The notes under the pieces were generated by a model that saw only the letters and a list, made by a program, of their open reading frames with translations, did not search any database and was not told the origin of the DNA. Positions 1 through 64,000 of a stretch of DNA of 64,000 nucleotides are shown piece after piece. Source of the DNA: Dehalococcoidia bacterium (GTDB lineage: Bacteria > Chloroflexota > Dehalococcoidia > Lucifugimonadales > JADFKI01); assembly GCA_965214635.1 (NCBI GenBank), contig OZ243964.1, forward strand, positions 1,939,696 through 2,003,695. Direction: 5' to 3'. Positions within the stretch are counted from its first letter, which is position 1. Every line of letters starts with the position of its first letter. A program made the translations under genes and the position numbers.

Positions 1-361
1 GCTCGGGCGTTTGGGATGATGCTGAAAAAGCCTTGCCACCTGTTCGTAACCGCCGCGCAAGCCCGCAGCTGCTGCATCTTGCCGCCTGCGGATAGCGGAG
101 CTGCGCGATCTTGATGCTGGGGATTAGACGGCACATCTGCAAGGCGAGCTGCGCTACAATGAACCCATACCGCTGCACGCTGGCGATGCTTGCGGAGAGC
201 GTCTTACATCTGTTGCAATTGAACTTGCGTATGGCAGAGGGCAGGGCTACACGCACGCCCCTATGTGCTGTCCGAGTTAGTGCGAACTAGCTGAGAGCAG
301 CGGTGCGGGGACACACATCCGCACACCAAAACCACTGATTGACCAAAAGACGAGGTGCATT

Positions 362-1081
362 ATGACAGTAGTAGCATTGGGAGGCCTACCGGGCGGTGGC
401 GCCCGAAGGATGGGGCCGATACTAGCGGAACGAATGGGTGCGGACTATGTTGACCGGCTCATTCTGACCAATGTGGCGCGCCATGTGGGTGCGACGGTGG
501 AAGCGCTGCACCAACGCGAAGAGCGCCCGCCTACGCGCGGCGAGCGGTTCACCCGCTTCTTGCAGCGCGTCTTGGAGCGCTCTGCCGTAACCGGCGCCGG
601 CGGCGACCCATACTTCGGACCGGGCGTCGCAGCATTTCTCACCGAAGAGTACGAAGACCTACCCGAACCCACGGTTACGCGCGGACACGAACTCGAGGAC
701 GAAAAGTACATCGACGGCATGCGCCGCGCCATCAGCGACCTAGCGACCGACGAGAACATCGTCATGGTCGGTCGCGGCAGCTATATCATCCTGCACGATG
801 TGCCGAATGTGCTGCGCGTCGGCATAGAAGCGCACACCGACGACCGCATCGCCACGATCATGCGACGCGAACGCCTCACACTCGAGCAAGCCACCCAGAC
901 ACTCGCCGGTCGTGACCTAGCGCGCGAGTACTTCTTCAACCGCTTCTTCGACATCGAAGACCCGGACGACCCCGAACACTTCCATTTCGTCATCAACACG
1001 AGCGAAGTGCGGCAAGACTACGCCATCGACATGATAATGAACGCCGTTACCGCTGTGCAGCAGGGAAAAATTTTCACCTAG
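362..1081 (+). CDS. cytidylate kinase-like family protein (P-loop NMP-kinase-like)
   Basis: 239-aa ORF with GAGGTG about 6 nt before ATG 362. The Gly-rich N-terminal loop GGLPGGGARRMG and overall layout recall the cytidylate kinase-like family. Assigned from memory, not searched. Confidence 0.5.
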   Translation: MTVVALGGLPGGGARRMGPILAERMGADYVDRLILTNVARHVGATVEALHQREERPPTRGERFTRFLQRVLERSAVTGAGGDPYFGPGVAAFLTEEYEDLPEPTVTRGHELEDEKYIDGMRRAISDLATDENIVMVGRGSYIILHDVPNVLRVGIEAHTDDRIATIMRRERLTLEQATQTLAGRDLAREYFFNRFFDIEDPDDPEHFHFVINTSEVRQDYAIDMIMNAVTAVQQGKIFT

Positions 1082-1233
1082 CATCCGTGCGTCTGGTAGC
1101 GCGCATTCCATCGATACGAACTTGAAAGCAAGACACACAAGGCATGTGAGAGAGTGCCCGGCGGCTGAATTGCGGCTGTGCGGGTGAACGAAAATCTCCA
1201 ATCTCCGTAAACCGGAAGGGAAACGAGGGCGAA

Positions 1234-1995
1234 ATGTTCGATCTGAGCGGCAAGGCAGCGGTGGTTACGGGCGGCAACGGCGGCATTGGGCTTGGCATCG
1301 CGCTGGGCTTGGCTGGCGCTGGCGCCGATGTGCTGGTGGCGGCACGCAACCGCGCCAAAACAGACGCCGCCGTCGAGCAGCTCCGCGCCCTGGGTGTTCG
1401 TGCCATCGGCACTGCCACCAATGTGCAGCATGAGGCAGAGGTCGCCGCTATGGTGCAGACGGCGCTGGACGAGTTCGGCAAGCTAGACATCCTCGTGAAC
1501 AACGCCGGCATCGGCATACGCAAAGCGCCGCAGGACTACACCGTGGAGGACTGGAACCTCATCATGGACATCAACCTGACCGGCACATTCCTGCCCTGTC
1601 GGGAGGCGTATCCGCACATGGCGGCAGCGGGCGGCGGCAAGATAATCAACATCGGCTCTATGACCTCCATCTTCGGGCACGACCTCGTGATGCCATACTC
1701 TGCGAGCAAGGGCGGCGTTGTGCAGCTGACCAAGAGCATCGCCACGGCGTGGGCGAAAGACAACATACAGGCGAACGCCATCCTGCCCGGCTGGATAGAG
1801 ACCGATATGACCGAGCCGCTCCGCACTGAGCCGAACTTCCGCGAGCGATACGAACTCATATCGGCGCGCATCCCGCACGGGCGATGGGGGACGCCCGCCG
1901 ATATGGCAGGCACCGCTGTGTTCCTCGCCTCCGCCGCATCCGACTATGTAACCGGCGTGTCCATCCCGGTCGACGGCGGCTATGTGGCGTTCTAG
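1234..1995 (+). CDS. SDR-family oxidoreductase
   Basis: 253 aa. Rossmann motif TGGNGGIGLGIA, LVNNAGI, catalytic YSASKGG. GAGGG RBS upstream. Confidence 0.9.
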   Translation: MFDLSGKAAVVTGGNGGIGLGIALGLAGAGADVLVAARNRAKTDAAVEQLRALGVRAIGTATNVQHEAEVAAMVQTALDEFGKLDILVNNAGIGIRKAPQDYTVEDWNLIMDINLTGTFLPCREAYPHMAAAGGGKIINIGSMTSIFGHDLVMPYSASKGGVVQLTKSIATAWAKDNIQANAILPGWIETDMTEPLRTEPNFRERYELISARIPHGRWGTPADMAGTAVFLASAASDYVTGVSIPVDGGYVAF

Positions 1996-2096
1996 CTAGC
2001 CCAGCAAACCGACGCCCCTTGTCGCCGCATCCGATGGCAGTCGGAGCGGCGACAAGAATACCGATGCGCGACGGGAAACAAGCACCCGCCGACACC

Positions 2097-3644
2097 CTAA
2101 ACGCCCGATTTCACGAAATCGGCGATGCGCTCGCCTATCATCATCGTGGTAACATTGATGTTGGCGCGCACGCAGTCGGGCATGATGGAGGCGTCCACGA
2201 CGCGCAAGCCCTCTGTGCCGTGGACCCGCCCATACTGGTCCACCACCGCATACGGGTCGTCCGCAAGCCCCATCTTGTTCGTGCAGGATATGTGATGTCC
2301 CGTGGTAACCTCGCGCTTCATCCACTCGTCAAGCGCATCGTCTGATTTCAGCGCATCGTCGGGCGGCTCTATGCGGGTGTCGATGATGCCTGACCACGCC
2401 TCGTGCTCACCCAGTTCAGTGCATATCCGCACCGCCTCGCGCATCCGCTCGAGGTCAAACGGCTCTTGGAAGTAGTTGTAATCCAGCAGCGGCTGCACAG
2501 TGGGGTCGCTGGACTGCAGCTTCAGTTCGCCGGCGCCCAGCGCAAGGTCTAGCCCGATTATCATCCGTATCCCGATTGGCGTCATCCTGTCGCCGCCGCG
2601 GTCTATGCGGTCGGTGGCGTAGATGTTCATATACACGATCATGTCGTTTTCCATATCCGAGCCGCCGGCGGTGTAGCGCAGCCCGAACTGGATGCGAGGC
2701 CCGAAGGTCTCCAAGTCGTACTCAGGCTTCGTCTTCCATGTAACATAGACCAGCGGATGGTCGCGCAGGTTCTGCCCCACGCCGGGCGCATCCTTGACCA
2801 GCGGTATGCCGAACTCGCGCAGGTGCTCCGCGGGGCCAATCCCCGACAGCATCAGGATCTGCGGCGAACCCACGGCGCCGGCGCTGAGGATTATCTCCCC
2901 GCCATCAACCACAAACCGCTCCCCGCCGCTCTCCACATCCACCCCCGTCGCTCGGTTGCCGTCGAACACGATGCGGTGCACCGTGCAGTCCGGGCGTATC
3001 GTGAGATTCAGCCGATGCCGAGACAGGCTGAGGTATCCGAGGTTCGTGCTCCAGCGTATCCCGTCCGGGTTGTTCAGGGGCAACGGCCCAACGCCGGTCG
3101 TGTCCGGGGCGTTGTGGTCGGGACAGTCCGCAAAGCCGTAGGCTAGGCAGGACTGATAGAACGCCTTGGATGCGCCGCGCCACGCCTCCTCCGGAAAGCG
3201 GTGGCATATGATGGGCCCATCTGTGCCGTGGAAGTCATCGCTGTATGTGGTGTCGGTTTCCAGCTTGCGGAAGTACGGCAGCGACTTCTCGAATGTCCAC
3301 TCTTCGTTGCCCCAAGCCGCCCAGCGGTCGTAGTCATCCGGGACACCGCGCAGGAATATCTGCCCGTTGATGGCGCTAGAGCCGCCAGTAACCTTGCCCC
3401 GCGGCACCATCATCGGGTCTGCCGCATCCGTGGCGCGTGCCGTGAACTGCCAGTTGTGGTCGCTAGTCATTATGTCCGTGGCGGACGCATAGCCGTACTT
3501 GACCTCTTCGGGCAGGTCGTCGATGCCCGCATAGTCCGGCCCCGCCTCCAGCAGCAGCACCGATGTGTTCGGGTCTTCCGTCAGACGGGTCGCCAAGATA
3601 GAACCCGCCGACCCTGCGCCGATGATGATGTAATCGTACTTCAT
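2097..3644 (-). CDS. GMC-family FAD oxidoreductase (choline dehydrogenase-like), paralog 1
   Basis: FAD fold DYIIIGAGSAGS..LLLEAGPD, RGKVTGGSSAINGQ, C-terminal VVDASIMPDCVRAN. The ORF-track TTG at 3653 sits 1 nt after AAGGAGG, whereas ATG 3644 (MKYDY) is 10 nt after it, so I use 3644. Confidence 0.9.
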   Translation of the reverse strand: MKYDYIIIGAGSAGSILATRLTEDPNTSVLLLEAGPDYAGIDDLPEEVKYGYASATDIMTSDHNWQFTARATDAADPMMVPRGKVTGGSSAINGQIFLRGVPDDYDRWAAWGNEEWTFEKSLPYFRKLETDTTYSDDFHGTDGPIICHRFPEEAWRGASKAFYQSCLAYGFADCPDHNAPDTTGVGPLPLNNPDGIRWSTNLGYLSLSRHRLNLTIRPDCTVHRIVFDGNRATGVDVESGGERFVVDGGEIILSAGAVGSPQILMLSGIGPAEHLREFGIPLVKDAPGVGQNLRDHPLVYVTWKTKPEYDLETFGPRIQFGLRYTAGGSDMENDMIVYMNIYATDRIDRGGDRMTPIGIRMIIGLDLALGAGELKLQSSDPTVQPLLDYNYFQEPFDLERMREAVRICTELGEHEAWSGIIDTRIEPPDDALKSDDALDEWMKREVTTGHHISCTNKMGLADDPYAVVDQYGRVHGTEGLRVVDASIMPDCVRANINVTTMMIGERIADFVKSGV

Positions 3645-3798
3645 TCGTGCCAAACCTCCTTGCTATGACTACTATGACTTGCGGCAGCTTTGCGGCGCTT
3701 CACCGCATCCTAATCCCGCCCGTGCTCTGTTTGAGAAAGTCGCAAAACCCCCGTCATCCTAACCGCCGCCGCAATTATTACCGCAACCGCCCACAGCG

Positions 3799-4431
3799 TC
3801 AAGACGGGCAGCCCGATTCCCCGCCATAGAGGCGATGGCGGCGGATGTACGCCTCCACGGGCGGAGACACTCGATAGCGGACAGATTCGCCTGCGCCCAC
3901 GCGCCGTCGGATGTCGGTGGCGCTGATGTCCACCTGCGCCCCGTGTAGCAGCAGCGTGCGCTCTGCCGAACCCGGTATGGCGGCTTCCAGCGCCGACATA
4001 TCCAGCGACGCGCCCGGGCGCGCCATCCCCACCACGCGCGCCATAGCATACACCCGCTCCGGCTCGCTCCAGCGGTCTATGTCCCGCAGCGAGTCCGCGC
4101 CTAGCACCACATAAAGCTCTGCATCGGGATATTCAGCAGCAAGCTCCGCGAGCGTGTCTGCTGTGTAGCTCGGGCCACAGCGCCTGACCTCGATGTCTGA
4201 GACGGCGAAGTGTGGGTTGCCAGCTGTTGCCAACCGCACCATTGCTAGCCTGTGCTCAGCGGGCGTGACGGGCATGTCCGCCTTGAACCACGGCTCGCCG
4301 GCGGGTATGAACAGCACCTTGTCTAGCCGCAGCGCAGTGCGCGCATCCTCGGCGATGATGAGATGCCCCAAATGCACCGGGTCGAATGTGCCGCCGAACA
4401 CGCCGATACGCAAGGCTACTGCCACTCCCAT
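3799..4431 (-). CDS. nadD: nicotinate-nucleotide adenylyltransferase
   Basis: GVFGGTFDPVHLGHL nucleotidyltransferase motif. 210 aa. Overlaps the obg stop by 16 nt, the classic obg-nadD arrangement. Confidence 0.9.
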   Translation of the reverse strand: MGVAVALRIGVFGGTFDPVHLGHLIIAEDARTALRLDKVLFIPAGEPWFKADMPVTPAEHRLAMVRLATAGNPHFAVSDIEVRRCGPSYTADTLAELAAEYPDAELYVVLGADSLRDIDRWSEPERVYAMARVVGMARPGASLDMSALEAAIPGSAERTLLLHGAQVDISATDIRRRVGAGESVRYRVSPPVEAYIRRHRLYGGESGCPS

Positions 4432-5714
4432 TCCACATCCCCGAAGCGGACGGTATCGCCGGGGCCGGCGCCAGCGTCCTGCAGCGCCCGCACCACGCCT
4501 GCGCGCTGCAAGTAGCCCAAGAACTGCATCTGTGCGTTCCAGTCGGTGTCGTCCAGCAGGGCGGCGATGCGCACGGCGCGCTGTGCCTCGACCACATACA
4601 CTTCACCCCGCTTGCGCACGACCGGCGCTTCCCTGCGAGGCTTGAGCCGCAGCACGGGCAGCGCATCATCGGGGGCGGATGGCGCACCCACATCGACGGG
4701 CGGGGGTGTCGTGCGCTCTGTTTCGCGCGCATCTTCAATCAGCGCAAGGGCGGCGTCCAACAGCGCATCCACGCCTTCGACCGTCGCAGCCGACACGAAC
4801 AGCGCATCCACACCCTCTTCGTCGAACTGCTTGCGGAACTGCGGGAGGCGCTCACGCACTTCGGTGATGTCCACTTTGTTTATAGCCACCACTTGAGGCT
4901 TGGACGCCAGCGCCTCGTTGAATAACCTCAGCTCGGCGTTAATCTTGCGATAGTCTTGCAGCGGGTGTTCGGCTGAGCCGTCTATGAGGTGCACCAGCGC
5001 GCGTGTGCGCTCGATGTGGCGCAGGAAGTCGTGCCCAAGCCCAACGCCGGCGTGTGCGCCCTCTATCAGCCCGGGGATGTCCACCATGACGAATGTTTGG
5101 CGGCGGTGCTCCACCATGCCGAGCGCCGGTTCAAGCGTGGTGAACGGGTAGTTGGCGACCTTGGGCTTGGCGGCGCTGACAACCGAGAGCAGGCTGGACT
5201 TGCCGGCGTTGGGCAGCCCGACGATGCCCACATCTGCGAGCAACTTCAACTCCAAGCGCAGCCGCAGCGCCTCGCCGCGCTCGCCCTGTTCCGCAAGCAG
5301 CGGGAAGCGGTTCGTGGGCGAGGCGAAGTGGGCGTTGCCAAGCCCGCCCCTGCCGCCGCGCGCAAGCTCCACGCGCTGCCCCTCAGCAGTAAGGTCTGCA
5401 AGCAAACGCGGCGGATTGGCGTCAGCGTCCCACACGAGCGTTCCAACTGGCACGCTGATGAACACATCCTCGCCCTTTGCGCCGTGCTTATGCGCCTTTG
5501 CGCCGCCACCGCCGTTGCCCGCAACGAACCGCCGCTTGTATCGGAACGATAGCAGCGTGTTCATATTCCCATCGCACAGTGCGAACACACTACCGCCATG
5601 ACCGCCGTCCCCACCATCCGGCCCGCCACGCGGCACATACTTCTCCCGCCGCCCGCTGACAACGCCGTTCCCGCCGTTCCCACTTTTAATGTGGATAATT
5701 ACATTGTCTATCAT
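4416..5714 (-). CDS. obg: GTPase Obg/CgtA
   Basis: Obg fold IHIKSGNGGNGVVSGRREKYVPRGGPDGGDGGHGGSV. G-domain GLPNAGKSSLL, DIPGLIEGA, NKVD. The ORF opens at 5729, but MIDNV at 5714 follows GGAG and matches typical Obg N-termini. Confidence 0.92.
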   Translation of the reverse strand: MIDNVIIHIKSGNGGNGVVSGRREKYVPRGGPDGGDGGHGGSVFALCDGNMNTLLSFRYKRRFVAGNGGGGAKAHKHGAKGEDVFISVPVGTLVWDADANPPRLLADLTAEGQRVELARGGRGGLGNAHFASPTNRFPLLAEQGERGEALRLRLELKLLADVGIVGLPNAGKSSLLSVVSAAKPKVANYPFTTLEPALGMVEHRRQTFVMVDIPGLIEGAHAGVGLGHDFLRHIERTRALVHLIDGSAEHPLQDYRKINAELRLFNEALASKPQVVAINKVDITEVRERLPQFRKQFDEEGVDALFVSAATVEGVDALLDAALALIEDARETERTTPPPVDVGAPSAPDDALPVLRLKPRREAPVVRKRGEVYVVEAQRAVRIAALLDDTDWNAQMQFLGYLQRAGVVRALQDAGAGPGDTVRFGDVEWEWQ

Positions 5715-6069
5715 AATCCACAACTCCATATAGCGAGTTTAGCTTTAGATAACAGTATCAGTAATAAGGGCGTGGATAGCGTGGATAACCCCAACCTGCG
5801 GTCTTGGATGGCGCGCGCAGCCTGTTTGTGAGAAGTGTGCCAGCCGCCACATCGTACTGCGGCGCAGGGCGTTCCGGGTGTAGTAGCTAGCCAGTCGCAG
5901 GCTCCGTTTTGCCCGCATATTCTAGCACACGCATAGGCTGTGGATACGCTGTTCGCATCTGTGGACGGGCGTGGTTCTGCATGTGGATCGAACTTTTCTT
6001 GAACAAGTCAAAACCCGAGTTATGCACATGCGGCACTGATTATCCACAGAAAAAGCCCACTTATCCACA
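5714..6069. other. DnaA-box cluster (candidate oriC or DnaA-titrating locus)
   Basis: Perfect TTATCCACA at 6040-6048 and 6061-6069. 8/9 boxes at 5714-5722, 5780-5788 (reverse), 5939-5947 (reverse) and 6020-6028. 7/9 boxes at 5771-5779 and 5982-5990 (both reverse). Lies in the longest non-coding, AT-richer gap of the window, between divergent genes. Confidence 0.5.
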
Positions 6070-6384
6070 TCTTTGGGGCTGCTATGTTCATTTTTTGTTC
6101 AGCCATAAGCCTAAAATGTCTTTATCACAGATGCCAGACAATGGGCAAAAACTTTGTTCGCTAATCGCACGGGCGTTCAGAGATGTGGGTGTTTCCTGTC
6201 AGCCTCTTGTCTTGTAGAATAAGCGCTGCACATTGACGCTGCAATCGTCCGATTTCTGATATTATTGCCTATCATCTAACATAGCCTGTTTAAATGGTCG
6301 GTGGGGGCATCCGGCTGTTCTCGCATATCCGAAATGGTCGGATGCTGGTATATAACGATAACCCTGCCCGGGAGGAACTTCCAT

Positions 6385-7767
6385 ATGGCGATGCACTTAC
6401 CCGCAAGCAGAGCCGACACCGTCAGCGAATATCGCACGGACGCTGGCGAGCTTCGCCCTGTATATGCCGATGTGATGACGGCGCTGGATGCGATGGGGAT
6501 CGACGAGATGACGCACCGCTGGCAGCAAGCCAAACGCCAAGTGGCGCTCGACGCCTTCTGCTTCCCGCTCGACCCCAAGTTCTACCGCCCCGTGCCGACC
6601 GACTGGATACCGCGCATCGTTACCAACGACGAGTGGCAGGTCGTCAAGGCGGGCGTGGAGCAGCGGCTCAAAGCCCTCAACTTGTTCCTGCTGAACCTAT
6701 ACGCCGGAAGCCAAGATGTCGTCCCGGATGATGTGGTCTATTCCTGCCAGTTCTTCTATCCGGAGTACCAAGACTTTCGCCCTGCCAAAGACCTGTTCGT
6801 GCACATATACGGCATAGACCTCGTGCAGGTGGCGGACGGGCGCTATGTGGTGCTCGAGGACAACCTGCGTATCCCCAGCGGCATCGCATACCAGATGAAG
6901 GCGGTGGAAATCGGCAGCAGCGTCATGCCCGAACTCGCCGCCGAATATGACATACTGCCATACGACATCCGCGAGACCTACTTGGACATATTCACATCGC
7001 TTTGCGACAAGGAGTCGCCCACCTGCGTGCTGCTCACCGATAGCAAGTATGGCTCAGCGTTCTTCGAGCACCGCTACCTCGCCGAGCTGCTGAACATCCC
7101 GCTCGTGGAAGGCTCGGACTTGTACATTGGCATCGGGGGCGATGTGTATATGAAGACGCTGGACGGCGATGTGAAGGTCGATCTCATCTACCGCCGCGTG
7201 GAAGACCTCGAAATCTTCGTGCCGGGGCTGACGGAGGCGTATCTGAACCACAAGGTCGTGCTGGTGAACGGGATGGGGACGAGCGTCGCAGACGATAAGC
7301 TCGTGTTCCTGTGGGTGCCGGAGATGATACGGAGCTATCTCGGCGAAGAGCCTATCTTGGATCAGGCGATGAGCTACGACCTCGCAGACACCGATAGTCG
7401 GAGATATGTGCTGGAGAACCTAGACCATATGGTGCTGAAGACCCGTCAGGGCTACGGCGGGCTTGGCGTGTACATAATGACCGACCTCGGCGGCAACTAT
7501 CACTCCCAGCTCACGCGGCAGATTATCGAGGATCCGCGCGGACTCATAGCGCAAGAGACGCTGAACTTCTCCAAGCATCTGGTCTATGATGAGGCGGCGG
7601 GCGAGTTCGATGAGCGCTACATAGACCTGCGCGTGTACGCCGTGCAAAACGGACGAGGCGAAGCCACCGCCTTCCCCGGCGGGCTGACGCGTGTCTCGCG
7701 CCCCGACAACCGCGTTACGAATAACTCCTCAGGTGGACTATGCAAGCCGACTTGGGTGGTCAGATAA
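6385..7767 (+). CDS. circularly permuted type-2 ATP-grasp protein
   Basis: 460 aa from ATG 6385, with GGAGG at 6372-6376. The ORF opens at 6301. The sequence layout (..YRTDAGELRPVY..GIDLVQVADGRYVVLEDNLRIPSG..YIDLRVYAV..) matches the COG2308-type ATP-grasp family that pairs with alpha-E and transglutaminase genes. Confidence 0.8.
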   Translation: MAMHLPASRADTVSEYRTDAGELRPVYADVMTALDAMGIDEMTHRWQQAKRQVALDAFCFPLDPKFYRPVPTDWIPRIVTNDEWQVVKAGVEQRLKALNLFLLNLYAGSQDVVPDDVVYSCQFFYPEYQDFRPAKDLFVHIYGIDLVQVADGRYVVLEDNLRIPSGIAYQMKAVEIGSSVMPELAAEYDILPYDIRETYLDIFTSLCDKESPTCVLLTDSKYGSAFFEHRYLAELLNIPLVEGSDLYIGIGGDVYMKTLDGDVKVDLIYRRVEDLEIFVPGLTEAYLNHKVVLVNGMGTSVADDKLVFLWVPEMIRSYLGEEPILDQAMSYDLADTDSRRYVLENLDHMVLKTRQGYGGLGVYIMTDLGGNYHSQLTRQIIEDPRGLIAQETLNFSKHLVYDEAAGEFDERYIDLRVYAVQNGRGEATAFPGGLTRVSRPDNRVTNNSSGGLCKPTWVVR

Positions 7768-8651
7768 GCGACACGGAGATGGTTGCCGGCTACACTTATG
7801 CGGCGCGCTATCTGTACTCCGACGCGGTGGTGCTGAACGACAACTTCCTCCGCATATCCGCCTGCGAGGATGCCTATCAGACGCCGATGTCGTCCAGTGT
7901 AATGACCACGCCTCCCGCTAGACCCATCAGGTACAAGGATAGGCTGGGCAACCCCACTCATCGTGTCCGCCTCACATCACCGCACAAAGAGCTGGTGATA
8001 CTCTCCGTCGGCAGCGTGCGGATGCAGCCCGTGCCGACGATGCTGGACGATGTGCCGCTGGATTCGCTGATATACGAGGCTTGGGCGGACGAGTTTCTGT
8101 CACCGTCGCCCATCGTGGCGCCCGAGCGGCTCGCCGACGCCGCACAGCGGATTGCGGGCGACGCATCTAGCCTGTTGGGCGTGGTAGAGGGCGTAATCCG
8201 CTGGATACACACCAACATCACCTACATATCCGGCAGCACCACCGTCGCCACCACTGCAGAGCAGGTGCTGGACTCGCGGCAGGGCGTATGCCAAGACATG
8301 ACGCATCTCGCGATGGGCATGCTGCGCGCGCTTGGCGTGCCGGCGCGCTATGTGAGCGGGCTGCTCGGCACGCAGGTCGGTGAAACGCATGCGTGGCTGG
8401 AGTTTCTGCATCCGCAGGTCGGCTGGCTGCCATCAGACCCCACGCGCGGGCAGACCATCGCCGCCGGTATGGATTTCGTCAAGTTCGCCATAGGACGCGA
8501 CTACACGCAGGCAGCGCCCATAGAAGGCTCGTTCGTATCCACCGGCTCAGGCTGGTTGGACATCGCCGTTGCGCAAATCATCCCAACCGCCGACTCTCTT
8601 TCCTTCGACGACGCCCTCAACCTGCTAGACGGCAATGCAGATCGCTGCTGA
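7740..8651 (+). CDS. transglutaminase-family protein (N-terminal bacterial transglutaminase domain plus Cys-His-Asp core)
   Basis: Core motif RQGVCQDMTHLAMGMLRALGVPARYVSG..THAWLEF..SDPT (catalytic Cys, His, Asp). Start uncertain: 7740 overlaps the ATP-grasp end, and 7779 is an alternative. Confidence 0.85.
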   Translation: MQADLGGQISDTEMVAGYTYAARYLYSDAVVLNDNFLRISACEDAYQTPMSSSVMTTPPARPIRYKDRLGNPTHRVRLTSPHKELVILSVGSVRMQPVPTMLDDVPLDSLIYEAWADEFLSPSPIVAPERLADAAQRIAGDASSLLGVVEGVIRWIHTNITYISGSTTVATTAEQVLDSRQGVCQDMTHLAMGMLRALGVPARYVSGLLGTQVGETHAWLEFLHPQVGWLPSDPTRGQTIAAGMDFVKFAIGRDYTQAAPIEGSFVSTGSGWLDIAVAQIIPTADSLSFDDALNLLDGNADRC

Positions 8652-8730
8652 CGCTGCGCCTGCGACATGCACACCCCGTAGTATCGGTTAGATTTCAGAT
8701 AGATTTTTTAAGCAACAAGAGGAGCAAGAA

Positions 8731-9273
8731 ATGATAGAACCACGCTCATTGGGTGTCGCAAGAGACAACTGGCTGACCGATTCGCGGGCGTATAATCTGA
8801 TATGGCTTGGGCGGTGGATGGACAGGGCGGAGGCGATAGCGCGTGCGATGGACACTGCTGCGCGCCAAGCGCAGCGCGACGGCGGCAGCAACGATGCGCT
8901 CGTAGACCACCTATGCTACACAGCAGACTCTCTGGGTGTGCGTGCCCAAAACCGCGACGATGTGGCGGTCGAGCTGCTGCTACGCAACCCTGCATCGTCT
9001 GTGTTGCAAAGCCTGCTGAAAGCCCGCGTAACCGCAACACAGATCGCCCCCGTCGAGATGATGCGCGCCCTGTCCGATGTGATTCTGGACATAGAGGCGA
9101 TCTCCCCCGATGCGCTCCGGACGCCGCAGCAGATAATAGACGCTGCAACGGTGGTCATCACGAAGGTGGCGGATGTGGGTCAAGTGGTGGAAGACCAGTG
9201 GTTTGGGCGAGAGTCGCTCAGCGACGAAGAGGTGTATCGCCGTTTCGCCCAGCAACAGCAGCAGCAGCAATAA
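8731..9273 (+). CDS. alpha-E domain protein, half-size, with C-terminal heptaglutamine
   Basis: GAGGAG RBS. AYNLIWLGRWMDRAEAIARAMD resembles the alpha-E signature (LYWMGRYLERAE..AR). NPASSVLQSLLKARVTATQIAPVEMM resembles the second conserved alpha-E block. Only 180 aa versus about 300 typical. Ends ..RRFAQQQQQQQ-stop. Confidence 0.6.
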   Translation: MIEPRSLGVARDNWLTDSRAYNLIWLGRWMDRAEAIARAMDTAARQAQRDGGSNDALVDHLCYTADSLGVRAQNRDDVAVELLLRNPASSVLQSLLKARVTATQIAPVEMMRALSDVILDIEAISPDALRTPQQIIDAATVVITKVADVGQVVEDQWFGRESLSDEEVYRRFAQQQQQQQ

Positions 9274-9482
9274 CGCCAAGTCTGACCACCTCGGCAAACC
9301 GCCCTCACCCCCCGCCTGTGGCAGAGAAACATTCGTTACTACGGCTGGGCAGTCTGTCTCGGGTTGCTGTGCGTGGCTTGGGTTGGATGCTGCCGTCATC
9401 CTAGTCTTCTTCGGGGAAGGAAAATTAGGGATTCGCAGCTCGCTTGGGTGCGCGGGTGCTTGCGCATTGCGACATTGGCTGC

Positions 9483-10280
9483 CTACCGCCGAAACTCTAT
9501 GCGCTTGAACGCCTCGGCGTGCTGCATGCCCTTGCCGACTGCCCGCTGCCTGCGCCATTGGCGCATCGCGTCGTGCGCCCACGCCTCGTCCCTGCCGTGC
9601 ATCTGCGACTTGTGCTGCATGAGCGCACTGACCGATGTGTCCATATGCTCTGTAACATCTATGTACAGGTCTGGGTCTGGGTGTCCCATTATCCACACTT
9701 CCGCCACCTTGTGCGGCTCGAACCCGGCTTCTAGCAGGTCAGGGAAGGTCATGTGGTCGCGCGCGGCGGGGAACACCGCTTGCAGCGCAGCCTCGCCCGC
9801 CGCCATGTGGTCGGGGTGTCCCACGCCCCAGCCGCCGTCTAGGTTGCGCATCGGATACATCGTGATGACCACATCGGGCTTATACCGCCGTATTTCGCGG
9901 GCGATGTCCTTCCGCAGCTCCAGCGTGGGCACGAGCATGCTGTCTTCATAGGCGAGGAACACCACATCTTTCAGCCCCAGCGTCTTGCCGGCGTTGACCT
10001 GCTCTTTGCGGCGTATGCGCGCCAGCTTCTCTTGCGTCATATTCGGGTCAGAGCTGCCCTTGCTGCCGTCGGTGCACATCACATACACCATCTCCCATCC
10101 GGCGGCGCACAGCTTGGCAACAGTGCCGGAGCAGCCGAATTCGGCGTCATCTGCGTGTGCTATCACCACCATCCCGCGCGTGAAACTCTCGTCCACCTTG
10201 CGATCCACATCCACGCCCATCCCCTCTATGCGGGGTGGTATTTCTTGTCCGTTCTTGCCGTCCGTCCTGTCCTGTGTCAT
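9483..10280 (-). CDS. PIG-L/LmbE-family deacetylase
   Basis: VVIAHADDAEFGCSG and HPDHMAAGEA metal-binding motifs. GGGAG RBS before ATG 10280. Confidence 0.85.
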   Translation of the reverse strand: MTQDRTDGKNGQEIPPRIEGMGVDVDRKVDESFTRGMVVIAHADDAEFGCSGTVAKLCAAGWEMVYVMCTDGSKGSSDPNMTQEKLARIRRKEQVNAGKTLGLKDVVFLAYEDSMLVPTLELRKDIAREIRRYKPDVVITMYPMRNLDGGWGVGHPDHMAAGEAALQAVFPAARDHMTFPDLLEAGFEPHKVAEVWIMGHPDPDLYIDVTEHMDTSVSALMQHKSQMHGRDEAWAHDAMRQWRRQRAVGKGMQHAEAFKRIEFRR

Positions 10281-10609
10281 AGCACTCCCTGCTGCTTCAA
10301 ATGCTTCAAAGCCGAATCACCTATGCGCTGCTTTACCCATCACACCTTCCCCAGTAAGTGTAATCAGCGGCGGCGTATCCGTCTAGGATTTTCGTCCTGC
10401 CCACGCCGTACACATCGGCGTCCCAGCGCTTTTGTCCCGTCCCGCGCACAGGCGTGTCTAGCCAGCGCCACTTGATTTGCAGTGGCATATGCTTGGCGAT
10501 GTATGATGTATATAATGTAGGCGCTGAACGCATACACTCGCATACTCGTGCGCAAGGATGTATATATGGACACGGGCATTGAGACCCAAGCAAGTCGGAG
10601 CTGACCCAA

Positions 10610-11842
10610 ATGACTGAGCAGCCCTCAGCATCGCAAGACGGCGCATCCCCCGGTCTGCTTGACGGGCTGAAAGTGCTGGATCTGACCCGCTATGTGGCGG
10701 GGCCGTACGCCACGCGCCTGATGGCGGCGCAGGGTGCAGATGTGGTCAAGGTAGAGCGTCCCGGCACAGGCGACCCCGCTCGCCGCATCGGCCCGTTCCC
10801 CGACGATGTGCCGCACCTCGAAAAGTCCGCCCTGTTTCTGTACCTCAACACGGCGAAAAAGAGCGTTACGCTAAACCTCAAGCACGCCGCTTCCAAGCCC
10901 ATCATGCGCCGCCTGATAGATTGGGCAGATGTGTTGGTGGAAAACTTCAGCCCGGGGACGATGGAGCGGCTTGGGTGGGATTTCGACAGCGTGCGCGCAG
11001 TGAATCCGACGCTTGTGTTAACCTCAATATCCAACTTTGGGCAGACAGGCACATACCGCGATTACAAGGCGCGCGAGCTGAACTTGTACGCCTTCGGTGG
11101 GCTGATGTACATCACCGGCGACCCGAAGCGCGAGCCGCTGGGGATGGCGGTGCGGCTCGCGCAGTACGGCGCGGGCCAGAACGCCTTCGTCGCAACGCTT
11201 GGCGCGCTGCTGCACCGCGATTACAGCGGCGTGGGGCAGCATGTGGATGTGGCGCTCTCCGAATACCTCGCCACCATCTTGGAGAACGCCCTCAGCCAGT
11301 ATAGCTACACGGGCAGCAACTTTCGGCGCACGGGCAATCGCGGCTACGGGCGCGCTGCGTGGGGACCGTATCCGTGCCGTGACGGCTATGTGGGCGTCAT
11401 CGCTGGGCCTGACCACAAGTGGCATGAGATGGCGGAGCTGATGGGCATCCCCGAGCTTGCCGACCCGCGCTTCGACGACCGCGCCGGGCGCGCCGCTAAC
11501 GCCGACGAACTCGATGCCCTGATGCTCCCGTGGCTGATGCGGCATGACCGCCATGACATATTCGAGCAGGCGCAGCGGCGTGGCTTGGCGTTCGCATATG
11601 TCGCCACGCCGCAGGATATTCTGTCTTGGGAGCATCTGCGTGAGCGTGAGTTCTTTACCGATGTGCATCATCCTGCCGTTGGTAGCTTGCGCTACCCCAC
11701 GGGGCCATACAAGGCGGGCGCCGCCGCTTGGCGCATCACGCCCGCGCCGACATTAGGGCAGCACAACGCCCAAATCTACGGCGACCTGCTCGGATACGCC
11801 ACGCCCGACCTAATCCGTCTGCGGCAGATGGGTGCGATATAG
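10610..11842 (+). CDS. CaiB/BaiF family III CoA-transferase
   Basis: LDGLKVLDLTRYVAGPYATRLMAAQGADVVKVERP signature N-terminus. 410 aa. Confidence 0.9.
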   Translation: MTEQPSASQDGASPGLLDGLKVLDLTRYVAGPYATRLMAAQGADVVKVERPGTGDPARRIGPFPDDVPHLEKSALFLYLNTAKKSVTLNLKHAASKPIMRRLIDWADVLVENFSPGTMERLGWDFDSVRAVNPTLVLTSISNFGQTGTYRDYKARELNLYAFGGLMYITGDPKREPLGMAVRLAQYGAGQNAFVATLGALLHRDYSGVGQHVDVALSEYLATILENALSQYSYTGSNFRRTGNRGYGRAAWGPYPCRDGYVGVIAGPDHKWHEMAELMGIPELADPRFDDRAGRAANADELDALMLPWLMRHDRHDIFEQAQRRGLAFAYVATPQDILSWEHLREREFFTDVHHPAVGSLRYPTGPYKAGAAAWRITPAPTLGQHNAQIYGDLLGYATPDLIRLRQMGAI

Positions 11843-11920
11843 CGTCGCGTTATCCCTCAGACCAACGGCACGCCAGCGCAACAGCGCCGATCAATGACGG
11901 ACTGCCCTTCACCCAAAAAA

Positions 11921-12967
11921 TCAAGAATCTTTGAAGCGGGGCATCACTTCGTCTGCGAAAAGCTGCATAGAGCGCATCACCTTTTCGTGCGGGATGCCGC
12001 CCATAGCGAAGTTGCACCCGAAGTATTCCACGCCCTGCGCCCGAAGTGCGGCAATCTGTTCGACGCACTGCTCGGGTGTGCCGATGAAGGCGCGGTTGCT
12101 GCGGATGTAGTCGTAGCCCGGCGGCAGTTCGGTGCGGGCGGCGCGCCAGTCTGAGATGCGGTGCGGTATCTCGCTGCTTTCCCTGAAATTGCGCCGCCAC
12201 TGCATGATGTCCAATATCCAGTTGATGTGCGCTTCGGTGTCTTGCCGCGCCTGCGCCTCGCTTTCAGCCACATAGAAGTAGCGGAAGAACGGCACATCCG
12301 CAAGCGAGGCGTTGACGCCCGCAGCGGCTGACAGAGACAGGTAGCGTTGGCAGAGTTCGAGCGACCGCTGAGTGTCCTGCACCACGGCGACGCAAAGGTT
12401 ATAGCCGCCGTTCACCAGAAACTCTAATGTCTCCTGCGTGTATGATGCGGCGATGTATATGGGCGGGTGTGGCGTCTGCAGCGGCGGGGGCGCAAGGTTG
12501 AGCTTGTTCAGAGTGTAGAACTTGCCGGCGTGGGAAAACTCTTGCGTCGTCCAAAGCCCTTGCACGATGCGGACGCTCTCTTGGAAGCGCGCTTGGCTTT
12601 CCTGCTCGTCCACGCCGAAGCCACCGTACTCGTAGCCGAATGTGCCGCGCCCGAAGCCCACATCAAGCCGCCCGCCGCTCACGCAGTCGAGGGTTGCGGT
12701 ATCCTCGGCGAGGCGTATGGGGTTGTGCAGCGTTGGGATGAGCACACCAGTGCCCAGCCGTATGCGGCTCGTGCGCGCTGCGACTGCGCTGGCAAACACC
12801 AGCGACGATGAGCCGAGGCTGTAGCGCGAGAAGTGATGCTCAGCAATCCAAACGCTATGAAACCCGAGCTGCTCTGCGAACACCGCCTGCTCGATAGCCT
12901 CTGCGAACAGACGCGCCGGCGGCTCATGCTCGGGCCAGGGGATATGTGTAAAAAGCCCAAACTTCAT
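11921..12967 (-). CDS. LLM-class (luciferase-like) flavin-dependent oxidoreductase
   Basis: MKFGLFTHIP..LGFHSVWIAEHHFSRYS..GRLDVGFGRG. The ORF opens at 13099, but family-typical MKFGLF is at 12967. Confidence 0.9.
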   Translation of the reverse strand: MKFGLFTHIPWPEHEPPARLFAEAIEQAVFAEQLGFHSVWIAEHHFSRYSLGSSSLVFASAVAARTSRIRLGTGVLIPTLHNPIRLAEDTATLDCVSGGRLDVGFGRGTFGYEYGGFGVDEQESQARFQESVRIVQGLWTTQEFSHAGKFYTLNKLNLAPPPLQTPHPPIYIAASYTQETLEFLVNGGYNLCVAVVQDTQRSLELCQRYLSLSAAAGVNASLADVPFFRYFYVAESEAQARQDTEAHINWILDIMQWRRNFRESSEIPHRISDWRAARTELPPGYDYIRSNRAFIGTPEQCVEQIAALRAQGVEYFGCNFAMGGIPHEKVMRSMQLFADEVMPRFKDS

Positions 12968-13174
12968 TGCCTTGCACCACTGCTGGGTTGGGGATTTTGC
13001 TTTGATGCACCTGTGAGGCACTGCCGAACAATATAGCAGATGCGGGGCGTAATCTGAACCGAGGGAAAAGCGAAAATGCTGCATTTTAGGGATTGACATA
13101 TACGAACATATGAACTAATATTGAGCCGTAGCGTTGATAAGCTAATGTTGCATCGTTGAAAGTGAGGTTATATT

Positions 13175-13564
13175 ATGGCAGAAATCAAGCGGGGCGAGCA
13201 CTGCGTCGCAGCGCAGATGTGCTCCGGCGCACTCAAACGGGTGCTATTCTCCAACTGGGAAGGAGCCGGCGGCAACTACAGGTGGTATTATGTCGGCTGG
13301 GTCCACGGGGGAGCGTTTGACCAGCATTTCTGGGATACGGCTGACAGAGAGTACAGTGGCTCCACTCTGCCCGACGGTATGCTAGTTGGTTCCCTGAGAG
13401 GGGCTTGCACCAGAATTGGCCAGAGAAAGCCGGCAAAATCCGAGCTGACCAACCGATACGGTGTCGGGGATGTGCGCTGCCCATTGGCTGTGGATGTGTC
13501 GAGAAAGACGCCTGCTGTGGATTACCACTGCGAGCGTAGGTGGCTTGAAAGCGTTCATTCGTAA
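13175..13564 (+). CDS. hypothetical protein (orphan, AT-richer island)
   Basis: 129-aa ORF with GTGAGG before ATG 13175. Protein-like composition (WYYVGWVHGGAFDQHFWDTADREY). I recognise no family. Confidence 0.4.
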   Translation: MAEIKRGEHCVAAQMCSGALKRVLFSNWEGAGGNYRWYYVGWVHGGAFDQHFWDTADREYSGSTLPDGMLVGSLRGACTRIGQRKPAKSELTNRYGVGDVRCPLAVDVSRKTPAVDYHCERRWLESVHS

Positions 13565-13574
13565 GGGAGGTGGT

Positions 13575-13766
13575 ATGATGGGCATGGACTCCATTTACCC
13601 ACAGCCCAATGTATTCGAGCACATATGGGTGATCCAAAATGAGCTGAATAGAGCTATATGCCCTGCGTGTGGCGAAGCAGCTAAGCCTATGACAAAGGCT
13701 AACGTCCGCAAAATTCTAGCTCTAAAATTCGGACTCGCGGCTGACAGAGGCGACGCCGAGCGTTAG
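13575..13766 (+). CDS. small hypothetical protein (63 aa)
   Basis: Strong AAGGGAGG at 13563-13570, 4 nt before ATG 13575. The start lies 11 nt after the previous stop. A strong hairpin follows. One CxxC (CPAC). Confidence 0.4.
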   Translation: MMGMDSIYPQPNVFEHIWVIQNELNRAICPACGEAAKPMTKANVRKILALKFGLAADRGDAER

Positions 13767-13782
13767 CACGGGATTAATCATA

Positions 13783-13834
13783 TATAGATGCAAAGGACTG
13801 AGGAAACATAAACTTCCCAGTCTTTGCATCTATA
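13783..13834 (+). terminator. long stem-loop after the small ORF pair
   Basis: TATAGATGCAAAGGACTG (13783-13800) pairs with CAGTCTTTGCATCTATA (13818-13834), a 16-17 bp stem with one bulged G. No clean U-run follows. Confidence 0.45.
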
Positions 13835-13978
13835 ATGTTTCCGGCGACAATGTGAACCTGTTGTAGGTATGTGTCCTAAATAGTGCACAACTCTTTATTT
13901 GTAATGTGTCTGATGTGCCACATTAACAATATTTGCGATATACGCCTGAGTATTGGGCTTGTTTGCTGAGCGACAGGT

Positions 13979-14827
13979 GTGTCCCTTTCCGCAAGCCCCG
14001 CTGCAAGCCTTCCGGAGCACCGCATAGCAATGTTGCGAGACTTGCGATTACTTCTTTCCATCCCAAATTTGCGCAAGTACGCGATGTCTGCGCCGGTAAT
14101 GTTTTGTGTGCCTTTGGTGATTGGAGTTTTCGTCTTCGAGTGGCTCATTATGTTGGTCGCTTTGCTCTCGATTGTGCGCTACTTCCGCCCCAACACACCC
14201 GTAGAGCACGACCTGATGCCCACCGGCACACTCGGCTTGCCCGCATCCGGGCATGAGTTGAGGCGTTTGGCAGGCTCACTGCCCGGATGCGTCATAGTCG
14301 CTGCGCTCATCTTCATAAACCGCAACAAGTACTCGCTCTGGTTTATGGCGGTGCTGCTGTGTCTAGCTTATGTGGGGCAAGCTCCCCTACATGCTTGGGA
14401 AGCGGCAATGCTATACGCCGCTCCGCTTTGTGTCGCATATATATACCCTGTGTGTAATCCCGCAGAGAGCAGGGACGGGCTGCTGCGCAATGGTTTTCGG
14501 GACATGCTCGTGTCCGTATGGAAAGTGGAATGCCCCGAAGCCACATGGCTCATCTGCATCATTGCGGCTGCGTTCGCGGCAACTTCTATCCGTGTTGCCT
14601 ACACTATCGGCAAGTACGGTGGAGGCTCTGTGCCGGAAATTCTGATGTTCATGGCAACAACCTCGATTTATGTCGTGGCAGCGATGCTCTGGTTCTTCGT
14701 GCGATATTCGTCCGGCGCAAGAGAGCGCACCCCACTGGTCAGGCTCGTGAATATCGGCGGCTTTGCCATCTCCATCGGCTTACTGGCGTACACAATCATA
14801 GCACTGGTGCAGTTCGCGAGAGCCTGA
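13979..14827 (+). CDS. hypothetical polytopic membrane protein (about 7 TM segments)
   Basis: Hydrophobic stretches such as VMFCVPLVIGVFVFEWLIMLVALLSIV, LWFMAVLLCLAYV, WLICIIAAAFAATS, FMATTSIYVVAAMLWFFV and GGFAISIGLLAYTIIALV. Start ambiguous: GTG 13979, ATG 14030 or ATG 14084. Confidence 0.5.
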   Translation: MSLSASPAASLPEHRIAMLRDLRLLLSIPNLRKYAMSAPVMFCVPLVIGVFVFEWLIMLVALLSIVRYFRPNTPVEHDLMPTGTLGLPASGHELRRLAGSLPGCVIVAALIFINRNKYSLWFMAVLLCLAYVGQAPLHAWEAAMLYAAPLCVAYIYPVCNPAESRDGLLRNGFRDMLVSVWKVECPEATWLICIIAAAFAATSIRVAYTIGKYGGGSVPEILMFMATTSIYVVAAMLWFFVRYSSGARERTPLVRLVNIGGFAISIGLLAYTIIALVQFARA

Positions 14828-14935
14828 CCGGTGCAACCCGGTCTGGTAAGCATCTAGGAGCGCTGGCGAGTGTGATGTGGGGGGATGCGTGATACAATCA
14901 GCACGATAACTGCAAGCGAGGGAGGCAACTCGCAT

Positions 14936-16129
14936 ATGTCTGTTCAGAGCGTCGTGGCGCAGGCGCAAGAGTACCTGCGCAGCCACTCTATCGACGGTTG
15001 GCTGCTGTACGACTATCGTGATATGAACCCCATCTTTTGGGACACGGTCGGCGCAATCCCCAATGTTACGCGCCCTTGCTGGCTGTGGATTGCGGCGGAC
15101 GCCAAGCCGCAGCTGCTCGTCAGCTATGTTGACCAAGGGCGTTTCACTCACTTGGGCATCGACACCACGCTGTTTGTCAGCCGCCGAGACATGACCGACA
15201 AGCTGGGCGCTCTGCTGGCGTCTGCGAAGCGCATAGCGATGGAATACTCGCCGCAGGGGGCGCTGCCCCGCGTGTCCCGCATAGACGCTGGCACGCTGGA
15301 ACTCGTGCGCGCCTGCGCCTATGGCGGCATAGAGATAGTGTCGTCTGCTGACCTGCTCCAATACGCCACACAGCGCTGGGACGAAGCGCAGTTTCGCTCG
15401 CACATCGCTGCCGCCGATGCGTTGGGCGCAATAGTGTTGCAGGCGTTTCGGCGCATCGGTGAGCGGATTGCGGATGGCGGCGCACCCACCGAGCACGAAA
15501 TCGCCGAGTTCATCCGTCAGCGGTTCACGGACGAGGGCATGGTCGTAACCGACGGCCCCGTAGTGGCTGCCAACGCACACGCCGCCGACCCGCACTTCGA
15601 GCCGACAGAGGCGAACTCGGTGGTGATAGGGCGCGGCGACTGGGTGCTGATAGACCTGTGGACGCGCCAGCCGCACGAGGATGCGATGTTCGCGGACATC
15701 ACTTGGACGGCTTTTGTTGGCGACACTGTTTCCCAGCGCCATCGGCAGGTGTTCGATGCCGTTATCGGCGCGCGCGACGCCGCTGTCGACCTGCTGGAAC
15801 AGGCGCATCGCAACGGCGACACGCTCGAAGGCTGGCAGCTGGACAAGGCGGCGCGCGACCACATCATCGCCGCCGGTTTCGGCGACTATTTCAGCCACCG
15901 GCTAGGGCACAGCCTCGGGCGCGAAGTGCACAGCAACGCCGTCAATCTCGACGGCTGGGAGACGCAGGACACGCGCCAACTCATACCCGGCATCGCCGTT
16001 ACCATAGAGCCGGGCATCTACTTGCCGGGAGAGTTCGGCGTGCGCTCCGAGATAGACCTGTTCATGAGCGAAAGCGGCCCCCAAATCACCACGCAGGTGC
16101 AGCGCGATGTGGTGCTGATAGATGCTTAA
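14936..16129 (+). CDS. M24-family metallopeptidase (Xaa-Pro aminopeptidase-like)
   Basis: Pita-bread metal ligands in DLWTRQ..DITWT, HRLGHSLGREVH, TIEPGIY and SEIDL. GAGGGAGG lies 8 nt before ATG 14936. Confidence 0.88.
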   Translation: MSVQSVVAQAQEYLRSHSIDGWLLYDYRDMNPIFWDTVGAIPNVTRPCWLWIAADAKPQLLVSYVDQGRFTHLGIDTTLFVSRRDMTDKLGALLASAKRIAMEYSPQGALPRVSRIDAGTLELVRACAYGGIEIVSSADLLQYATQRWDEAQFRSHIAAADALGAIVLQAFRRIGERIADGGAPTEHEIAEFIRQRFTDEGMVVTDGPVVAANAHAADPHFEPTEANSVVIGRGDWVLIDLWTRQPHEDAMFADITWTAFVGDTVSQRHRQVFDAVIGARDAAVDLLEQAHRNGDTLEGWQLDKAARDHIIAAGFGDYFSHRLGHSLGREVHSNAVNLDGWETQDTRQLIPGIAVTIEPGIYLPGEFGVRSEIDLFMSESGPQITTQVQRDVVLIDA

Positions 16130-16254
16130 ACATCCTGCTTTGTGACTTTTGTCCAACCCTAAATCCAATAGCGCTTATCTTTGGGGTCAAGCATTGCTAT
16201 AATGACACCACGAAGTTCCGCAGCACAATCATACCAAGCTTCGGAGGTCTCCCC

Positions 16255-17163
16255 ATGACCACCGCCGACACCCGCATCACGAAATTACGCATAGCAGCAG
16301 ATGACTTCCGTCTGCCCGACCCACCATGGCGGCCCGACAATATGACACTCTTCAAGCATCTAGCAGCCACCGGCAGTGCCCATTACCTCGCCCTATTCCT
16401 AGGTTACCCAAAAACCACATTAGTAACCGGCGACCACTATCTGGTCGAATATCTCATCCAGAACATGGCCGGTAGCTATTACCCTGACCTGATGATAGCC
16501 TTTAATGCGGACATAGCGGCATTCCGCCAACGCAATGGCTATGTCATCTCAGAGCAGGGCAAACCGCCAGATTTCGTGCTGGAGATAGCCTCACCCAGTA
16601 CCGGAGACATTGACACGGGAGAGAAGCGGGAAGCCTATGCGGAATTAGGCATCCCGGAGTACTGGCGATTTGATGAAACCGGTCAGTCCCATGGGACGAG
16701 GCTGGCTGGCGACCGACTGGTGAACGGCAGGTACGAACCCATCGCCATCACCGAATTGCCGGACGGCTCGCTACAGGGATACAGTGCTGTACTGAACCTG
16801 TATCTGCGCTGGGAGAACGGTGAGCTAGGGTGGTATGACCCTGCGACGGGACAGCACATCCCCACCTTCAACAGCGAGCAGGCAGAGCGCTTGCAGGAAC
16901 AGGATGCCCGCCTCCAAGCGGAAGCCCGCGCCGACCGGGAACGGGCAGAGCGCATACAGGAACAGGATGCCCGTCTCCAAGCGGAAGCGCGCGCCGACCG
17001 GGAACGAGATGCCCGCACCCAAGCGGAAGCGCGCGCCAACCGAGAACAGGCAGAGCGCTTGCAGGAACGGGCAGAGCGCTTACGGGAACAGGACGCCCGT
17101 CTCCAAGCGGAAGCGCGCATGCGGGAGATGGAAGATGAACTCCGCAGACTCCAGAACGGCTGA
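16255..17163 (+). CDS. Uma2-family (DUF820) endonuclease with C-terminal repeat tail
   Basis: GGAGG before ATG 16255. PD-(D/E)xK-like core YYPDLMIAF..PPDFVLEIASPST..KREAYAELGIPEYWRFD. The C-terminal third consists of ERLQEQDARLQAEARADRER-type repeats. The upstream part of the 501-aa ORF overlaps the M24 gene and is discounted. Confidence 0.8.
   Translation: MTTADTRITKLRIAADDFRLPDPPWRPDNMTLFKHLAATGSAHYLALFLGYPKTTLVTGDHYLVEYLIQNMAGSYYPDLMIAFNADIAAFRQRNGYVISEQGKPPDFVLEIASPSTGDIDTGEKREAYAELGIPEYWRFDETGQSHGTRLAGDRLVNGRYEPIAITELPDGSLQGYSAVLNLYLRWENGELGWYDPATGQHIPTFNSEQAERLQEQDARLQAEARADRERAERIQEQDARLQAEARADRERDARTQAEARANREQAERLQERAERLREQDARLQAEARMREMEDELRRLQNG
16882..17118 (+). repeat. in-frame tandem repeat (63-bp unit, two full plus partial copies)
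   Basis: Unit 16882-16944 (GCAGAGCGCTTGCAGGAACAGGATGCCCGCCTCCAAGCGGAAGCCCGCGCCGACCGGGAACGG) recurs at 16945-17007 with a few substitutions. Partial copies follow to about 17118. Confidence 0.85.
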
Positions 17164-17417
17164 CATTATGATGGCTTATGCCTCATCCTACGAAGCAACC
17201 ACCTGAATGGAAACGCTACCCCCATCCCCCGCAATCGTTGACATACGCCGCATGTTCGCTTACGCTTGGTGGTGAGCGCAGGGTTTGCAGACGCTCGTAT
17301 CGTGCATCCTGATATGCGGCATATGCGGCGCGTCCAACGCAAATCTTGAATCTTGATACATTAGGAAACATACACAGACTTTGACGGAGACGAGTATCCG
17401 GCACACGGCGGCACAGC

Positions 17418-17695
17418 GAGTTCGGCACGGGTGATGGCTTTAAGGCGGTTGCCCATCGGTGGGAGCGAACGCTGCACGCGCCGGAGAATATCACTCCCGA
17501 GTTCCGATGCCGAACGCGCCCGCAATCATGGCAAGCGGCGTCAGTAGGCGGCGGCGGTGTGCCCGCCCGTTAGAGCGGGCGGCTCGATTGTGGTCGAGCC
17601 TCTGAGCGTCTCGGCGTGCATCGCTGCCGAGGAACGAGGGTGGTACCGCGGGATTTTTAAGCTCCCGTCCCTTCTATGGGACTGGGAGTTTTTTT
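17418..17695 (+). promoter_or_regulatory. T-box leader (tRNA-sensing riboswitch) for ileS, candidate AUC (Ile) specifier
   Basis: Conserved T-box core GGGTGGTACCGCG at 17638-17650. The antiterminator can be drawn as GAGGG/CCCUUC and GCGGGA/UCCCGU flanking the 7-nt bulge UGGUACC. A competing terminator lies at 17662-17695. Stem I base is GUUCGGCA (17422-17429) paired with UGCCGAAC (17507-17514), with a UGAUG K-turn-like element. GAAUAUCA-CUCCCGAG (AUC at 17490-17492) resembles the specifier-loop layout. Confidence 0.8.
17662..17695 (+). terminator. intrinsic terminator of the T-box leader
   Basis: CTCCCGTCCC / GGGACTGGGAG stem, 6-nt loop, followed by seven T (17689-17695). Confidence 0.85.
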
Positions 17696-17871
17696 GTTGC
17701 TAATGACCAGTTTCTTGCTTGGAGGGCCGTGAAGTACTGGGAAACGGAGTGTTTTGAACTGAGATCTTTTTGTCGTTAATGGCCAGTTTCTTGCATCAGT
17801 AGATTGAGTTGCTGATTTAGAGGAAGTCCGGCGGGGTTTTTGCAAAAATTAGTTTTACATTGAGGGCGAAA

Positions 17872-21207
<3,336 letters not shown>

Positions 21208-21223
21208 CGGGGGAGGCAAAAGT

Positions 21224-21727
21224 TTGGCAATGAACCTGTATGTGCTCAGGCACGGATTAGCGGGCAGTTGGGACAGCCGCCGGTATCCGGATGACACCTT
21301 GCGCCCCCTTACCCGCAAGGGAACGGACAGGATGTGGCGCGCGGCTGAGGGTATGAGTGCGCTTGGCATCCGCCCGGAGCTGATAATCAGCAGCCCACTG
21401 CTTCGCGCTGTGCAGACGGCGGACATAGTGCGGCGCGGGCTGGGCATGCCTGCTGAGCGAATGATAAACTCGGCGGCGCTAGTGCCTTCGGCGCACCCGT
21501 TGCAGATGCTGGATGCGCTGGCTGAGAACCACGCATCTGAAACAAGCGTGATGGTAGTCGGGCACGAACCACACATGAGCAGCCTCGTGTCCTTCGTAAT
21601 GACCGGGCGCACACAGCCGATAATCAACTTCAAGAAGGGTGCGCTCTGCAACCTGAGGCTGGATCCTTCGGGGCGCGGTCGGCTGCTGTGGTCGCTGACG
21701 CAGCGCCAGCTGATGAAGTTGGCATAA
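21224..21727 (+). CDS. sixA: phosphohistidine phosphatase SixA
   Basis: LYVLRHGLA..RPLTRKG..VVGHEPHMS histidine-phosphatase motifs. 167 aa. TTG 21224 is 7 nt after GGAGG. Confidence 0.8.
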   Translation: MAMNLYVLRHGLAGSWDSRRYPDDTLRPLTRKGTDRMWRAAEGMSALGIRPELIISSPLLRAVQTADIVRRGLGMPAERMINSAALVPSAHPLQMLDALAENHASETSVMVVGHEPHMSSLVSFVMTGRTQPIINFKKGALCNLRLDPSGRGRLLWSLTQRQLMKLA

Positions 21728-21860
21728 GCCCTTGATAGGTGGCTGAACTTTCCAACTTTCCTTTTTCCTTAATCCACAAACATCCACAAAGCCCTATGAT
21801 GCCCATTTGCTGGTAATATAGATGTGTGCTACCGGCTGCCACTAATAAGGAGGTGCGGAT

Positions 21861-22220
21861 ATGGCGGAACAAACTCCCGCGTATGCGGTTCGGAGCTACA
21901 GCACGGGCACGCGCGGACGGGCGATATGCAATGCGCGCAACCACCACTGGGTCGCCGACGATTCTGGCGGTGAGGAGATTGGTGCAGGCGAACTCTTCCT
22001 GTCGGGCATATCGGCGTGCGCGGTGAACATGGTCGAGCGCCTTGCTGATGAAGGCGAAATCCCGCTGGACTGGATGGATGTGAGCGTGGAGGCGTATCGC
22101 GACATGGACGCTGCGCCCGCAGAGCGCACGCTCTATGAAGACATTCGCATCCACTTCCAAATGTGGGGAGTGTCGGATGCGGACGGCGAGCAGCTGGTAG
22201 ACACATGGAAACGCCGCTGA
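21861..22220 (+). CDS. OsmC/Ohr-family protein
   Basis: 119 aa. AAGGAGG RBS. GAGELFLSGISACAVNMV resembles the OsmC conserved Cys block. Confidence 0.65.
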   Translation: MAEQTPAYAVRSYSTGTRGRAICNARNHHWVADDSGGEEIGAGELFLSGISACAVNMVERLADEGEIPLDWMDVSVEAYRDMDAAPAERTLYEDIRIHFQMWGVSDADGEQLVDTWKRR

Positions 22221-22458
22221 CCGCTGTACGGCACGGTTGCAGTTGCAACCCCGAACACCTCGGTTACGGCAGAGTTCTCTGCAGACCCCCACAGCAGATG
22301 AGCCGATTGCGGCGCACATCTTTGCGGACCGACACTGAAAATACTGAGAAGATTACAAGAGCCGTTTCCCCACTTTCGAGAGAAGGTTAGACAGGGAAGA
22401 TTTAGGAAGCCGTACTCATCGGCTGCGAACACAAAAATCTATGGTGAGGTGAAATCAG

Positions 22459-23205
22459 ATGGTTATGTTCACGAACGAAGATGTGAAGACGCTAGTGCGC
22501 GAGCGGTATGCAAAGGTGGCAAAGCGCGCCGACGATGGCGGCACCGACGAGTGCTGTGGCACGCCCACGCAGCTCTACGCCGTCGATGACATTGCAGGGC
22601 TGCCGGATGAGGCGCTTGTGGCGTCCGCTGGCTGCGGCAACCCCACCGCCATTGGCAGCCTTGCCCATGGCGAAACGGTGGTGGACTTTGGCAGCGGTGG
22701 CGGCATCGACTGCTTCATCGCCGCCAAAGCGGTGGGCGAAAGCGGCAATGTCATCGGCGTGGACATGACGCCCGATATGGTCGACCTTGCGCGGCGCAAC
22801 GCCGCCAATCTCGGCGTGTCCAATGTGGTGTTCCACCTCACCGAGATGGAGAACACGCCCATAGACGCCGCATCGGTGGATGTCATAATCTCCAACTGCG
22901 TCATCAACCTTGCGCCCGACAAAGACGCCGTGTTCCGCGAGGCGGTGCGCATCCTCAAGCCCGGCGGCAGGATGTTCATATCAGACATGCTGCTGACCGC
23001 TCCGCTGCCCGCCCACGCCACCGCCGACGCGGAAAACTGGGTGGCGTGCCTGTCCGGCGCAGAGCCGCAGGATGTGTATCTTGGCAGAATGCGCACCGCA
23101 GGCCTAGAACGCATCGAGATAGTGGACGACAAGCCTTGGGATGGCGCGGAGGAATGGGCGTCGCGTGTCCACAGCATGAACATCAAGGCGTACAAGCCCG
23201 CATAG
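22459..23205 (+). CDS. SAM-dependent methyltransferase, arsenite methyltransferase (ArsM)-like
   Basis: VRERYAKVA..DECCG..SAGCGNP..VVDFGSGGGIDCF (SAM motif I)..ISNCVINL..VACLSG. This is the ArsM-like layout, including the Cys positions. Confidence 0.7.
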   Translation: MVMFTNEDVKTLVRERYAKVAKRADDGGTDECCGTPTQLYAVDDIAGLPDEALVASAGCGNPTAIGSLAHGETVVDFGSGGGIDCFIAAKAVGESGNVIGVDMTPDMVDLARRNAANLGVSNVVFHLTEMENTPIDAASVDVIISNCVINLAPDKDAVFREAVRILKPGGRMFISDMLLTAPLPAHATADAENWVACLSGAEPQDVYLGRMRTAGLERIEIVDDKPWDGAEEWASRVHSMNIKAYKPA

Positions 23206-23253
23206 CGCATAGCACTTGCCCCGTTACTCATAATTACCCATTAGGATAAAAAC

Positions 23254-23293
23254 CCGCCCATGCTGAACAACTCTCAGCATGGGCGGATTTTTT
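23254..23293 (+). terminator. rho-independent terminator after the arsM-like gene
   Basis: CCGCCCATGCTGA (23254-23266) pairs perfectly with TCAGCATGGGCGG (23274-23286), followed by TTTTTT (23288-23293). Confidence 0.85.
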
Positions 23294-23555
23294 GTCCTCT
23301 GCGCCACATCGTACGGGTTCAATGCACCTGTGCCGATAGCGCCTGCCTGTTCTGAACGCATTGGTTTGGCATTTGCCTAATTCTTTTCTTAAAAATAGCC
23401 CAAAAAACGCTTTATTGCGCTGAAAACAGCGTGCTAACCTTCCCTGCATAGCGTTAATGGGCAATTTGGCATCGCAGGCGCATAAGGCGCAGCCGTATTG
23501 GAGACGGGATGTCCCAACGGACTGACAAGGCTGACAAGCGACTTGGGTCTGCCCA

Positions 23556-24158
23556 TTGACACTGCGAATTACGGGCGGCAGCCACCGCGGACGCAGGCTG
23601 CGGCTGCCGCAAAGCCCGGATTTGCGCCCCACATCGGACAGAGTTCGCAGCGCAATCTTCTCTATTTTGGGTGCGGATGCGGTGCAGGAGGCACGAGTGT
23701 TGGACTTGTACGCAGGGACGGGAGCACTTGGTATTGAGGCGCTCAGCCGTGGTGCTCGGGGCGCAGACTTCGTCGAAGTTGACCCGCGCCGCTGCCGCCG
23801 AATTGCTGATACGCTCGATACGCTGGGGGTTTCAGAGCGGTGTGCCGTCCATACTGGCAGGGTGGAGCGTAGGCTGGCATCCCTGCCCGGCAGCTACGGG
23901 CTGGTGTTCGCCGACCCGCCATACGCCGCGTTTGATGCCGACCGCTGGCAAAGCCTGATGGCTATGCTGAGCGACGGACGGCTGCTTGCGGATGACGCCG
24001 TTGTGGTTGCTGAGCACCATCGCGACACTGCGCCGATGGACGCATACGATGGCGATGGGCGCAGGCTTACCCTGCGGACGCGGCGGCGATACGGTGATAC
24101 GGCGATTTCTATCTATGACCTCGAAGCGAAGTGCGAAATCGGAGTGAGCAATGGCTAG
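23556..24158 (+). CDS. rsmD: 16S rRNA (guanine966-N2)-methyltransferase
   Basis: RITGGSHRGRRLRLPQSPDLRPTSDRVRSAIFSIL, LDLYAGTGALGIEALSRGA, FADPPY. TTG start at 23556. Confidence 0.85.
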   Translation: MTLRITGGSHRGRRLRLPQSPDLRPTSDRVRSAIFSILGADAVQEARVLDLYAGTGALGIEALSRGARGADFVEVDPRRCRRIADTLDTLGVSERCAVHTGRVERRLASLPGSYGLVFADPPYAAFDADRWQSLMAMLSDGRLLADDAVVVAEHHRDTAPMDAYDGDGRRLTLRTRRRYGDTAISIYDLEAKCEIGVSNG

Positions 24159-24636
24159 GGCGTTGTATCCGGGCAGCTTTGACCCCGTTCACAACGGGCA
24201 TGTGGACATAGCGACACGGGCGTCTCGCCTGTTCGACGAACTCATCATCGGGGTGTACGACACGCCGCCCAAGACCCTGATGTTCACCACCGAAGAGCGT
24301 GTGGACATGTTCAAGCAGTCCATACCGCAGCTGACGAATGTCAAGGTCGTCCCGTTCGTGGGACTCGCGCCGATGGTCGCCCGCAGCGTGGACGCCGAGT
24401 TCATCATACGGGGCTTGCGCGCAGGCTTCGACTTTGAAACGGAGTTTGAGATGGCACTTATGTGGCGCAATGTGGCGCCGGACATAGATGTGGTGTGCCT
24501 GATGAGCGCGCTTGACTACCAGTTCGTCTATTCCAGCCGCATCAAAGAGGTGGCGACGCTCGGGGGCAAGATTGACAACCTAGTTCCCGCTCCCGTGCTG
24601 ACAGCGCTAGACAAGCGGCTTGGTACAAGCGAATAA
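24151..24636 (+). CDS. coaD: phosphopantetheine adenylyltransferase
   Basis: ALYPGSFDPVHNGHVDI. 161 aa. Overlaps rsmD by 8 nt, the conserved rsmD-coaD pair. Confidence 0.95.
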   Translation: MARALYPGSFDPVHNGHVDIATRASRLFDELIIGVYDTPPKTLMFTTEERVDMFKQSIPQLTNVKVVPFVGLAPMVARSVDAEFIIRGLRAGFDFETEFEMALMWRNVAPDIDVVCLMSALDYQFVYSSRIKEVATLGGKIDNLVPAPVLTALDKRLGTSE

Positions 24637-24747
24637 GGACACTTCGTTGCCTATTTTATGTGCATAACCTTAACTACGGAAATCAAGAAATCGACTGAAA
24701 CCGGCGCTTTTACGCCGGAAATCTAATACAAACACAGGGGAGGAGCA

Positions 24748-25383
24748 ATGCAGACTAGGCAAATTGCTAATGATCTGAGAGCCTTGGCGACCAACGGCAC
24801 GCGTGTGCCGGGCTTCCGTGGCAAGGTGATGGTGGAAGTGGACAGCCTCATCTCGCTGAGCGAAACGCTCGGGCGAATGCCAGCCTCCGACGACTCACAA
24901 GAGGCGTCTGAGGTCATCAGAATGAAGGAAAGCATCATCAACCAAGCCTACCTAGAGGCGAAGCGCATCCGCAGCGTCGCCGAAACCGAAGCCACCCAGC
25001 TCACCACGCAGGCAAAGGTGGAGTACGAGGACAAGGTCGGCGATTCGTCCGTGCTTCGGCGCGCCGAAGAGATGGCGCAACAGATGCAGGAGCAGGCGGG
25101 ATACGAATCCCAGCAAATCCTGCAAGACGCACAGCGCAAGGCGTATCGCATCATGAGCGAAGCCGAAAACGCAGCCGTTGCCCGACGCGACGGCGCAGAC
25201 GGCTATGCGCGCGAAGTGCTCTTCAATCTAGAAGAGCAGCTCGCCGATGTGCTCGGACAGGTGCGGCGTGGCATCGATGCGCTCAACCTCGAGGTTGAAA
25301 CCAACAAGCGCCAAATCCAGCAGAGCGGCGGCGCCGGGAACGGCGTTGCGAACGGCGCTCAGGCTACTGGCAGCCCACGCTAG
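24748..25383 (+). CDS. coiled-coil protein of unknown function
   Basis: 211 aa. GGGGAGGAG RBS. Long Glu/Gln/Ala/Arg-rich helical region. I recognise no catalytic motif. Confidence 0.45.
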   Translation: MQTRQIANDLRALATNGTRVPGFRGKVMVEVDSLISLSETLGRMPASDDSQEASEVIRMKESIINQAYLEAKRIRSVAETEATQLTTQAKVEYEDKVGDSSVLRRAEEMAQQMQEQAGYESQQILQDAQRKAYRIMSEAENAAVARRDGADGYAREVLFNLEEQLADVLGQVRRGIDALNLEVETNKRQIQQSGGAGNGVANGAQATGSPR

Positions 25384-25432
25384 GGCGTAGCACGCACATG
25401 CGACCAGCATCAACCGCCCCTCATATGCGAGC

Positions 25433-26503
25433 CTATCGTGTGTGCAGGGGCGTCGTATGTTTCGTGCGGCGCGCGTGGATTGCGTTGACGATGAGGAATG
25501 TTACGCCGCCGAGCGCGATGACGCTGAAGTAGGTGATGGAGCGGTCCACTAGCGCCACTGCCACGGCGTCATGCCGCTCCATCGTCAGCAGAAGCAATCC
25601 GATGATGCCCGGCTCCACGAAACCCACCCCGCCCGGCAACGGCGCCGTGCTCAGCAGCGCAGCAACCAGCGCCGCAATGATTATGAGCGACGGGGGCGCA
25701 TCCAATCCCAGCGCAAGCACCACCAAGTACAGCCGCGCTATCTCCAGCAGCCACCCGGTGATGCCCAGCAGGAACACCATCGGCAGCTGCTTCATGCTGC
25801 CCAAAGTGCCGCTGTGAAAGCGATGGTACTCCGCCTCTAATCGGCGCGGCAAGAAGCGGGCTAGGCGCGCGCCGAACAGTTTCATCGCCAGCGGGATGCA
25901 CAGCGCACCGACCACCAGCATCACGACCGACACGCGCACCACCGTCGATGGCAGCTCAAGCACGCCGGTCGTGGACAAGTATATCGCTGCGCCGACGGCA
26001 AAAAGTATCAGCATTGCCGCCACATCTAGCACGCGCTCTGCGACCACCGTCCCGAGACTCCAAGAGAAGTTGCCGCCGCTAGTGCGCGAAAACAGATAGG
26101 CGCGATAGCCATCGCCCAGCCGCAGCCAAGTGATGGAGTTGACGAACCAGCCGACGAGGATGTATGCGCCGGCTGTTAGTCCGGAGGGCAGGCGCGCATT
26201 TGGCAGGGCGTCCAAATCCCCCGTGTTGCGCGCAAGCATACGCCACCGCTGCCCCCGTACCACGAAGCTGGCGTAGTACAGCACAAACCCCAGCGCATAC
26301 AGCCACGGGTTCATCTGCAGAATGTTCACGAGCGTGGCGTTCCAATCCACGCTGAAGCGCGTAACGAGGAAGTACACGAACGCCGCTAGTATGGCTGCGA
26401 GCAGCAGTGTCGGCAGCGACAGGATGCGGCGACTGAGCTGCGCCGTGCCCGTTGCTTGTGTGTCCGGGGCGGATGTCCGCTCCCGCGACCTAAGAAATTT
26501 CAT
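25433..26503 (-). CDS. UPF0104 / lysylphosphatidylglycerol-synthase-TM-region-like membrane protein
   Basis: 356 aa. About 8 TM segments and a positively charged N-terminus. The layout resembles flippase-like domain proteins. Confidence 0.65.
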   Translation of the reverse strand: MKFLRSRERTSAPDTQATGTAQLSRRILSLPTLLLAAILAAFVYFLVTRFSVDWNATLVNILQMNPWLYALGFVLYYASFVVRGQRWRMLARNTGDLDALPNARLPSGLTAGAYILVGWFVNSITWLRLGDGYRAYLFSRTSGGNFSWSLGTVVAERVLDVAAMLILFAVGAAIYLSTTGVLELPSTVVRVSVVMLVVGALCIPLAMKLFGARLARFLPRRLEAEYHRFHSGTLGSMKQLPMVFLLGITGWLLEIARLYLVVLALGLDAPPSLIIIAALVAALLSTAPLPGGVGFVEPGIIGLLLLTMERHDAVAVALVDRSITYFSVIALGGVTFLIVNAIHARRTKHTTPLHTR

Positions 26504-26519
26504 GTTCAGTAGTCAGCTA

Positions 26520-27239
26520 TCAGGTTGTGAGCGGTCTCTTTGCGGGCATACCCGGGCGGCGCGGGAACTGCGGCGGCGTTGGGTGTGTCTTCTCCAGCGC
26601 CAACAGCGCCCTGCCATCGCCTAGATGCGGAAGGGAGAGCGGTATCAGCGGCAACGCCCGTCCGCCGAATGTGGCAATGGCGTCTTGCGCCCGCCGCAAC
26701 TCTGCGCTAATGTCTGTTGTCTTCTGCATAACCACAGTGCCGCCGATGCGCGCAAACGGCAGCGTGAGTTCGGCTAGAACCGCGATGGGGGCAACGGCGC
26801 GTGCCGCCACTATGTCGAAGCGCTCGCGCAGCTCGGCGTCGTGGGCGAGCGTCTCTGCCCTGCCGGTCAGCGTTCGCACATTGGTCAGCCCCAGCTCAGC
26901 GCACACATGCGACAGGAAAGCCGTCTTCTTTGCGGTGGCGTCCAGCAGTGTTACGCGCAGCCCCGGATACGCTAGCCGCAGCGGTATGCCCGGGAAGCCG
27001 CCGCCGCTGCCCACATCCAGCAGTGCGCCGCCGTTCAGCAGCGATGGCGCGATTGCCGTCGCCACCGTCAGCGAATCGACGAAGTGCAGCGTCTGCGCTG
27101 CGCGCCAATCGGTGATGGCGGTCAGGTTGATGCGCCGATTCCACGCGGTTAGCTCGGTGTAGTATCGGCGAAATTGGCGCAGCTGCTCGGCGTTCAGATC
27201 GATGCCCAGCGCCGATGCGCCCTCCCGTAGCAGCACCAT
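26520..27239 (-). CDS. rsmG: 16S rRNA (guanine527-N7)-methyltransferase
   Basis: LNAEQLRQFRRYYTELTAWNRRINLTAI, LLDVGSGGGFPGIPL. The ORF opens at 27395, but ATG 27239 gives a family-typical 239 aa. Confidence 0.85.
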   Translation of the reverse strand: MVLLREGASALGIDLNAEQLRQFRRYYTELTAWNRRINLTAITDWRAAQTLHFVDSLTVATAIAPSLLNGGALLDVGSGGGFPGIPLRLAYPGLRVTLLDATAKKTAFLSHVCAELGLTNVRTLTGRAETLAHDAELRERFDIVAARAVAPIAVLAELTLPFARIGGTVVMQKTTDISAELRRAQDAIATFGGRALPLIPLSLPHLGDGRALLALEKTHPTPPQFPRRPGMPAKRPLTT

Positions 27240-27515
27240 GTCGTCGGATGCGCCGTCATGCGCCGTCGCCGAGTGCTGCCCCTCCTTAAGCGTGATTGTG
27301 TGGACTCCTAGTGTGGTTATCGGGTTGTAAGTCATATATATGCTGCAATTGGCAAGCCGTTTTGCTGCCACGCACAGACGCATCTGCGCGGTCAATTATA
27401 TCACCGATGCGTCGAGCGTTTTAGGGACGCAGGCGCGGCGTCGGGGATGTCTGCGCGCCAGTGGAAACAGGTTCGCAAGGCGGCGGGAACATCGCTTCGG
27501 TGTTACATACTCCGC

Positions 27516-29078
27516 TTACACACCCGTCCGTATGAAGTCCGCTATGCGCTCACCGATGAGCATCGCCGTGTTGTTCGTGTTGGCGCGCACGCAGTCGGGC
27601 ATTACGGAGGCATCCGCCACGCGCAGTCCGTCGATGCCGTGCACGCGCCCGTACTGGTCCACCACCGTCGTTGGGTCGTCGGGAGACCCCATGCGGCAGG
27701 TGCTGGTAAGATGGTTGCCGGTTACCACCTCGCGGCGCAGCCACTCGTCCAACGCATCGTCGGTCTCTACATCGGCGGGCAGCGGTGATGTGAGTTCCTC
27801 TATGATGTCCGCAAACTCTGAGTGGCTTGCAATCTCGATTGCCTTGTGAACGCCTTCGCGCCCGCGTGCGAGGTCGAACGGGTGGGTCATCAGGCGCAGG
27901 TCGATGAAGGGCTGCTCATGTGGCTCGGCGGAGCGCAGCGTGATTTCGCCCTTGCTCATGGCGAGGTATATGGACGCGACAAAGCGTATCCCCACGGGCG
28001 ACATGCGCTCCCCGCCCTTCTCCACGCGGTCAGTGGCGTATGAGAATGGCCATAGCAGCATATCGTCGCGCAGGGCAGAGCCGCTCGCCGTGTAGCGCAG
28101 CCCCACCTGCATCCGCGGCGCAAGCCCGTCCAGCGGATAGCCGGGCTTCGTCTTGAATGTGATGAAAATCAGCGGATGGTCGCTCAGGTTCTTGCCCACT
28201 GCGGGCAGATCGTGCGTCAGCGGCACGCCTATATCCGCAAGATGCGCCGCCGGCCCCACGCCGCTCAGCAGCAGGATGTGTGGGTTGCCGACGGTGCCGG
28301 CGCAGAGCACAATTTGCTCCGCTTCCACCGTGAAGCGTTCGCCGCCGCTCTCCACATCCACGCCTGCTGCCCGTATGCGTCCACCCGCTCGCTCGAACAG
28401 CAGGCGGTGCACGGTGCAGTTGGCTCGTATGGTCAGGTTGAGGCGGTGGCGCGCCTCGCTGAGATGCCCCAGCGCCGTGCTGATGCGGATGCCGTTGGGG
28501 TTGTTGAACGCCAGCGCCCCGATGCCGGTTGCGTCCGGGTTATTGATGTCCGCCATTGGTGGGTGGCCCGCGTCTATGCAGGCTTGATAGAACGCCGTCT
28601 GCGGACGCAGCCACTCTTCGCGCTTGAAGCGGTGCGCAGCGATGGGGCCGTCGCTGCCGTGAAAGTCGTCCTGTATGTCCAAGTCGGTCTCTAGCTTCCG
28701 CAGGAAGGGTAGGGATTTGGAGTAGCTCCACGCATCGTTGCCCCATTCAACCCAGCGGTCGAAGTCCTCCGGCAGCGCGCGCATAAACACCTGTCCGTTG
28801 ATGGCGCTGGTGCCGCCGGTAACCTTACCGCGCGCCACGAGCATATCGCCCGCCGCGTCGTTGCCCCAACCGGTGAACATCCAGTTGTGCTCGTCGCTCA
28901 CGGTAACATCGGTGGCGGTGGCGTAGCCGTACTTCAGCTCATCTGGCAGCCGCTCGAAGTCGGGGTAGTCCGGCCCCGCCTCCAGCAGTAGCACCGAGCG
29001 CTCGGCATCCTCCGAGAGCCGCGCCGCTGCCACACCCCCGCCCGAGCCTGCGCCTATGACGATTGCATCGTACTTCAA
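27516..29078 (-). CDS. GMC-family FAD oxidoreductase, paralog 2
   Basis: MKYDAIVIGAGSGGG..LLLEAGPDY. Colinear with the 2097-3644 protein, sharing blocks RHRLNLTIR, GVDVESGGERF, VVDQYGRVHG, MPDCVRAN and IGERIADF. TTG start is 5 nt after AGGAGGG. Confidence 0.9.
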   Translation of the reverse strand: MKYDAIVIGAGSGGGVAAARLSEDAERSVLLLEAGPDYPDFERLPDELKYGYATATDVTVSDEHNWMFTGWGNDAAGDMLVARGKVTGGTSAINGQVFMRALPEDFDRWVEWGNDAWSYSKSLPFLRKLETDLDIQDDFHGSDGPIAAHRFKREEWLRPQTAFYQACIDAGHPPMADINNPDATGIGALAFNNPNGIRISTALGHLSEARHRLNLTIRANCTVHRLLFERAGGRIRAAGVDVESGGERFTVEAEQIVLCAGTVGNPHILLLSGVGPAAHLADIGVPLTHDLPAVGKNLSDHPLIFITFKTKPGYPLDGLAPRMQVGLRYTASGSALRDDMLLWPFSYATDRVEKGGERMSPVGIRFVASIYLAMSKGEITLRSAEPHEQPFIDLRLMTHPFDLARGREGVHKAIEIASHSEFADIIEELTSPLPADVETDDALDEWLRREVVTGNHLTSTCRMGSPDDPTTVVDQYGRVHGIDGLRVADASVMPDCVRANTNNTAMLIGERIADFIRTGV

Positions 29079-29450
29079 GACATCCCTCCTAGAAAGCCTA
29101 ATAAGCTGGTCGTTTCTCTGGTTCGCAGTAGGGTTGTGGATGTTGTAGTTAGTTATCGTGATAAGCGTAATGGCGGGAATGAAACACTGCCGTTGACGCT
29201 ACTATACGCCTGATTTGCCGCAAGTCAATGCGGAAATACGGAAGCGCTATCCGCACTTATCATCGGCGAGCAGAATCGCAATCCCCACACAATGAGCGGG
29301 CTAACGGCGCTGGCGGTTTTCGTGTGAATATGACTGCCAAGCGGCGGTATAAAATGTCCCGACACGGCGTTCTGTGATATTCTTGGTGGAGGCGTTTGCG
29401 ATGCTGCGAACCCCTGCCGTTCCAGACTATAGACCTGCTAGGATGAGGCG

Positions 29451-30119
29451 ATGTCATTCACACGAGAACTCCGCGCCCGCAATTCCGTTCTTTGGGAGCT
29501 GATGGTTACACATCCGTTCGTGGAAGAGATGGGCGACGGCGTCCTGCCATCGGAGAAGTTTCGGCGCTATTTTCTGCAAGATTATGTGTTCGTGAACGAC
29601 CTCGTGGCATTGCTTGCGTTCGGTGCGGCGAAGGCGCCCACGATAGAGCAGGGCTATCCGCTGGTGAAGTTTCTTGAGGCGCTGGGGCCGGAGAACGACC
29701 TGTTCCTTCGCGCATTCGCCGAACTCGGCGCATCGGAGGCGGAGTACTCCATGGCGAGCGCATCGCCGACCACGCAGGCTTTCGGCGACTTCATCGTGCG
29801 GACGGCGCTGCAGGGCGGTTTCATCGACATCCTGACCATCCTGTATGTAACCGAAGGGACATACCTCGATTGGGGCAGCCGCCTGCTCGCCGAAGGACGC
29901 CGCCCCGATGCGCCCGCCATCTATGGCGAGTGGATAGACCTGCATAGCCTCGCCGTACTCGGCGAAATTGTGGCGTGGCTCGCCGACCAGATAGACGCCT
30001 ACGCCACCGACGCTTCGCCTGCGCGCCTTGCCGAGCTAGATCGCATATTCCTCACCGCACTGCGCTACGAATACCGCTTTTGGGAAGCCGCCTATCACGG
30101 CGAGGAATGGGATTTCTGA
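29451..30119 (+). CDS. tenA: TenA-family aminopyrimidine aminohydrolase (thiaminase II)
   Basis: THPFVEEMGDGVLPSEKFRRYFLQDYVFV and C-terminal ALRYEYRFWEAAY are typical TenA blocks. Confidence 0.85.
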   Translation: MSFTRELRARNSVLWELMVTHPFVEEMGDGVLPSEKFRRYFLQDYVFVNDLVALLAFGAAKAPTIEQGYPLVKFLEALGPENDLFLRAFAELGASEAEYSMASASPTTQAFGDFIVRTALQGGFIDILTILYVTEGTYLDWGSRLLAEGRRPDAPAIYGEWIDLHSLAVLGEIVAWLADQIDAYATDASPARLAELDRIFLTALRYEYRFWEAAYHGEEWDF

Positions 30120-30225
30120 GCTGACAGGAACTACGGCGTGGGTATGGCTAGGATATGGAGCGCTTGCCGGCAACTGACAACAGGGACGACTGAAAACCTA
30201 CACATGAAAGCATTAGGAAAGGCGT

Positions 30226-31047
30226 ATGAACGGCATCAGAAAGGCATTGACGATTGCAGGCTCGGATTCGGGCGGGGGCGCAGGTGTGCAGGCAGACCTG
30301 AAGGCGTTTGCGGCGAACGGAGTGCACGGCACATCTGCTATCAGCGCAATCACGGCGCAGAACACCCTGCGCATTACCGATGCGCTGGCGCTGCCCTCCG
30401 CGCTTGTGGCAAGCCAGATAGACGCTATCATGGAGGACATCGGCACCCATGCCGTCAAGACCGGCATGCTGCCCAACGCCGCCATCATCAACACCGTGGC
30501 GCAGAAGGTCAGCGAGCATAGCCTGTCCACGCTGGTGGTGGATCCGGTGATGGTAACGAGCATGGGTGACCTCCTGCTGGAGAGCGACGCCGTGGACACC
30601 ATGCTGGGCGCGCTGATACCGCTCGCCACCATTGTTACGCCGAACATGCGCGAAGCCGCCGTGCTGTGCGACATGCCCATCGTTACGCTCGACGACATGC
30701 GCCGTGCCGCAAAGATGCTCTACGAATCCACAGGCGCACGCGCTGCACTGGTCAAGGGCGGACACTACGACGGCCCCGCAACCGATGTGCTCTATGACGG
30801 CAGCGGGTTCACCGAGTTCACAGAGCAGCGCATCGACACGATCAACACCCACGGCACGGGCTGCACGCTTGCATCGTCCATCGCCGCCAACCTCGCCAAG
30901 GGGATGGAACTGCACGATGCGGTGGCGCGCGCCAAGTCATATGTTACCGCCGCTATACGCCACGCCGCACCCATCGGCGCAGGGCACGGCCCGCTGAACC
31001 ACTTCTACATGCTCGGCGATGCGGTCGATACGGAGGGCGGGGCATAG
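30226..31047 (+). CDS. thiD: hydroxymethylpyrimidine/phosphomethylpyrimidine kinase
   Basis: [41 protein letters not shown]. Confidence 0.92.
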
Positions 31048-31131
31048 GCGCGCTTGGCTTGCGAATGTGCATATGCGCAAGCACAACGGGGTTGGACGAA
31101 AGCAGAAGTAGCAGAGTACTGAGGATGCGAA

Positions 31132-32424
31132 ATGAGTAAATCGGTGGGGATAGGATTGCTGGGTTGTGGCGTGGTTGGTGGGGGCGTAACGCGCGTGCTG
31201 GCGGACAAGAGCGCACAGCTGGCGAAGCTCGCCGGCGCCGAACTGACGCTCAACGGCGTGCTGGTGCGCGATGCTGCTCGCAAGCGCGACGCCGCACTGC
31301 CCGTCGGCGCACTCACGACCGACCCGGACGCCGTAATCACCGACCCCGCCGTGGACATCGTGGTGGAGGTCATGGGCGGCGAGCAGCCTGCGCTCGACTA
31401 TATCATGCGCTCTATCGCACACGGCAAGCACATCGTTACCGCCAACAAAGAGGTGATGGCGAAGCACGGCGCAGACATCCTGTCGGCGGCTCGCAAGAAG
31501 GGCGTGCAGGTCTTGTTCGAGGCGAGCGTCGCGGGGGGCACTCCCATCATCGCCCCGCTGCTGCGCGACCTCGCTGCAAACGATGTGGTTAGCATCAACG
31601 GCATCATCAACGGCACGACGAACTACATCCTCACCAAGATGGCGCAAGATGGGCAGGATTTCGGCACGGCGCTGTCCGAGGCGCAGGCGCTGGGCTATGC
31701 CGAGTCTGACCCGACCAACGATGTGGAGGGCATAGACGCCGCATACAAGCTCGCCATCCTGTCCACGCTGGCGTTCCGCGCGCGCGTGAGCGACTGTGAT
31801 GTGTACTGCGAGGGCATCACGCAGCTGACAGCGCAAGACTTCCGCTACGCAAGCGAACTTGGCTACGCCATAAAACTGCTCGCCATCGCCAGCAAGACCG
31901 ATGGTGCGGTGCAGGCGCGGGTGCATCCGGTGCTGCTGCACGCCGATGTGATGCTCGCCAAGGTGGACGGCGTTCTGAATGCGGTGGAGGTGCAGACCGA
32001 CCTCGCCGGGCGGGTGCTGTTCCACGGGCGTGGTGCCGGCGATATGCCCACTAGCAGCGCCGTCATCGCCGACATCGTGGAGATTGCGCGCCATGTCGCA
32101 CAGGAAGCAGCGCCGCTGTCATCGCTTGCGCCCGCCGCCGATGTGCGCATCAGCCCCATCAGCGCACTCGAGACCAAGTACTACATGCGGCTGAATGTGA
32201 TGGAGCGCCCCGGCGTGTTCGCACAAATCCTGAAGGTGCTGGGCGACCTAGACATCAGCATAGCGTCCGCCATTCAGAAAGAGACAGACGACGCCGCGCG
32301 CCGCGCCGAAATCGTGCTGATGACGCATCGCGCCAGCGAAGCCGCTGTCCAGTCTGCGCTGCAGATTATCGGCGGCTTGGATGTGGTCAACGAAATCGGC
32401 AGCCTCATCCGCGTGGAAGACTAG
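31132..32424 (+). CDS. hom: homoserine dehydrogenase (with C-terminal ACT domain)
   Basis: IGLLGCGVVGGGV NAD fold, NKEVMAKHG, EASVAGGTPII, GIINGTTNYILT, and a C-terminal ACT-like YYMRLNVMERPGVFAQI. Confidence 0.92.
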   Translation: MSKSVGIGLLGCGVVGGGVTRVLADKSAQLAKLAGAELTLNGVLVRDAARKRDAALPVGALTTDPDAVITDPAVDIVVEVMGGEQPALDYIMRSIAHGKHIVTANKEVMAKHGADILSAARKKGVQVLFEASVAGGTPIIAPLLRDLAANDVVSINGIINGTTNYILTKMAQDGQDFGTALSEAQALGYAESDPTNDVEGIDAAYKLAILSTLAFRARVSDCDVYCEGITQLTAQDFRYASELGYAIKLLAIASKTDGAVQARVHPVLLHADVMLAKVDGVLNAVEVQTDLAGRVLFHGRGAGDMPTSSAVIADIVEIARHVAQEAAPLSSLAPAADVRISPISALETKYYMRLNVMERPGVFAQILKVLGDLDISIASAIQKETDDAARRAEIVLMTHRASEAAVQSALQIIGGLDVVNEIGSLIRVED

Positions 32425-32516
32425 GCGGGCGAGCGTCGGGTATCAGGGCGCCTGCTGACGAATCTGGGTGGCAGCGGGCTGTTAAGCGTGCCATCCCCCG
32501 TGTTGGAGGCGATTCG

Positions 32517-35500
32517 ATGCTGTTTTTGAGCCACATGGCGGCGCTGGATGTGGATGTGATGAGGCGTGTGATAGCGCAGCAGCAGGGCGATGATGCGCTG
32601 CGCCCGGTTACGGTGGTCTGTCCAAACACATATGCGATGGGTTCGCTGCGTCAGCGGCTGGGGCTGACGGGTTTCGCCAACTTGCGCTTCATCACCATCG
32701 ACATTCTGTCGGAGTGGCTCGGCTCGCCGTCGCTGGCTGAGAAGGGCAAGCGCCCGCTGACTTCCGTGTTTCGCACTGCCGTTGTGCGCTCTGTGGCGGC
32801 GCAGGCGCAGGGCGTGCTCGAGGGTATGGGTACGCATCCGTCCACGCACGCCGGTCTCCGCAGAACCTTTCAGGATCTGCGCCACGCATCCCCGGCCGCT
32901 CTCTCCCGCCTCGAAGAGGGCGGCGAGCTGCCCGGCGAGGTGGTTCGGCTCTTTCGCAAATACCGCGCCGACACTGCGGACTATCACGACAACGAAGACC
33001 GCGCTGCTGCCGCCGCCGATGCAGTGCGGGACGGCAGCGCATCCGGGGCGCTGGACGAGCAGGGCTTCGTAGTGTTCTATCATATGCGCAGGCTGACGCC
33101 GTCGCAGCGCAGGTTGGTGCGGGAGCTTGCCGCCGCCGGGCGCTGTGCCGTGATGCTCGGCTTGACGGGCGACGCCGATGCAGACCAAGCCACGCTCGAG
33201 TTCGCCGCCGAACTCCGCCCCGCATTTCAGGCAGCAGCCGGCCCCACTGCATCCCCGAACGGTATAGGCGATGCTGTGGATGTGTCTGACGGGGTGGCAT
33301 TGGACGCGATGATTGGCAACAGGGTCGGGGAAATCATCACAGCGCCGGACGCTCACCAAGAGGTTCGGATGGTCATCCGGCGGATAATGGGACTTGCTCA
33401 GGGCGGTGTTCCGTTCCATCGCATGGCGATACTCCATCGCCAGCAGAACCCATACGGCACACTGGTGCGCGAAGAGCTTACGCTGGCGGGCATCCCTGTT
33501 GCGGGCGCAAGCGCCACATCGCTGGCAGACACCGCCGTAGGGCGGACGCTGTTGGGCGTCATACGCTTGCGCGAGGAGGACTTTTCGCGCAGCGCAGTGA
33601 TGGAGTGGCTGACTGGCTGTCCAATCAACCCGCCTGTTGACGCATTCAGCCCCAGCCTGTGGGACGCCATATCCAAGCGCGCCCTAATCGTAGGCGGTGT
33701 GGAGCAGTGGGGGCAGCGTCTGTCGGCTTTCGCCGAAGAGAACGAACGGCAGGCAGACAGCGGCATAGGTGCTGGGGAGCGCGAACTCTCGGAAGGAGAG
33801 ACTTGGCGTCTGCGGAGAGATGCCAAGACCGCCCGCGATATGCGGAAATACATCGCGTCGCTGGCAGTAGACGCCGAACCGCCCGGCAACGGCGAACCCG
33901 TGCCGCACAACGGCTGGACTGCGTTCTGTGACTGGGCGAGCGACCTGCTGGGCAAGTATGTGAACGCCGACACACTTCCGGATGCCGAACAGCGCGCCTT
34001 GCACAAGATCAAGTCGAACCTTGATGACCTTGCAGCGGCAGACCACATCCCATCGCAGCCGCCGCTGAAGCCGGACGACTTTCGCCGCGCGCTCAGCGAG
34101 ATGCTGCGGGCGCAGGTGGGGCACTTGGATGCAGTGGGCAAGGGCGTGTTTGTTGCGCCGCTTCAGCGCGCCTCCGCTATGGACTTCGGTGCGGTGTATG
34201 TGGTCGGCATGGTAGAGGGCGCAATGCCCTCCGCAATGCGCGACAACCCGCTTGTCCCGGACGATGCGCGCCGCAATGCAGGCGGAGCGGCGGAGGGCAT
34301 CCCCCCGCTGATGCTTCAGCAGCGCGCCGAAGAGCGCTATGACTACCTAGCGGCGCTCGCCGTTGCGCCGTCCGTTACGCTGTCATATCCCGCTGCCGTC
34401 GCAGGGCGCAAGAACCACGCATCGCGCTGGCTGCTGGAAGCGGCGTCCGTCCATGCGGGAAAGCAGGTGTTCGCATCCGACCTGTCGGAATATGGCAGCG
34501 AAAATTGGCTGACCATACTCACATCCATGCAGCATTCGCTCGAATCCATTTGCGACGATGGCTCTGCGGCTGGGGCGCTCTACGCTGATGCGCACGACTA
34601 TGGTTTAGAGCGGCTGCACGAATGGCGGCGCATGGGCGGGGAGCCGGCGGCACACCCGCTTGCAGGCGCATTGGCGCTGGAAAGAGCGATGCGGCTGGTG
34701 GACGCTAGGAACAGCAGCGCCTTCACCGAGTGGGACGGCAACCTTGCGCAAGACGCCGACAGGTTCGCCGACCTGCTCTACGCCCGCCCGCTTTCGCCCA
34801 CGCGATTAGAGAGCTGGGCGCGCTGCCCGTTCCAATACTTCCTCGCCAATGTGCTGCGCCTGAGCGCGGAGGAAGACCCGGAGGACATATACACCATCAG
34901 CGCCTTGGAACGCGGCTCGCTCGTCCACGAAATCCTCGAAAGGTTCGTCAACGCCATGCGCGGCAGCATGCCCGCCCCGGATAAAGCGTGGGACGATGCC
35001 CATCGCAAGCTGCTGCTCGGCATTGCGGACGACGCCTTTGATGAAGCCGAAACTCGGGGCATAACGGGCAAGCGCTTGATGTGGACACTCGCCAAAGAAG
35101 AGATGCGAAGCGACCTGCATGCGTTCCTCGATGCGGAGGCGAAGATGCGCCACAGGGAGGGCGTGTCGCCGCTGAGCGCCGAGGCGAAGTTCGGCTTGGG
35201 CGGCGCAGGCGCATGGGACGCCGCCGAATACACCCTACCCGACGGCTCTCAGGTGCGCTTTCGTGGCGCAATAGACCGCATTGACCAGAGCGCAGACGGG
35301 CGCAAGGCGCTCGTGCTGGACTACAAGACTGGCGGCAGTTCGTCCTACAAGGGGCTGAAGGACGACCCCATTGACAAGGGCAAGCGCCTGCAGCTGGCGA
35401 TATACTCGCTGGCTGCGCGGCAAAACCTCCCGGATGCTGGCGATGTGCGTGCCGCATACTGGTTCGTTACCAGCAGGAGCAACTTCGAGATGCTCCCGCC

Positions 35501-35774
35501 CGAGCCTGTCAACATCGCCGATGATGCGGTGGATGAGCGCTTCGCAGCGGGTATGGGCATCATCATAGATGGCATTCGCGGCGGGCTGTTTCCCGCCAAC
35601 CCGGGCGGCATCGACAGGTGGAGCAGCAACTGCACATACTGCGACTTTAACTCGCTCTGCCCGTCGCGCCGCCAAGTATTGTGGGAGCGCAAGAGCGACG
35701 ACAGGGCGCTTCGCGACTACCTGCGGCTCAGCAACGATGCAGTAGACGCTGCTGATGAACCACGGACAGAATGA
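32517..35774 (+). CDS. AddB-type helicase-nuclease subunit (PD-(D/E)xK nuclease with Fe-S cysteines)
   Basis: 1085 aa. C-terminal RecB-family nuclease with WARCPFQYFL ... GAIDRID..VLDYKTG ... NCTYCDFNSLCP (1+3 Cys iron-staple pattern). No Walker A visible. Sits immediately upstream of the AddA-like gene. Confidence 0.8.
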   Translation: MLFLSHMAALDVDVMRRVIAQQQGDDALRPVTVVCPNTYAMGSLRQRLGLTGFANLRFITIDILSEWLGSPSLAEKGKRPLTSVFRTAVVRSVAAQAQGVLEGMGTHPSTHAGLRRTFQDLRHASPAALSRLEEGGELPGEVVRLFRKYRADTADYHDNEDRAAAAADAVRDGSASGALDEQGFVVFYHMRRLTPSQRRLVRELAAAGRCAVMLGLTGDADADQATLEFAAELRPAFQAAAGPTASPNGIGDAVDVSDGVALDAMIGNRVGEIITAPDAHQEVRMVIRRIMGLAQGGVPFHRMAILHRQQNPYGTLVREELTLAGIPVAGASATSLADTAVGRTLLGVIRLREEDFSRSAVMEWLTGCPINPPVDAFSPSLWDAISKRALIVGGVEQWGQRLSAFAEENERQADSGIGAGERELSEGETWRLRRDAKTARDMRKYIASLAVDAEPPGNGEPVPHNGWTAFCDWASDLLGKYVNADTLPDAEQRALHKIKSNLDDLAAADHIPSQPPLKPDDFRRALSEMLRAQVGHLDAVGKGVFVAPLQRASAMDFGAVYVVGMVEGAMPSAMRDNPLVPDDARRNAGGAAEGIPPLMLQQRAEERYDYLAALAVAPSVTLSYPAAVAGRKNHASRWLLEAASVHAGKQVFASDLSEYGSENWLTILTSMQHSLESICDDGSAAGALYADAHDYGLERLHEWRRMGGEPAAHPLAGALALERAMRLVDARNSSAFTEWDGNLAQDADRFADLLYARPLSPTRLESWARCPFQYFLANVLRLSAEEDPEDIYTISALERGSLVHEILERFVNAMRGSMPAPDKAWDDAHRKLLLGIADDAFDEAETRGITGKRLMWTLAKEEMRSDLHAFLDAEAKMRHREGVSPLSAEAKFGLGGAGAWDAAEYTLPDGSQVRFRGAIDRIDQSADGRKALVLDYKTGGSSSYKGLKDDPIDKGKRLQLAIYSLAARQNLPDAGDVRAAYWFVTSRSNFEMLPPEPVNIADDAVDERFAAGMGIIIDGIRGGLFPANPGGIDRWSSNCTYCDFNSLCPSRRQVLWERKSDDRALRDYLRLSNDAVDAADEPRTE

Positions 35775-35796
35775 ATAAGGGGTGGGAGAGTATCGG

Positions 35797-38700
35797 ATGG
35801 CGTCATCATCGGCTGTAAGCAAGTTCACGCCCAAAGACGATGCGGTTCGTCAGCGCATCACCCACAGCTTGGACGAAACGCTTTTCGTGGAGGCGGGCGC
35901 AGGCACGGGCAAGACCACAAGCCTAGTCTCCCGCGTGGTGAACCTAATCGCGCAGGGCAAGACCACGCCGGACAAGATTGCGGCTATCACCTTCACTGAA
36001 GCCGCCGCCGCCGAACTGCGCGAGCGTGTCCGCGCCGAATTGCAAAAAGCTGCAAGCGATGGTGAAATGCCCCCCGATAGGCGGGAACGATGCGTGCAAG
36101 CCATCCCCGACTTAGACCGTGCGTCCATCCAAACGCTGCATAGCTTCGCCGGCATGCTGCTGCGCGAGCGCCCGCTGGAGGCAGGGCTGCCACCCGGCTT
36201 CGAGACGCTGGACGCCATCGAAAGCGACCTGCGCTTCCAAGATGCGTGGACGGGGTGGCTGGACACAGCGCTCGATGACCCTGCGCTCGAATCGGCGTTT
36301 GCGCTGGGCTTGACGCTGGGGCTGAACATCAAGAGTATGCACGCCCTCGCCCTCGAGTTCCACCGCAACTATGACCTGCTGCCCGATGCCCCCGACGCAT
36401 TCGGCGCTGACCTGACAGGCACCCCGTCGTCTGATTTGCTCAAAGCGTTGATGGACGAAGCGGGTGAGCTACTGCGGCTGTGCGCCTTTTCCAAGATAGG
36501 CAGCGGGGATGCGCTGTACGACCATACTCATGACAAGGTTGAGCGCATCCTTCGCCTAGCGGATGTCGACCCCGATTCGCCCGCCGTGTATCGCCAACTG
36601 CTGGATCTGGTGCCCCTCAGACAGCGCAAAGGGCGTCAAGGAGACTGGCGCACCGACAACGAATCCGGCGTGAACGCCTGCAAACGCCTGAAAGAGCGGC
36701 TCATAGAGCTGAACAGCGAGGTGGAGGCGGATATAGCCGCCTGCCGCCAATATGCGCTGCAAATGCTGTGCAACGCCCTGAGCCGCTTCACGCGTGAATA
36801 CGCCGCGGATCGCAAGCGGCAGGGGTATGCTGACTTTCAAGATTTGCTGGTGTGGGCGCGCGATATGCTGCGGGACAACCTCACCGCGCGGGCGCACTTC
36901 CAACGGCGTTTCACGCACCTGCTCATCGACGAATCGCAGGACACAGACCCGCTGCAAGCCGAAATCGCGATGTTCATCGCCGAGGATGTGCCGTCTGCCC
37001 ATCGCAACGGCACAGGCTTACCCGCTCCGCAAATGGACTGGGAGAAGATTACGCCCAGGCGCGGCAAGATGTTCGTCGTCGGCGATGCCAAGCAGTCCAT
37101 CTACCGCTTTCGCCGCGCCGATGTTACGCAGCTGAACCGACTGCAAGAGCGGCTGACTGCCGCAGGCGCATCATTGCCGCTGACACAGAACTTCCGCTCT
37201 CAGCGCCCCGTTGTGGATTGGGTGAATGTGCTGTTTGCCCAATGGATGACGGGCAAAACCCAAGCGCCGTACACGCCGATAGAGCATCGCTGGGATGCAC
37301 AGTCCGATGATGGTGTCAAGCCGAGTGTGTGGCGCTTCGGCGATACGATGGACGGCAGCACCGAGTCCGTGCGCCGCAGCGAAGCAAAGCAGATGGCGGC
37401 TCTGCTGCGGCAGATAGTGGGCGAGCGGTGGCAGGTCTTGGACAGCGACAAGACCGAACAGGGGAATGCCGGGGCTGAAGTCTACAGGGATGCGAAGTAT
37501 GGGGACATCTGCATCCTGATGCGTGCGCGAACTGCGCTGTGGGCGCTGGAACAGCAGCTAGATGATGCGAATGTGGCGTATCGCATCGAGGGCGGGGCGC
37601 TGTTCTTCGAGACGCAAGAGGTGCGCGATCTGATGAACTGCTTGCGCGCCATAGACGATCCCGCCAACGAAGTGGCAATCGTCGCGGCGCTGCGCTCGCC
37701 CGCATTCGCCTGCACCGATGTGGAACTGCACGCGTTTCGCAGCTCGCCCGCAGGGCGCGGCGGGTTCAACTACCTGTCGCTGCCCGAACCCAACGGCACG
37801 GGCGGCAGGGTGGTTGACAGCCTCGCAGTGCTGCGCTGCGCACACGATAAGCGGTTGTGGCAGTCCACAGCGTCGCTGATAGACGGCTTCGTCCGCGACC
37901 GCAGGCTGATGGAAGTTGGCGTGGGCAGCCGCCGACCACGCGAGCAGTGGCGGCGCTATCGCTTCCTAGTGGAGCAGGCGCGCGCCTTTGCGGCGGCGGG
38001 TGGCAACTCATTGCGCGCCTTCTTGGATTGGGCACAGCGGCAGATGGATGAGAATGCCCGCGTCAGCGAAACCCCCGTGCCCGACTCGGACGAAGACGCC
38101 GTGCGAATTATGACCATCCACGGCGCAAAGGGGCTGGAGTTCCCCATCGTCATCCTCACAGGGCTTAACTTGCGCCGCCGCAGTCGCACGCCCATTGCCA
38201 TTTTCGACCGCACGAGTGGCGGTGTGGAAGTGGGTATCGGTTCCTCAAAAAGCAAGTTCGAGACGGCGAAATATGATGAGGCGTCGAAGCTGGAGAAGCT
38301 CATGGAGCAGGATGAGCACATCCGCCTGATGTATGTCGCCGCCACGCGCGCCCGCGACCACCTCGTCCTGAGCCTGCACAGGCTTGAAAAGGGCAGGTCC
38401 CGCAGGGACACTACGGACGCCGGCATAATAGCCGAAAAGATGCACTCCTTCCCCAATCTGTGGGAAGAGGCGGTGGTGCTGCCGCAATATGTCGCTGTGC
38501 CACAATCGCACACCGCTGCTCAGCCGCTAGTCGTCGCCGATCACTCGGTCGATGCACACCAACGCTGGCTGGATGAGCACAAGGCGAGCGTCGATGAAGC
38601 GTCTCGACAGGCGTCCATCGCCGCAACCCGATTAGGGCGCAGCCCCGACGACAAGCACGAAGCCGACCCGGACGCACCTGAGGCTGAACCCGCCCGACGC

Positions 38701-39243
38701 GGTCGTGCCGGCACATCCATCGGCAGAGCGGTGCACGCCGTGCTGCAGACCTGCGACCTCGCCACCGGCGCCGACATCGCCGCCGCAGCGCGCACCCAAG
38801 CCGCCGCAGAGGGGCTTCCCGGCAGAGAGCGCGAAATCGCCGACCTCGCCCGCAAAGCCATCCACAGCGCAATGGTCGAGCGCGCCGTGCGGTCTGGGCG
38901 ATACTGGCGCGAAGTCCCGATGGCAATCCCCATCGGCGGCGGCGTGCTGGAAGGCATCATCGACCTGCTGTTCGAAGAGGACGGCGAACTGGTGTTGGTG
39001 GACTACAAGACCGACCGTGTGAGCGAGGCGCAGCTGGGGGATGTCGCTGTTGAGCGATACGGCATGCAGGTCGGCGCATATGCGCTCGCCGTAGAACGCG
39101 CCACGGGCAAGTCCGTCAAGGATGCGGCGCTCTTGTATCTCAGCCGCGACACCGAAGTGTCGCTCGGAGCTGACCTGACCCGCTTGAAAGCATACGCTGA
39201 AAGCGAAGCGGCGGCGCAGTTTGCTGCCGTTTCAGATGCGTAA
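35797..39243 (+). CDS. AddA/RecB-type UvrD-family helicase-nuclease subunit
   Basis: Walker A EAGAGTGKTT, LLIDESQDTDP, VGDAKQSIYRFRRA, TIHGAKGLEFP, YVAATRARD, and a C-terminal nuclease GIIDLLFEEDGELVLVDYKTD. ATG 35797 follows GGTGGGAGAG. The ORF opens at 35782. Confidence 0.85.
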   Translation: MASSSAVSKFTPKDDAVRQRITHSLDETLFVEAGAGTGKTTSLVSRVVNLIAQGKTTPDKIAAITFTEAAAAELRERVRAELQKAASDGEMPPDRRERCVQAIPDLDRASIQTLHSFAGMLLRERPLEAGLPPGFETLDAIESDLRFQDAWTGWLDTALDDPALESAFALGLTLGLNIKSMHALALEFHRNYDLLPDAPDAFGADLTGTPSSDLLKALMDEAGELLRLCAFSKIGSGDALYDHTHDKVERILRLADVDPDSPAVYRQLLDLVPLRQRKGRQGDWRTDNESGVNACKRLKERLIELNSEVEADIAACRQYALQMLCNALSRFTREYAADRKRQGYADFQDLLVWARDMLRDNLTARAHFQRRFTHLLIDESQDTDPLQAEIAMFIAEDVPSAHRNGTGLPAPQMDWEKITPRRGKMFVVGDAKQSIYRFRRADVTQLNRLQERLTAAGASLPLTQNFRSQRPVVDWVNVLFAQWMTGKTQAPYTPIEHRWDAQSDDGVKPSVWRFGDTMDGSTESVRRSEAKQMAALLRQIVGERWQVLDSDKTEQGNAGAEVYRDAKYGDICILMRARTALWALEQQLDDANVAYRIEGGALFFETQEVRDLMNCLRAIDDPANEVAIVAALRSPAFACTDVELHAFRSSPAGRGGFNYLSLPEPNGTGGRVVDSLAVLRCAHDKRLWQSTASLIDGFVRDRRLMEVGVGSRRPREQWRRYRFLVEQARAFAAAGGNSLRAFLDWAQRQMDENARVSETPVPDSDEDAVRIMTIHGAKGLEFPIVILTGLNLRRRSRTPIAIFDRTSGGVEVGIGSSKSKFETAKYDEASKLEKLMEQDEHIRLMYVAATRARDHLVLSLHRLEKGRSRRDTTDAGIIAEKMHSFPNLWEEAVVLPQYVAVPQSHTAAQPLVVADHSVDAHQRWLDEHKASVDEASRQASIAATRLGRSPDDKHEADPDAPEAEPARRGRAGTSIGRAVHAVLQTCDLATGADIAAAARTQAAAEGLPGREREIADLARKAIHSAMVERAVRSGRYWREVPMAIPIGGGVLEGIIDLLFEEDGELVLVDYKTDRVSEAQLGDVAVERYGMQVGAYALAVERATGKSVKDAALLYLSRDTEVSLGADLTRLKAYAESEAAAQFAAVSDA

Positions 39244-39287
39244 CTGCGCGTGCGTGATGGGCAGGCGCTCACAGCGTTGGCGCTGCC

Positions 39288-40337
39288 TCACAGGAGCGCC
39301 TCGTTAAGGCGCACCCCGAAGCCCGGCGCATCGGACGGCGAGATGTACCCGTCCACGGGCGCAGGCTCGTCGAGCCACACCACATCGCGCTCGGTTCGGA
39401 TGTGGTCGGCGTGATACTCGGCGAGGTCGGCGCAGTCTGATCCGGCGATGAGATGCAGCCCCCACACTTCGCCGCCGCGATGCGGTGCAACTGGCACGCC
39501 AATGCCGTTGGCAAGCTCCACGATGCGCAGCCCCTCGGTGATGCCGCCGCACCAAGTGATGTCCGGCTGCCACAGGTCGAGCGCCCGCAGCCGCGCCGCC
39601 TCGCGAAAGCCGTGATGCGTGAACTCATGCTCGCCGCCCGCAACCAGCGTGGGCTTCACAGCGTCCACAAGCGCCGCCTGCCCCTCTAGGTCGTCCGGCG
39701 TGAGCAAATCCTCGAACCAGTATAGGTTGTAGTCCGCCAGCCGCCGCACCATTTCCAGCGTAACATCGGCGTCCCAAGACATATACACATCCACCATCAC
39801 GAGCGCATCGTCGCCGAACACGCCCCGCACATGTTCTGCTGTGCGCACGGCTGTGTCGTAATCCTCCGGGCTGCCCGTCCAGCGATGCCCGAACTTGTTG
39901 GCGGTATAGCCCTGTTCGCGATAGAGTTCGGCGTCTTCGCCGGTGGCGTATGCCCTGATGCGGCGTTTCGGCGCATCGCTGAGCAGGGCGTATACTGGCA
40001 CATCGCGCCGCTTGCCCAGCGCATCGTAGAGCGCAAGATCCACGCCGCTGAGCGCCATGATGCCCAGCCCCTTGCGCCCGTATGGCAGCGATTCGCGGTA
40101 TAGCACATCGTACGCTGCATGTATGTCTGCCACGCTCTCAATCGTGCGCCCCACGAGCAGGTCGCGCAGGTGTCCGTTCACCACCGCAACGCCTGCCACA
40201 CCGCCGCCGCCATATCCGTAGCCGCTCACGCCGGCGTCCGTGTCCACCCGCACCACTATCTGCCAGAAGTGCGTCCTCCAAGACGGCGCAAGATGCTGAT
40301 ACTTCGGATACACCGCTTTAACATCGGTGATTTTCAT
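39288..40337 (-). CDS. enolase-superfamily enzyme (mandelate racemase/muconate lactonizing family, acid-sugar dehydratase-like)
   Basis: 349 aa. MKITDVKA..VRVDTDAGVSGYGYGGG capping domain and barrel with VDVYMSW, WFEDLL, GGEHE metal-ligand-like positions. Confidence 0.85.
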   Translation of the reverse strand: MKITDVKAVYPKYQHLAPSWRTHFWQIVVRVDTDAGVSGYGYGGGGVAGVAVVNGHLRDLLVGRTIESVADIHAAYDVLYRESLPYGRKGLGIMALSGVDLALYDALGKRRDVPVYALLSDAPKRRIRAYATGEDAELYREQGYTANKFGHRWTGSPEDYDTAVRTAEHVRGVFGDDALVMVDVYMSWDADVTLEMVRRLADYNLYWFEDLLTPDDLEGQAALVDAVKPTLVAGGEHEFTHHGFREAARLRALDLWQPDITWCGGITEGLRIVELANGIGVPVAPHRGGEVWGLHLIAGSDCADLAEYHADHIRTERDVVWLDEPAPVDGYISPSDAPGFGVRLNEALL

Positions 40338-40412
40338 GCAAGAACCTCATATCAACCAAAACCGATAACTTACCTTGTGTGCGAGGATTGAAGTTGCGGG
40401 AAGGGCGTAGCC

Positions 40413-41255
40413 TCAATTGCGTTCGTCCAGCGCCGCCAAGATGCGCTGTGCTGTGAGTTCCACCAAGCGCGTGTCCACGCCAAGCGTAGGGGTTGCGCTG
40501 AACGGGATGTGCGGGTATTTTTCGCCGAGTTCTTTCAGCCCGCCCATTATGTTGCGGGTGAGGATTAGCCCGGGGAAGAAGATGTATGGCACGCAGGTAA
40601 CGCTGCTTACGCACCGCCGCTCGACCAGCTCTGCGGCGGCTTCGTGCATGGTGGGCGAGTCGAAATGAGATTGTGCCACGGCGACGGCGTATCCCGCGCC
40701 TAGCTGCTCTTCTACCCTGTGCCCCAGTTCGTGCAGCCACAGATGATCCTCAGACGGGGAGCGCGTCCCTGCCTTGACCAGCATCACGCCGCTGGGCGCT
40801 GCTGCATCGCCGGCGGCAGATGTGCCGTTGCGTGACGGCGTTTGCAGCAGCGCCCGATCTGCCACGATGTCCACGAGCGCTGGGTCGCAGCCAAAGCCGC
40901 CGGACGCCTGTATCTGCGCCTGCGGATGTCCGGCAAGTGCGCGCTCGATTTCCTCGCTGAGGTCTTCGGTGGTGTGCGTGCCGCGCCCCAGCAGGAAGGG
41001 CATGACCACAATCCTGAGACGCCCATCTGCCACTAGCGTGCTAACAGCCGCCGTGAGGTCGGGCTGGATGAACTCCAAGCACGCCATCACAACCTTGGCG
41101 TGCCGTTCGTCGAGCCGCTCTTGCAGGCGGCGCACCATGAGCCGCAGCCCGTCTATGGTGTCGCTGCCGCGGCGGCTGCCGTGCGCCAGCAGCACCACGC
41201 CTATGTCCGTATCGGGCGTTCTGCCGTTCTTAGCGTTTTGCGTAAAAGTGTTCAT
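40413..41255 (-). CDS. cbiX: sirohydrochlorin cobaltochelatase CbiX (two-domain form)
   Basis: Two CbiX-like halves (VVLLAHGSRR.. and VMLVKAGTRSP..). ATG overlaps the cobH stop (ATGA). Confidence 0.75.
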   Translation of the reverse strand: MNTFTQNAKNGRTPDTDIGVVLLAHGSRRGSDTIDGLRLMVRRLQERLDERHAKVVMACLEFIQPDLTAAVSTLVADGRLRIVVMPFLLGRGTHTTEDLSEEIERALAGHPQAQIQASGGFGCDPALVDIVADRALLQTPSRNGTSAAGDAAAPSGVMLVKAGTRSPSEDHLWLHELGHRVEEQLGAGYAVAVAQSHFDSPTMHEAAAELVERRCVSSVTCVPYIFFPGLILTRNIMGGLKELGEKYPHIPFSATPTLGVDTRLVELTAQRILAALDERN

Positions 41256-41902
41256 AGCGTATCGTCCACCAGCGCCAGCGTAAGCAGTGCGTTCAGCGTG
41301 GCTGCCGCAGCGCTGCTTCCGCCGCGATTGCCAAGTATGGTGATGTGCGGCGTGTGCCGTAGGGTGAGTTCGTGCTTGGATTCGGCGCAGGCGACGAAGC
41401 CGACCGGCATCCCGATTATGAGTGCGGGCGCTGTGTTGCCGGCGTCCACGATGTCGAGCAGCGCAAGCAATGCGGTTGGGGCATTGCCTACGGCTACCAC
41501 CGCATCGTTCAGCTGCGGGGCGAGTTCGCGTATGGCGGCGGCGGAGCGGGTGATGCCTTCCCGCTTGGCGCGCTCGGCTGCGCTCGGTGCGTCGATCATC
41601 GTGGCGATGGAGTTGCCCGCGCGCCTCAGCAGCGCCTTGGAAGTGCCAACTTCTACCATGCGCACATCCGCAATGATGCCCGCCCCGCTGCGCAGCGCCG
41701 CAACCCCCGCATCCACGCTGTTTGGGCTAAAGCGCACGGCGTCCACGATAGCGGGTTCGCCCTCTGCGCGCACGATGCGGCGCAGCACATATCGCTCGTG
41801 CGGCGTCAACTGCGGCGTGGCAGGCATCGCCGCCTCCACCATATCCAAGCTCCGCCGCTCGATTTCGTTCGGCGTCAGCCCATACTTCTGCAATAGCGTC
41901 AA
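41252..41902 (-). CDS. cobH: precorrin-8X methylmutase
   Basis: 216 aa. LTPNEIERRSLDMVE..RIVRAEGEP..VVAVGNAPTALLALL..IIGMPVGFV are CobH/CbiC blocks. TTG start. Confidence 0.88.
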   Translation of the reverse strand: MTLLQKYGLTPNEIERRSLDMVEAAMPATPQLTPHERYVLRRIVRAEGEPAIVDAVRFSPNSVDAGVAALRSGAGIIADVRMVEVGTSKALLRRAGNSIATMIDAPSAAERAKREGITRSAAAIRELAPQLNDAVVAVGNAPTALLALLDIVDAGNTAPALIIGMPVGFVACAESKHELTLRHTPHITILGNRGGSSAAAATLNALLTLALVDDTL

Positions 41903-42239
41903 AACCCGTCCGCCTCTTGGCTCTCTGTGTGTGTTTTGTGCGGCGTTCTCTGTTTACCCGCTGCCTAATCCCAATTCCATTAGCAGGGTGTTCACGGATT
42001 GGGCAAAACAGCCCGATTTCGCTGATGCGCCGCCGTTACATGGATGAGGCTGCACCTGCCCGATACATCATAATGCCTAGACGCCGATAACACAAAGATG
42101 TTGGGTTTTCAGCCCATCAGTCGCTTATTCTGTTGATCAAAGTTAATCAAATGTCGCCTTTTCTGGTTCTAGTTGTCATTTCCAGAGTGCGCGCATAGGC
42201 GGGAACTTGTATAATATAAGCGCTGCGCACGCTGGGCTT

Positions 42240-42324
42240 GGGGAAGTGTCGGAATTGGCAGACGAGCATGACTTAGGATCATGTGCCGCAAGGCGTGGGA
42301 GTTCGAGTCTCCCCTTCCCCACCA
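42240..42324 (+). tRNA. tRNA-Leu (anticodon UAG), class II with long variable arm, CCA encoded
   Basis: Acceptor GGGGAAG/CTTCCCC. Anticodon stem CATGA/TCATG with loop CTTAGGA. T-arm GGGAG-TTCGAGT-CTCCC. Discriminator A plus CCA. Confidence 0.9.
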
Positions 42325-42517
42325 ACCTGTACGATCTATACAAAACGCGGATATTCCAGCCGCTGTTTGGGTGGGCGATATGCTCGCAGCGCTGGATGCG
42401 ACGGCGCTGCGCATGTGGAGAATGTTCGGCTGATGGCTGCTAGCGTGCTTGCCGCATTCCCTGTCTGTCTGCTATTCTTGGATATGTATCTTTCAGCAGG
42501 CGCTTATGCGTCGGCGT

Positions 42518-42590
42518 GGGGCTGTAGCTCATCTGGGAGAGCGCTTCAATGGCATTGAAGAGGTAGGGGGTTCGAGTCCCCCCAGCTCCA
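42518..42590 (+). tRNA. tRNA-Ala (anticodon GGC)
   Basis: Acceptor GGGGCTG/CAGCTCC with the G3:U70 Ala identity pair. Anticodon stem CTTCA/TGAAG with loop ATGGCAT. T-arm GGGGG-TTCGAGT-CCCCC. CCA not encoded. Confidence 0.9.
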
Positions 42591-42706
42591 CATTTTCTGA
42601 CCGTATTTGCAGATCATTCTTGACACAGGCTATGTTCCGCTAGGTTTGGCGTTTGGGGTTTTTCGTGCCAATTCAGCGGCGTAAAATGCAGATTGGGATT
42701 ACCGCA

Positions 42707-43168
42707 ATGCCCCGCAAGACAGCCAAGAAGCCACAGCAGCCCGCAATGTCGTCTGACGGGAAGCCCGTTGTGCTCCTGTCCGGGGGCAACCCACAGATAG
42801 CGAAAGCCGACGGCGATGCGCCCGTGCAGGCATACATCGCCGCAATGCCGGGCTGGAAGAGCGATGTTGGGCGTCGCCTCGATGCGCTCATCGTGAGCAA
42901 TGTGCCCGATGTGCGCAAGGCAGTGCGATGGAACTCGCCCTTCTACGGCATCGAGGGACAGGGGTGGTTTCTGAGCTACCATGTCTTCACGCGCTATGTG
43001 AAGGTAACTTTCCTTCAAGGCGCATCGCTGGAACCCGTTCCGCCCGGCTCGGGCAAGGACAAGGACTCCCGCTGGGTGGACATCTACGAGGACGCTCTCG
43101 ATGAAGAGCAGGTGGCGGAGTGGGTGCGTCAGGCGGCGGCTATTCCCGGCTGGGACGGCTTCCGATGA
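42707..43168 (+). CDS. DUF1801 (YdhG-like) domain protein
   Basis: 153 aa from MPRKTAKK. VQAYIAAMPGWKSDVGRRLDALI..VRWNSPFYG..YVKVTFLQGASL matches my recollection of DUF1801. Confidence 0.6.
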   Translation: MPRKTAKKPQQPAMSSDGKPVVLLSGGNPQIAKADGDAPVQAYIAAMPGWKSDVGRRLDALIVSNVPDVRKAVRWNSPFYGIEGQGWFLSYHVFTRYVKVTFLQGASLEPVPPGSGKDKDSRWVDIYEDALDEEQVAEWVRQAAAIPGWDGFR

Positions 43169-43278
43169 TGTGAAGACCTGCGCTCGGTTCGCAGATGCGT
43201 GTGGGTATGTGTACTGGGGCTAGGCTCTGACCCCGCACGAGTACGCACTTTGGCTCTGCCATTTTCGACCCTCGACTT

Positions 43279-43308
43279 ATCCGCACTCTTCGCCGTGTGC
43301 GGATTTTT
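43279..43308 (+). terminator. rho-independent terminator after the DUF1801 gene
   Basis: ATCCGCAC (43279-43286) / GTGCGGAT (43297-43304), followed by TTTT. Confidence 0.7.
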
Positions 43309-43407
43309 CGTATGTGTTATATTTGCAGGGATGCTGCAGCGTTTGCGAGCCGCTCGCAAATCACACGCCGTTTTCGCATCGTTTTGCGCTTATCAGGGAG
43401 GAACAAG

Positions 43408-45210
43408 ATGTCCAACAACTTCACAACTCGGCCCGTGGTGATGAGCAGGCGGGGTGTGGTTACATCCGGGCATTATCTAGTGTCTTCCGCTGGCTTGCAG
43501 ATGCTGATGCGCGGCGGGAACGCCATAGATGCGGCGGCGGCGATGGGCATTTGCGAGACGCTGCTCGAGCCGCAGAGCTGCGGTATCGGCGGCGAAGTCC
43601 CAACGCTCATATACACGGCGAAGGAGCGCAAGACCTACGCCGTGTCGGGCATGGGCTGGTCGGCGAAGGCGTTCACTGGGGACTGGTGCAGGGAGCACGG
43701 GATAGACCTCATCCCCGGCGACGGCTACCTGCCGGCGTGCGTTCCCGCTGTGGTTGGCACATGGACGACCGCGCTCGCTCGATTTGGCACGATGAGCTTC
43801 GCAGAGGTCTTGCAGCCCACCATCGATCTAGCCGAAAATGGCTTTCCTGCATATGACAGCCTGCGCGACCGCCTCTCCGCCGACTATGCCAAGTACACCG
43901 AGCTTTATCCCACGACGGGCGCAATCTACTATGCGAACGGCGGCGTGCCGCAGACCGGCGAACTCATTCGCAACCCCGACTTCGCCGCTATGCTGCGGAC
44001 GATGTGCAAAGCCGAAAAGCGCGCTTCCGGCAAGGGGCGCATCGCTGGCATCGAGGCGGCGCGCGATGCGTTCTATGAGGGCGAAATCGCAGAGAAGATA
44101 TTGCGCTTCATCACCGATAACCCGGTCGAGGACGCAAGCGGCATGGCGCACACCGGCTTGCTCTCATACGAAGACTTCGCCGAGTGGAACGCCGAGCTAG
44201 AGGCGCCGGCAACTTTGGAATATGAGGGCTTGTCGGTTCACAAGTGTTCGACTTGGACGCAGGGGCCCACATTCTTGCAGCACCTCGCCATACTGCGGAC
44301 GATGGACTTGCCTGCGCTCGGGCATAACAGCGCCGACTACCTGCACGCATGGATAGAGGCGGCGAAGCTAGCGTTTGCGGACCGCGAGGCATACTACGGC
44401 GACCCGGCGTTTGACGATGTGCCGCTCGATACGCTGCTGTCCGACGAGTATGCGCGGACGCGGGCGGCGCAGATAGAAGCGTCGGCGTCGGCAGATCTGC
44501 GTCCGGGCGATGCGGGCTGCGGCGTCCCCGCCTACACGCAGGTGAGCGTGGCTGATGACAACCGCGCGGCGCTCGGCATCAGCGCGCGCGAGGTGCGCGA
44601 CCTTGGCATCGGGCACGCCCACATCGGCGACACAACGCACTTGGACGCGATGGATGCGGAGGGGAACATGGTCGCCGCAACGCCGAGCGGCGGATGGCTC
44701 GGCACATCGCCGGTCATAGACGGGCTTGGCTTCCCGCTCGGCACGCGTGGGCAGATGTTCTACCTGAACCCCGACCGACCCAACGCCTTGCAGCCGCGCA
44801 AGCGCCCCCGTGCCACACTGACGCCAACGCTGGTGAGCAAGGGCGATGCGCCATTCATGGCGTTCGGCACACCGGGCGGCGATTCACAAGAGCAATGGAC
44901 GCTGCAGTTCTTCCTGAACCACATAGACTTCGGGATGAACCTGCAAGAGGCGCTGGACGCCCCCACGCTGTACTCGGTTCACTTCCCATCGTCGTTCTAC
45001 CCGCGCCAATCGTTCCCGAAGCGGGTCATAGCGGAGGGGCGCATCGGCGACGCCACGCTGGATGAGCTTCGCAGGCGGGGGCACGAGATAGAACTCACCG
45101 GAGATTGGGACAACGGCAAGGTGATGGGCATCCGCTGGCACGCAGACAAGGGCGTCATCGCCGGCGCCGCATCCGCCAAGAACACGATAGGGTATGCGAT
45201 GGCGCTGTGA
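43408..45210 (+). CDS. gamma-glutamyltransferase family protein
   Basis: 600 aa from MSNNF (GGGAGG RBS). GNAIDAAAAMG and the autoprocessing site GDTTHLDAMD (nucleophile Thr). GTPGGDSQ near the C-terminus. Confidence 0.9.
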   Translation: MSNNFTTRPVVMSRRGVVTSGHYLVSSAGLQMLMRGGNAIDAAAAMGICETLLEPQSCGIGGEVPTLIYTAKERKTYAVSGMGWSAKAFTGDWCREHGIDLIPGDGYLPACVPAVVGTWTTALARFGTMSFAEVLQPTIDLAENGFPAYDSLRDRLSADYAKYTELYPTTGAIYYANGGVPQTGELIRNPDFAAMLRTMCKAEKRASGKGRIAGIEAARDAFYEGEIAEKILRFITDNPVEDASGMAHTGLLSYEDFAEWNAELEAPATLEYEGLSVHKCSTWTQGPTFLQHLAILRTMDLPALGHNSADYLHAWIEAAKLAFADREAYYGDPAFDDVPLDTLLSDEYARTRAAQIEASASADLRPGDAGCGVPAYTQVSVADDNRAALGISAREVRDLGIGHAHIGDTTHLDAMDAEGNMVAATPSGGWLGTSPVIDGLGFPLGTRGQMFYLNPDRPNALQPRKRPRATLTPTLVSKGDAPFMAFGTPGGDSQEQWTLQFFLNHIDFGMNLQEALDAPTLYSVHFPSSFYPRQSFPKRVIAEGRIGDATLDELRRRGHEIELTGDWDNGKVMGIRWHADKGVIAGAASAKNTIGYAMAL

Positions 45211-45218
45211 TGCGTAAG

Positions 45219-45285
45219 TCGGTCAGCAGCCAAGCCGGGCTATTTCGCCAAGCGCTTGACCCCAAAAGCGCTGGCTGCTGACCGA
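45219..45285. terminator. nested inverted repeat between convergent ggt-like and RDD genes
   Basis: TCGGTCAGCAGCCA (45219-45232) is perfectly complementary to TGGCTGCTGACCGA (45272-45285). An inner AAGCGCT-type hairpin lies between the arms. No U-run. Confidence 0.45.
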
Positions 45286-45307
45286 TTAGTTCCGACTGCA
45301 ACCCGGG

Positions 45308-45757
45308 TCAGCGCTTTATCACCCTAGTGTCGCATATTCGGTCGTGCAGTCCGCGTTTCTCATCGGACAATCCGATCATAATGTGGCCTATGCACAGTAT
45401 TAGATATGACAACTGTCCTGCAAAATACCGTGCAAATGCCCGACCTAAGCCTAGCCTAGAGCCGTCTGTTCTCTGAACATACAGCTTGAGTATTCGTTTG
45501 CCCACCGTGGTTGAGAATAGCCACACCGAAATGACTTCGTAGAGTGCTGCTACGATAATGACGCCCCAATTTAGAACCGCGCTTTCGGTGTCAAGTGAAT
45601 ACCCAGGGATGATGGCAATGACAATAGATATTGCTGAAGTGAGAATCGCAATGTCTATCAGTTTTGCTAGAAGCCTAATCCAGAATCCGCCGAAATTTAC
45701 TGTGTCCACGCTTGTTTGGTCTGGTTGATCTTCGAATCGGTACGGCGGTATGTTCAT
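45308..45757 (-). CDS. RDD-family membrane protein
   Basis: 149 aa. GGFWIRLLAKLIDIAIL.., 3 TM segments, C-terminal RGLHDRICDTRVI. Visibly lower GC than its neighbours. Confidence 0.7.
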   Translation of the reverse strand: MNIPPYRFEDQPDQTSVDTVNFGGFWIRLLAKLIDIAILTSAISIVIAIIPGYSLDTESAVLNWGVIIVAALYEVISVWLFSTTVGKRILKLYVQRTDGSRLGLGRAFARYFAGQLSYLILCIGHIMIGLSDEKRGLHDRICDTRVIKR

Positions 45758-45913
45758 TCGTTCTATCCCCCTTCTGATAATGGCTGCTGCCCCATTGTAC
45801 GACTATATCATCTGCATGGAAAGGCTGCCGATTCCCGGATGCGATGTTGGGGCTGCGCTCTGTGTGTGGGTAAGCCGAACGACAGGGAAGGCTGATGCGG
45901 GCGCTGATTAGCC

Positions 45914-46321
45914 TCAGCACTCGCCTAGCACATGTATCACCTCGCCAGTCATCTCGTACAGGCGCCACTTGTTGTTGGTCAGAGGGTCGTCCACGGTCCA
46001 CTCCATATTGCCGCGCTCGTGGTGGTCGTTGGTTACGGGTGCGCTCATGAAGGTCGCCTCAAACGGCGGCGATGATGCAAGGTATCGCTGTGCGTCGCTG
46101 CAGTCGGACAGGATGAACTGGCGTACCGCCTCTATCGCCTCGCCGCGCGTCATCGTGGGTGCGCGGGCGGTGGCTGCGGCGTCGCGCGTCTCTTTCGACA
46201 CCGCTATCTGACGCTCCAACCCCGGCACGCGCACACCGCTGCCTACGAGCACTAGCAGGACGGAGACGCCAATCACCAGCAGCCACAGCAGTGGCGTTTT
46301 CAGCGCAATGAGTTTATCCAC
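45914..46321 (-). CDS. hypothetical membrane-anchored protein
   Basis: 135 aa. GTG start 18 nt after the permease stop. N-terminal TM LLWLLVIGVSVLLVLV. I recognise no family. Confidence 0.45.
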   Translation of the reverse strand: MDKLIALKTPLLWLLVIGVSVLLVLVGSGVRVPGLERQIAVSKETRDAAATARAPTMTRGEAIEAVRQFILSDCSDAQRYLASSPPFEATFMSAPVTNDHHERGNMEWTVDDPLTNNKWRLYEMTGEVIHVLGEC

Positions 46322-46339
46322 CAGACACCCGCCGCGCTG

Positions 46340-47320
46340 TTATATCTGCCGCAGGCGCGGGTCCCAGCGGTCGCGCAGCCAGTCGCCGATGAAGTTGAAC
46401 GACAGCACCGTCAGGAATATCGCCATTCCCGGGAAGAACGCTATCCACCACGCCGAGCCGAGGAACTCCCTGCCGTTGGAGATGTCTGCGCCCCAAGAGG
46501 GTGTGGGCGGCGGCACTCCCGCGCCGAGGAAGGACAGGATGCTCTCGGACAGGATGGTGCTGCCCACCTGCAATGTGGTCGCCACAACGACGGTGTTGGC
46601 GACTGCGGGAAGCAGATGTTTCGACATGATGCGCGGCGTGGATGCGCCGGCGACGCGTGCCAAGTTGATGTAGTCGAAGTTGCGCACCTGCAATGTCTGC
46701 CCGCGCACGAGGCGCGCTATGCCCGCCCATGCGCCCACCGCAAGCACGAACGCCACCACTGCGAAGCTTTGCCCCAGCACGAACACCAGCGCAATCGCCA
46801 ACAGCAGATACGGGATGGCGTTGAACACATCCACGATGCGCATGATTATCTCGTCCACCATGCCGCCGTAGTAGCCGGCGACAAGCCCGACGGTCGTGCC
46901 GAATATGGTGCCGACGGCGATTGCCACCGCCGCAAGGCTGAGCGACAGGCGTGCGCCGTACACGATGCGGCTGACGAGGTCGCGCCCCAGCTGGTCTGCG
47001 CCTAGGAAGAAGAAGTACACCTCTTGGTCACGCCCCAGCGGGACGCCGTTTATGTTGCAAGACTCGAAGGTGTTCGGTATCTGCCCCTCTTCGCACGGCG
47101 GATACCACGACGGCGAGCCGAGCACGGCGCGCAGCTGGTCTTCCTCCGGCGGGTAGGGCGCTATCCACGGGGCGAAGAGAGCGCATATCACCAGCACGGC
47201 AAGGATGGCTATGGGGATAATCGGCCAACGGCGAAACACATAGAAAGTGCGGGAAAGGAATGTGTCGCGTGTGCTTGATTCGATGTCGGAGAGGTTTAGC
47301 CGTGCTGCCGGTGTTGTCAA
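46340..47320 (-). CDS. ABC transporter permease (DppC/OppC type)
   Basis: 326 aa. Binding-protein-dependent transport signature region, 6 TM segments. TTG start. Confidence 0.9.
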   Translation of the reverse strand: MTTPAARLNLSDIESSTRDTFLSRTFYVFRRWPIIPIAILAVLVICALFAPWIAPYPPEEDQLRAVLGSPSWYPPCEEGQIPNTFESCNINGVPLGRDQEVYFFFLGADQLGRDLVSRIVYGARLSLSLAAVAIAVGTIFGTTVGLVAGYYGGMVDEIIMRIVDVFNAIPYLLLAIALVFVLGQSFAVVAFVLAVGAWAGIARLVRGQTLQVRNFDYINLARVAGASTPRIMSKHLLPAVANTVVVATTLQVGSTILSESILSFLGAGVPPPTPSWGADISNGREFLGSAWWIAFFPGMAIFLTVLSFNFIGDWLRDRWDPRLRQI

Positions 47321-47332
47321 TCTATGTGCCTT

Positions 47333-48280
47333 TTACGAATATCGGATGCGCGGGTCTATCAGGGCGTAGATGATGTCTATGAGGAAGATGGCGAACACAT
47401 AGACTACGGTGAATGCCAGCACAGCTCCGGTCATTATGGGGAAGTCGTTGTTGATTATGGCGGTGTAGGTCATTCTGCCCAAGCCGGGCCATGCGAAGAC
47501 GGTCTCGGTTACCACCGTGCCGCCGATGAAGCCCACAAGTATCAGCCCGGAGAATGTTAGCGGCGGGATGAGGGCGTTCTTGAACGCATGCTTCCAGATG
47601 ATTGTGGTAGAGCCTACGCCCTTGGCGCGCGCCAGCTTCACGAACTCCGAGTCCAGCACCTCCAGCATCGACGAGCGCACCAGCCGCATCAAGCCGGCGG
47701 ATGCCAGCCAGCCGAGCGTTATCGCCGGCATTACATAGTAGGTTGCGCGATCTATGAAGCCGGTGGCGTCGTGCCCGCGCGTGCCCGGTGGCAGCCAGCC
47801 GAGCGTAACGGCGAATATCAGTATCAGCATGATGCCCAGCCAGAATGGGGGCAGCGCTTGTCCGAACACCGCAAAGGTTCTGCCTATCACATCCCAAATC
47901 GTGCCGCGCTTGACGGCGGACAGCATACCCAGCGGGATGCCCGTTATCAGCACGAACAGCGTTGCGGACAGCCCGAGTTGCAGGCTTGCGGGCGCAAAGT
48001 CCACGACCTCCTCGAAGACGGGCTTGCCGGTCTTGAGCGATGTGCCGAAGTCGCCCTGAAACACGCCCTTGCCTATCCAAATGAGGTATTGCACCGGCAC
48101 AGGCTTGTCGAGGTGGAACTCCTTGCCCCAAGCCTCCCACTGCTCCGGTGATACATAGCCCACATTCAGCAGCACATTGCGCGGGTCGCCCTGAAAGCGA
48201 GACAGCGCAAACACTATCATCGTGGCAGCGAGGACTGCCAGTATCAGAAATAAGAAGCGCCGGATAATGAAAGTTTTCAT
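47333..48280 (-). CDS. ABC transporter permease (DppB/OppB type)
   Basis: MKTFIIRRFLFLILAVL.., and EFVKLARAKGV, typical of DppB/OppB. Confidence 0.9.
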   Translation of the reverse strand: MKTFIIRRFLFLILAVLAATMIVFALSRFQGDPRNVLLNVGYVSPEQWEAWGKEFHLDKPVPVQYLIWIGKGVFQGDFGTSLKTGKPVFEEVVDFAPASLQLGLSATLFVLITGIPLGMLSAVKRGTIWDVIGRTFAVFGQALPPFWLGIMLILIFAVTLGWLPPGTRGHDATGFIDRATYYVMPAITLGWLASAGLMRLVRSSMLEVLDSEFVKLARAKGVGSTTIIWKHAFKNALIPPLTFSGLILVGFIGGTVVTETVFAWPGLGRMTYTAIINNDFPIMTGAVLAFTVVYVFAIFLIDIIYALIDPRIRYS

Positions 48281-48361
48281 ATTATATTACTGCTATAGCG
48301 CCCCGACATAGGGGGATACGCCGGGACGCTTATGCTCTCTGTTGCTCTGCTGTTTAGCAGG

Positions 48362-50587
48362 CTATTTCTTTGCGGGAACGACCGTCTCGAACGAGTTCAC
48401 GAGTTCGTAGGGAGCGAGGTCCCATCTTTCCACGGTTTCGGGGTTGAAGCCGATGAGCACCGGTACTTCCACCACGCCGCCGGAGAGTGTCATGTCGTGC
48501 GCCCAGTCGAGGATGCGCTCGCGGGACTGCAGGTTATCGGGCGATGCCTTCTTCTGCACGCGGGTTTCGTTGCGGTTGTCCCACCAGCGGTTGTCTTCTA
48601 TGCCGGGGTTCCAGCCGCCTGCGGGCAGGGGCCATAGTCCGCCGCCGGGCAGCGTGCCGCCGCCTTCACCGAGCCTGCCGTGCTTGCTAGTCGGCCCCCA
48701 GCGCGTCATCCACGGCACATGTATCTCGCGGCCTAGCATCGTTGGGCGGCGCGATGAGTACTGCGTGCTGTCGATGAACGGGTCAAGCCCGAGGTTCTCT
48801 TTCCACTGCCCCACTGCCGCTTCACAGACGGCGAGGGATGTGCCGTTACCCTGCGAGCAGAAGAACTCGAACTCGAAGCCGGGTTCAACGCCGGATTCGG
48901 CGAGGAACTGCTGTGCCAGCTCGGGGTTGAAGGTGTAGTTCCACTTGTCTTTGTATTCGGGGTGGGTCTGGTGCAGGGTTTGGCCGGGGAATGCACCGCC
49001 ATAGACAGCGCCGCCGTAGCCGCCGGTAACCTGCGCCGCAATCAGCTCGCGGTCGATGGCGTACACCAGCGCCTTGCGGAACGCCTTGGCGCTCTGCATG
49101 CTGGGCGTGTCATAGGAGAAGCGGTCGGTGTCGGTGTAGTCGAAGCCCACCGAGTCGGCGGTGAAGTTGGAGTCGAATCCGTCGAACTCGAACTGGAAGT
49201 TTGCGACTTCACAGCCTGCGCCCGGCGTGTCCTGAATAGACGGGTCAGTGCGGTCGATGCCCACGCATTCTAGGCGGGGGTCGCCGATCCATGGGTACTT
49301 GGCGGTGGGGATGAAGCCCTTGCGCATGACTGGATTGCCGGAGAGGTCTTCCTCGCCGAGCGTAGAGCCGTCGGGGTACTTGAACGCCCACAGGTTGCCG
49401 GAGAAGTAGAAGAAGTTGCCGTTGATGGCGTCCAAGCCCTCGTGGAACTGGTAGCCATCCTGTTCGAGCCGACCGACATCTTGGATAGCGGCCATGGCGA
49501 TGTCGGCTGCTCCGGTTTGCAGCATAGCGGTGCGCTGCTGCGCCTCGTTCGCCTGAACGAACACGAGGGTTTGGAAGCCTGCGTTGCGCTTCCAGTGGTC
49601 TACGCGCGCCTCGGATGTGATGCGCTCGGCGGGCAGCCACTCGCGCACTACGAAGGGGCCGCTGCCATGCGGGACTTGGAAGGTGTCGCCCAGCTCGTCA
49701 AAGAGCTGCTTGGACTGCATCCAGATGGCGTCTTGGCAGATGGACGACGCGTCCTGCAAGCCGTCGGAGCGGAATGCGCGGTTCTCGGCGACCGCAACAT
49801 AGTCGCTTTCAACGCTCCAGGGCTTGTAGTACTCATACGCCTGCGAGGAGTTGGAGTGCGCCGAGTTGGTGTCCTCGGAGCCGGCGTCGTTGAACGACCA
49901 CGCCACATCCTTGGCGGTGAGCGGCCCTACCTTGACCATCGAGTCGCCCTCGAAGCGGTAGAAGTCGATGCCCTCGCGCACGAAGACGCGGATGAGGCCT
50001 TGGTCGCCGCCAGTCTTGATGAGTTCGGTGTCCACCACATCCTCATACGCCTGACCGTCTTCGGTTTCCAGCGACTTGCCGCCGAGTGTAACTGTGCTGC
50101 CATCCTTGCCGGGCAGTTCCCATTCCCAGCCGAGCGCCACATAAGGGGCGTGGCAGGCTTCGCCGGTAGAACGGATGGGGTTGCCAACGTCGTCGAAAGT
50201 GGGTTCCCAGCCGAGCAGCGGCTCTTGGAAGCCGAAGAAGCCGTGGAACAGCACATCGGGCCATGTGCCCTTCACATTGCGGAACTGCGGTGTTCCCACA
50301 TTGTCTAGCACTACGGTAATGGTAACCGCTTCCTGCATCATCTGGTCGGCGGGTGCCGGCGCGGGCGCTGCTGTTGCTGCGGGCTGCGCTGCGGGAGCCT
50401 GCGCCGCGGGTGCTGCCGTTGCTGCGGGCTGTGCCGCGGGAGCAGAGGGTGCGGTGGCTTGAGCCGCCGCTGGCTGTGCTCCGCTCGTGCTTGGCGCAGC
50501 GGTCTCTTCTGCCGCACCGCCGCAAGCCGCGACGGCAATTGCTGCGAGCGCAACTAAACTCAAAAGCCAAAAGGCTTTGCTTTTCAT
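48362..50587 (-). CDS. ABC transporter substrate-binding lipoprotein (family 5, peptide/nickel type)
   Basis: Signal peptide plus lipobox (..IAVAAC-GG). About 70-aa Ala/Pro/Gln-rich linker (AQPAATAAPAAQAPAAQPAATAAP), then a large SBP_bac_5-like body. Confidence 0.88.
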   Translation of the reverse strand: MKSKAFWLLSLVALAAIAVAACGGAAEETAAPSTSGAQPAAAQATAPSAPAAQPAATAAPAAQAPAAQPAATAAPAPAPADQMMQEAVTITVVLDNVGTPQFRNVKGTWPDVLFHGFFGFQEPLLGWEPTFDDVGNPIRSTGEACHAPYVALGWEWELPGKDGSTVTLGGKSLETEDGQAYEDVVDTELIKTGGDQGLIRVFVREGIDFYRFEGDSMVKVGPLTAKDVAWSFNDAGSEDTNSAHSNSSQAYEYYKPWSVESDYVAVAENRAFRSDGLQDASSICQDAIWMQSKQLFDELGDTFQVPHGSGPFVVREWLPAERITSEARVDHWKRNAGFQTLVFVQANEAQQRTAMLQTGAADIAMAAIQDVGRLEQDGYQFHEGLDAINGNFFYFSGNLWAFKYPDGSTLGEEDLSGNPVMRKGFIPTAKYPWIGDPRLECVGIDRTDPSIQDTPGAGCEVANFQFEFDGFDSNFTADSVGFDYTDTDRFSYDTPSMQSAKAFRKALVYAIDRELIAAQVTGGYGGAVYGGAFPGQTLHQTHPEYKDKWNYTFNPELAQQFLAESGVEPGFEFEFFCSQGNGTSLAVCEAAVGQWKENLGLDPFIDSTQYSSRRPTMLGREIHVPWMTRWGPTSKHGRLGEGGGTLPGGGLWPLPAGGWNPGIEDNRWWDNRNETRVQKKASPDNLQSRERILDWAHDMTLSGGVVEVPVLIGFNPETVERWDLAPYELVNSFETVVPAKK

Positions 50588-50824
50588 AGTTCGTCATTCC
50601 TCCTGCGTGAACTACATCTATTCCAATATGCCAAAAGGCATTTTAAAAATCCTATCACTCACGAATATAAACCGCAAGTAAATACATAAATAATAGAATT
50701 AAATCGGGGATGTGGCGCTGGCGCAAGATGGTAGAAGGCGTTCAGCGCGGCTAGGCGTGCTTTTCCCAGCGTGCTGAACTGCGCCAACAGGGTTGGTATG
50801 ACGGCGAGGGAGTGTTCTGCGCGC

Positions 50825-53371
<2,547 letters not shown>

Positions 53372-53560
53372 GAGCCAATCGCTGGTTGCTGGTAAGCAGT
53401 AGAAGTCCGTCTGCCTTGTGATTATAGCAAGTTAGCCGCTGGTTATCAGTTGTCAGCCGGGCAAGGCAATTGCAGCGTCAAAGCCCTGCCTTTGGATCGG
53501 GTGTGGTACAACTCCATATCGAGAAAGACCGAAGAGAAAGCAGAACAGGCGTCAAAAAGC

Positions 53561-54700
53561 CTAGATACATGCCAGCGCCTTGCGGATGGACGCATCGAAC
53601 TCGGTGCGCTGCCAGCGGCGGATTTCGGGGGCGCACAGCTCGGCGTCGATGGTGTCGGGGTTGTGCGCCAAGCGGCGCAGGCTCTTCATGTGCCACAGCA
53701 GGGCGGGGTCAAGTTTTAGGCGTTCTGCGTGCGTTCTGCGCCACGCCTTGAGGCTGTTAAGCCGCAGGTCTGCGCTCTTCTTGTCTTGCTTATCGTGGTG
53801 CGATAGGCGTGTGCTCTTGTGCTGTCGCGGGCGTGTTGGTGGTTCAGCGCTTCTGCCCTTGTCGATGGCGCGGCGGATGCCGGCGGCACGGCTGCCACGC
53901 GCAAATCCGCCCAGCCCTCGCACGCTGCGCAGGTTGGCGCTGGGCGCTGCCGCAAGACTGACCAGCGCGCTGTCGGGGATTACGCGGAAGTGTGGTCTGC
54001 CCATGTGGACGGCGTGCCGCTCGCGGTAGTCCACCAATGCTTGGAGGATGGCAAGTCCCCTGCGGCTGAGGGTGCGCCAGCCCTTCACATTGAACACTGC
54101 CATAGACTGGTCGGTCGGTTCGTAGCGCAGCTGCGCCAGCCGCTCGCACTCTTCGGACACCCAAGCCGTTCGCCCGAGATGGCGCAGCCTGTCTGCTAGC
54201 GCATCCCGCAGGCGCAGCAGGTGGCGCACATCGTCGGCGGCGTATGAGAGCGCTTGCGGCCTGAGCGGTCGTATCGTCCAGTCCGAGCGCTGGATGCGCT
54301 TGTTCTTGGTGATGACCACGCCCAGCACGATTTCGAGCACAGCGCCCAGCCCTAGCCGCTTTATGCCTGTGAATGCGGCGGCTATTTGCGTGTCGAACAG
54401 GGCGTTGATGCGAAATCCGTAGTCGCGGTCTAGGCTGATGATGTCGTGGCTGCCGGCGTGCAGAACGGTCTCTGCGGACGGGTTGGCGAGCGCTGCGCCC
54501 AGTGCGTCCATGTCGCTGACGGCGAGCGGGTCTATCAGATATACGGTGTGAGGCGTGGCAACCTGCACAAGGCAGATGCGCTCCGGATACCGGAAGAAGC
54601 CGTTGGATTCGATGTCGACGGCGATGCGGGGTGCGGCGGCTATATCGGCTGCGGCTTGGTGAAATCGGTCGTCGTCCACGAACACAAACGCATCAGGCAC
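53561..54700 (-). CDS. rnd: ribonuclease D-like 3'-5' exonuclease with HRDC domain
   Basis: DEDD exonuclease blocks (IAVDIESNGF, LHAGSHDI, YAADDVRHL) and a C-terminal HRDC-like segment. GTG start. Confidence 0.8.
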   Translation of the reverse strand: MPDAFVFVDDDRFHQAAADIAAAPRIAVDIESNGFFRYPERICLVQVATPHTVYLIDPLAVSDMDALGAALANPSAETVLHAGSHDIISLDRDYGFRINALFDTQIAAAFTGIKRLGLGAVLEIVLGVVITKNKRIQRSDWTIRPLRPQALSYAADDVRHLLRLRDALADRLRHLGRTAWVSEECERLAQLRYEPTDQSMAVFNVKGWRTLSRRGLAILQALVDYRERHAVHMGRPHFRVIPDSALVSLAAAPSANLRSVRGLGGFARGSRAAGIRRAIDKGRSAEPPTRPRQHKSTRLSHHDKQDKKSADLRLNSLKAWRRTHAERLKLDPALLWHMKSLRRLAHNPDTIDAELCAPEIRRWQRTEFDASIRKALACI

Positions 54701-54824
54701 GGGCAGGCGACTCCATTGGCTTCATCCCCTTCCCTAGTGGGCGCAAGAGTAGGCACAAGATAGGCATCACAAAGGCGCATTTCATACATTATGGGCGTCA
54801 AGGGCATCGCGGGTATTCTGCGCC

Positions 54825-55499
54825 TTATGGCTCGCTGCGGTCCCAGCCGTCTAGCATGTGGTAGCCGATGGGCGGGGTTTCCACGACGGTGGGCAAGCCC
54901 TGTGCGCGCTTGAGCCGCTGGATGTTGTACAGGTGGGTGGTCTCTTCGAAGTACATGTGGCGGATGGTGGCTTCGAGTGAGGTGGTCTCGGTCCCTGCGT
55001 CCGCGTCAACGCTGGTGGTGTTGGGGTATACGCGGTTCATCTGGGCGCGGGTGGGGCTGTACTCCACTGTGAGCGTGTTGGAGCGCAGGAAGCCCACATT
55101 GCGCTCGGCAAGCACGCGCTGGGTTAGTGCGATGCCTTCCTGCAGCTTGGCGAGTATGTCCCCAATATCGTGGTAGCGGCTTGCGTCCAGCGCGCGGTCG
55201 GTTGGGGACTGCGCCAGCCCGTACAGGTCTTCTACGCCGTGCTCGCCATCTGGGAATAGGGTGTCGCCCCAGCGCAGCAACATCCAGCGAAACAGCAGCG
55301 ACGCCATGTGGCTAGCCTGTCGCCGTATGCTCCACTCTGCCCACCCCCAGCGCTCGGATGTCCAGTCCAGCTGCTCGTCCGTCAGCCCGTCAACCTCCGC
55401 CTCTATGAGCGCATACAGCCCGCCGAATTCGGGGAACATTGCGCTGCCGGGGGCATCGTCCGGGATCTCTTGCGTGGGATGTTCGGGTTGGTCAGTCAT
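54825..55499 (-). CDS. DinB-family (DinB_2-like) protein
   Basis: 224 aa. LTDEQLDW..SIRRQASHMAS .. IRHMYFEETTHLYNIQ suggests the His triad of the DinB four-helix bundle. Confidence 0.5.
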   Translation of the reverse strand: MTDQPEHPTQEIPDDAPGSAMFPEFGGLYALIEAEVDGLTDEQLDWTSERWGWAEWSIRRQASHMASLLFRWMLLRWGDTLFPDGEHGVEDLYGLAQSPTDRALDASRYHDIGDILAKLQEGIALTQRVLAERNVGFLRSNTLTVEYSPTRAQMNRVYPNTTSVDADAGTETTSLEATIRHMYFEETTHLYNIQRLKRAQGLPTVVETPPIGYHMLDGWDRSEP

Positions 55500-55695
55500 T
55501 AGGCGCTCCGAGAAAGTTTTTGTGTGTCAGACTTTGGCAATCGCCAGGATTGGTTGGGCGATTGGGATGCAGCATCGTCCCCCCGCAGCATCGTCCATCC
55601 GAGGTTATGTTATCACATACTGCGGCGATACTCCCAAACATCCCCCTAGCGGTGTGTCCCCGTTACATGACACGCTGATAGCCGGTATCGGGAGG

Positions 55696-56616
55696 CTACA
55701 CCACGAACAGCGGTTCGTCCTGTGTGATGATGCGCGATTCTACGGCGACAGCGCGGCGCAGGAACTTTGGGATGGCGAACATGCTGCGATGCGTTTCGCC
55801 GTCATAGTAGCGTAGCTCGCCCGTGATGCGTTCTGCGATGCGGCGGTCTATCTCGGCGGCGGGCAGCGCTAGCGCTGCGGTGTCCTCAGTGCCGATGACG
55901 AAGCCCCATGTCGTCCCGAACGCAGGAACGAACGCCTCCGACAGTGTCGCTGCCGGAAACACCGAGCCTATCGTTCGCGCCACGGCAGAGAAGCACTGCT
56001 CGTAGAACGCTTGCCCCGTAGGTCCGGACTGCGCCACGATGACGCCGTTGGCGTTCAGCCGTGAGCGCAGCAGCCGATAGAACTCTTGCGTGAACAGGCG
56101 GTAGGCAGGCCCTGCCTCCAGCGGGTCGGGCACATCGATGATTGCCACATCGAAGCGCTCGGTGGTGCGTTCTAGGTAGGCGTAGGCGTCGCCAATGTGC
56201 AGCTGCAGGCGCGGGTCGTCGAATGCGCCTTGGTGGTGGTTCGGCAGGTATCGCTTGCATAGTTCGACCACCTGCTCGTCGAGATCTGCCATCACCACGC
56301 GCTCTATGGCGGTGTGGCGCAGCGCCTCGCGTGCGGTTGCGCCCTCGCCGCCGCCGGCGATGAACACGCTGCTCGGCGACGGATGCGCCACCATGCACGG
56401 CTGCACCAGCGCCTCGTGATACACGAACTCGTCCGCCTCCGTGGACTGCGTCTTGTCGTCCAAGACGAGCGTTCTGCCGAAGCAGGCGCCATCGTGGATG
56501 CGGATGTGCTGATACGCCGAGTCGCCTTCGTACAGCACGCGCTCTATGTGCTCTGCCTGTATCAGGCGGGGCGTAATCAGCTCGTAATGCCAGTTGCCTT
56601 TGGGGGGAGTGTTCAT
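55696..56616 (-). CDS. speE: polyamine aminopropyltransferase (spermidine synthase)
   Basis: YQHIRI.., VFIAGGGEGATAREALRH, DVAIIDVPDP. Confidence 0.88.
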   Translation of the reverse strand: MNTPPKGNWHYELITPRLIQAEHIERVLYEGDSAYQHIRIHDGACFGRTLVLDDKTQSTEADEFVYHEALVQPCMVAHPSPSSVFIAGGGEGATAREALRHTAIERVVMADLDEQVVELCKRYLPNHHQGAFDDPRLQLHIGDAYAYLERTTERFDVAIIDVPDPLEAGPAYRLFTQEFYRLLRSRLNANGVIVAQSGPTGQAFYEQCFSAVARTIGSVFPAATLSEAFVPAFGTTWGFVIGTEDTAALALPAAEIDRRIAERITGELRYYDGETHRSMFAIPKFLRRAVAVESRIITQDEPLFVV

Positions 56617-56711
56617 CGGTTAAGAGCTTAAAAGTTAAGGATGAGGTTGGTTGCGGGTAGCCTTTGATTCGGCGATGAGCGGCGCTCTATTTTTTAATCG
56701 AGCGAGGGTTA

Positions 56712-57098
56712 TCACAGGCTGCGGATTGAGAATGCGGGGGTTGATGCGCCGCGCTGGATTTCGTTGATGTGATGGCGGCGGCAACGAAGGCTGTCTACGA
56801 TGACATCGGCGGCGGCGTACGGCTTGAACTCCGCGCTGCAGGTGAATATGTCGGCGGCGGCGTAGGCGTACTCGGGCCAAGTGTGGATGCTGATGTGCGA
56901 TTCGGCTATGGACACGATGCCGGTTACGCCCATGGGCGAGAACTTGTGGAACACCTCGCCCACGATGGTTGCACCTGCCTCACGCGCGGCGGACAGCAGC
57001 GCCTGCTTGACGATGCGCAGGTCGTCCAGCATCGCCGGGTCGCATTCCTCGAGTTCCAGCAGCAGGTGTGTTCCCAAATTCGCGGGTCTTGTGTTCAA
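56712..57098 (-). CDS. speH: S-adenosylmethionine decarboxylase proenzyme (SpeH type)
   Basis: GTHLLLELEECD and the self-processing site SIAESHISIHTWPEY. TTG start 8 nt after GGAGGA. Confidence 0.9.
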   Translation of the reverse strand: MNTRPANLGTHLLLELEECDPAMLDDLRIVKQALLSAAREAGATIVGEVFHKFSPMGVTGIVSIAESHISIHTWPEYAYAAADIFTCSAEFKPYAAADVIVDSLRCRRHHINEIQRGASTPAFSIRSL

Positions 57099-57289
57099 TC
57101 ACCCGTCCTCCGTCTTGATGATGCTCTATCGTAATGGCTTTATGGCTTTATGGCTTTGCGGCGTTGCGCATGAAAATGGGCATACATTATACAGCACGGC
57201 GTTGGGGGCATGGCGGTGTCCGTGCTTGATGTGAGCGGACACCGCACTTGGGGCGTGAACGCCGGATGGGCTGCGATTTGCCGAGCGGC

Positions 57290-58621
57290 TTACCCTTCTA
57301 GTTGGCGCACGGTCTTGGGCAGGCGAGTGAACATGAGCAGCACAGCGCCCGCCGCCACCATTGCGCCGGCGTATACGAACGAGTTGGAAGTGGTGGTGTA
57401 GTCCACGATGATGCCGGCGATGAACGGCGAGAACGCCCCGAGGAACGACGCCCCGTATATCAGCGATACCACGGTGGACTGCGCCTCGCCCTCTGCCACA
57501 TCCATTGCGGCGGCGATGTATATGGCGTGAAGCGCATACAGGAATGCGCCCATCGCAAGCCCGATGATGCCGAACTGCAAGCCGGGCAGCGCAATGGACA
57601 CCCCGAGTATGCTGAGCGTCAAGGTGTCGCCTGTGGGGGCGAATTTCAGCGCCACCATCAGTATGGCGAGCGCCATTGTCGTCGGTACAAGCACCGCCTT
57701 GTGCCCGAACCTGTCCGCCAAGTAGCCCATCGTCGGCTGCGCCAGTATGCCCACGAACTGGATCGCCGCTATGAACAGCCCGATGACTATTGCCGAAATG
57801 CCCTGATCTTCCAAAAGGTACACGGGTAGGAACGCCATGATTGCGCCCTGCCCCATGCTGCGCAGCGCGGTTATCACCACGAGCGCAATCATGGCGCGCC
57901 GCCGAAGCAGTACCCACAGCGCCGCAAAGTAGTCCCCAAGCGACTTTGTCTCGGTGCTTGCGGTGGGGATGTTCCGCATCATCAGGTATATCAGCACCCC
58001 GCACAGCAGCGCTGGCAGGACGCTAATCCGCAACACATCGTCCCACTCGAAAGCCACAAGATACACGCCGCTGATGAGAGCGCCCGTCAGCACAGGCCCC
58101 ACCACCTCGCCCACGCTGCCGCCTGTGCCGTGCAGCGATATGGCGAAGCTGCGCCTGTCCGGGAACTTGCGCGACAGCGATGCGATGGCGGGGGAGTGAT
58201 ACAGCGATGGGCCGATGCCCACCAGCAGCATCGCCGCCAGTAGCAGCCAGTAGTTTGGCGCACTGCCGAGCAGGAAGTACGATATGCCCATCATGCCCAA
58301 CGACAGCATCAGCATGATGCCGGAGCGGTTGGCGAAGCGGTCGCCGAGGTAGCCCGCCACCATCGTGGTTGCGCCGCTGGTAACGCGCCCGGATGTGGAC
58401 AGCAGCCCGAACTGCGCGCCGCTCAGCCCGAGGTCGTCCTTCATCACCGCCAGCAAGATGCTCTGCAAGCCGGAGTTGTAGATGTGCTTGATGGCGTGTC
58501 CCAGCACCACCGTAGTTGCAAGCCTGTTCCTGCCGCGCCGTACATCGGCGGATACCGGAGGGATTCTTACCGTCGCCAAATCGTTTATCTCCTTGAGTTG
58601 AGTGTCTGTTCTCCCTTTCAA
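57290..58621 (-). CDS. MFS transporter
   Basis: 443 aa, about 12 TM segments, MFS-like loop GYLGDRFANR. TTG start is uncertain. Confidence 0.85.
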   Translation of the reverse strand: MKGRTDTQLKEINDLATVRIPPVSADVRRGRNRLATTVVLGHAIKHIYNSGLQSILLAVMKDDLGLSGAQFGLLSTSGRVTSGATTMVAGYLGDRFANRSGIMLMLSLGMMGISYFLLGSAPNYWLLLAAMLLVGIGPSLYHSPAIASLSRKFPDRRSFAISLHGTGGSVGEVVGPVLTGALISGVYLVAFEWDDVLRISVLPALLCGVLIYLMMRNIPTASTETKSLGDYFAALWVLLRRRAMIALVVITALRSMGQGAIMAFLPVYLLEDQGISAIVIGLFIAAIQFVGILAQPTMGYLADRFGHKAVLVPTTMALAILMVALKFAPTGDTLTLSILGVSIALPGLQFGIIGLAMGAFLYALHAIYIAAAMDVAEGEAQSTVVSLIYGASFLGAFSPFIAGIIVDYTTTSNSFVYAGAMVAAGAVLLMFTRLPKTVRQLEG

Positions 58622-58741
58622 TGAGAGCGATTAGGGATCGCGGTCAGGGATAGAGGGCAGGCATGTTTCTCATGATGGGACTGGCTTTGCACTCACGCAA
58701 AAAATCTGCGCAGTCCGCTGTGAGCGTAAGCAGAGTCAGCG

Positions 58742-59110
58742 TCAGTTCCGCACCACTAGCGTGCTAATTATCTTGTCGTGCAGCGCCTTGTTGTCTTTGT
58801 CGAACAATGGCCAAAGATAGTTCACCACCGGATATATTCCCAGTGTTACGCCCGCTAGGAATCCGGCAAGCAGGAATTTAACGATGAACTCCCGCACGAA
58901 CATGATTCCCCATCCGCAATCTTCGCCCGTGTCTTTGATTACCCGAATGCCTAGTATCTGCTTGCCGGGCGTCTGCCCCTTGCCAAGCACAATCAGCCAC
59001 CAGATGAAGTATCCGATGAAGAGCGTCAGAGGGACCAGAATAATGTCTAGCAGAAGTGCGAACCCCCGCTGCAGGTATGTAGCAAGTGTGTGGTCGTGTT
59101 GAGTTTGCAT
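58742..59110 (-). CDS. RDD-family membrane protein (second copy)
   Basis: 122 aa. RGFALLLDIILV.., GQTPGKQILGIRVI, C-terminal ALHDKIISTLVV. Lower GC than its flanks. Confidence 0.7.
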   Translation of the reverse strand: MQTQHDHTLATYLQRGFALLLDIILVPLTLFIGYFIWWLIVLGKGQTPGKQILGIRVIKDTGEDCGWGIMFVREFIVKFLLAGFLAGVTLGIYPVVNYLWPLFDKDNKALHDKIISTLVVRN

Positions 59111-59160
59111 GTTTGCACCTCCGGATTAGGGTTTCACGCTATCGCTAGATATTGAGGGGA

Positions 59161-59844
59161 TTATACGCCGAATATGTCGGCGAGCGCATCTATGTCGGCG
59201 GCGACGGCGTCGGGCGTTTCGGCAGCGGAGCGCGCCATCTGCGTCCGTGAAGGGCCTTGGAGCATCCGCACGGTAGCGAAGCCGAGCGCCTTTGCGGGCG
59301 CAATGTCGTTGTCCAGCCGATCGCCTATCATCGCCGCATCGCTGGGAGCGCATCCCGCTTCTTCCAGCGCAAGCCAGAATATGCGCTCATCCGGCTTGCT
59401 CAAACCCGCCTCCGCTGAGCTGATGCACACGCGAAAGAAGCGGCGCATCCCGTAGGCGCGCAGGCGTTCTTCTGTGCCGGGCGGTTGGTTGGATATGATG
59501 CCGAGTTCGTAGCGCGCGGACAGCCGTTCCAGCGTTTCGATGGCGCGCGGGTATGGCGCTTCAAGTTCCTTCGAGTATCTGCCGGACTGCCGCACGAATG
59601 CGATGATTTCGGGGTCGTCCGTAAAGGCGCGCAGCACATTGGCGAACGGGTTCGGGTCGAAGCGGGCGCTGGCGTCTTCTAGTGCACGGCGCAGTGCAGA
59701 GGGCGACGCCGTGATGCCGCGCATCGCAAGGGCTTCGGACGCTTGGCGCAGCCGCCCCATCGCCGCTGCTTCTTCGTCTATCAGCGTATAGCCCAGATCG
59801 AAGAACAGCCACCGTATCCTGTCGATGTCAAGCGATGTGGTCAA
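59161..59844 (-). CDS. HAD-superfamily hydrolase
   Basis: Motif I LFFDLGYTL, motif II ISNQ, motif IV GDRLDNDI. TTG start. Confidence 0.8.
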   Translation of the reverse strand: MTTSLDIDRIRWLFFDLGYTLIDEEAAAMGRLRQASEALAMRGITASPSALRRALEDASARFDPNPFANVLRAFTDDPEIIAFVRQSGRYSKELEAPYPRAIETLERLSARYELGIISNQPPGTEERLRAYGMRRFFRVCISSAEAGLSKPDERIFWLALEEAGCAPSDAAMIGDRLDNDIAPAKALGFATVRMLQGPSRTQMARSAAETPDAVAADIDALADIFGV

Positions 59845-59918
59845 TTAAGAATTAGCCCGTTGCCCTAAAAGCCGATGTAAAGCCTAGTGGGATTATACAC
59901 CCGAATCTCGCAAGTGCG

Positions 59919-60515
59919 TTACGGGTTGAGCACGGGCTTGCCGTCTATCATCGTGTACATCGCCTGCAGCTCGTAGCCGCGCTCTTGCAGCCTGTCCGTG
60001 CCGCCCTCACGGCGGTCAAGGATACACCATACTGCCGCAATGGGGTTGCCCTGCGCTTCCACAGCGTCGATTGCCTGCAGGATGGAGCCGCCGCCGGTTA
60101 CCACATCGTCGATGATGGCAACCGGCGCGTTCGAGTTCTTGGGGAAGTTGCCCTCGATCAAGTTCTGTGTGCCGTGCGTCTTGGCTTCTTTTCGCACATA
60201 AAACCCCGGCAGTGGCTCGCCGTTGTGGGCGCTCAGCAGCGTAATCGCCGACACGATGGGGATTGCGCCCAATGCCATCCCGCCGACTGCCACCACGCCG
60301 CTACCGACAAGCTTGTCCAAGAAGTACGCCCCGACAGCCGCCGCACCCTTTGGGTCGAGCGTGAGTAACTTGCTGTCGAAGTAGTATGAGCTGGTCTTGC
60401 CCGAACTCAAGGTGAACTCGCCATACAGCAGCGCCCCCGAATCGGTCAGCAAGTTCGACATGTCCCCATCGTATGTGGTCAGGCTGCCGTCCGCCGGTAG
60501 AGTCAATGTAGCCAT
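59919..60515 (-). CDS. pyrE: orotate phosphoribosyltransferase
   Basis: LYGEFTLSSGKTSSYYFD, and the PRPP loop VAIIDDVVTGGGS. Confidence 0.92.
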   Translation of the reverse strand: MATLTLPADGSLTTYDGDMSNLLTDSGALLYGEFTLSSGKTSSYYFDSKLLTLDPKGAAAVGAYFLDKLVGSGVVAVGGMALGAIPIVSAITLLSAHNGEPLPGFYVRKEAKTHGTQNLIEGNFPKNSNAPVAIIDDVVTGGGSILQAIDAVEAQGNPIAAVWCILDRREGGTDRLQERGYELQAMYTMIDGKPVLNP

Positions 60516-60797
60516 AGTGCGATGCTCCGAGCCGTCAAGTAATTTTTGTCTTGCTGATTGATGGTAGCATTAATATTAACAATGAATGGTAATGGGTAAG
60601 TGTAAAGCAAGTTGCCGTAGGATTAAAGGCTTTTTTGAACTCGAGAGAAGTGCTTTGCACACTGATGAGGATGATGCCGTGCGGATGTGCGCCACTTGAC
60701 CCTTTTCACTCGAAACCCGTATATTGACGATGAGCATCTTGTGCACAGGCGCTCTGTATCTCTGTATCAGGGAATAATTCATTTCGGGAGGTGAATT

Positions 60798-61688
60798 ATG
60801 GCATTTGGAAGTGGCGATTACATCTATGAAGTCGATGAGGGATGGGGCAAGCTGCCGGATGGCTTTGAGTTCAAGCAGGTGGCGGATGTTGCGGTGGACA
60901 GCGCGGACAATGTGTATGTCTATAATCGCGGCACGCATAACCTTGTCATATTCGACCGAGAGGGCAACTATCTGCGCTCGTGGGACTTGCAGCACAAAGA
61001 GCCACACGGCATCTGTGTGGACGACGCCGGGAATGTGTATATGGCGGACCGCGATTCGCATGTGGTAGAGAAGCGCGACTCGGAGGGCGGGCTGCTGCTC
61101 ACACTTGGCACGCGCGACAAGCCCTCCGACACGGGCGAGCAGAGCGAGCGCTTCTTGGTGGAGAAGCCGGGCGACCCGTTCAACATGCCCACGGGCATAA
61201 CGGTGAGCGGCGAAGGCGATTTGTACATCTCGGACGGTTACAGCAACTGTCGCGTGCACCATTACAACGCCAGCGGCTCGCTGATGAACTCTTGGGGAGT
61301 GCCGGGCAAGCTTAACCCCGGCGACTTCCACCTGCCGCACGGCATCGGCATTGACAGGCACGGGCGCGTTATCGTCGCCGACCGCGAGAACCACCGCATA
61401 CAGGTTTTCGACGAGAACGGCGAGTTCCAGCAGATATGGAGCGGTTTCCGTCAGCCCACATCGGTGGCGTTCGGCCCGGACGGGGAGATCTATGTGCCCG
61501 AGCTTCAGCACCGGGTCAGCATCATAGACGAAGAGGGCAACCTGCTGGCACGCTGGGGCGACGAGCATAGCCACGAGCCGGGGCTGTTCTACGCGCCGCA
61601 CGGTATGGCGATAGACTCGCACGGCGACATCTATGTGGGCGAGGTGCTAGAGGGCCAGCGCATCCAGAAGTTCATCCGCCAGCGGTAG
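60798..61688 (+). CDS. NHL-repeat beta-propeller protein (peptidylglycine amidating lyase-like)
   Basis: Repeated blocks: PHGICVDDAGNVYMADRDSHVV, PTGITVSGEGDLYISDGYSNCRV, PHGIGIDRHGRVIVADRENHRIQ, PTSVAFGPDGEIYV, PHGMAIDSHGDIYV. Confidence 0.8.
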   Translation: MAFGSGDYIYEVDEGWGKLPDGFEFKQVADVAVDSADNVYVYNRGTHNLVIFDREGNYLRSWDLQHKEPHGICVDDAGNVYMADRDSHVVEKRDSEGGLLLTLGTRDKPSDTGEQSERFLVEKPGDPFNMPTGITVSGEGDLYISDGYSNCRVHHYNASGSLMNSWGVPGKLNPGDFHLPHGIGIDRHGRVIVADRENHRIQVFDENGEFQQIWSGFRQPTSVAFGPDGEIYVPELQHRVSIIDEEGNLLARWGDEHSHEPGLFYAPHGMAIDSHGDIYVGEVLEGQRIQKFIRQR

Positions 61689-61952
61689 TTTTTGCTTTTT
61701 AGTCGTTGGTAATCAGTAATCAATTGGTCAGTATCTCGCCATCAATTTTGAGCAGATTTCTGACAGCCTGTGCTGACCATTGATTAACTGACTGCCTTTT
61801 GGAACTTATGAAGATATCTCCTGTTTATGTGAGTGCTGTAGAGACATCGGGCTATCGTAATGAAGAAGATTTCGCTTTTTGATTAGAGGTGAAGTCAATT
61901 AATGTTCACGCATCCACCCAATCAAGGGTCTACTGAAATCTGAGGTATCGCT

Positions 61953-62642
61953 ATGGCATACAATAGAATGACGCCTAATGCTAAATTCGAATACCTGAAA
62001 AGCCTTTATCTTGAGCGTTCACAAGACAATGATAGGGCGTATGAAGAAATGCCCGAGATATTTGAAGACGCCCGTGAAACGATAGAAGAGGATGCTAGAA
62101 GGGCGGGGAAAACGGATACAGGACAAGTGTGGCGGGCATGGAAAGGGAAAAATTATGAAAAACTTGTAAACTTCATCGTTTCTGATTGGATAGAAAGCGA
62201 ACTCCCCTTGAAAGTCATTGAAGGTTCACGACTTGAAAGGCGCCAGATTACTGACGATGTGCTGAGTAAAGTAAAGCGTAATCTGTTAGTTGATTTTGGT
62301 GTCCAAGGTTGCTTCCTTCCTGATGCCGATATTGTAGTCTATGATCCTCAGAATTCTTCTGTAAAAGCAATTATATCTTGCAAAACCAGTTTGCGAGAAC
62401 GCGTAGCACAGACAGGATTTTGGAAACGAAAATTAATGGACGATCCTGTAACCCGGCATATCAAGACATTCTTCGCGACTACTGATGGCGATTCGGATTT
62501 TTTCAAGGACAGGATTACCAAAGGCGCTGCAATTGCAATAGAAGAGTTGGACGCAGTTTATGTTGTCCGTAAAGATTTAATTGAACGATATAATGTTAGA
62601 ACATTGGACAAGATAATCGAGGAGCTTCGGAAGTGTCTGTAG
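61953..62642 (+). CDS. putative type II restriction endonuclease (PD-(D/E)xK-like)
   Basis: 229 aa in an AT-rich island. GAGGT RBS. Candidate catalytic block LPDADIVVYD..VKAIISCKTSLRER (D ... S/E-x-K). Overlaps the downstream methyltransferase gene by 10 nt. Family not recognised with certainty. Confidence 0.5.
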   Translation: MAYNRMTPNAKFEYLKSLYLERSQDNDRAYEEMPEIFEDARETIEEDARRAGKTDTGQVWRAWKGKNYEKLVNFIVSDWIESELPLKVIEGSRLERRQITDDVLSKVKRNLLVDFGVQGCFLPDADIVVYDPQNSSVKAIISCKTSLRERVAQTGFWKRKLMDDPVTRHIKTFFATTDGDSDFFKDRITKGAAIAIEELDAVYVVRKDLIERYNVRTLDKIIEELRKCL

Positions 62643-63829
62643 AGATTGACAAGTTGTCTCCACGCGCAAAAGCGTTTGCGGAGAAAATATTGGCGCTTGA
62701 ACTTTCAAAGAAACAGATGACCAACCCTCGTCTTGAAGCGCCGGACCCTGCAACGATACATGGGAAGATTACCGCCGACATCAAGAAGTTGAAGTCGAGG
62801 CTTGACGCATTCCAGAGGCAAATTGACAAGGAGTACGCCACACATTATGGGGAGTCTTTATCCTCCCAAAATGGGGTAGTCAAGTTGTCTCCACGCGCGA
62901 GAAATTTTGCCGAAAAAATAGTCGCGGTGGAGAACACCAAGTCTCAAATGCTTAATCCTGACATAGATCTGCTCAAAGCGGAGGCAATATACGACGAAAT
63001 TGTATCAGAATTCAAGAATCTGCAATCGCGATTGACCACATTTCAGAAACAGATTGACAAGGTATATTACAGCGTCAATCCTAACGCTCAGGATATACGC
63101 CCTGCACTGGAAGCTACAACTCTGTGGGACTTTCCAACGCAGAGCTACGGCACAACAAAAAAAGGCAACAGCAAATTCCAGGGCGTAACTCCGGCGTTCA
63201 TTATTTACAATATGGTGCAGCGATACACTGACCCGGGTGATGTTGTTCTTGATCCGATGTGCGGCAGTGGCACATCGCTTGATGTATGTAGAGAGGAAGG
63301 TCGCCAAATACACGCGTATGATCTTAGCCCGACCCGGGAAGACATTGTGGAAAATGACGCCCGAAGCATTCCCCTAGACGATGAATGCGTGGATATGGTG
63401 TTCATTGATTCTCCGTATGGGGATAACGTAAATTATTCTGATAATCCTGCCGATATTGGTAAGATTTCCGCCGAGGATGGCGACTTCTATGCTTCTCTAA
63501 GTAAGGTGGCCAAAGAATTGTATAGAGTGCTGAAACCGGGTAAGGTAATTGGTTGGCTCATTGGAGATCAATGGGTCAAACGAAAGTTCACGCCAGTTGG
63601 TTTCTACATCTATCAGATGCTAGAGAGTATGGATTTTGTGCCTGTCGACCTAATCTGCATTGCACGCAGAAACCAAAGTTCGAATACAGGCATATGGCAT
63701 TACCGGGCTATCAAGCATAACTTCTACCTGCGTGGTTTTAAGCATTTGATAATCATGCGAAAACCTTACGAAGGCGAAATTGTTGACAAATCTGAAATAA
63801 ACCGTCCTGCTTGGCAAAAGTACAAGTAA
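62633..63829 (+). CDS. DNA methyltransferase (N6-A/N4-C amino-MTase) with duplicated N-terminal module
   Basis: LWDFP..GVTPAFIIYNMVQRYTDPGDVVLDPMCGSGTS (motifs X and I) comes before VFIDSPYGD (motif IV) and LYRVLKPGKVIGWLIGD. The N-terminal 150 aa consists of two roughly 76-aa repeats. Confidence 0.8.
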   Translation: MSVEIDKLSPRAKAFAEKILALELSKKQMTNPRLEAPDPATIHGKITADIKKLKSRLDAFQRQIDKEYATHYGESLSSQNGVVKLSPRARNFAEKIVAVENTKSQMLNPDIDLLKAEAIYDEIVSEFKNLQSRLTTFQKQIDKVYYSVNPNAQDIRPALEATTLWDFPTQSYGTTKKGNSKFQGVTPAFIIYNMVQRYTDPGDVVLDPMCGSGTSLDVCREEGRQIHAYDLSPTREDIVENDARSIPLDDECVDMVFIDSPYGDNVNYSDNPADIGKISAEDGDFYASLSKVAKELYRVLKPGKVIGWLIGDQWVKRKFTPVGFYIYQMLESMDFVPVDLICIARRNQSSNTGIWHYRAIKHNFYLRGFKHLIIMRKPYEGEIVDKSEINRPAWQKYK

Positions 63830-64000
63830 CCCGCAAGCATACCCGTAAATTACGGCATGCTCCAAACTCCTGTGTCTTGGGGTAGCGTTTCTTGTCAAAG
63901 TCAGCAAAGGCGTTTATCGCTATAACCCTGATGTTGTGCATCAGAGGACGCTTGAAGACTTTACACCTGAACAGCGTAACGCGATTTTGAAACGCGATGG

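Follow-up and report, generated by a model that had tools for sequence, protein, structure and literature searches.

The region between obg and the ATP-grasp gene

The 64,000-nucleotide stretch of DNA analysed here (the window) belongs to a SAR202-type bacterium of the class Dehalococcoidia, and near its left end it carries obg and a gene for a circularly permuted ATP-grasp protein in divergent orientation (Table 1). As obg starts at 5714 (N-terminus MIDNVIIHIK) and the ATP-grasp gene at 6385, the gap between them is 5715-6384, or 670 bp. A previous reading made without database searches (the sequence-only reading) had given about 650 bp with obg starting at 5729; the gap is real, and its boundaries are corrected here. 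It is not the longest non-coding stretch in the window, as had been stated, since on a crude ORF map those at 41903 (750 bp, including a tRNA) and 16130 (705 bp) are longer. It is AT-richer, as stated, with 34-46% GC in 50-bp intervals versus 59% for the genome; by composition, AT-rich DNA adjoins the boxes at 5675-5775 (34-38% GC) and 6050-6125 (38%). An ORF at 5909-6217 (+ strand, 102 aa) was rejected as a gene; it covers the conserved non-coding array described below, and in relatives the gap can be as short as 145 bp or as long as 2975 bp.

Table 1 Coordinates of features at the obg locus, numbered from the first nucleotide of the window.
Feature	Position	Strand	Basis or remark
obg (GTPase Obg/CgtA), 432 aa	4416-5714	-	Pfam GTP1_OBG 4.4e-55, MMR_HSR1, DUF1967
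Perfect box TGTGGATAA (TTATCCACA on the obg strand)	5690-5698	-	Inside obg, I-I-H codons, +16
8/9 box TAATCCACA over the obg start codon	5714-5722	+	Sequence read and scan
Candidate unwinding element, 34-38% GC	5715-5749		Composition; between trios and obg ATG
Six DnaA-trio-like triplets	5750-5767	-	TTA TTA CTG ATA CTG TTA on the obg strand
Spacer CCC	5768-5770	-	Between abutting boxes and triplets
Two abutting boxes pointing at the trios, TTATCCACG and CTATCCACG	5771-5788	-	1 and 2 mismatches
7/9 box CGTGGATAG (CTATCCACG in the module reading)	5771-5779	-	Scan
8/9 box TTATCCACG	5780-5788	-	Scan
Extended -10 TGCTAGAAT toward obg	5919-5927	-	TGnTAnAAT conserved in alignment and intergenic sequences
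8/9 box GTATCCACA	5939-5947	-	Scan
7/9 box TGTGGATCG	5982-5990	-	Within conserved motif 5982-6003
Conserved motif TTCAAGAAAAGTTCGATCCACA	5982-6003	-	Near-invariant block in alignment; also in other genus members
Phased box triple, single orientation	6020-6028 (8/9), 6040-6048 (perfect), 6061-6069 (perfect)	+	Scan
Perfect box TTATCCACA	6040-6048	+	Scan
Perfect box TTATCCACA	6061-6069	+	Scan
Direct repeat TGTTCA-N5-TGTTCA (TGAACA on the obg strand)	6085-6101	+	Conserved
Non-conserved zone holding the breakpoint	6160-6384		3' end of dnaA on this side in relatives
Circularly permuted ATP-grasp gene, new neighbour of the probable origin	6385-7767	+	Pfam CP_ATPgrasp_2 1.7e-98

The DnaA-box array

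Reading of the sequence and scanning recovered all eight DnaA boxes of the sequence-only reading where it had placed them. The two perfect boxes that it listed are present, 12 bp apart, but a third, within the obg coding region, had been overlooked; this box is perfect or has one mismatch in 15/15 Obg-bearing loci fetched, and in several others. The box over the obg start codon is absent from relatives and, as judged by the alignment, sits in a ~22-bp insertion specific to this genome. The starts of the phased triple at 6020-6069 are 20 and 21 bp apart, which is about two helical turns. The conserved TGTTCA repeat stops at a constant distance of 15 bp from the first box, and this N15 is kept in the present locus and in L007, L008, L014 and L019.

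The window contains 20 boxes with at most one mismatch, as compared with 6.4 ± 2.7 in shuffles, and the closed 2.67-Mb genome contains 556, of which 20 are perfect. The enrichment count that had been proposed as a check singles out the array as by far the strongest cluster of the genome (z ~23). It is the best 700-bp interval genome-wide, with seven boxes (three perfect) against no more than three in any other, and its weighted 500-bp score is 21.5 (mean 0.77, sd 0.89); the runner-up, formed by two perfect boxes at C1:254715 and 254746, scores 10. The genome-wide Poisson probability of at least seven boxes in 380 bp is ~2.5e-8. No second comparable cluster was found in the genome-wide scan of the closed 2.67-Mb genome. 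Box matches near 0.99 Mb were discarded as by-products of C/A-rich composition.

The box-trio module and the putative obg promoter

The criteria of the basal unwinding system (BUS) call for a box with at most two mismatches, optionally a tandem box with at most four, a spacer of 0-16 bp and at least three NAN triplets (PMC8287927). The triplets were required on the 5' side of TGTGGATAA, an orientation rule inferred here from E. coli R1 together with the wording '5'-tail encoding DnaA-trios'. On this basis the segment 5750-5788 scores as a BUS (PMC8287927), consisting of TTATCCACG, CTATCCACG, CCC and six triplets that read TAA CAG TAT CAG TAA TAA, or (NAN)x6, on the + strand. The better box is separated from the first trio by 12 bp, and the published box-to-trio spacer peaks at 10-13 bp (PMC8287927). 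In ~27/31 relatives, G095 included, TTA TTA ... arrays or the module occur at the same spot. The trio pattern alone is not specific: at least six NTN triplets beside a box with at most two mismatches gave 14 matches among 6451 loose boxes genome-wide, and outside the module there are 12 distinct sites, most of which are coding. Given that the module is located in the obg leader, it may possibly be conserved for translation instead.

The segment 5715-5749 is considered a candidate unwinding element because its position fits the published layout of box, spacer, trio and AT-rich DNA (PMC8287927). Of the two unwinding tracts proposed in the sequence-only reading, 6085-6135 is without trios, although its first part holds the conserved TGTTCA repeat, and 6255-6295 falls in the non-conserved breakpoint zone. 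An unwinding element at 5715-5770, beside obg, is therefore more likely than one in either tract, and the TGTTCA repeat may represent a further AT-rich element or else a site for a factor.

As judged by its conservation, the extended -10 sequence TGCTAGAAT probably belongs to a predicted obg promoter, which the consensus promoter scan did not call. The 5939-5947 box sits over the -35 position, 11 bp upstream of this element's TG, and the arrangement of a box, a 12-14 bp spacer and TAGAAT is conserved. As one box thus overlaps the -35 of the conserved predicted promoter, a regulatory side-function of the array is plausible.

The homologous locus in relatives

Adjacent and co-oriented dnaA and obg genes were found in 18/18 genus members and in 10/10 determinable other families of the order. 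Thus, all 28 relatives of the genus and order that could be determined have dnaA directly upstream of obg, and class-wide the same holds for 76 of the 109 genomes sampled; in at least eight other genomes of the class, dnaA and obg lie apart on one contig. The dnaA-obg gap of the relatives includes a box array that agrees with the present one in order, orientation and 21/20-bp phasing, and obg is directly downstream of it. A pair of TTATCCAC octamers 10-14 bp apart, present once or twice per genome and with 0 control matches, is confined to the dnaA-obg gap or the sequence just upstream of obg in 10/10 genomes having the pair.

In G095, a closed 1.36-Mb member of the class, the GC skew is positive over 0-700 kb and negative over 748-1312 kb, and since it switches at the dnaA-obg locus the origin of this chromosome is assigned there. 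The G095 gap contains five boxes, three of them spaced 21 and 20 bp, in the TTATCGAAA dialect that Ori-Finder assigned to Dehalococcoides (PMC2275245). The presence of the homologous array in the relatives' dnaA-obg gap and the skew of G095 therefore point to the array as the ancestral dnaA-linked oriC of the clade.

The position of dnaA and the rearrangement breakpoint

The window includes no dnaA, as the sequence-only reading had noted. The sole copy, which is intact and full length, is at C1:798551-800017, 1.145 Mb from the array. No boxes were found within 3.4 kb of dnaA, nor was a dnaA remnant found near the array. In this genome dnaA, its former neighbour X and the array occupy three separate places, and the gene that neighbours dnaA in G018 is at 0.95 Mb. 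The ortholog of the ATP-grasp gene is 74-370 kb from dnaA-obg in 8/9 genus members and ~1.57 Mb away in G013.

Alignment with the origin regions of relatives ends at ~6160 (6115 by blastn), and homology to their ATP-grasp loci begins at 6419. As no non-coding homology is left upstream of the relatives' ATP-grasp genes, the breakpoint is only bracketed, at ~6116/6160-6384. A search of the junctions revealed no repeats, nor any shared between them. In relatives, the spacer between dnaA and the array has received insertions, including a DndB, GIY-YIG, PAPS-reductase cassette in G010 and a MazF toxin gene in the L010 genome.

GC skew, strand bias and the terminus

Skew was computed as GC skew, GC3 skew and gene-strand-corrected skew. 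It had been proposed that the cumulative minimum should fall at the array; it is instead at ~1.0 Mb, and at 1.945 Mb, the site of the array, the curve shows no robust V and none that reaches beyond ~10 kb. The skew is about zero over 1.6-2.55 Mb and, more than ~10 kb away from 1.945 Mb, weakly positive to either side. Over 1.0-1.6 Mb it is positive, and the + strand carries the 16S gene (1.157 Mb), both opposite to the prediction for an origin at 1.945 Mb. The clearest feature is a terminus-like switch at ~0.44 Mb. In G010 and G018 the dnaA-obg locus likewise coincides with no clean skew switch, and the skew of G010, a closed genus member sampled as 40 x 20 kb, is mosaic and uninformative. Given this mosaic skew of the genus, the failure of the skew test does not refute the assignment of the array as oriC. 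Some blocks also show extreme strand skew irrespective of gene orientation, among them one of 55 kb at C1:945-999 kb and, in G018, the entire dnaA-obg locus.

With a terminus at ~0.44 Mb, an origin at 1.945 Mb would define replichores of 56.5% and 43.5%, as compared with ~14:86 for an origin at dnaA and ~21:79 for one at the skew minimum. The plus-strand bias reported to the right of the array holds for ~30 kb (20.2 kb on the plus strand versus 5.5 kb on the minus strand) but reverses beyond, and a crude genome ORF call gave no usable shape of gene-strand bias. Of the tRNA genes, 23/27 from 1.98 Mb round to 0.41 Mb are on the + strand and 10/11 at 0.43-1.03 Mb are on the - strand. The orientation of tRNA and rRNA genes cannot discriminate between sites, since any origin at 1.03-1.98 Mb fits, with 39, 40 and 37 of 48 co-oriented. 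Neither parS nor ParB was found when sought as origin markers. The only match of the dif search, at 488.8 kb, comprises a promoter and a start codon and is not dif.

Interpretation of the array

The best explanation, to which we assign a probability of about 0.75, is that 5690-6160 is the chromosomal oriC, of the standard DnaA-dependent type, which lay ancestrally between dnaA and obg until a rearrangement left dnaA 1.145 Mb away. The sequence-only reading had offered the array as a candidate oriC without linkage to dnaA, and this proposal is supported by the homologous dnaA-obg arrays, the skew origin of G095, the lack of another strong cluster and the distant dnaA. The origin would be of an ordinary type but unusually arranged. 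DnaA would first occupy the phased high-affinity boxes at 6020-6069 together with the middle boxes at 5939-5990, and the abutting boxes at 5771-5788 would then steer a DnaA-ATP oligomer onto the six triplets at 5750-5767. Opening would take place in the AT-rich DNA at 5715-5749, just ahead of the obg start and perhaps extending into it. The putative promoter at 5919-5927 would drive obg through the unwinding region; through the box over its -35, DnaA may tune obg transcription, and transcription may in turn help opening. At least two rearrangements would have moved dnaA to C1:798551-800017 and brought the CP-ATP-grasp operon beside the origin. As the break hit the dnaA-proximal spacer, which is also used for insertions in relatives, the origin module was left whole.

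The array might instead be a DnaA-controlled regulatory region of obg or a titrating site, with the true start elsewhere, for example at ~1.0 Mb and without recognisable TTATCCACA boxes. The conserved extended -10 with a box over its -35 and the box inside obg would suit such a role, and the skew minimum, the positive skew over 1.0-1.6 Mb, the + strand 16S gene and the relocation of the G018 dnaA-neighbour gene to 0.95 Mb would better suit an origin at ~1.0 Mb. However, nine to ten helically phased boxes with a box-trio module far exceed what a promoter-operator needs, in G095 the skew origin coincides with the homologous gap, and an origin at 1.0 Mb would have to accommodate the ~21:79 replichores. 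Titration moreover presupposes a separate oriC; none was found, there being no other cluster and the 0.99-Mb matches being compositional. This alternative is therefore considered unlikely, and there is no need for the titrating or regulatory locus that the sequence-only reading had kept as a fallback. A somewhat less probable proposition is that replication in the genus departs from the rule of one origin and two replichores, in which case the mosaic skew, the extreme-skew blocks and the disagreement between the box origin (1.945 Mb) and the skew minimum (~1.0 Mb) would be candidate symptoms of an atypical regime. If so, the regime could involve a further start site lacking boxes, or a prolonged single-stranded state of particular segments, and the array would be just one participant, or chiefly an obg/DnaA regulatory hub.

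An error in the assembly of this single-contig genome, with dnaA really abutting the array, is a very unlikely source of the separation. The adjacency kept in all 28 determinable relatives would be expected in that case, the genome is probably metagenome-assembled with a contamination estimate of 4.66%, and its own skew is patchy. Yet the skew of relatives is equally patchy, the junctions share no repeat able to cause a false join, the placement of dnaA, neighbour X and the array at three sites would need several independent errors, and a split of dnaA and obg on one contig recurs in the other genomes of the class noted above. Still more improbable is a recently displaced and disused ancestral origin, with initiation at a new site or independent of DnaA. 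The skew mismatch is consistent with disuse, and the blocks of extreme strand skew in the genus hint at atypical strand biology, but the origin is single-copy, dnaA is undamaged, all conserved elements are intact, and the boxes are nearer consensus than those of the closest relatives, G018 and G023.

Comparison with known origins

Read as oriC, the array resembles incC of the B. subtilis oriC, the archetypal basal unwinding system (Richardson et al. 2016/2019; Pelliciari et al. 2021; PMC8287927, PMC6669920). Both lie downstream of dnaA, ancestrally in the clade of the present bacterium, and in both an abutting box pair is followed by a short GC spacer, DnaA-trios and AT-rich DNA, with further boxes upstream at a distance, which in B. 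subtilis work in either orientation and depend on helical phase (PMC8287927, PMC6669920). In contrast to B. subtilis, the downstream gene is obg rather than dnaN, the trios (3'-AAT AAT GAC TAT GAC AAT-5') are not GAT-rich, the AT-rich part is short and abuts the start codon, and dnaA is 1.15 Mb distant. A further box cluster upstream of dnaA, as in B. subtilis, is absent, so that the origin would be monopartite.

The oriC of E. coli lies between gidA and mioC, 42 kb from dnaA. It shares with the present locus the rearrangement away from dnaA, flanking transcription toward or through the origin and the consensus TTATCCACA, whereas the separation found here is ~27 times larger and the module is clear where the BUS score of E. 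coli is weak. Since all determinable genus and order relatives still have dnaA and obg linked, the separation is regarded as recent. The predicted oriC of Dehalococcoides (Ori-Finder/DoriC, PMC2275245) has the homologous dnaA-obg position, a 21/20-bp triple and TTA-rich triplets before obg. It differs in that the boxes here are of the classical TTATCCACA type rather than TTATCGAAA, dnaA is not adjacent, and the skew is mosaic instead of a clean V. Dense boxes away from dnaA also occur in datA of E. coli and the DnaA-box clusters of B. subtilis. These titrating loci coexist with a separate oriC and are without an unwinding module, whereas here there is no other cluster and a box-trio module is present.

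The locus thus provides a sequence-defined origin candidate for an uncultured marine or sponge-associated lineage of Dehalococcoidia, and the dnaA-oriC-obg layout, with its phased triple and box-trio module, is conserved over most of the class. For those who use origin predictors it serves as a caution, since in this genus both GC skew and dnaA location lead away from the sole credible origin. With dnaA more than 1 Mb from an intact origin, this bacterium is a natural case useful for asking whether the linkage of dnaA and oriC matters.

The box cluster upstream of obg

A gap of 670 bp (5715-6384; unprefixed positions are window coordinates) separates obg from a circularly permuted ATP-grasp gene. 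The gap is AT-rich, as the sequence-only reading had claimed (34-46% GC in 50-bp windows). It had also been taken to be the longest in the window, which a crude ORF map does not strictly bear out. All eight DnaA boxes that this reading listed were found at the coordinates it gave, and a third perfect box that it overlooked lies within obg (5690-5698), at +16 in the obg direction.

The window contains 20 boxes with ≤1 mismatch to the consensus, versus 6.4 ± 2.7 in shuffles, and seven of these fall in 5690-6069. The closed genome (2,667,440 bp, 59% GC), of which the window covers C1:1939696-2003695, has 556 such boxes, 20 of them perfect. The 700-bp stretch holding the array includes seven (three perfect), and no other place in the genome has more than three. 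This genome-wide 9-mer count placed box density at the array far above background, and in a weighted 500-bp scan the array scored 21.5 (z-score 23) against 10 for the runner-up. The Poisson genome-wide probability of the array is ~2.5e-8.

The runner-up, C1:254715-254754, lies outside the window and consists of two perfect TTATCCACA boxes, with starts 31 bp apart, between a hemA-like gene (- strand) and a DAK2/DegV-like operon (+ strand); it may be a DnaA-regulated promoter. An additional perfect TTATCCACA box at 9689-9697 and a pair in the same orientation, TAATCCACA and ACATCCACA, at 21770-21788 are isolated and resemble background or minor regulatory sites. GC content drops to 0.45-0.50, versus 0.59 genome-wide, at the window's right end (61000-64000), which may be foreign or island DNA.

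Relation of the array to dnaA

The single dnaA gene (C1:798551-800017, - strand) is located 1.145 Mb from the boxes, in keeping with the proposed absence of dnaA linkage. No box with ≤1 mismatch was found in the 3.4 kb around dnaA. Relatives fetched with Obg, which are Dehalococcoidia and SAR202-cluster genomes, all carry a similar array ≤360 bp upstream of obg, with dnaA immediately upstream of the array. Among 30 relatives surveyed, dnaA neighbours obg in the same orientation in all 18 genus members, and it does so too in 10/10 other families of the order that allowed both genes to be located; the gap in those relatives is 158-2975 bp. In a class sample, this dnaA-obg arrangement is present in 76 of the 109 genomes in which both genes were found (median gap 316 bp); the genes are apart on one contig in eight and on different contigs in 25. 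Given this adjacency and the array in relatives, the cluster is, on sequence comparison, identified as the dnaA-obg intergenic array of the clade. The genome studied here is an exception in its genus, but not the sole one in the class.

In the nearest relatives (L019, L020 and L004-L006 among the fetched loci; G018, G023 and kin among genomes), boxes read TGTAGATAA, CGTTGATAA, and TTATCTACA or TTATCAACA, replacing TTATCCACA, and in G095, a closed class member, they read TTATCGAAA. The box dialect thus drifts within the class while positions and spacing are constant.

The G095 genome (1,362,151 bp, 47% GC) has dnaA at 237-1547 and obg at 1926-3191. Its GC skew, sampled in 20 segments of 20 kb, is positive from 0 to ~700 kb and negative from 748 kb to 1.31 Mb, and therefore places the skew origin at the dnaA-obg locus. 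The 378-bp gap there holds five of the 101 boxes (≤1 mismatch) of the TTATCGAAA dialect in a 400-kb sample, a dialect assigned to Dehalococcoides in the Ori-Finder paper (PMC2275245). Of these five, three follow the 21- and 20-bp spacing of the array studied here and share its orientation relative to obg. Among the data at hand, those from G095 serve best as a stand-in for functional evidence of an origin.

Architecture and candidate unwinding site

Features of the gap, in order toward obg; conservation was judged from the aligned or listed intergenic sequences of relatives
Feature	Position	Strand or reading	Remarks
Circularly permuted ATP-grasp gene	ATG at 6385	+ strand	
Direct repeat TGAACA-N5-TGAACA	6085-6101	obg direction	conserved
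Three boxes TGTGGATAA	6061, 6040, 6020	one orientation	spaced 21 and 20 bp; conserved
Motif TTCAAGAAAAGTTCGATCCACA	5982-6003		conserved
Box GTATCCACA	5939-5947		11 bp before extended -10; conserved
Extended -10 TGCTAGAAT	5919-5927		conserved
Abutting boxes TTATCCACG and CTATCCACG	5771-5788		conserved
CCC			directly after abutting boxes, before triplet run
Triplet run TTA TTA CTG ATA CTG TTA	5750-5767	obg direction	
obg	ATG at 5714	- strand	

The direct repeat is exactly 15 bp from the first box of the triple, and ~130 bp of variable DNA lies between the extended -10 and the abutting boxes. The triplet run is followed by AT-rich DNA, the obg ATG and the box within obg; these elements and CCC also belong to the conserved set. 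On the forward strand, the triple is flanked by TGTTCA-N5-TGTTCA on one side and TGAACA (5998-6003) on the other, and the sequence and spacing of these flanks are kept across the genus. The pair TTATCCAC-N10-14-TTATCCAC is restricted to the gap. Ten genomes have it, each with one match or two overlapping ones, and its place is always between dnaA and obg or a short way upstream of obg; a reversed control pattern gave 0 matches.

A basal unwinding system (BUS) has been searched for as a box with ≤2 mismatches, a tandem box with ≤4, a spacer ≤16 bp and ≥3 NAN triplets (PMC8287927). The box-CCC-triplet part falls within these limits, with a 12-bp spacer and six triplets. The orientation rule for the trios is our own, drawn from E. 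coli R1 and the wording of PMC8287927. Such a pattern alone is not rare: of 6451 loose boxes, 14 have ≥6 triplets, and most of these cases fall in coding DNA. A TTA TTA run after box-like 9-mers recurs at the same spot in ~27 of 31 relatives. On these two grounds, BUS fit and conservation, we infer that 5715-5770, adjoining obg, is the likely unwinding site. The trio run sits in the obg leader, and its conservation could instead serve translation.

GC skew and replichores

An origin at ~6 kb of the window was expected to coincide with the cumulative skew minimum, which instead lies near 1.0 Mb; the site is thus unconfirmed by the skew of its own genome. This minimum is partly caused by a 55-kb block (C1:945-999.3 kb) where skew is -0.16 to -0.38 independent of gene strand. 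Skew turns from positive to negative at ~0.44 Mb in a clear terminus-like switch, is ~+0.03 over 1.0-1.6 Mb and about zero over 1.6-2.55 Mb, and the sign change around 1.945 Mb is only local (~10 kb). Skew is equally mosaic in the genus member G010, and in G018 the entire dnaA-obg locus (455-468 kb) lies inside such a block (-0.18 to -0.29). Skew is therefore unusable as an origin marker in this genus.

Extreme skew, at C1:945000-999300 and also C1:1025000-1030000, lies outside the window. The 55-kb block has an AT skew of ~+0.2 on the + strand whichever the gene orientation, a sharp right edge at ~999.28 kb, and core genes for a TPP enzyme, MutS2, topoisomerase I (TopA), a xanthine-dehydrogenase-like protein and an LRR protein. 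Synteny matches its genes at 951-968 kb to 2.197-2.217 Mb of G010, a stretch with a skew of just -0.10.

Taking 0.44 Mb as the terminus, replichores would be 56.5:43.5 for an origin at 1.945 Mb, ~14:86 for one at the dnaA position and ~21:79 for one at the skew minimum. The + strand carries 23 of 27 tRNA genes on the arc from 1.98 Mb through the contig start to 0.41 Mb, and the - strand 10 of 11 at 0.43-1.03 Mb, while orientations are mixed on the remaining arc; the 16S gene (1.157 Mb) lies on the + strand. This fits an origin anywhere within 1.03-1.98 Mb and argues that the 1.0-1.7 Mb segment is rearranged. The rRNA genes are unlinked, the single 16S (C1:1157336) and single 23S marker (C1:276506) being ~0.88 Mb apart. 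Searches of this genome for a ParB gene and a parS-like site found neither.

Separation of dnaA from the probable origin

Homology with the origin regions of relatives stops at ~6160 (6115 by blastn) and homology with their ATP-grasp loci starts at 6419, which places the breakpoint between these limits. No dnaA remnant was found. The gene upstream of dnaA in G018 encodes the TPP enzyme, whose ortholog here is at 949.5-951.2 kb; with dnaA and the array also apart, the former origin neighbourhood is now at three places. The ATP-grasp ortholog is 74-370 kb from dnaA-obg in eight of nine genus members and ~1.57 Mb away in G013. To account for this scatter and these positions, two or more rearrangements close to the origin would be required. 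An assembly error could conceivably account for the separation, but several independent false joins without repeats would be needed, and no repeats were found at any junction.

Some ten paralogous secreted-protein genes, with 71-86% DNA identity, form a tandem family directly upstream of the relocated dnaA (C1:800200-830000). G010 has a DndB-like, GIY-YIG and PAPS-reductase-like cassette (L008:1093-3580) inserted after the dnaA stop codon and ahead of the array; in another relative the insert there is a MazF/PemK toxin gene preceded by a small ORF (L010:2976-3628). The dnaA-array interval of relatives is an insertion-tolerant zone, where defence or addiction cassettes seem to land.

The observation made in the sequence-only reading is upheld, and its interpretation is very probable: the cluster is predicted to be the oriC of this chromosome, with a probability of about 0.75. 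The origin would very probably belong to the ordinary kind with DnaA boxes and a BUS, next to dnaA in the ancestor and parted from it in this genome by rearrangement.

Follow-up and report, generated by a model that had tools for sequence, protein, structure and literature searches.

LysW/LysX, RimK-S6 and TTL/TTLL-tubulin are systems in which the C-terminal tail of one particular partner protein is the substrate of an ATP-grasp ligase, the type of residue that the enzyme extends or takes as its handle being already encoded in that tail. Another ATP-grasp ligase belongs to a widespread cassette, recognised since 2008-2009, in which it is encoded together with an alpha-E protein and a transglutaminase-like (TGL) protein. 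The canonical form of this cassette is COG2308-COG2307-COG1305, often accompanied by the proteasome homologue Anbu (Valas and Bourne 2008; PMC3235984), and the same cassette was reported by Iyer et al. 2009, as cited in PMC5666114 and PMC6376114. The published ideas on its role include protein tagging, peptide synthesis, and nitrogen scavenging or induction under nitrogen starvation (PMC3235984, PMC5666114, PMC6376114, PMC3495828); in one prediction, peptide tags resembling polyglutamate or polyglycine would be attached by the ATP-grasp enzyme and removed again by the TGL protein (PMC3495828). The only enzymatic biochemistry reported for the cassette is ATP hydrolysis by the ATP-grasp protein of Yersinia, and for the Anbu operon of Yersinia, pull-downs that probed Anbu alone against the other operon proteins yielded no specific interactions (PMC6376114). 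The Mycobacterium tuberculosis homologues Rv2411c and Rv2567 were negative candidates for another, unrelated reaction (2026 preprint). A functional characterisation of alpha-E cassette proteins was not found in the literature searchable here.

The cassette as such is thus already known; the half-size alpha-E subfamily and its 17-residue, glutamine-ended tail, which are the subject of the present analysis, are new to the literature searchable here. The preliminary description of the locus had likewise regarded the feature as undescribed for the cassette, and no mention of the subfamily or of its tail was found in that literature.

The cassette and its half-size alpha-E protein

The window, i.e. 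the whole stretch of 64,000 nucleotides from a Dehalococcoidia bacterium that was analysed, carries the three cassette genes on one strand (Table 1). The open reading frame of the ATP-grasp ligase begins mechanically at a GTG (position 6301); its likely start, however, is the ATG at 6385, giving a protein of 460 aa. The end of this gene overlaps the start of the TGL gene by 28 nt (7740-7767) and, since an overlap of about 24-28 nt recurs in most related loci, translational coupling is suggested. A gap of 79 nt separates the TGL gene from that of the alpha-E protein, the C-terminus of which reads ...EEVYRRFAQQQQQQQ before the stop codon (...SLSDEEVYRRFAQQQQQQQ in longer form), the tail peptide being LSDEEVYRRFAQQ.

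Table 1. Positions of the cassette genes and of the alpha-E sequence features in the window
Feature	Position	Strand	Basis
Circularly permuted ATP-grasp ligase, cassette gene 1	6385..7767	+	Pfam CP_ATPgrasp_2 (2.1e-98), CP_ATPgrasp_1 (1.1e-76)
Transglutaminase-like (TGL) Cys-His-Asp protein, cassette gene 2	7740..8651	+	Pfam Bact_transglu_N and Transglut_core
Half-size (single-repeat) alpha-E protein, 180 aa, cassette gene 3	8731..9273	+	Pfam Alpha-E
N-terminal motif M-x-EPRS...D-x-W, residues 1-14	8731..8772	+	Conservation; predicted disordered
C-terminal extension G159-Q175 (GRESLSDEEVYRRFAQQ)	9205..9255	+	Conservation in 124 tail-bearing proteins
Seven-glutamine run, apparent lineage-specific expansion of ancestral terminal Q/QQ	9250..9270	+	Run-length distribution, tree
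TAA stop codon immediately 3' of the Q run	9271..9273	+	Sequence read

The preliminary description had placed the alpha-E gene third in a cassette with an ATP-grasp ligase and a transglutaminase-fold enzyme, and had read the extreme C-terminus of its product as YRRFA-Q7-TAA. Pfam matches for all three proteins agree with the former, although none of the three matched any NCBIfam model. The latter is borne out by the sequence at 9250-9273, in which the codons CAG CAA CAG CAG CAG CAG CAA are directly followed by TAA, and by an independent metagenome assembly (ERZ21849000, NODE_924) that encodes the identical 180-aa protein and whose gene calls of 460, 303 and 180 aa match those of the window. 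The protein is also present on a contig of 2.67 Mb. Since identical proteins occur in independent assemblies, an assembly artefact behind the Q7 tail is unlikely.

Scanning the surroundings of the cassette for promoters and terminators revealed sites no more numerous than in shuffled sequence. On the minus strand, an antisense frame of 238 aa (8980-9696) crosses the tail, where the CAG tract would be translated as poly-Leu; lying opposite a conserved gene and not being called by an independent gene caller, it is almost certainly spurious as a gene.

A word-indexed search yielded 63 relatives of the alpha-E protein with lengths of 176-194 aa, and a profile search over 1.8 billion representatives yielded 361 matches; the close relatives are named 'alpha-E domain-containing protein' at NCBI. 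The match of the window protein to the Pfam family Alpha-E (PF04168 / COG2307) reached 36.2 bits (E 7e-9), the cut-off being 20.8, and covered only positions 6-116 of the 294 in the profile, and with 180 aa the protein lacks the two-repeat architecture of ~300 aa. Canonical alpha-E proteins of 300-330 aa, when compared with the profile of the half-size family, matched it in two stretches, one in each half, which indicates that the canonical protein is an internal duplication, of which the window protein represents one repeat. Near the N-terminus, the family shows little or no variation in the sequence NLIWLGRWxER, and this ER motif is recognisable in the window protein. Residue 31 of the latter (8821-8823) is an aspartate (GRWMDR) in place of the glutamate of 'ER' found in 98% of the family.

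A further motif, M-x-[ED]-P-R-S...D-x-W, occupies the very N-terminus, with P4 and R5 conserved in 100% and W14 in 98% of 126 unique sequences. It is common to the half-size proteins with the tail and to a half-size sister group without it, and canonical alpha-E proteins do not have it. Residues 1-14 were modelled by AF2 with pLDDT below 50, and this stretch may be a second short linear motif, to which a partner could bind or at which the protein could be processed. With the family alignment, AF2 predicted the protein as an all-helical bundle with a mean pLDDT of 85.5, the bundle itself exceeding 90; the tail was helical in this model of the free protein as well, at about 68-79 (about 68 for residues 165-179). 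When PDB sequences were searched with the family profile, no match had an E value under 0.49, and a Foldseek comparison of the model with the PDB returned only generic helical bundles, none of them at E of 0.001 or lower.

The C-terminal extension and its glutamine run

Related loci, about 180 altogether, were collected in two scans of contigs representing one genome per species and in one metagenome scan. The tail formed part of one search pattern in the first scan, whereas the two later scans used N-terminal patterns only; these gave the same picture, and the conservation of the tail is therefore not circular. Canonical alpha-E proteins end 2-12 residues past a [WYF]F motif that aligns to W157-F158 of the window protein, and the window family runs 17 residues and the glutamines beyond that canonical end. 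The extension consists of an acidic and then a basic stretch (L-S/T-x-E-E-x-Y/F-x-R-F-V/A-Q), is predicted to be helical and, from these alignments, represents a clade-specific C-terminal module on a half-length alpha-E protein.

Following the WF pair, the motif xxExL[ST]xEEx[YF]xRF[VA]Q(n) is carried by all 124 distinct tail-bearing relatives. Glu166 is present in 99% of these unique sequences (123/124), Glu167 in 100% (124/124), Arg171 in 95%, Phe172 in 97% and the first glutamine in 97%; in the alignment of all sequences, which includes two tailless proteins, the same five positions reach 98, 98, 94, 95 and 95%, respectively. Conservation per position is 0.68-1.00 in the tail versus about 0.5 in the body. 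At the same time, synonymous codons vary at each position of the tail (GAA/GAG, six Arg codons), and this free variation means that the constraint acts on the protein and not on DNA or RNA. Residue and codon patterns together showed the 17-residue module to be evidently under strong purifying selection at the protein level.

The last residue is a glutamine, directly followed by the stop codon, in 116 of the 124 tails (94%), the background among open reading frames of 300 aa or more from these loci being 18/480 (3.8%); among canonical alpha-E proteins only 3/52 end in glutamine. With regard to a possible origin of the TAG and TAA stops from CAG and CAA, the stop codons of the tail (TAG 55%, TAA 29%, TGA 16%) show only a mild skew against the background of 39/27/34%. 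In every case the tail lies at the free C-terminus, natural fusions of the TGL and alpha-E proteins included. The preliminary description had proposed to check whether a C-terminal poly-Q or a terminal Q/E is conserved among orthologues. For the glutamine end this holds, all tail-bearing relatives ending in RF[VA]Q(n), so that the C-terminus is under selection and a sensible place for chemistry; the homopolymer, by contrast, is not conserved, n ranging from 1 to 10.

Among the 124 tail-bearing proteins, runs of one (17), two (61), three (21), four (6) and five to nine (19) glutamines were counted; two is the modal length, and the maximum of 10 was met in metagenome proteins. In open reading frames of 150 aa or longer, taken from 81 related loci, glutamine makes up 4.3% of the residues, and only 22 runs of at least four glutamines exist in about 365,000 aa of the related loci, 21 of them being the alpha-E tail; chance is thereby excluded as the origin of the seven-glutamine run. 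The sole other such run is located in the TGL frame of locus L016, at residue ~314. The clade formed by L016, L017, P0291 and P0297 has a C-terminal extension of the TGL protein with Q4-Q6 (...NPPAxLQQQQ(Q)GIAPIAPYEQ), and the alpha-E tail of L016 and L017 has only QQQ.

In a neighbour-joining tree based on the body of the protein only, long runs are spread over four or five separate clades at the least, i.e. the RRFA clade of the window (Q3-Q9), the group of L068, L070, L072 and L074 (Q6-Q8), and L123, L134 and L148. Even where identity between the proteins is 90% or more, as in one single cluster, the run counts 5, 7, 8 or 10 glutamines and is followed by nothing or by MCG, ICG, MCS, IYG, IRATCS, MRTTCS, MCGTCS or MRI. 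Such extensions (MCG, TCG, IRATCS and others) occur in about half of the closest metagenomic relatives, always behind a long run. The run is encoded by CAG in 80% and by CAA in 20% of its codons. The distribution of run lengths over the tree showed that the tail ancestrally ended, as far as can be read from extant sequences, in Q or QQ, that the number of glutamines is unspecified and that expansion has been recurrent. The tract would seem to be a slippage-prone triplet repeat at an unconstrained protein end, seeded by the conserved Q or QQ, and the glutamine-ended tail is probably much older than Q7, the lineage-specific run being a stretch of it. We infer that the seven glutamines of the window arose from the terminal QQ by an expansion of the triplet repeat that is tolerated, and that they are not a functional unit themselves.

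Many close relatives (P0002-P0047, P0213-P0233; L005, L008, L009) have, behind a long run, an end of the form x-Cys-Gly (MCG, TCG, LCG, VCG, ICG) or another short one; the recurrent Cys-Gly end may be selected or may be inherited read-through. Gene calls with the tail out of frame were seen in P0055, P0059, P0068 and P0213 (...RAATATAA..., ...QQQTATADSS...), which may reflect misassembly or genuine frameshifts within or ahead of the CAG/CAA tract.

Cassette context and possible roles of the tail

In each of the 80 genome loci collected first, the TGL gene lies directly upstream of the alpha-E gene, and in 79 of these 80 the ATP-grasp gene precedes both, with 62-83% identity; in the remaining one (L035) the contig ends inside the gene. 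The order ATP-grasp, TGL, half-size alpha-E was seen in nearly all further loci as well. The TGL protein has the catalytic residues Cys184, His217 and Asp233 in 48/48 aligned orthologues, without exception. The 6-kb flanks of more than 70 loci were searched for a fourth gene held in common, be it Anbu, a peptidase or a potential target; none was found, no flanking gene family occurring in more than 18 of these loci. In several independent clusters (P0240, P0262, P0290, P0323), and also in L034 (5134-6588) and L037 (5032-6522), the TGL and half-size alpha-E proteins form a single open reading frame, the clusters of P0262, P0290 and P0323 comprising 14, 41 and 16 member sequences, respectively; in P0240 the two parts were modelled with a disordered linker of about 40 residues between them. 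Such recurrent natural fusions, as Rosetta-stone evidence, argue for the TGL and alpha-E proteins acting as a physical unit.

Elsewhere (L002, 4937-5860, and similarly L003, L004 and L015), the genes for the TGL and alpha-E proteins are set apart by an inserted gene of about 1.2-2 kb, and the cassette appears to tolerate this. In L002 the insert is a 307-aa frame with a C-terminal coiled coil, which we take to resemble endonucleases of the Uma2/DUF820 type.

Tail-bearing proteins come from Dehalococcoidia/SAR202, from some archaea of the Nitrososphaerales/Nitrosopumilales (archaeal MAG or metagenome loci L081, L133, L151, L160, L162, L172, L173) and from Spirochaetia MAGs (L143, L147, L148), i.e. 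from three phyla. The archaeal tails are divergent, ending in RPYVQQE, with a final glutamate, or in RQFVNQ. The presence of the tail-bearing cassette in the archaea and Spirochaetia MAGs implies horizontal transfer, presumably of the cassette as a whole. The half-size sister group without the tail (P0081, P0085, P0090, P0093, P0095; L156, L158, L163, L082) ends in WFxxxx. Two of its members, L158 and L156, sit in the same three-gene cassette (in L158 in the order ATP-grasp, TGL, alpha-E) and the tail is therefore an add-on of the subfamily, dispensable for the cassette as such. Complete tailless half-size cassettes are rare in current genome collections, and covariation between tail and enzymes offers little to read, the tail being nearly invariant and the tailless cassettes with complete enzymes too few.

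With regard to function, the reading that we tentatively prefer, and to which we would give not quite an even chance, is that the conserved tail serves as a partner-recognition or presentation arm toward the ATP-grasp ligase and/or the TGL protein. The alpha-E protein would be the non-enzymatic subunit, and its C-terminal arm would contact, or offer its end to, one or both of the co-encoded enzymes; the conserved acidic-then-basic helix would carry the partner contact, and the arm would then run into the mutationally unstable CAG/CAA tract. Such an arm is suggested because the tail is conserved across three phyla, more strongly than the body, and nearly always ends in glutamine, because the gene order is constant, the TGL-alpha-E fusions recurrent and the TGL triad invariant, and because canonical alpha-E proteins end where the tail begins and the glutamine run is labile on the tree. 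Several observations count against it. The tail confidence in the AF2 models of the free protein and of the P0240 fusion predicts no confident docking; in the latter, the tail gained no confidence from the neighbouring TGL domain, with pLDDT 58-74 at a pTM of 0.63, which, with per-block confidence only, is a weak negative. The sister group that lacks the tail in the same three-gene cassette speaks against the arm too, as do the Anbu-bait pull-downs from Yersinia that gave no specific partners (PMC6376114). Furthermore, a role of the helix alone leaves the near-universal Q or QQ right after it unexplained.

The preliminary description had regarded the tail as a plausible built-in substrate, tag or scaffold. 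Sharpened with the published model of the cassette, this becomes the main alternative, plausible though rather unlikely: a covalent role in which the C-terminal end of the alpha-E protein would be an acceptor or primer on which the ATP-grasp ligase would build an amino-acid or peptide tag, with the TGL protein trimming or deamidating it. The encoded Q(n) would then be a genetically fixed primer or a mimic of the tag, and the invariant Glu-Glu pair could be an alternative acceptor. The parallels for such a primer would be the Glu-Glu of S6 (RimK), the tubulin tail (TTL/TTLL), the terminal glutamate of LysW (LysX) and the GGQ/GGE of Pup. Consistent with it, the terminal residue is a glutamine in 94% of the tails, the archaeal QQE echoes the GGQ/GGE split of Pup, and Glu166-Glu167 just upstream would provide carboxylates for an ATP-grasp enzyme; a variable length of the homopolymer is what would be expected if enzymes set the final length, the catalytic triad of the TGL protein is invariant, the tail occupies a free C-terminus throughout, also in the fusions, and the role would match the published prediction of tag ligation and removal (PMC3495828). 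However, canonical cassettes and those of the tailless half-size group have the same enzymes without the tail, which means that dependence on it is no general property of these enzymes. Likewise, the xCG or other ends behind the glutamine run in about half of the closest relatives mean that a free glutamine carboxylate is not universal unless these ends are processed. Tails with a single glutamine leave almost no flexible reach past the helix, and the AF2 model of the fusion leaves the tail without a confident position.

Improbable in our estimation is the more specific proposal that the alpha-E C-terminus is the long-sought acceptor of the cassette, the ligase adding a homopolymeric tag to the Gln/Glu end and the TGL protein deamidating or trimming it. 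As part of the same improbable proposal, the encoded poly-Q would be a hard-wired primer, and canonical cassettes would perform the same chemistry on an unencoded tail. If true, the acceptor would represent a prokaryotic counterpart of tubulin polyglutamylation or of RimK-S6.

We also think it quite unlikely that the tail is a purely structural element, an extra helix that packs on its own bundle or forms a homodimer interface replacing the missing second repeat, the glutamines being incidental. The tail is indeed predicted to be helical in all contexts, its acidic (DEE) and then basic (RR) residues with the spaced Leu163, Tyr169 and Phe172 would suit a packed or self-stabilised helix, and half-size proteins must plausibly dimerise in order to mimic the two-repeat canonical form. 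Yet the half-size sister group manages without the tail, the pLDDT of the latter (about 68) is clearly below that of the bundle (>90), so that no confident packing is predicted, and the extreme invariance of a surface helix on bodies that are only 33-40% identical is more typical of a partner interface. Finally, it is most improbable that the whole tail is without function, as neutral read-through, low-complexity sequence or a sequencing artefact, since, despite the behaviour of the glutamine run as an unstable repeat and frameshifted gene calls nearby in some metagenome contigs, bacteria and archaea share the 17-residue motif almost unchanged while its synonymous codons vary, and the identical sequence is found in independent assemblies, so that lack of function is contradicted for the motif and can be entertained only for glutamines in excess of QQ.

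The tail subfamily is found in abundant marine and sediment Chloroflexota (SAR202/Dehalococcoidia) and in some ammonia-oxidising archaea. A near-invariant, glutamine-ended tail on the non-enzymatic subunit of the cassette offers a concrete and inexpensive experimental handle, requiring one peptide and one truncation. A modified tail would reveal the chemistry of the whole cassette family, and a tail that only docks, as favoured here, would still identify the binding partner of the alpha-E protein.

Comparison with known systems

The pupylation system Pup/Dop/PafA resembles the present one in that a protein with a C-terminal glutamine (glutamate in a subset) is encoded beside an ATP-dependent carboxylate-amine ligase and that a second enzyme is present which could, in principle, deamidate. 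Pup, however, is small (about 60-70 aa), disordered and ends in GG[QE], whereas the window protein is a folded helical bundle of 180 aa, and none of the 124 tails contains Gly-Gly, the terminal Q (QQE in archaea) being the sole common trait. The ligase here is a circularly permuted ATP-grasp enzyme, whereas pupylation uses the GS-like PafA/Dop; moreover, unlike in pupylation, neither a proteasome nor Mpa was found in the flanks of the cassette that were checked. The identity of the window protein as a Pup-like tag is ruled out by its size and fold, the lack of GG and the different ligase.

In the systems in which an ATP-grasp ligase acts on the tail of a partner, the tails of LysW, S6 and tubulin end in glutamate (EDWGE, EE, and Glu-rich with or without Tyr, respectively), whereas the tail described here ends in glutamine. 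The ligases LysX/ArgX, RimK and TTL/TTLL are of the RimK or TTL type, that of the window belonging to CP_ATPgrasp_2. Where the tails of S6 and tubulin gain residues after translation, the sequences considered here show a homopolymer that is encoded and variable in length. A carrier of the LysW type is ruled out too, LysW being a zinc ribbon of ~55 aa with EDWGE, so that size, fold, tail and ligase family all differ.

With the canonical cassette, the locus shares the same three families, all above the Pfam threshold, a tight gene linkage with overlap, the GRWxER motif of alpha-E (with Asp at the Glu position in the window) and the intact Cys-His-Asp triad of the TGL protein. The gene order differs, being ATP-grasp, TGL, alpha-E here and ATP-grasp, alpha-E, TGL, Anbu in the Anbu operon (PMC6376114), and neither Anbu nor any conserved fourth gene lies within 6 kb of the cassettes considered here. 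The alpha-E protein, in contrast to the canonical one of ~310 aa, has half that length (about 175 aa, one repeat), and only here does it carry the EPRS motif at its N-terminus and the glutamine-ended tail at its C-terminus.
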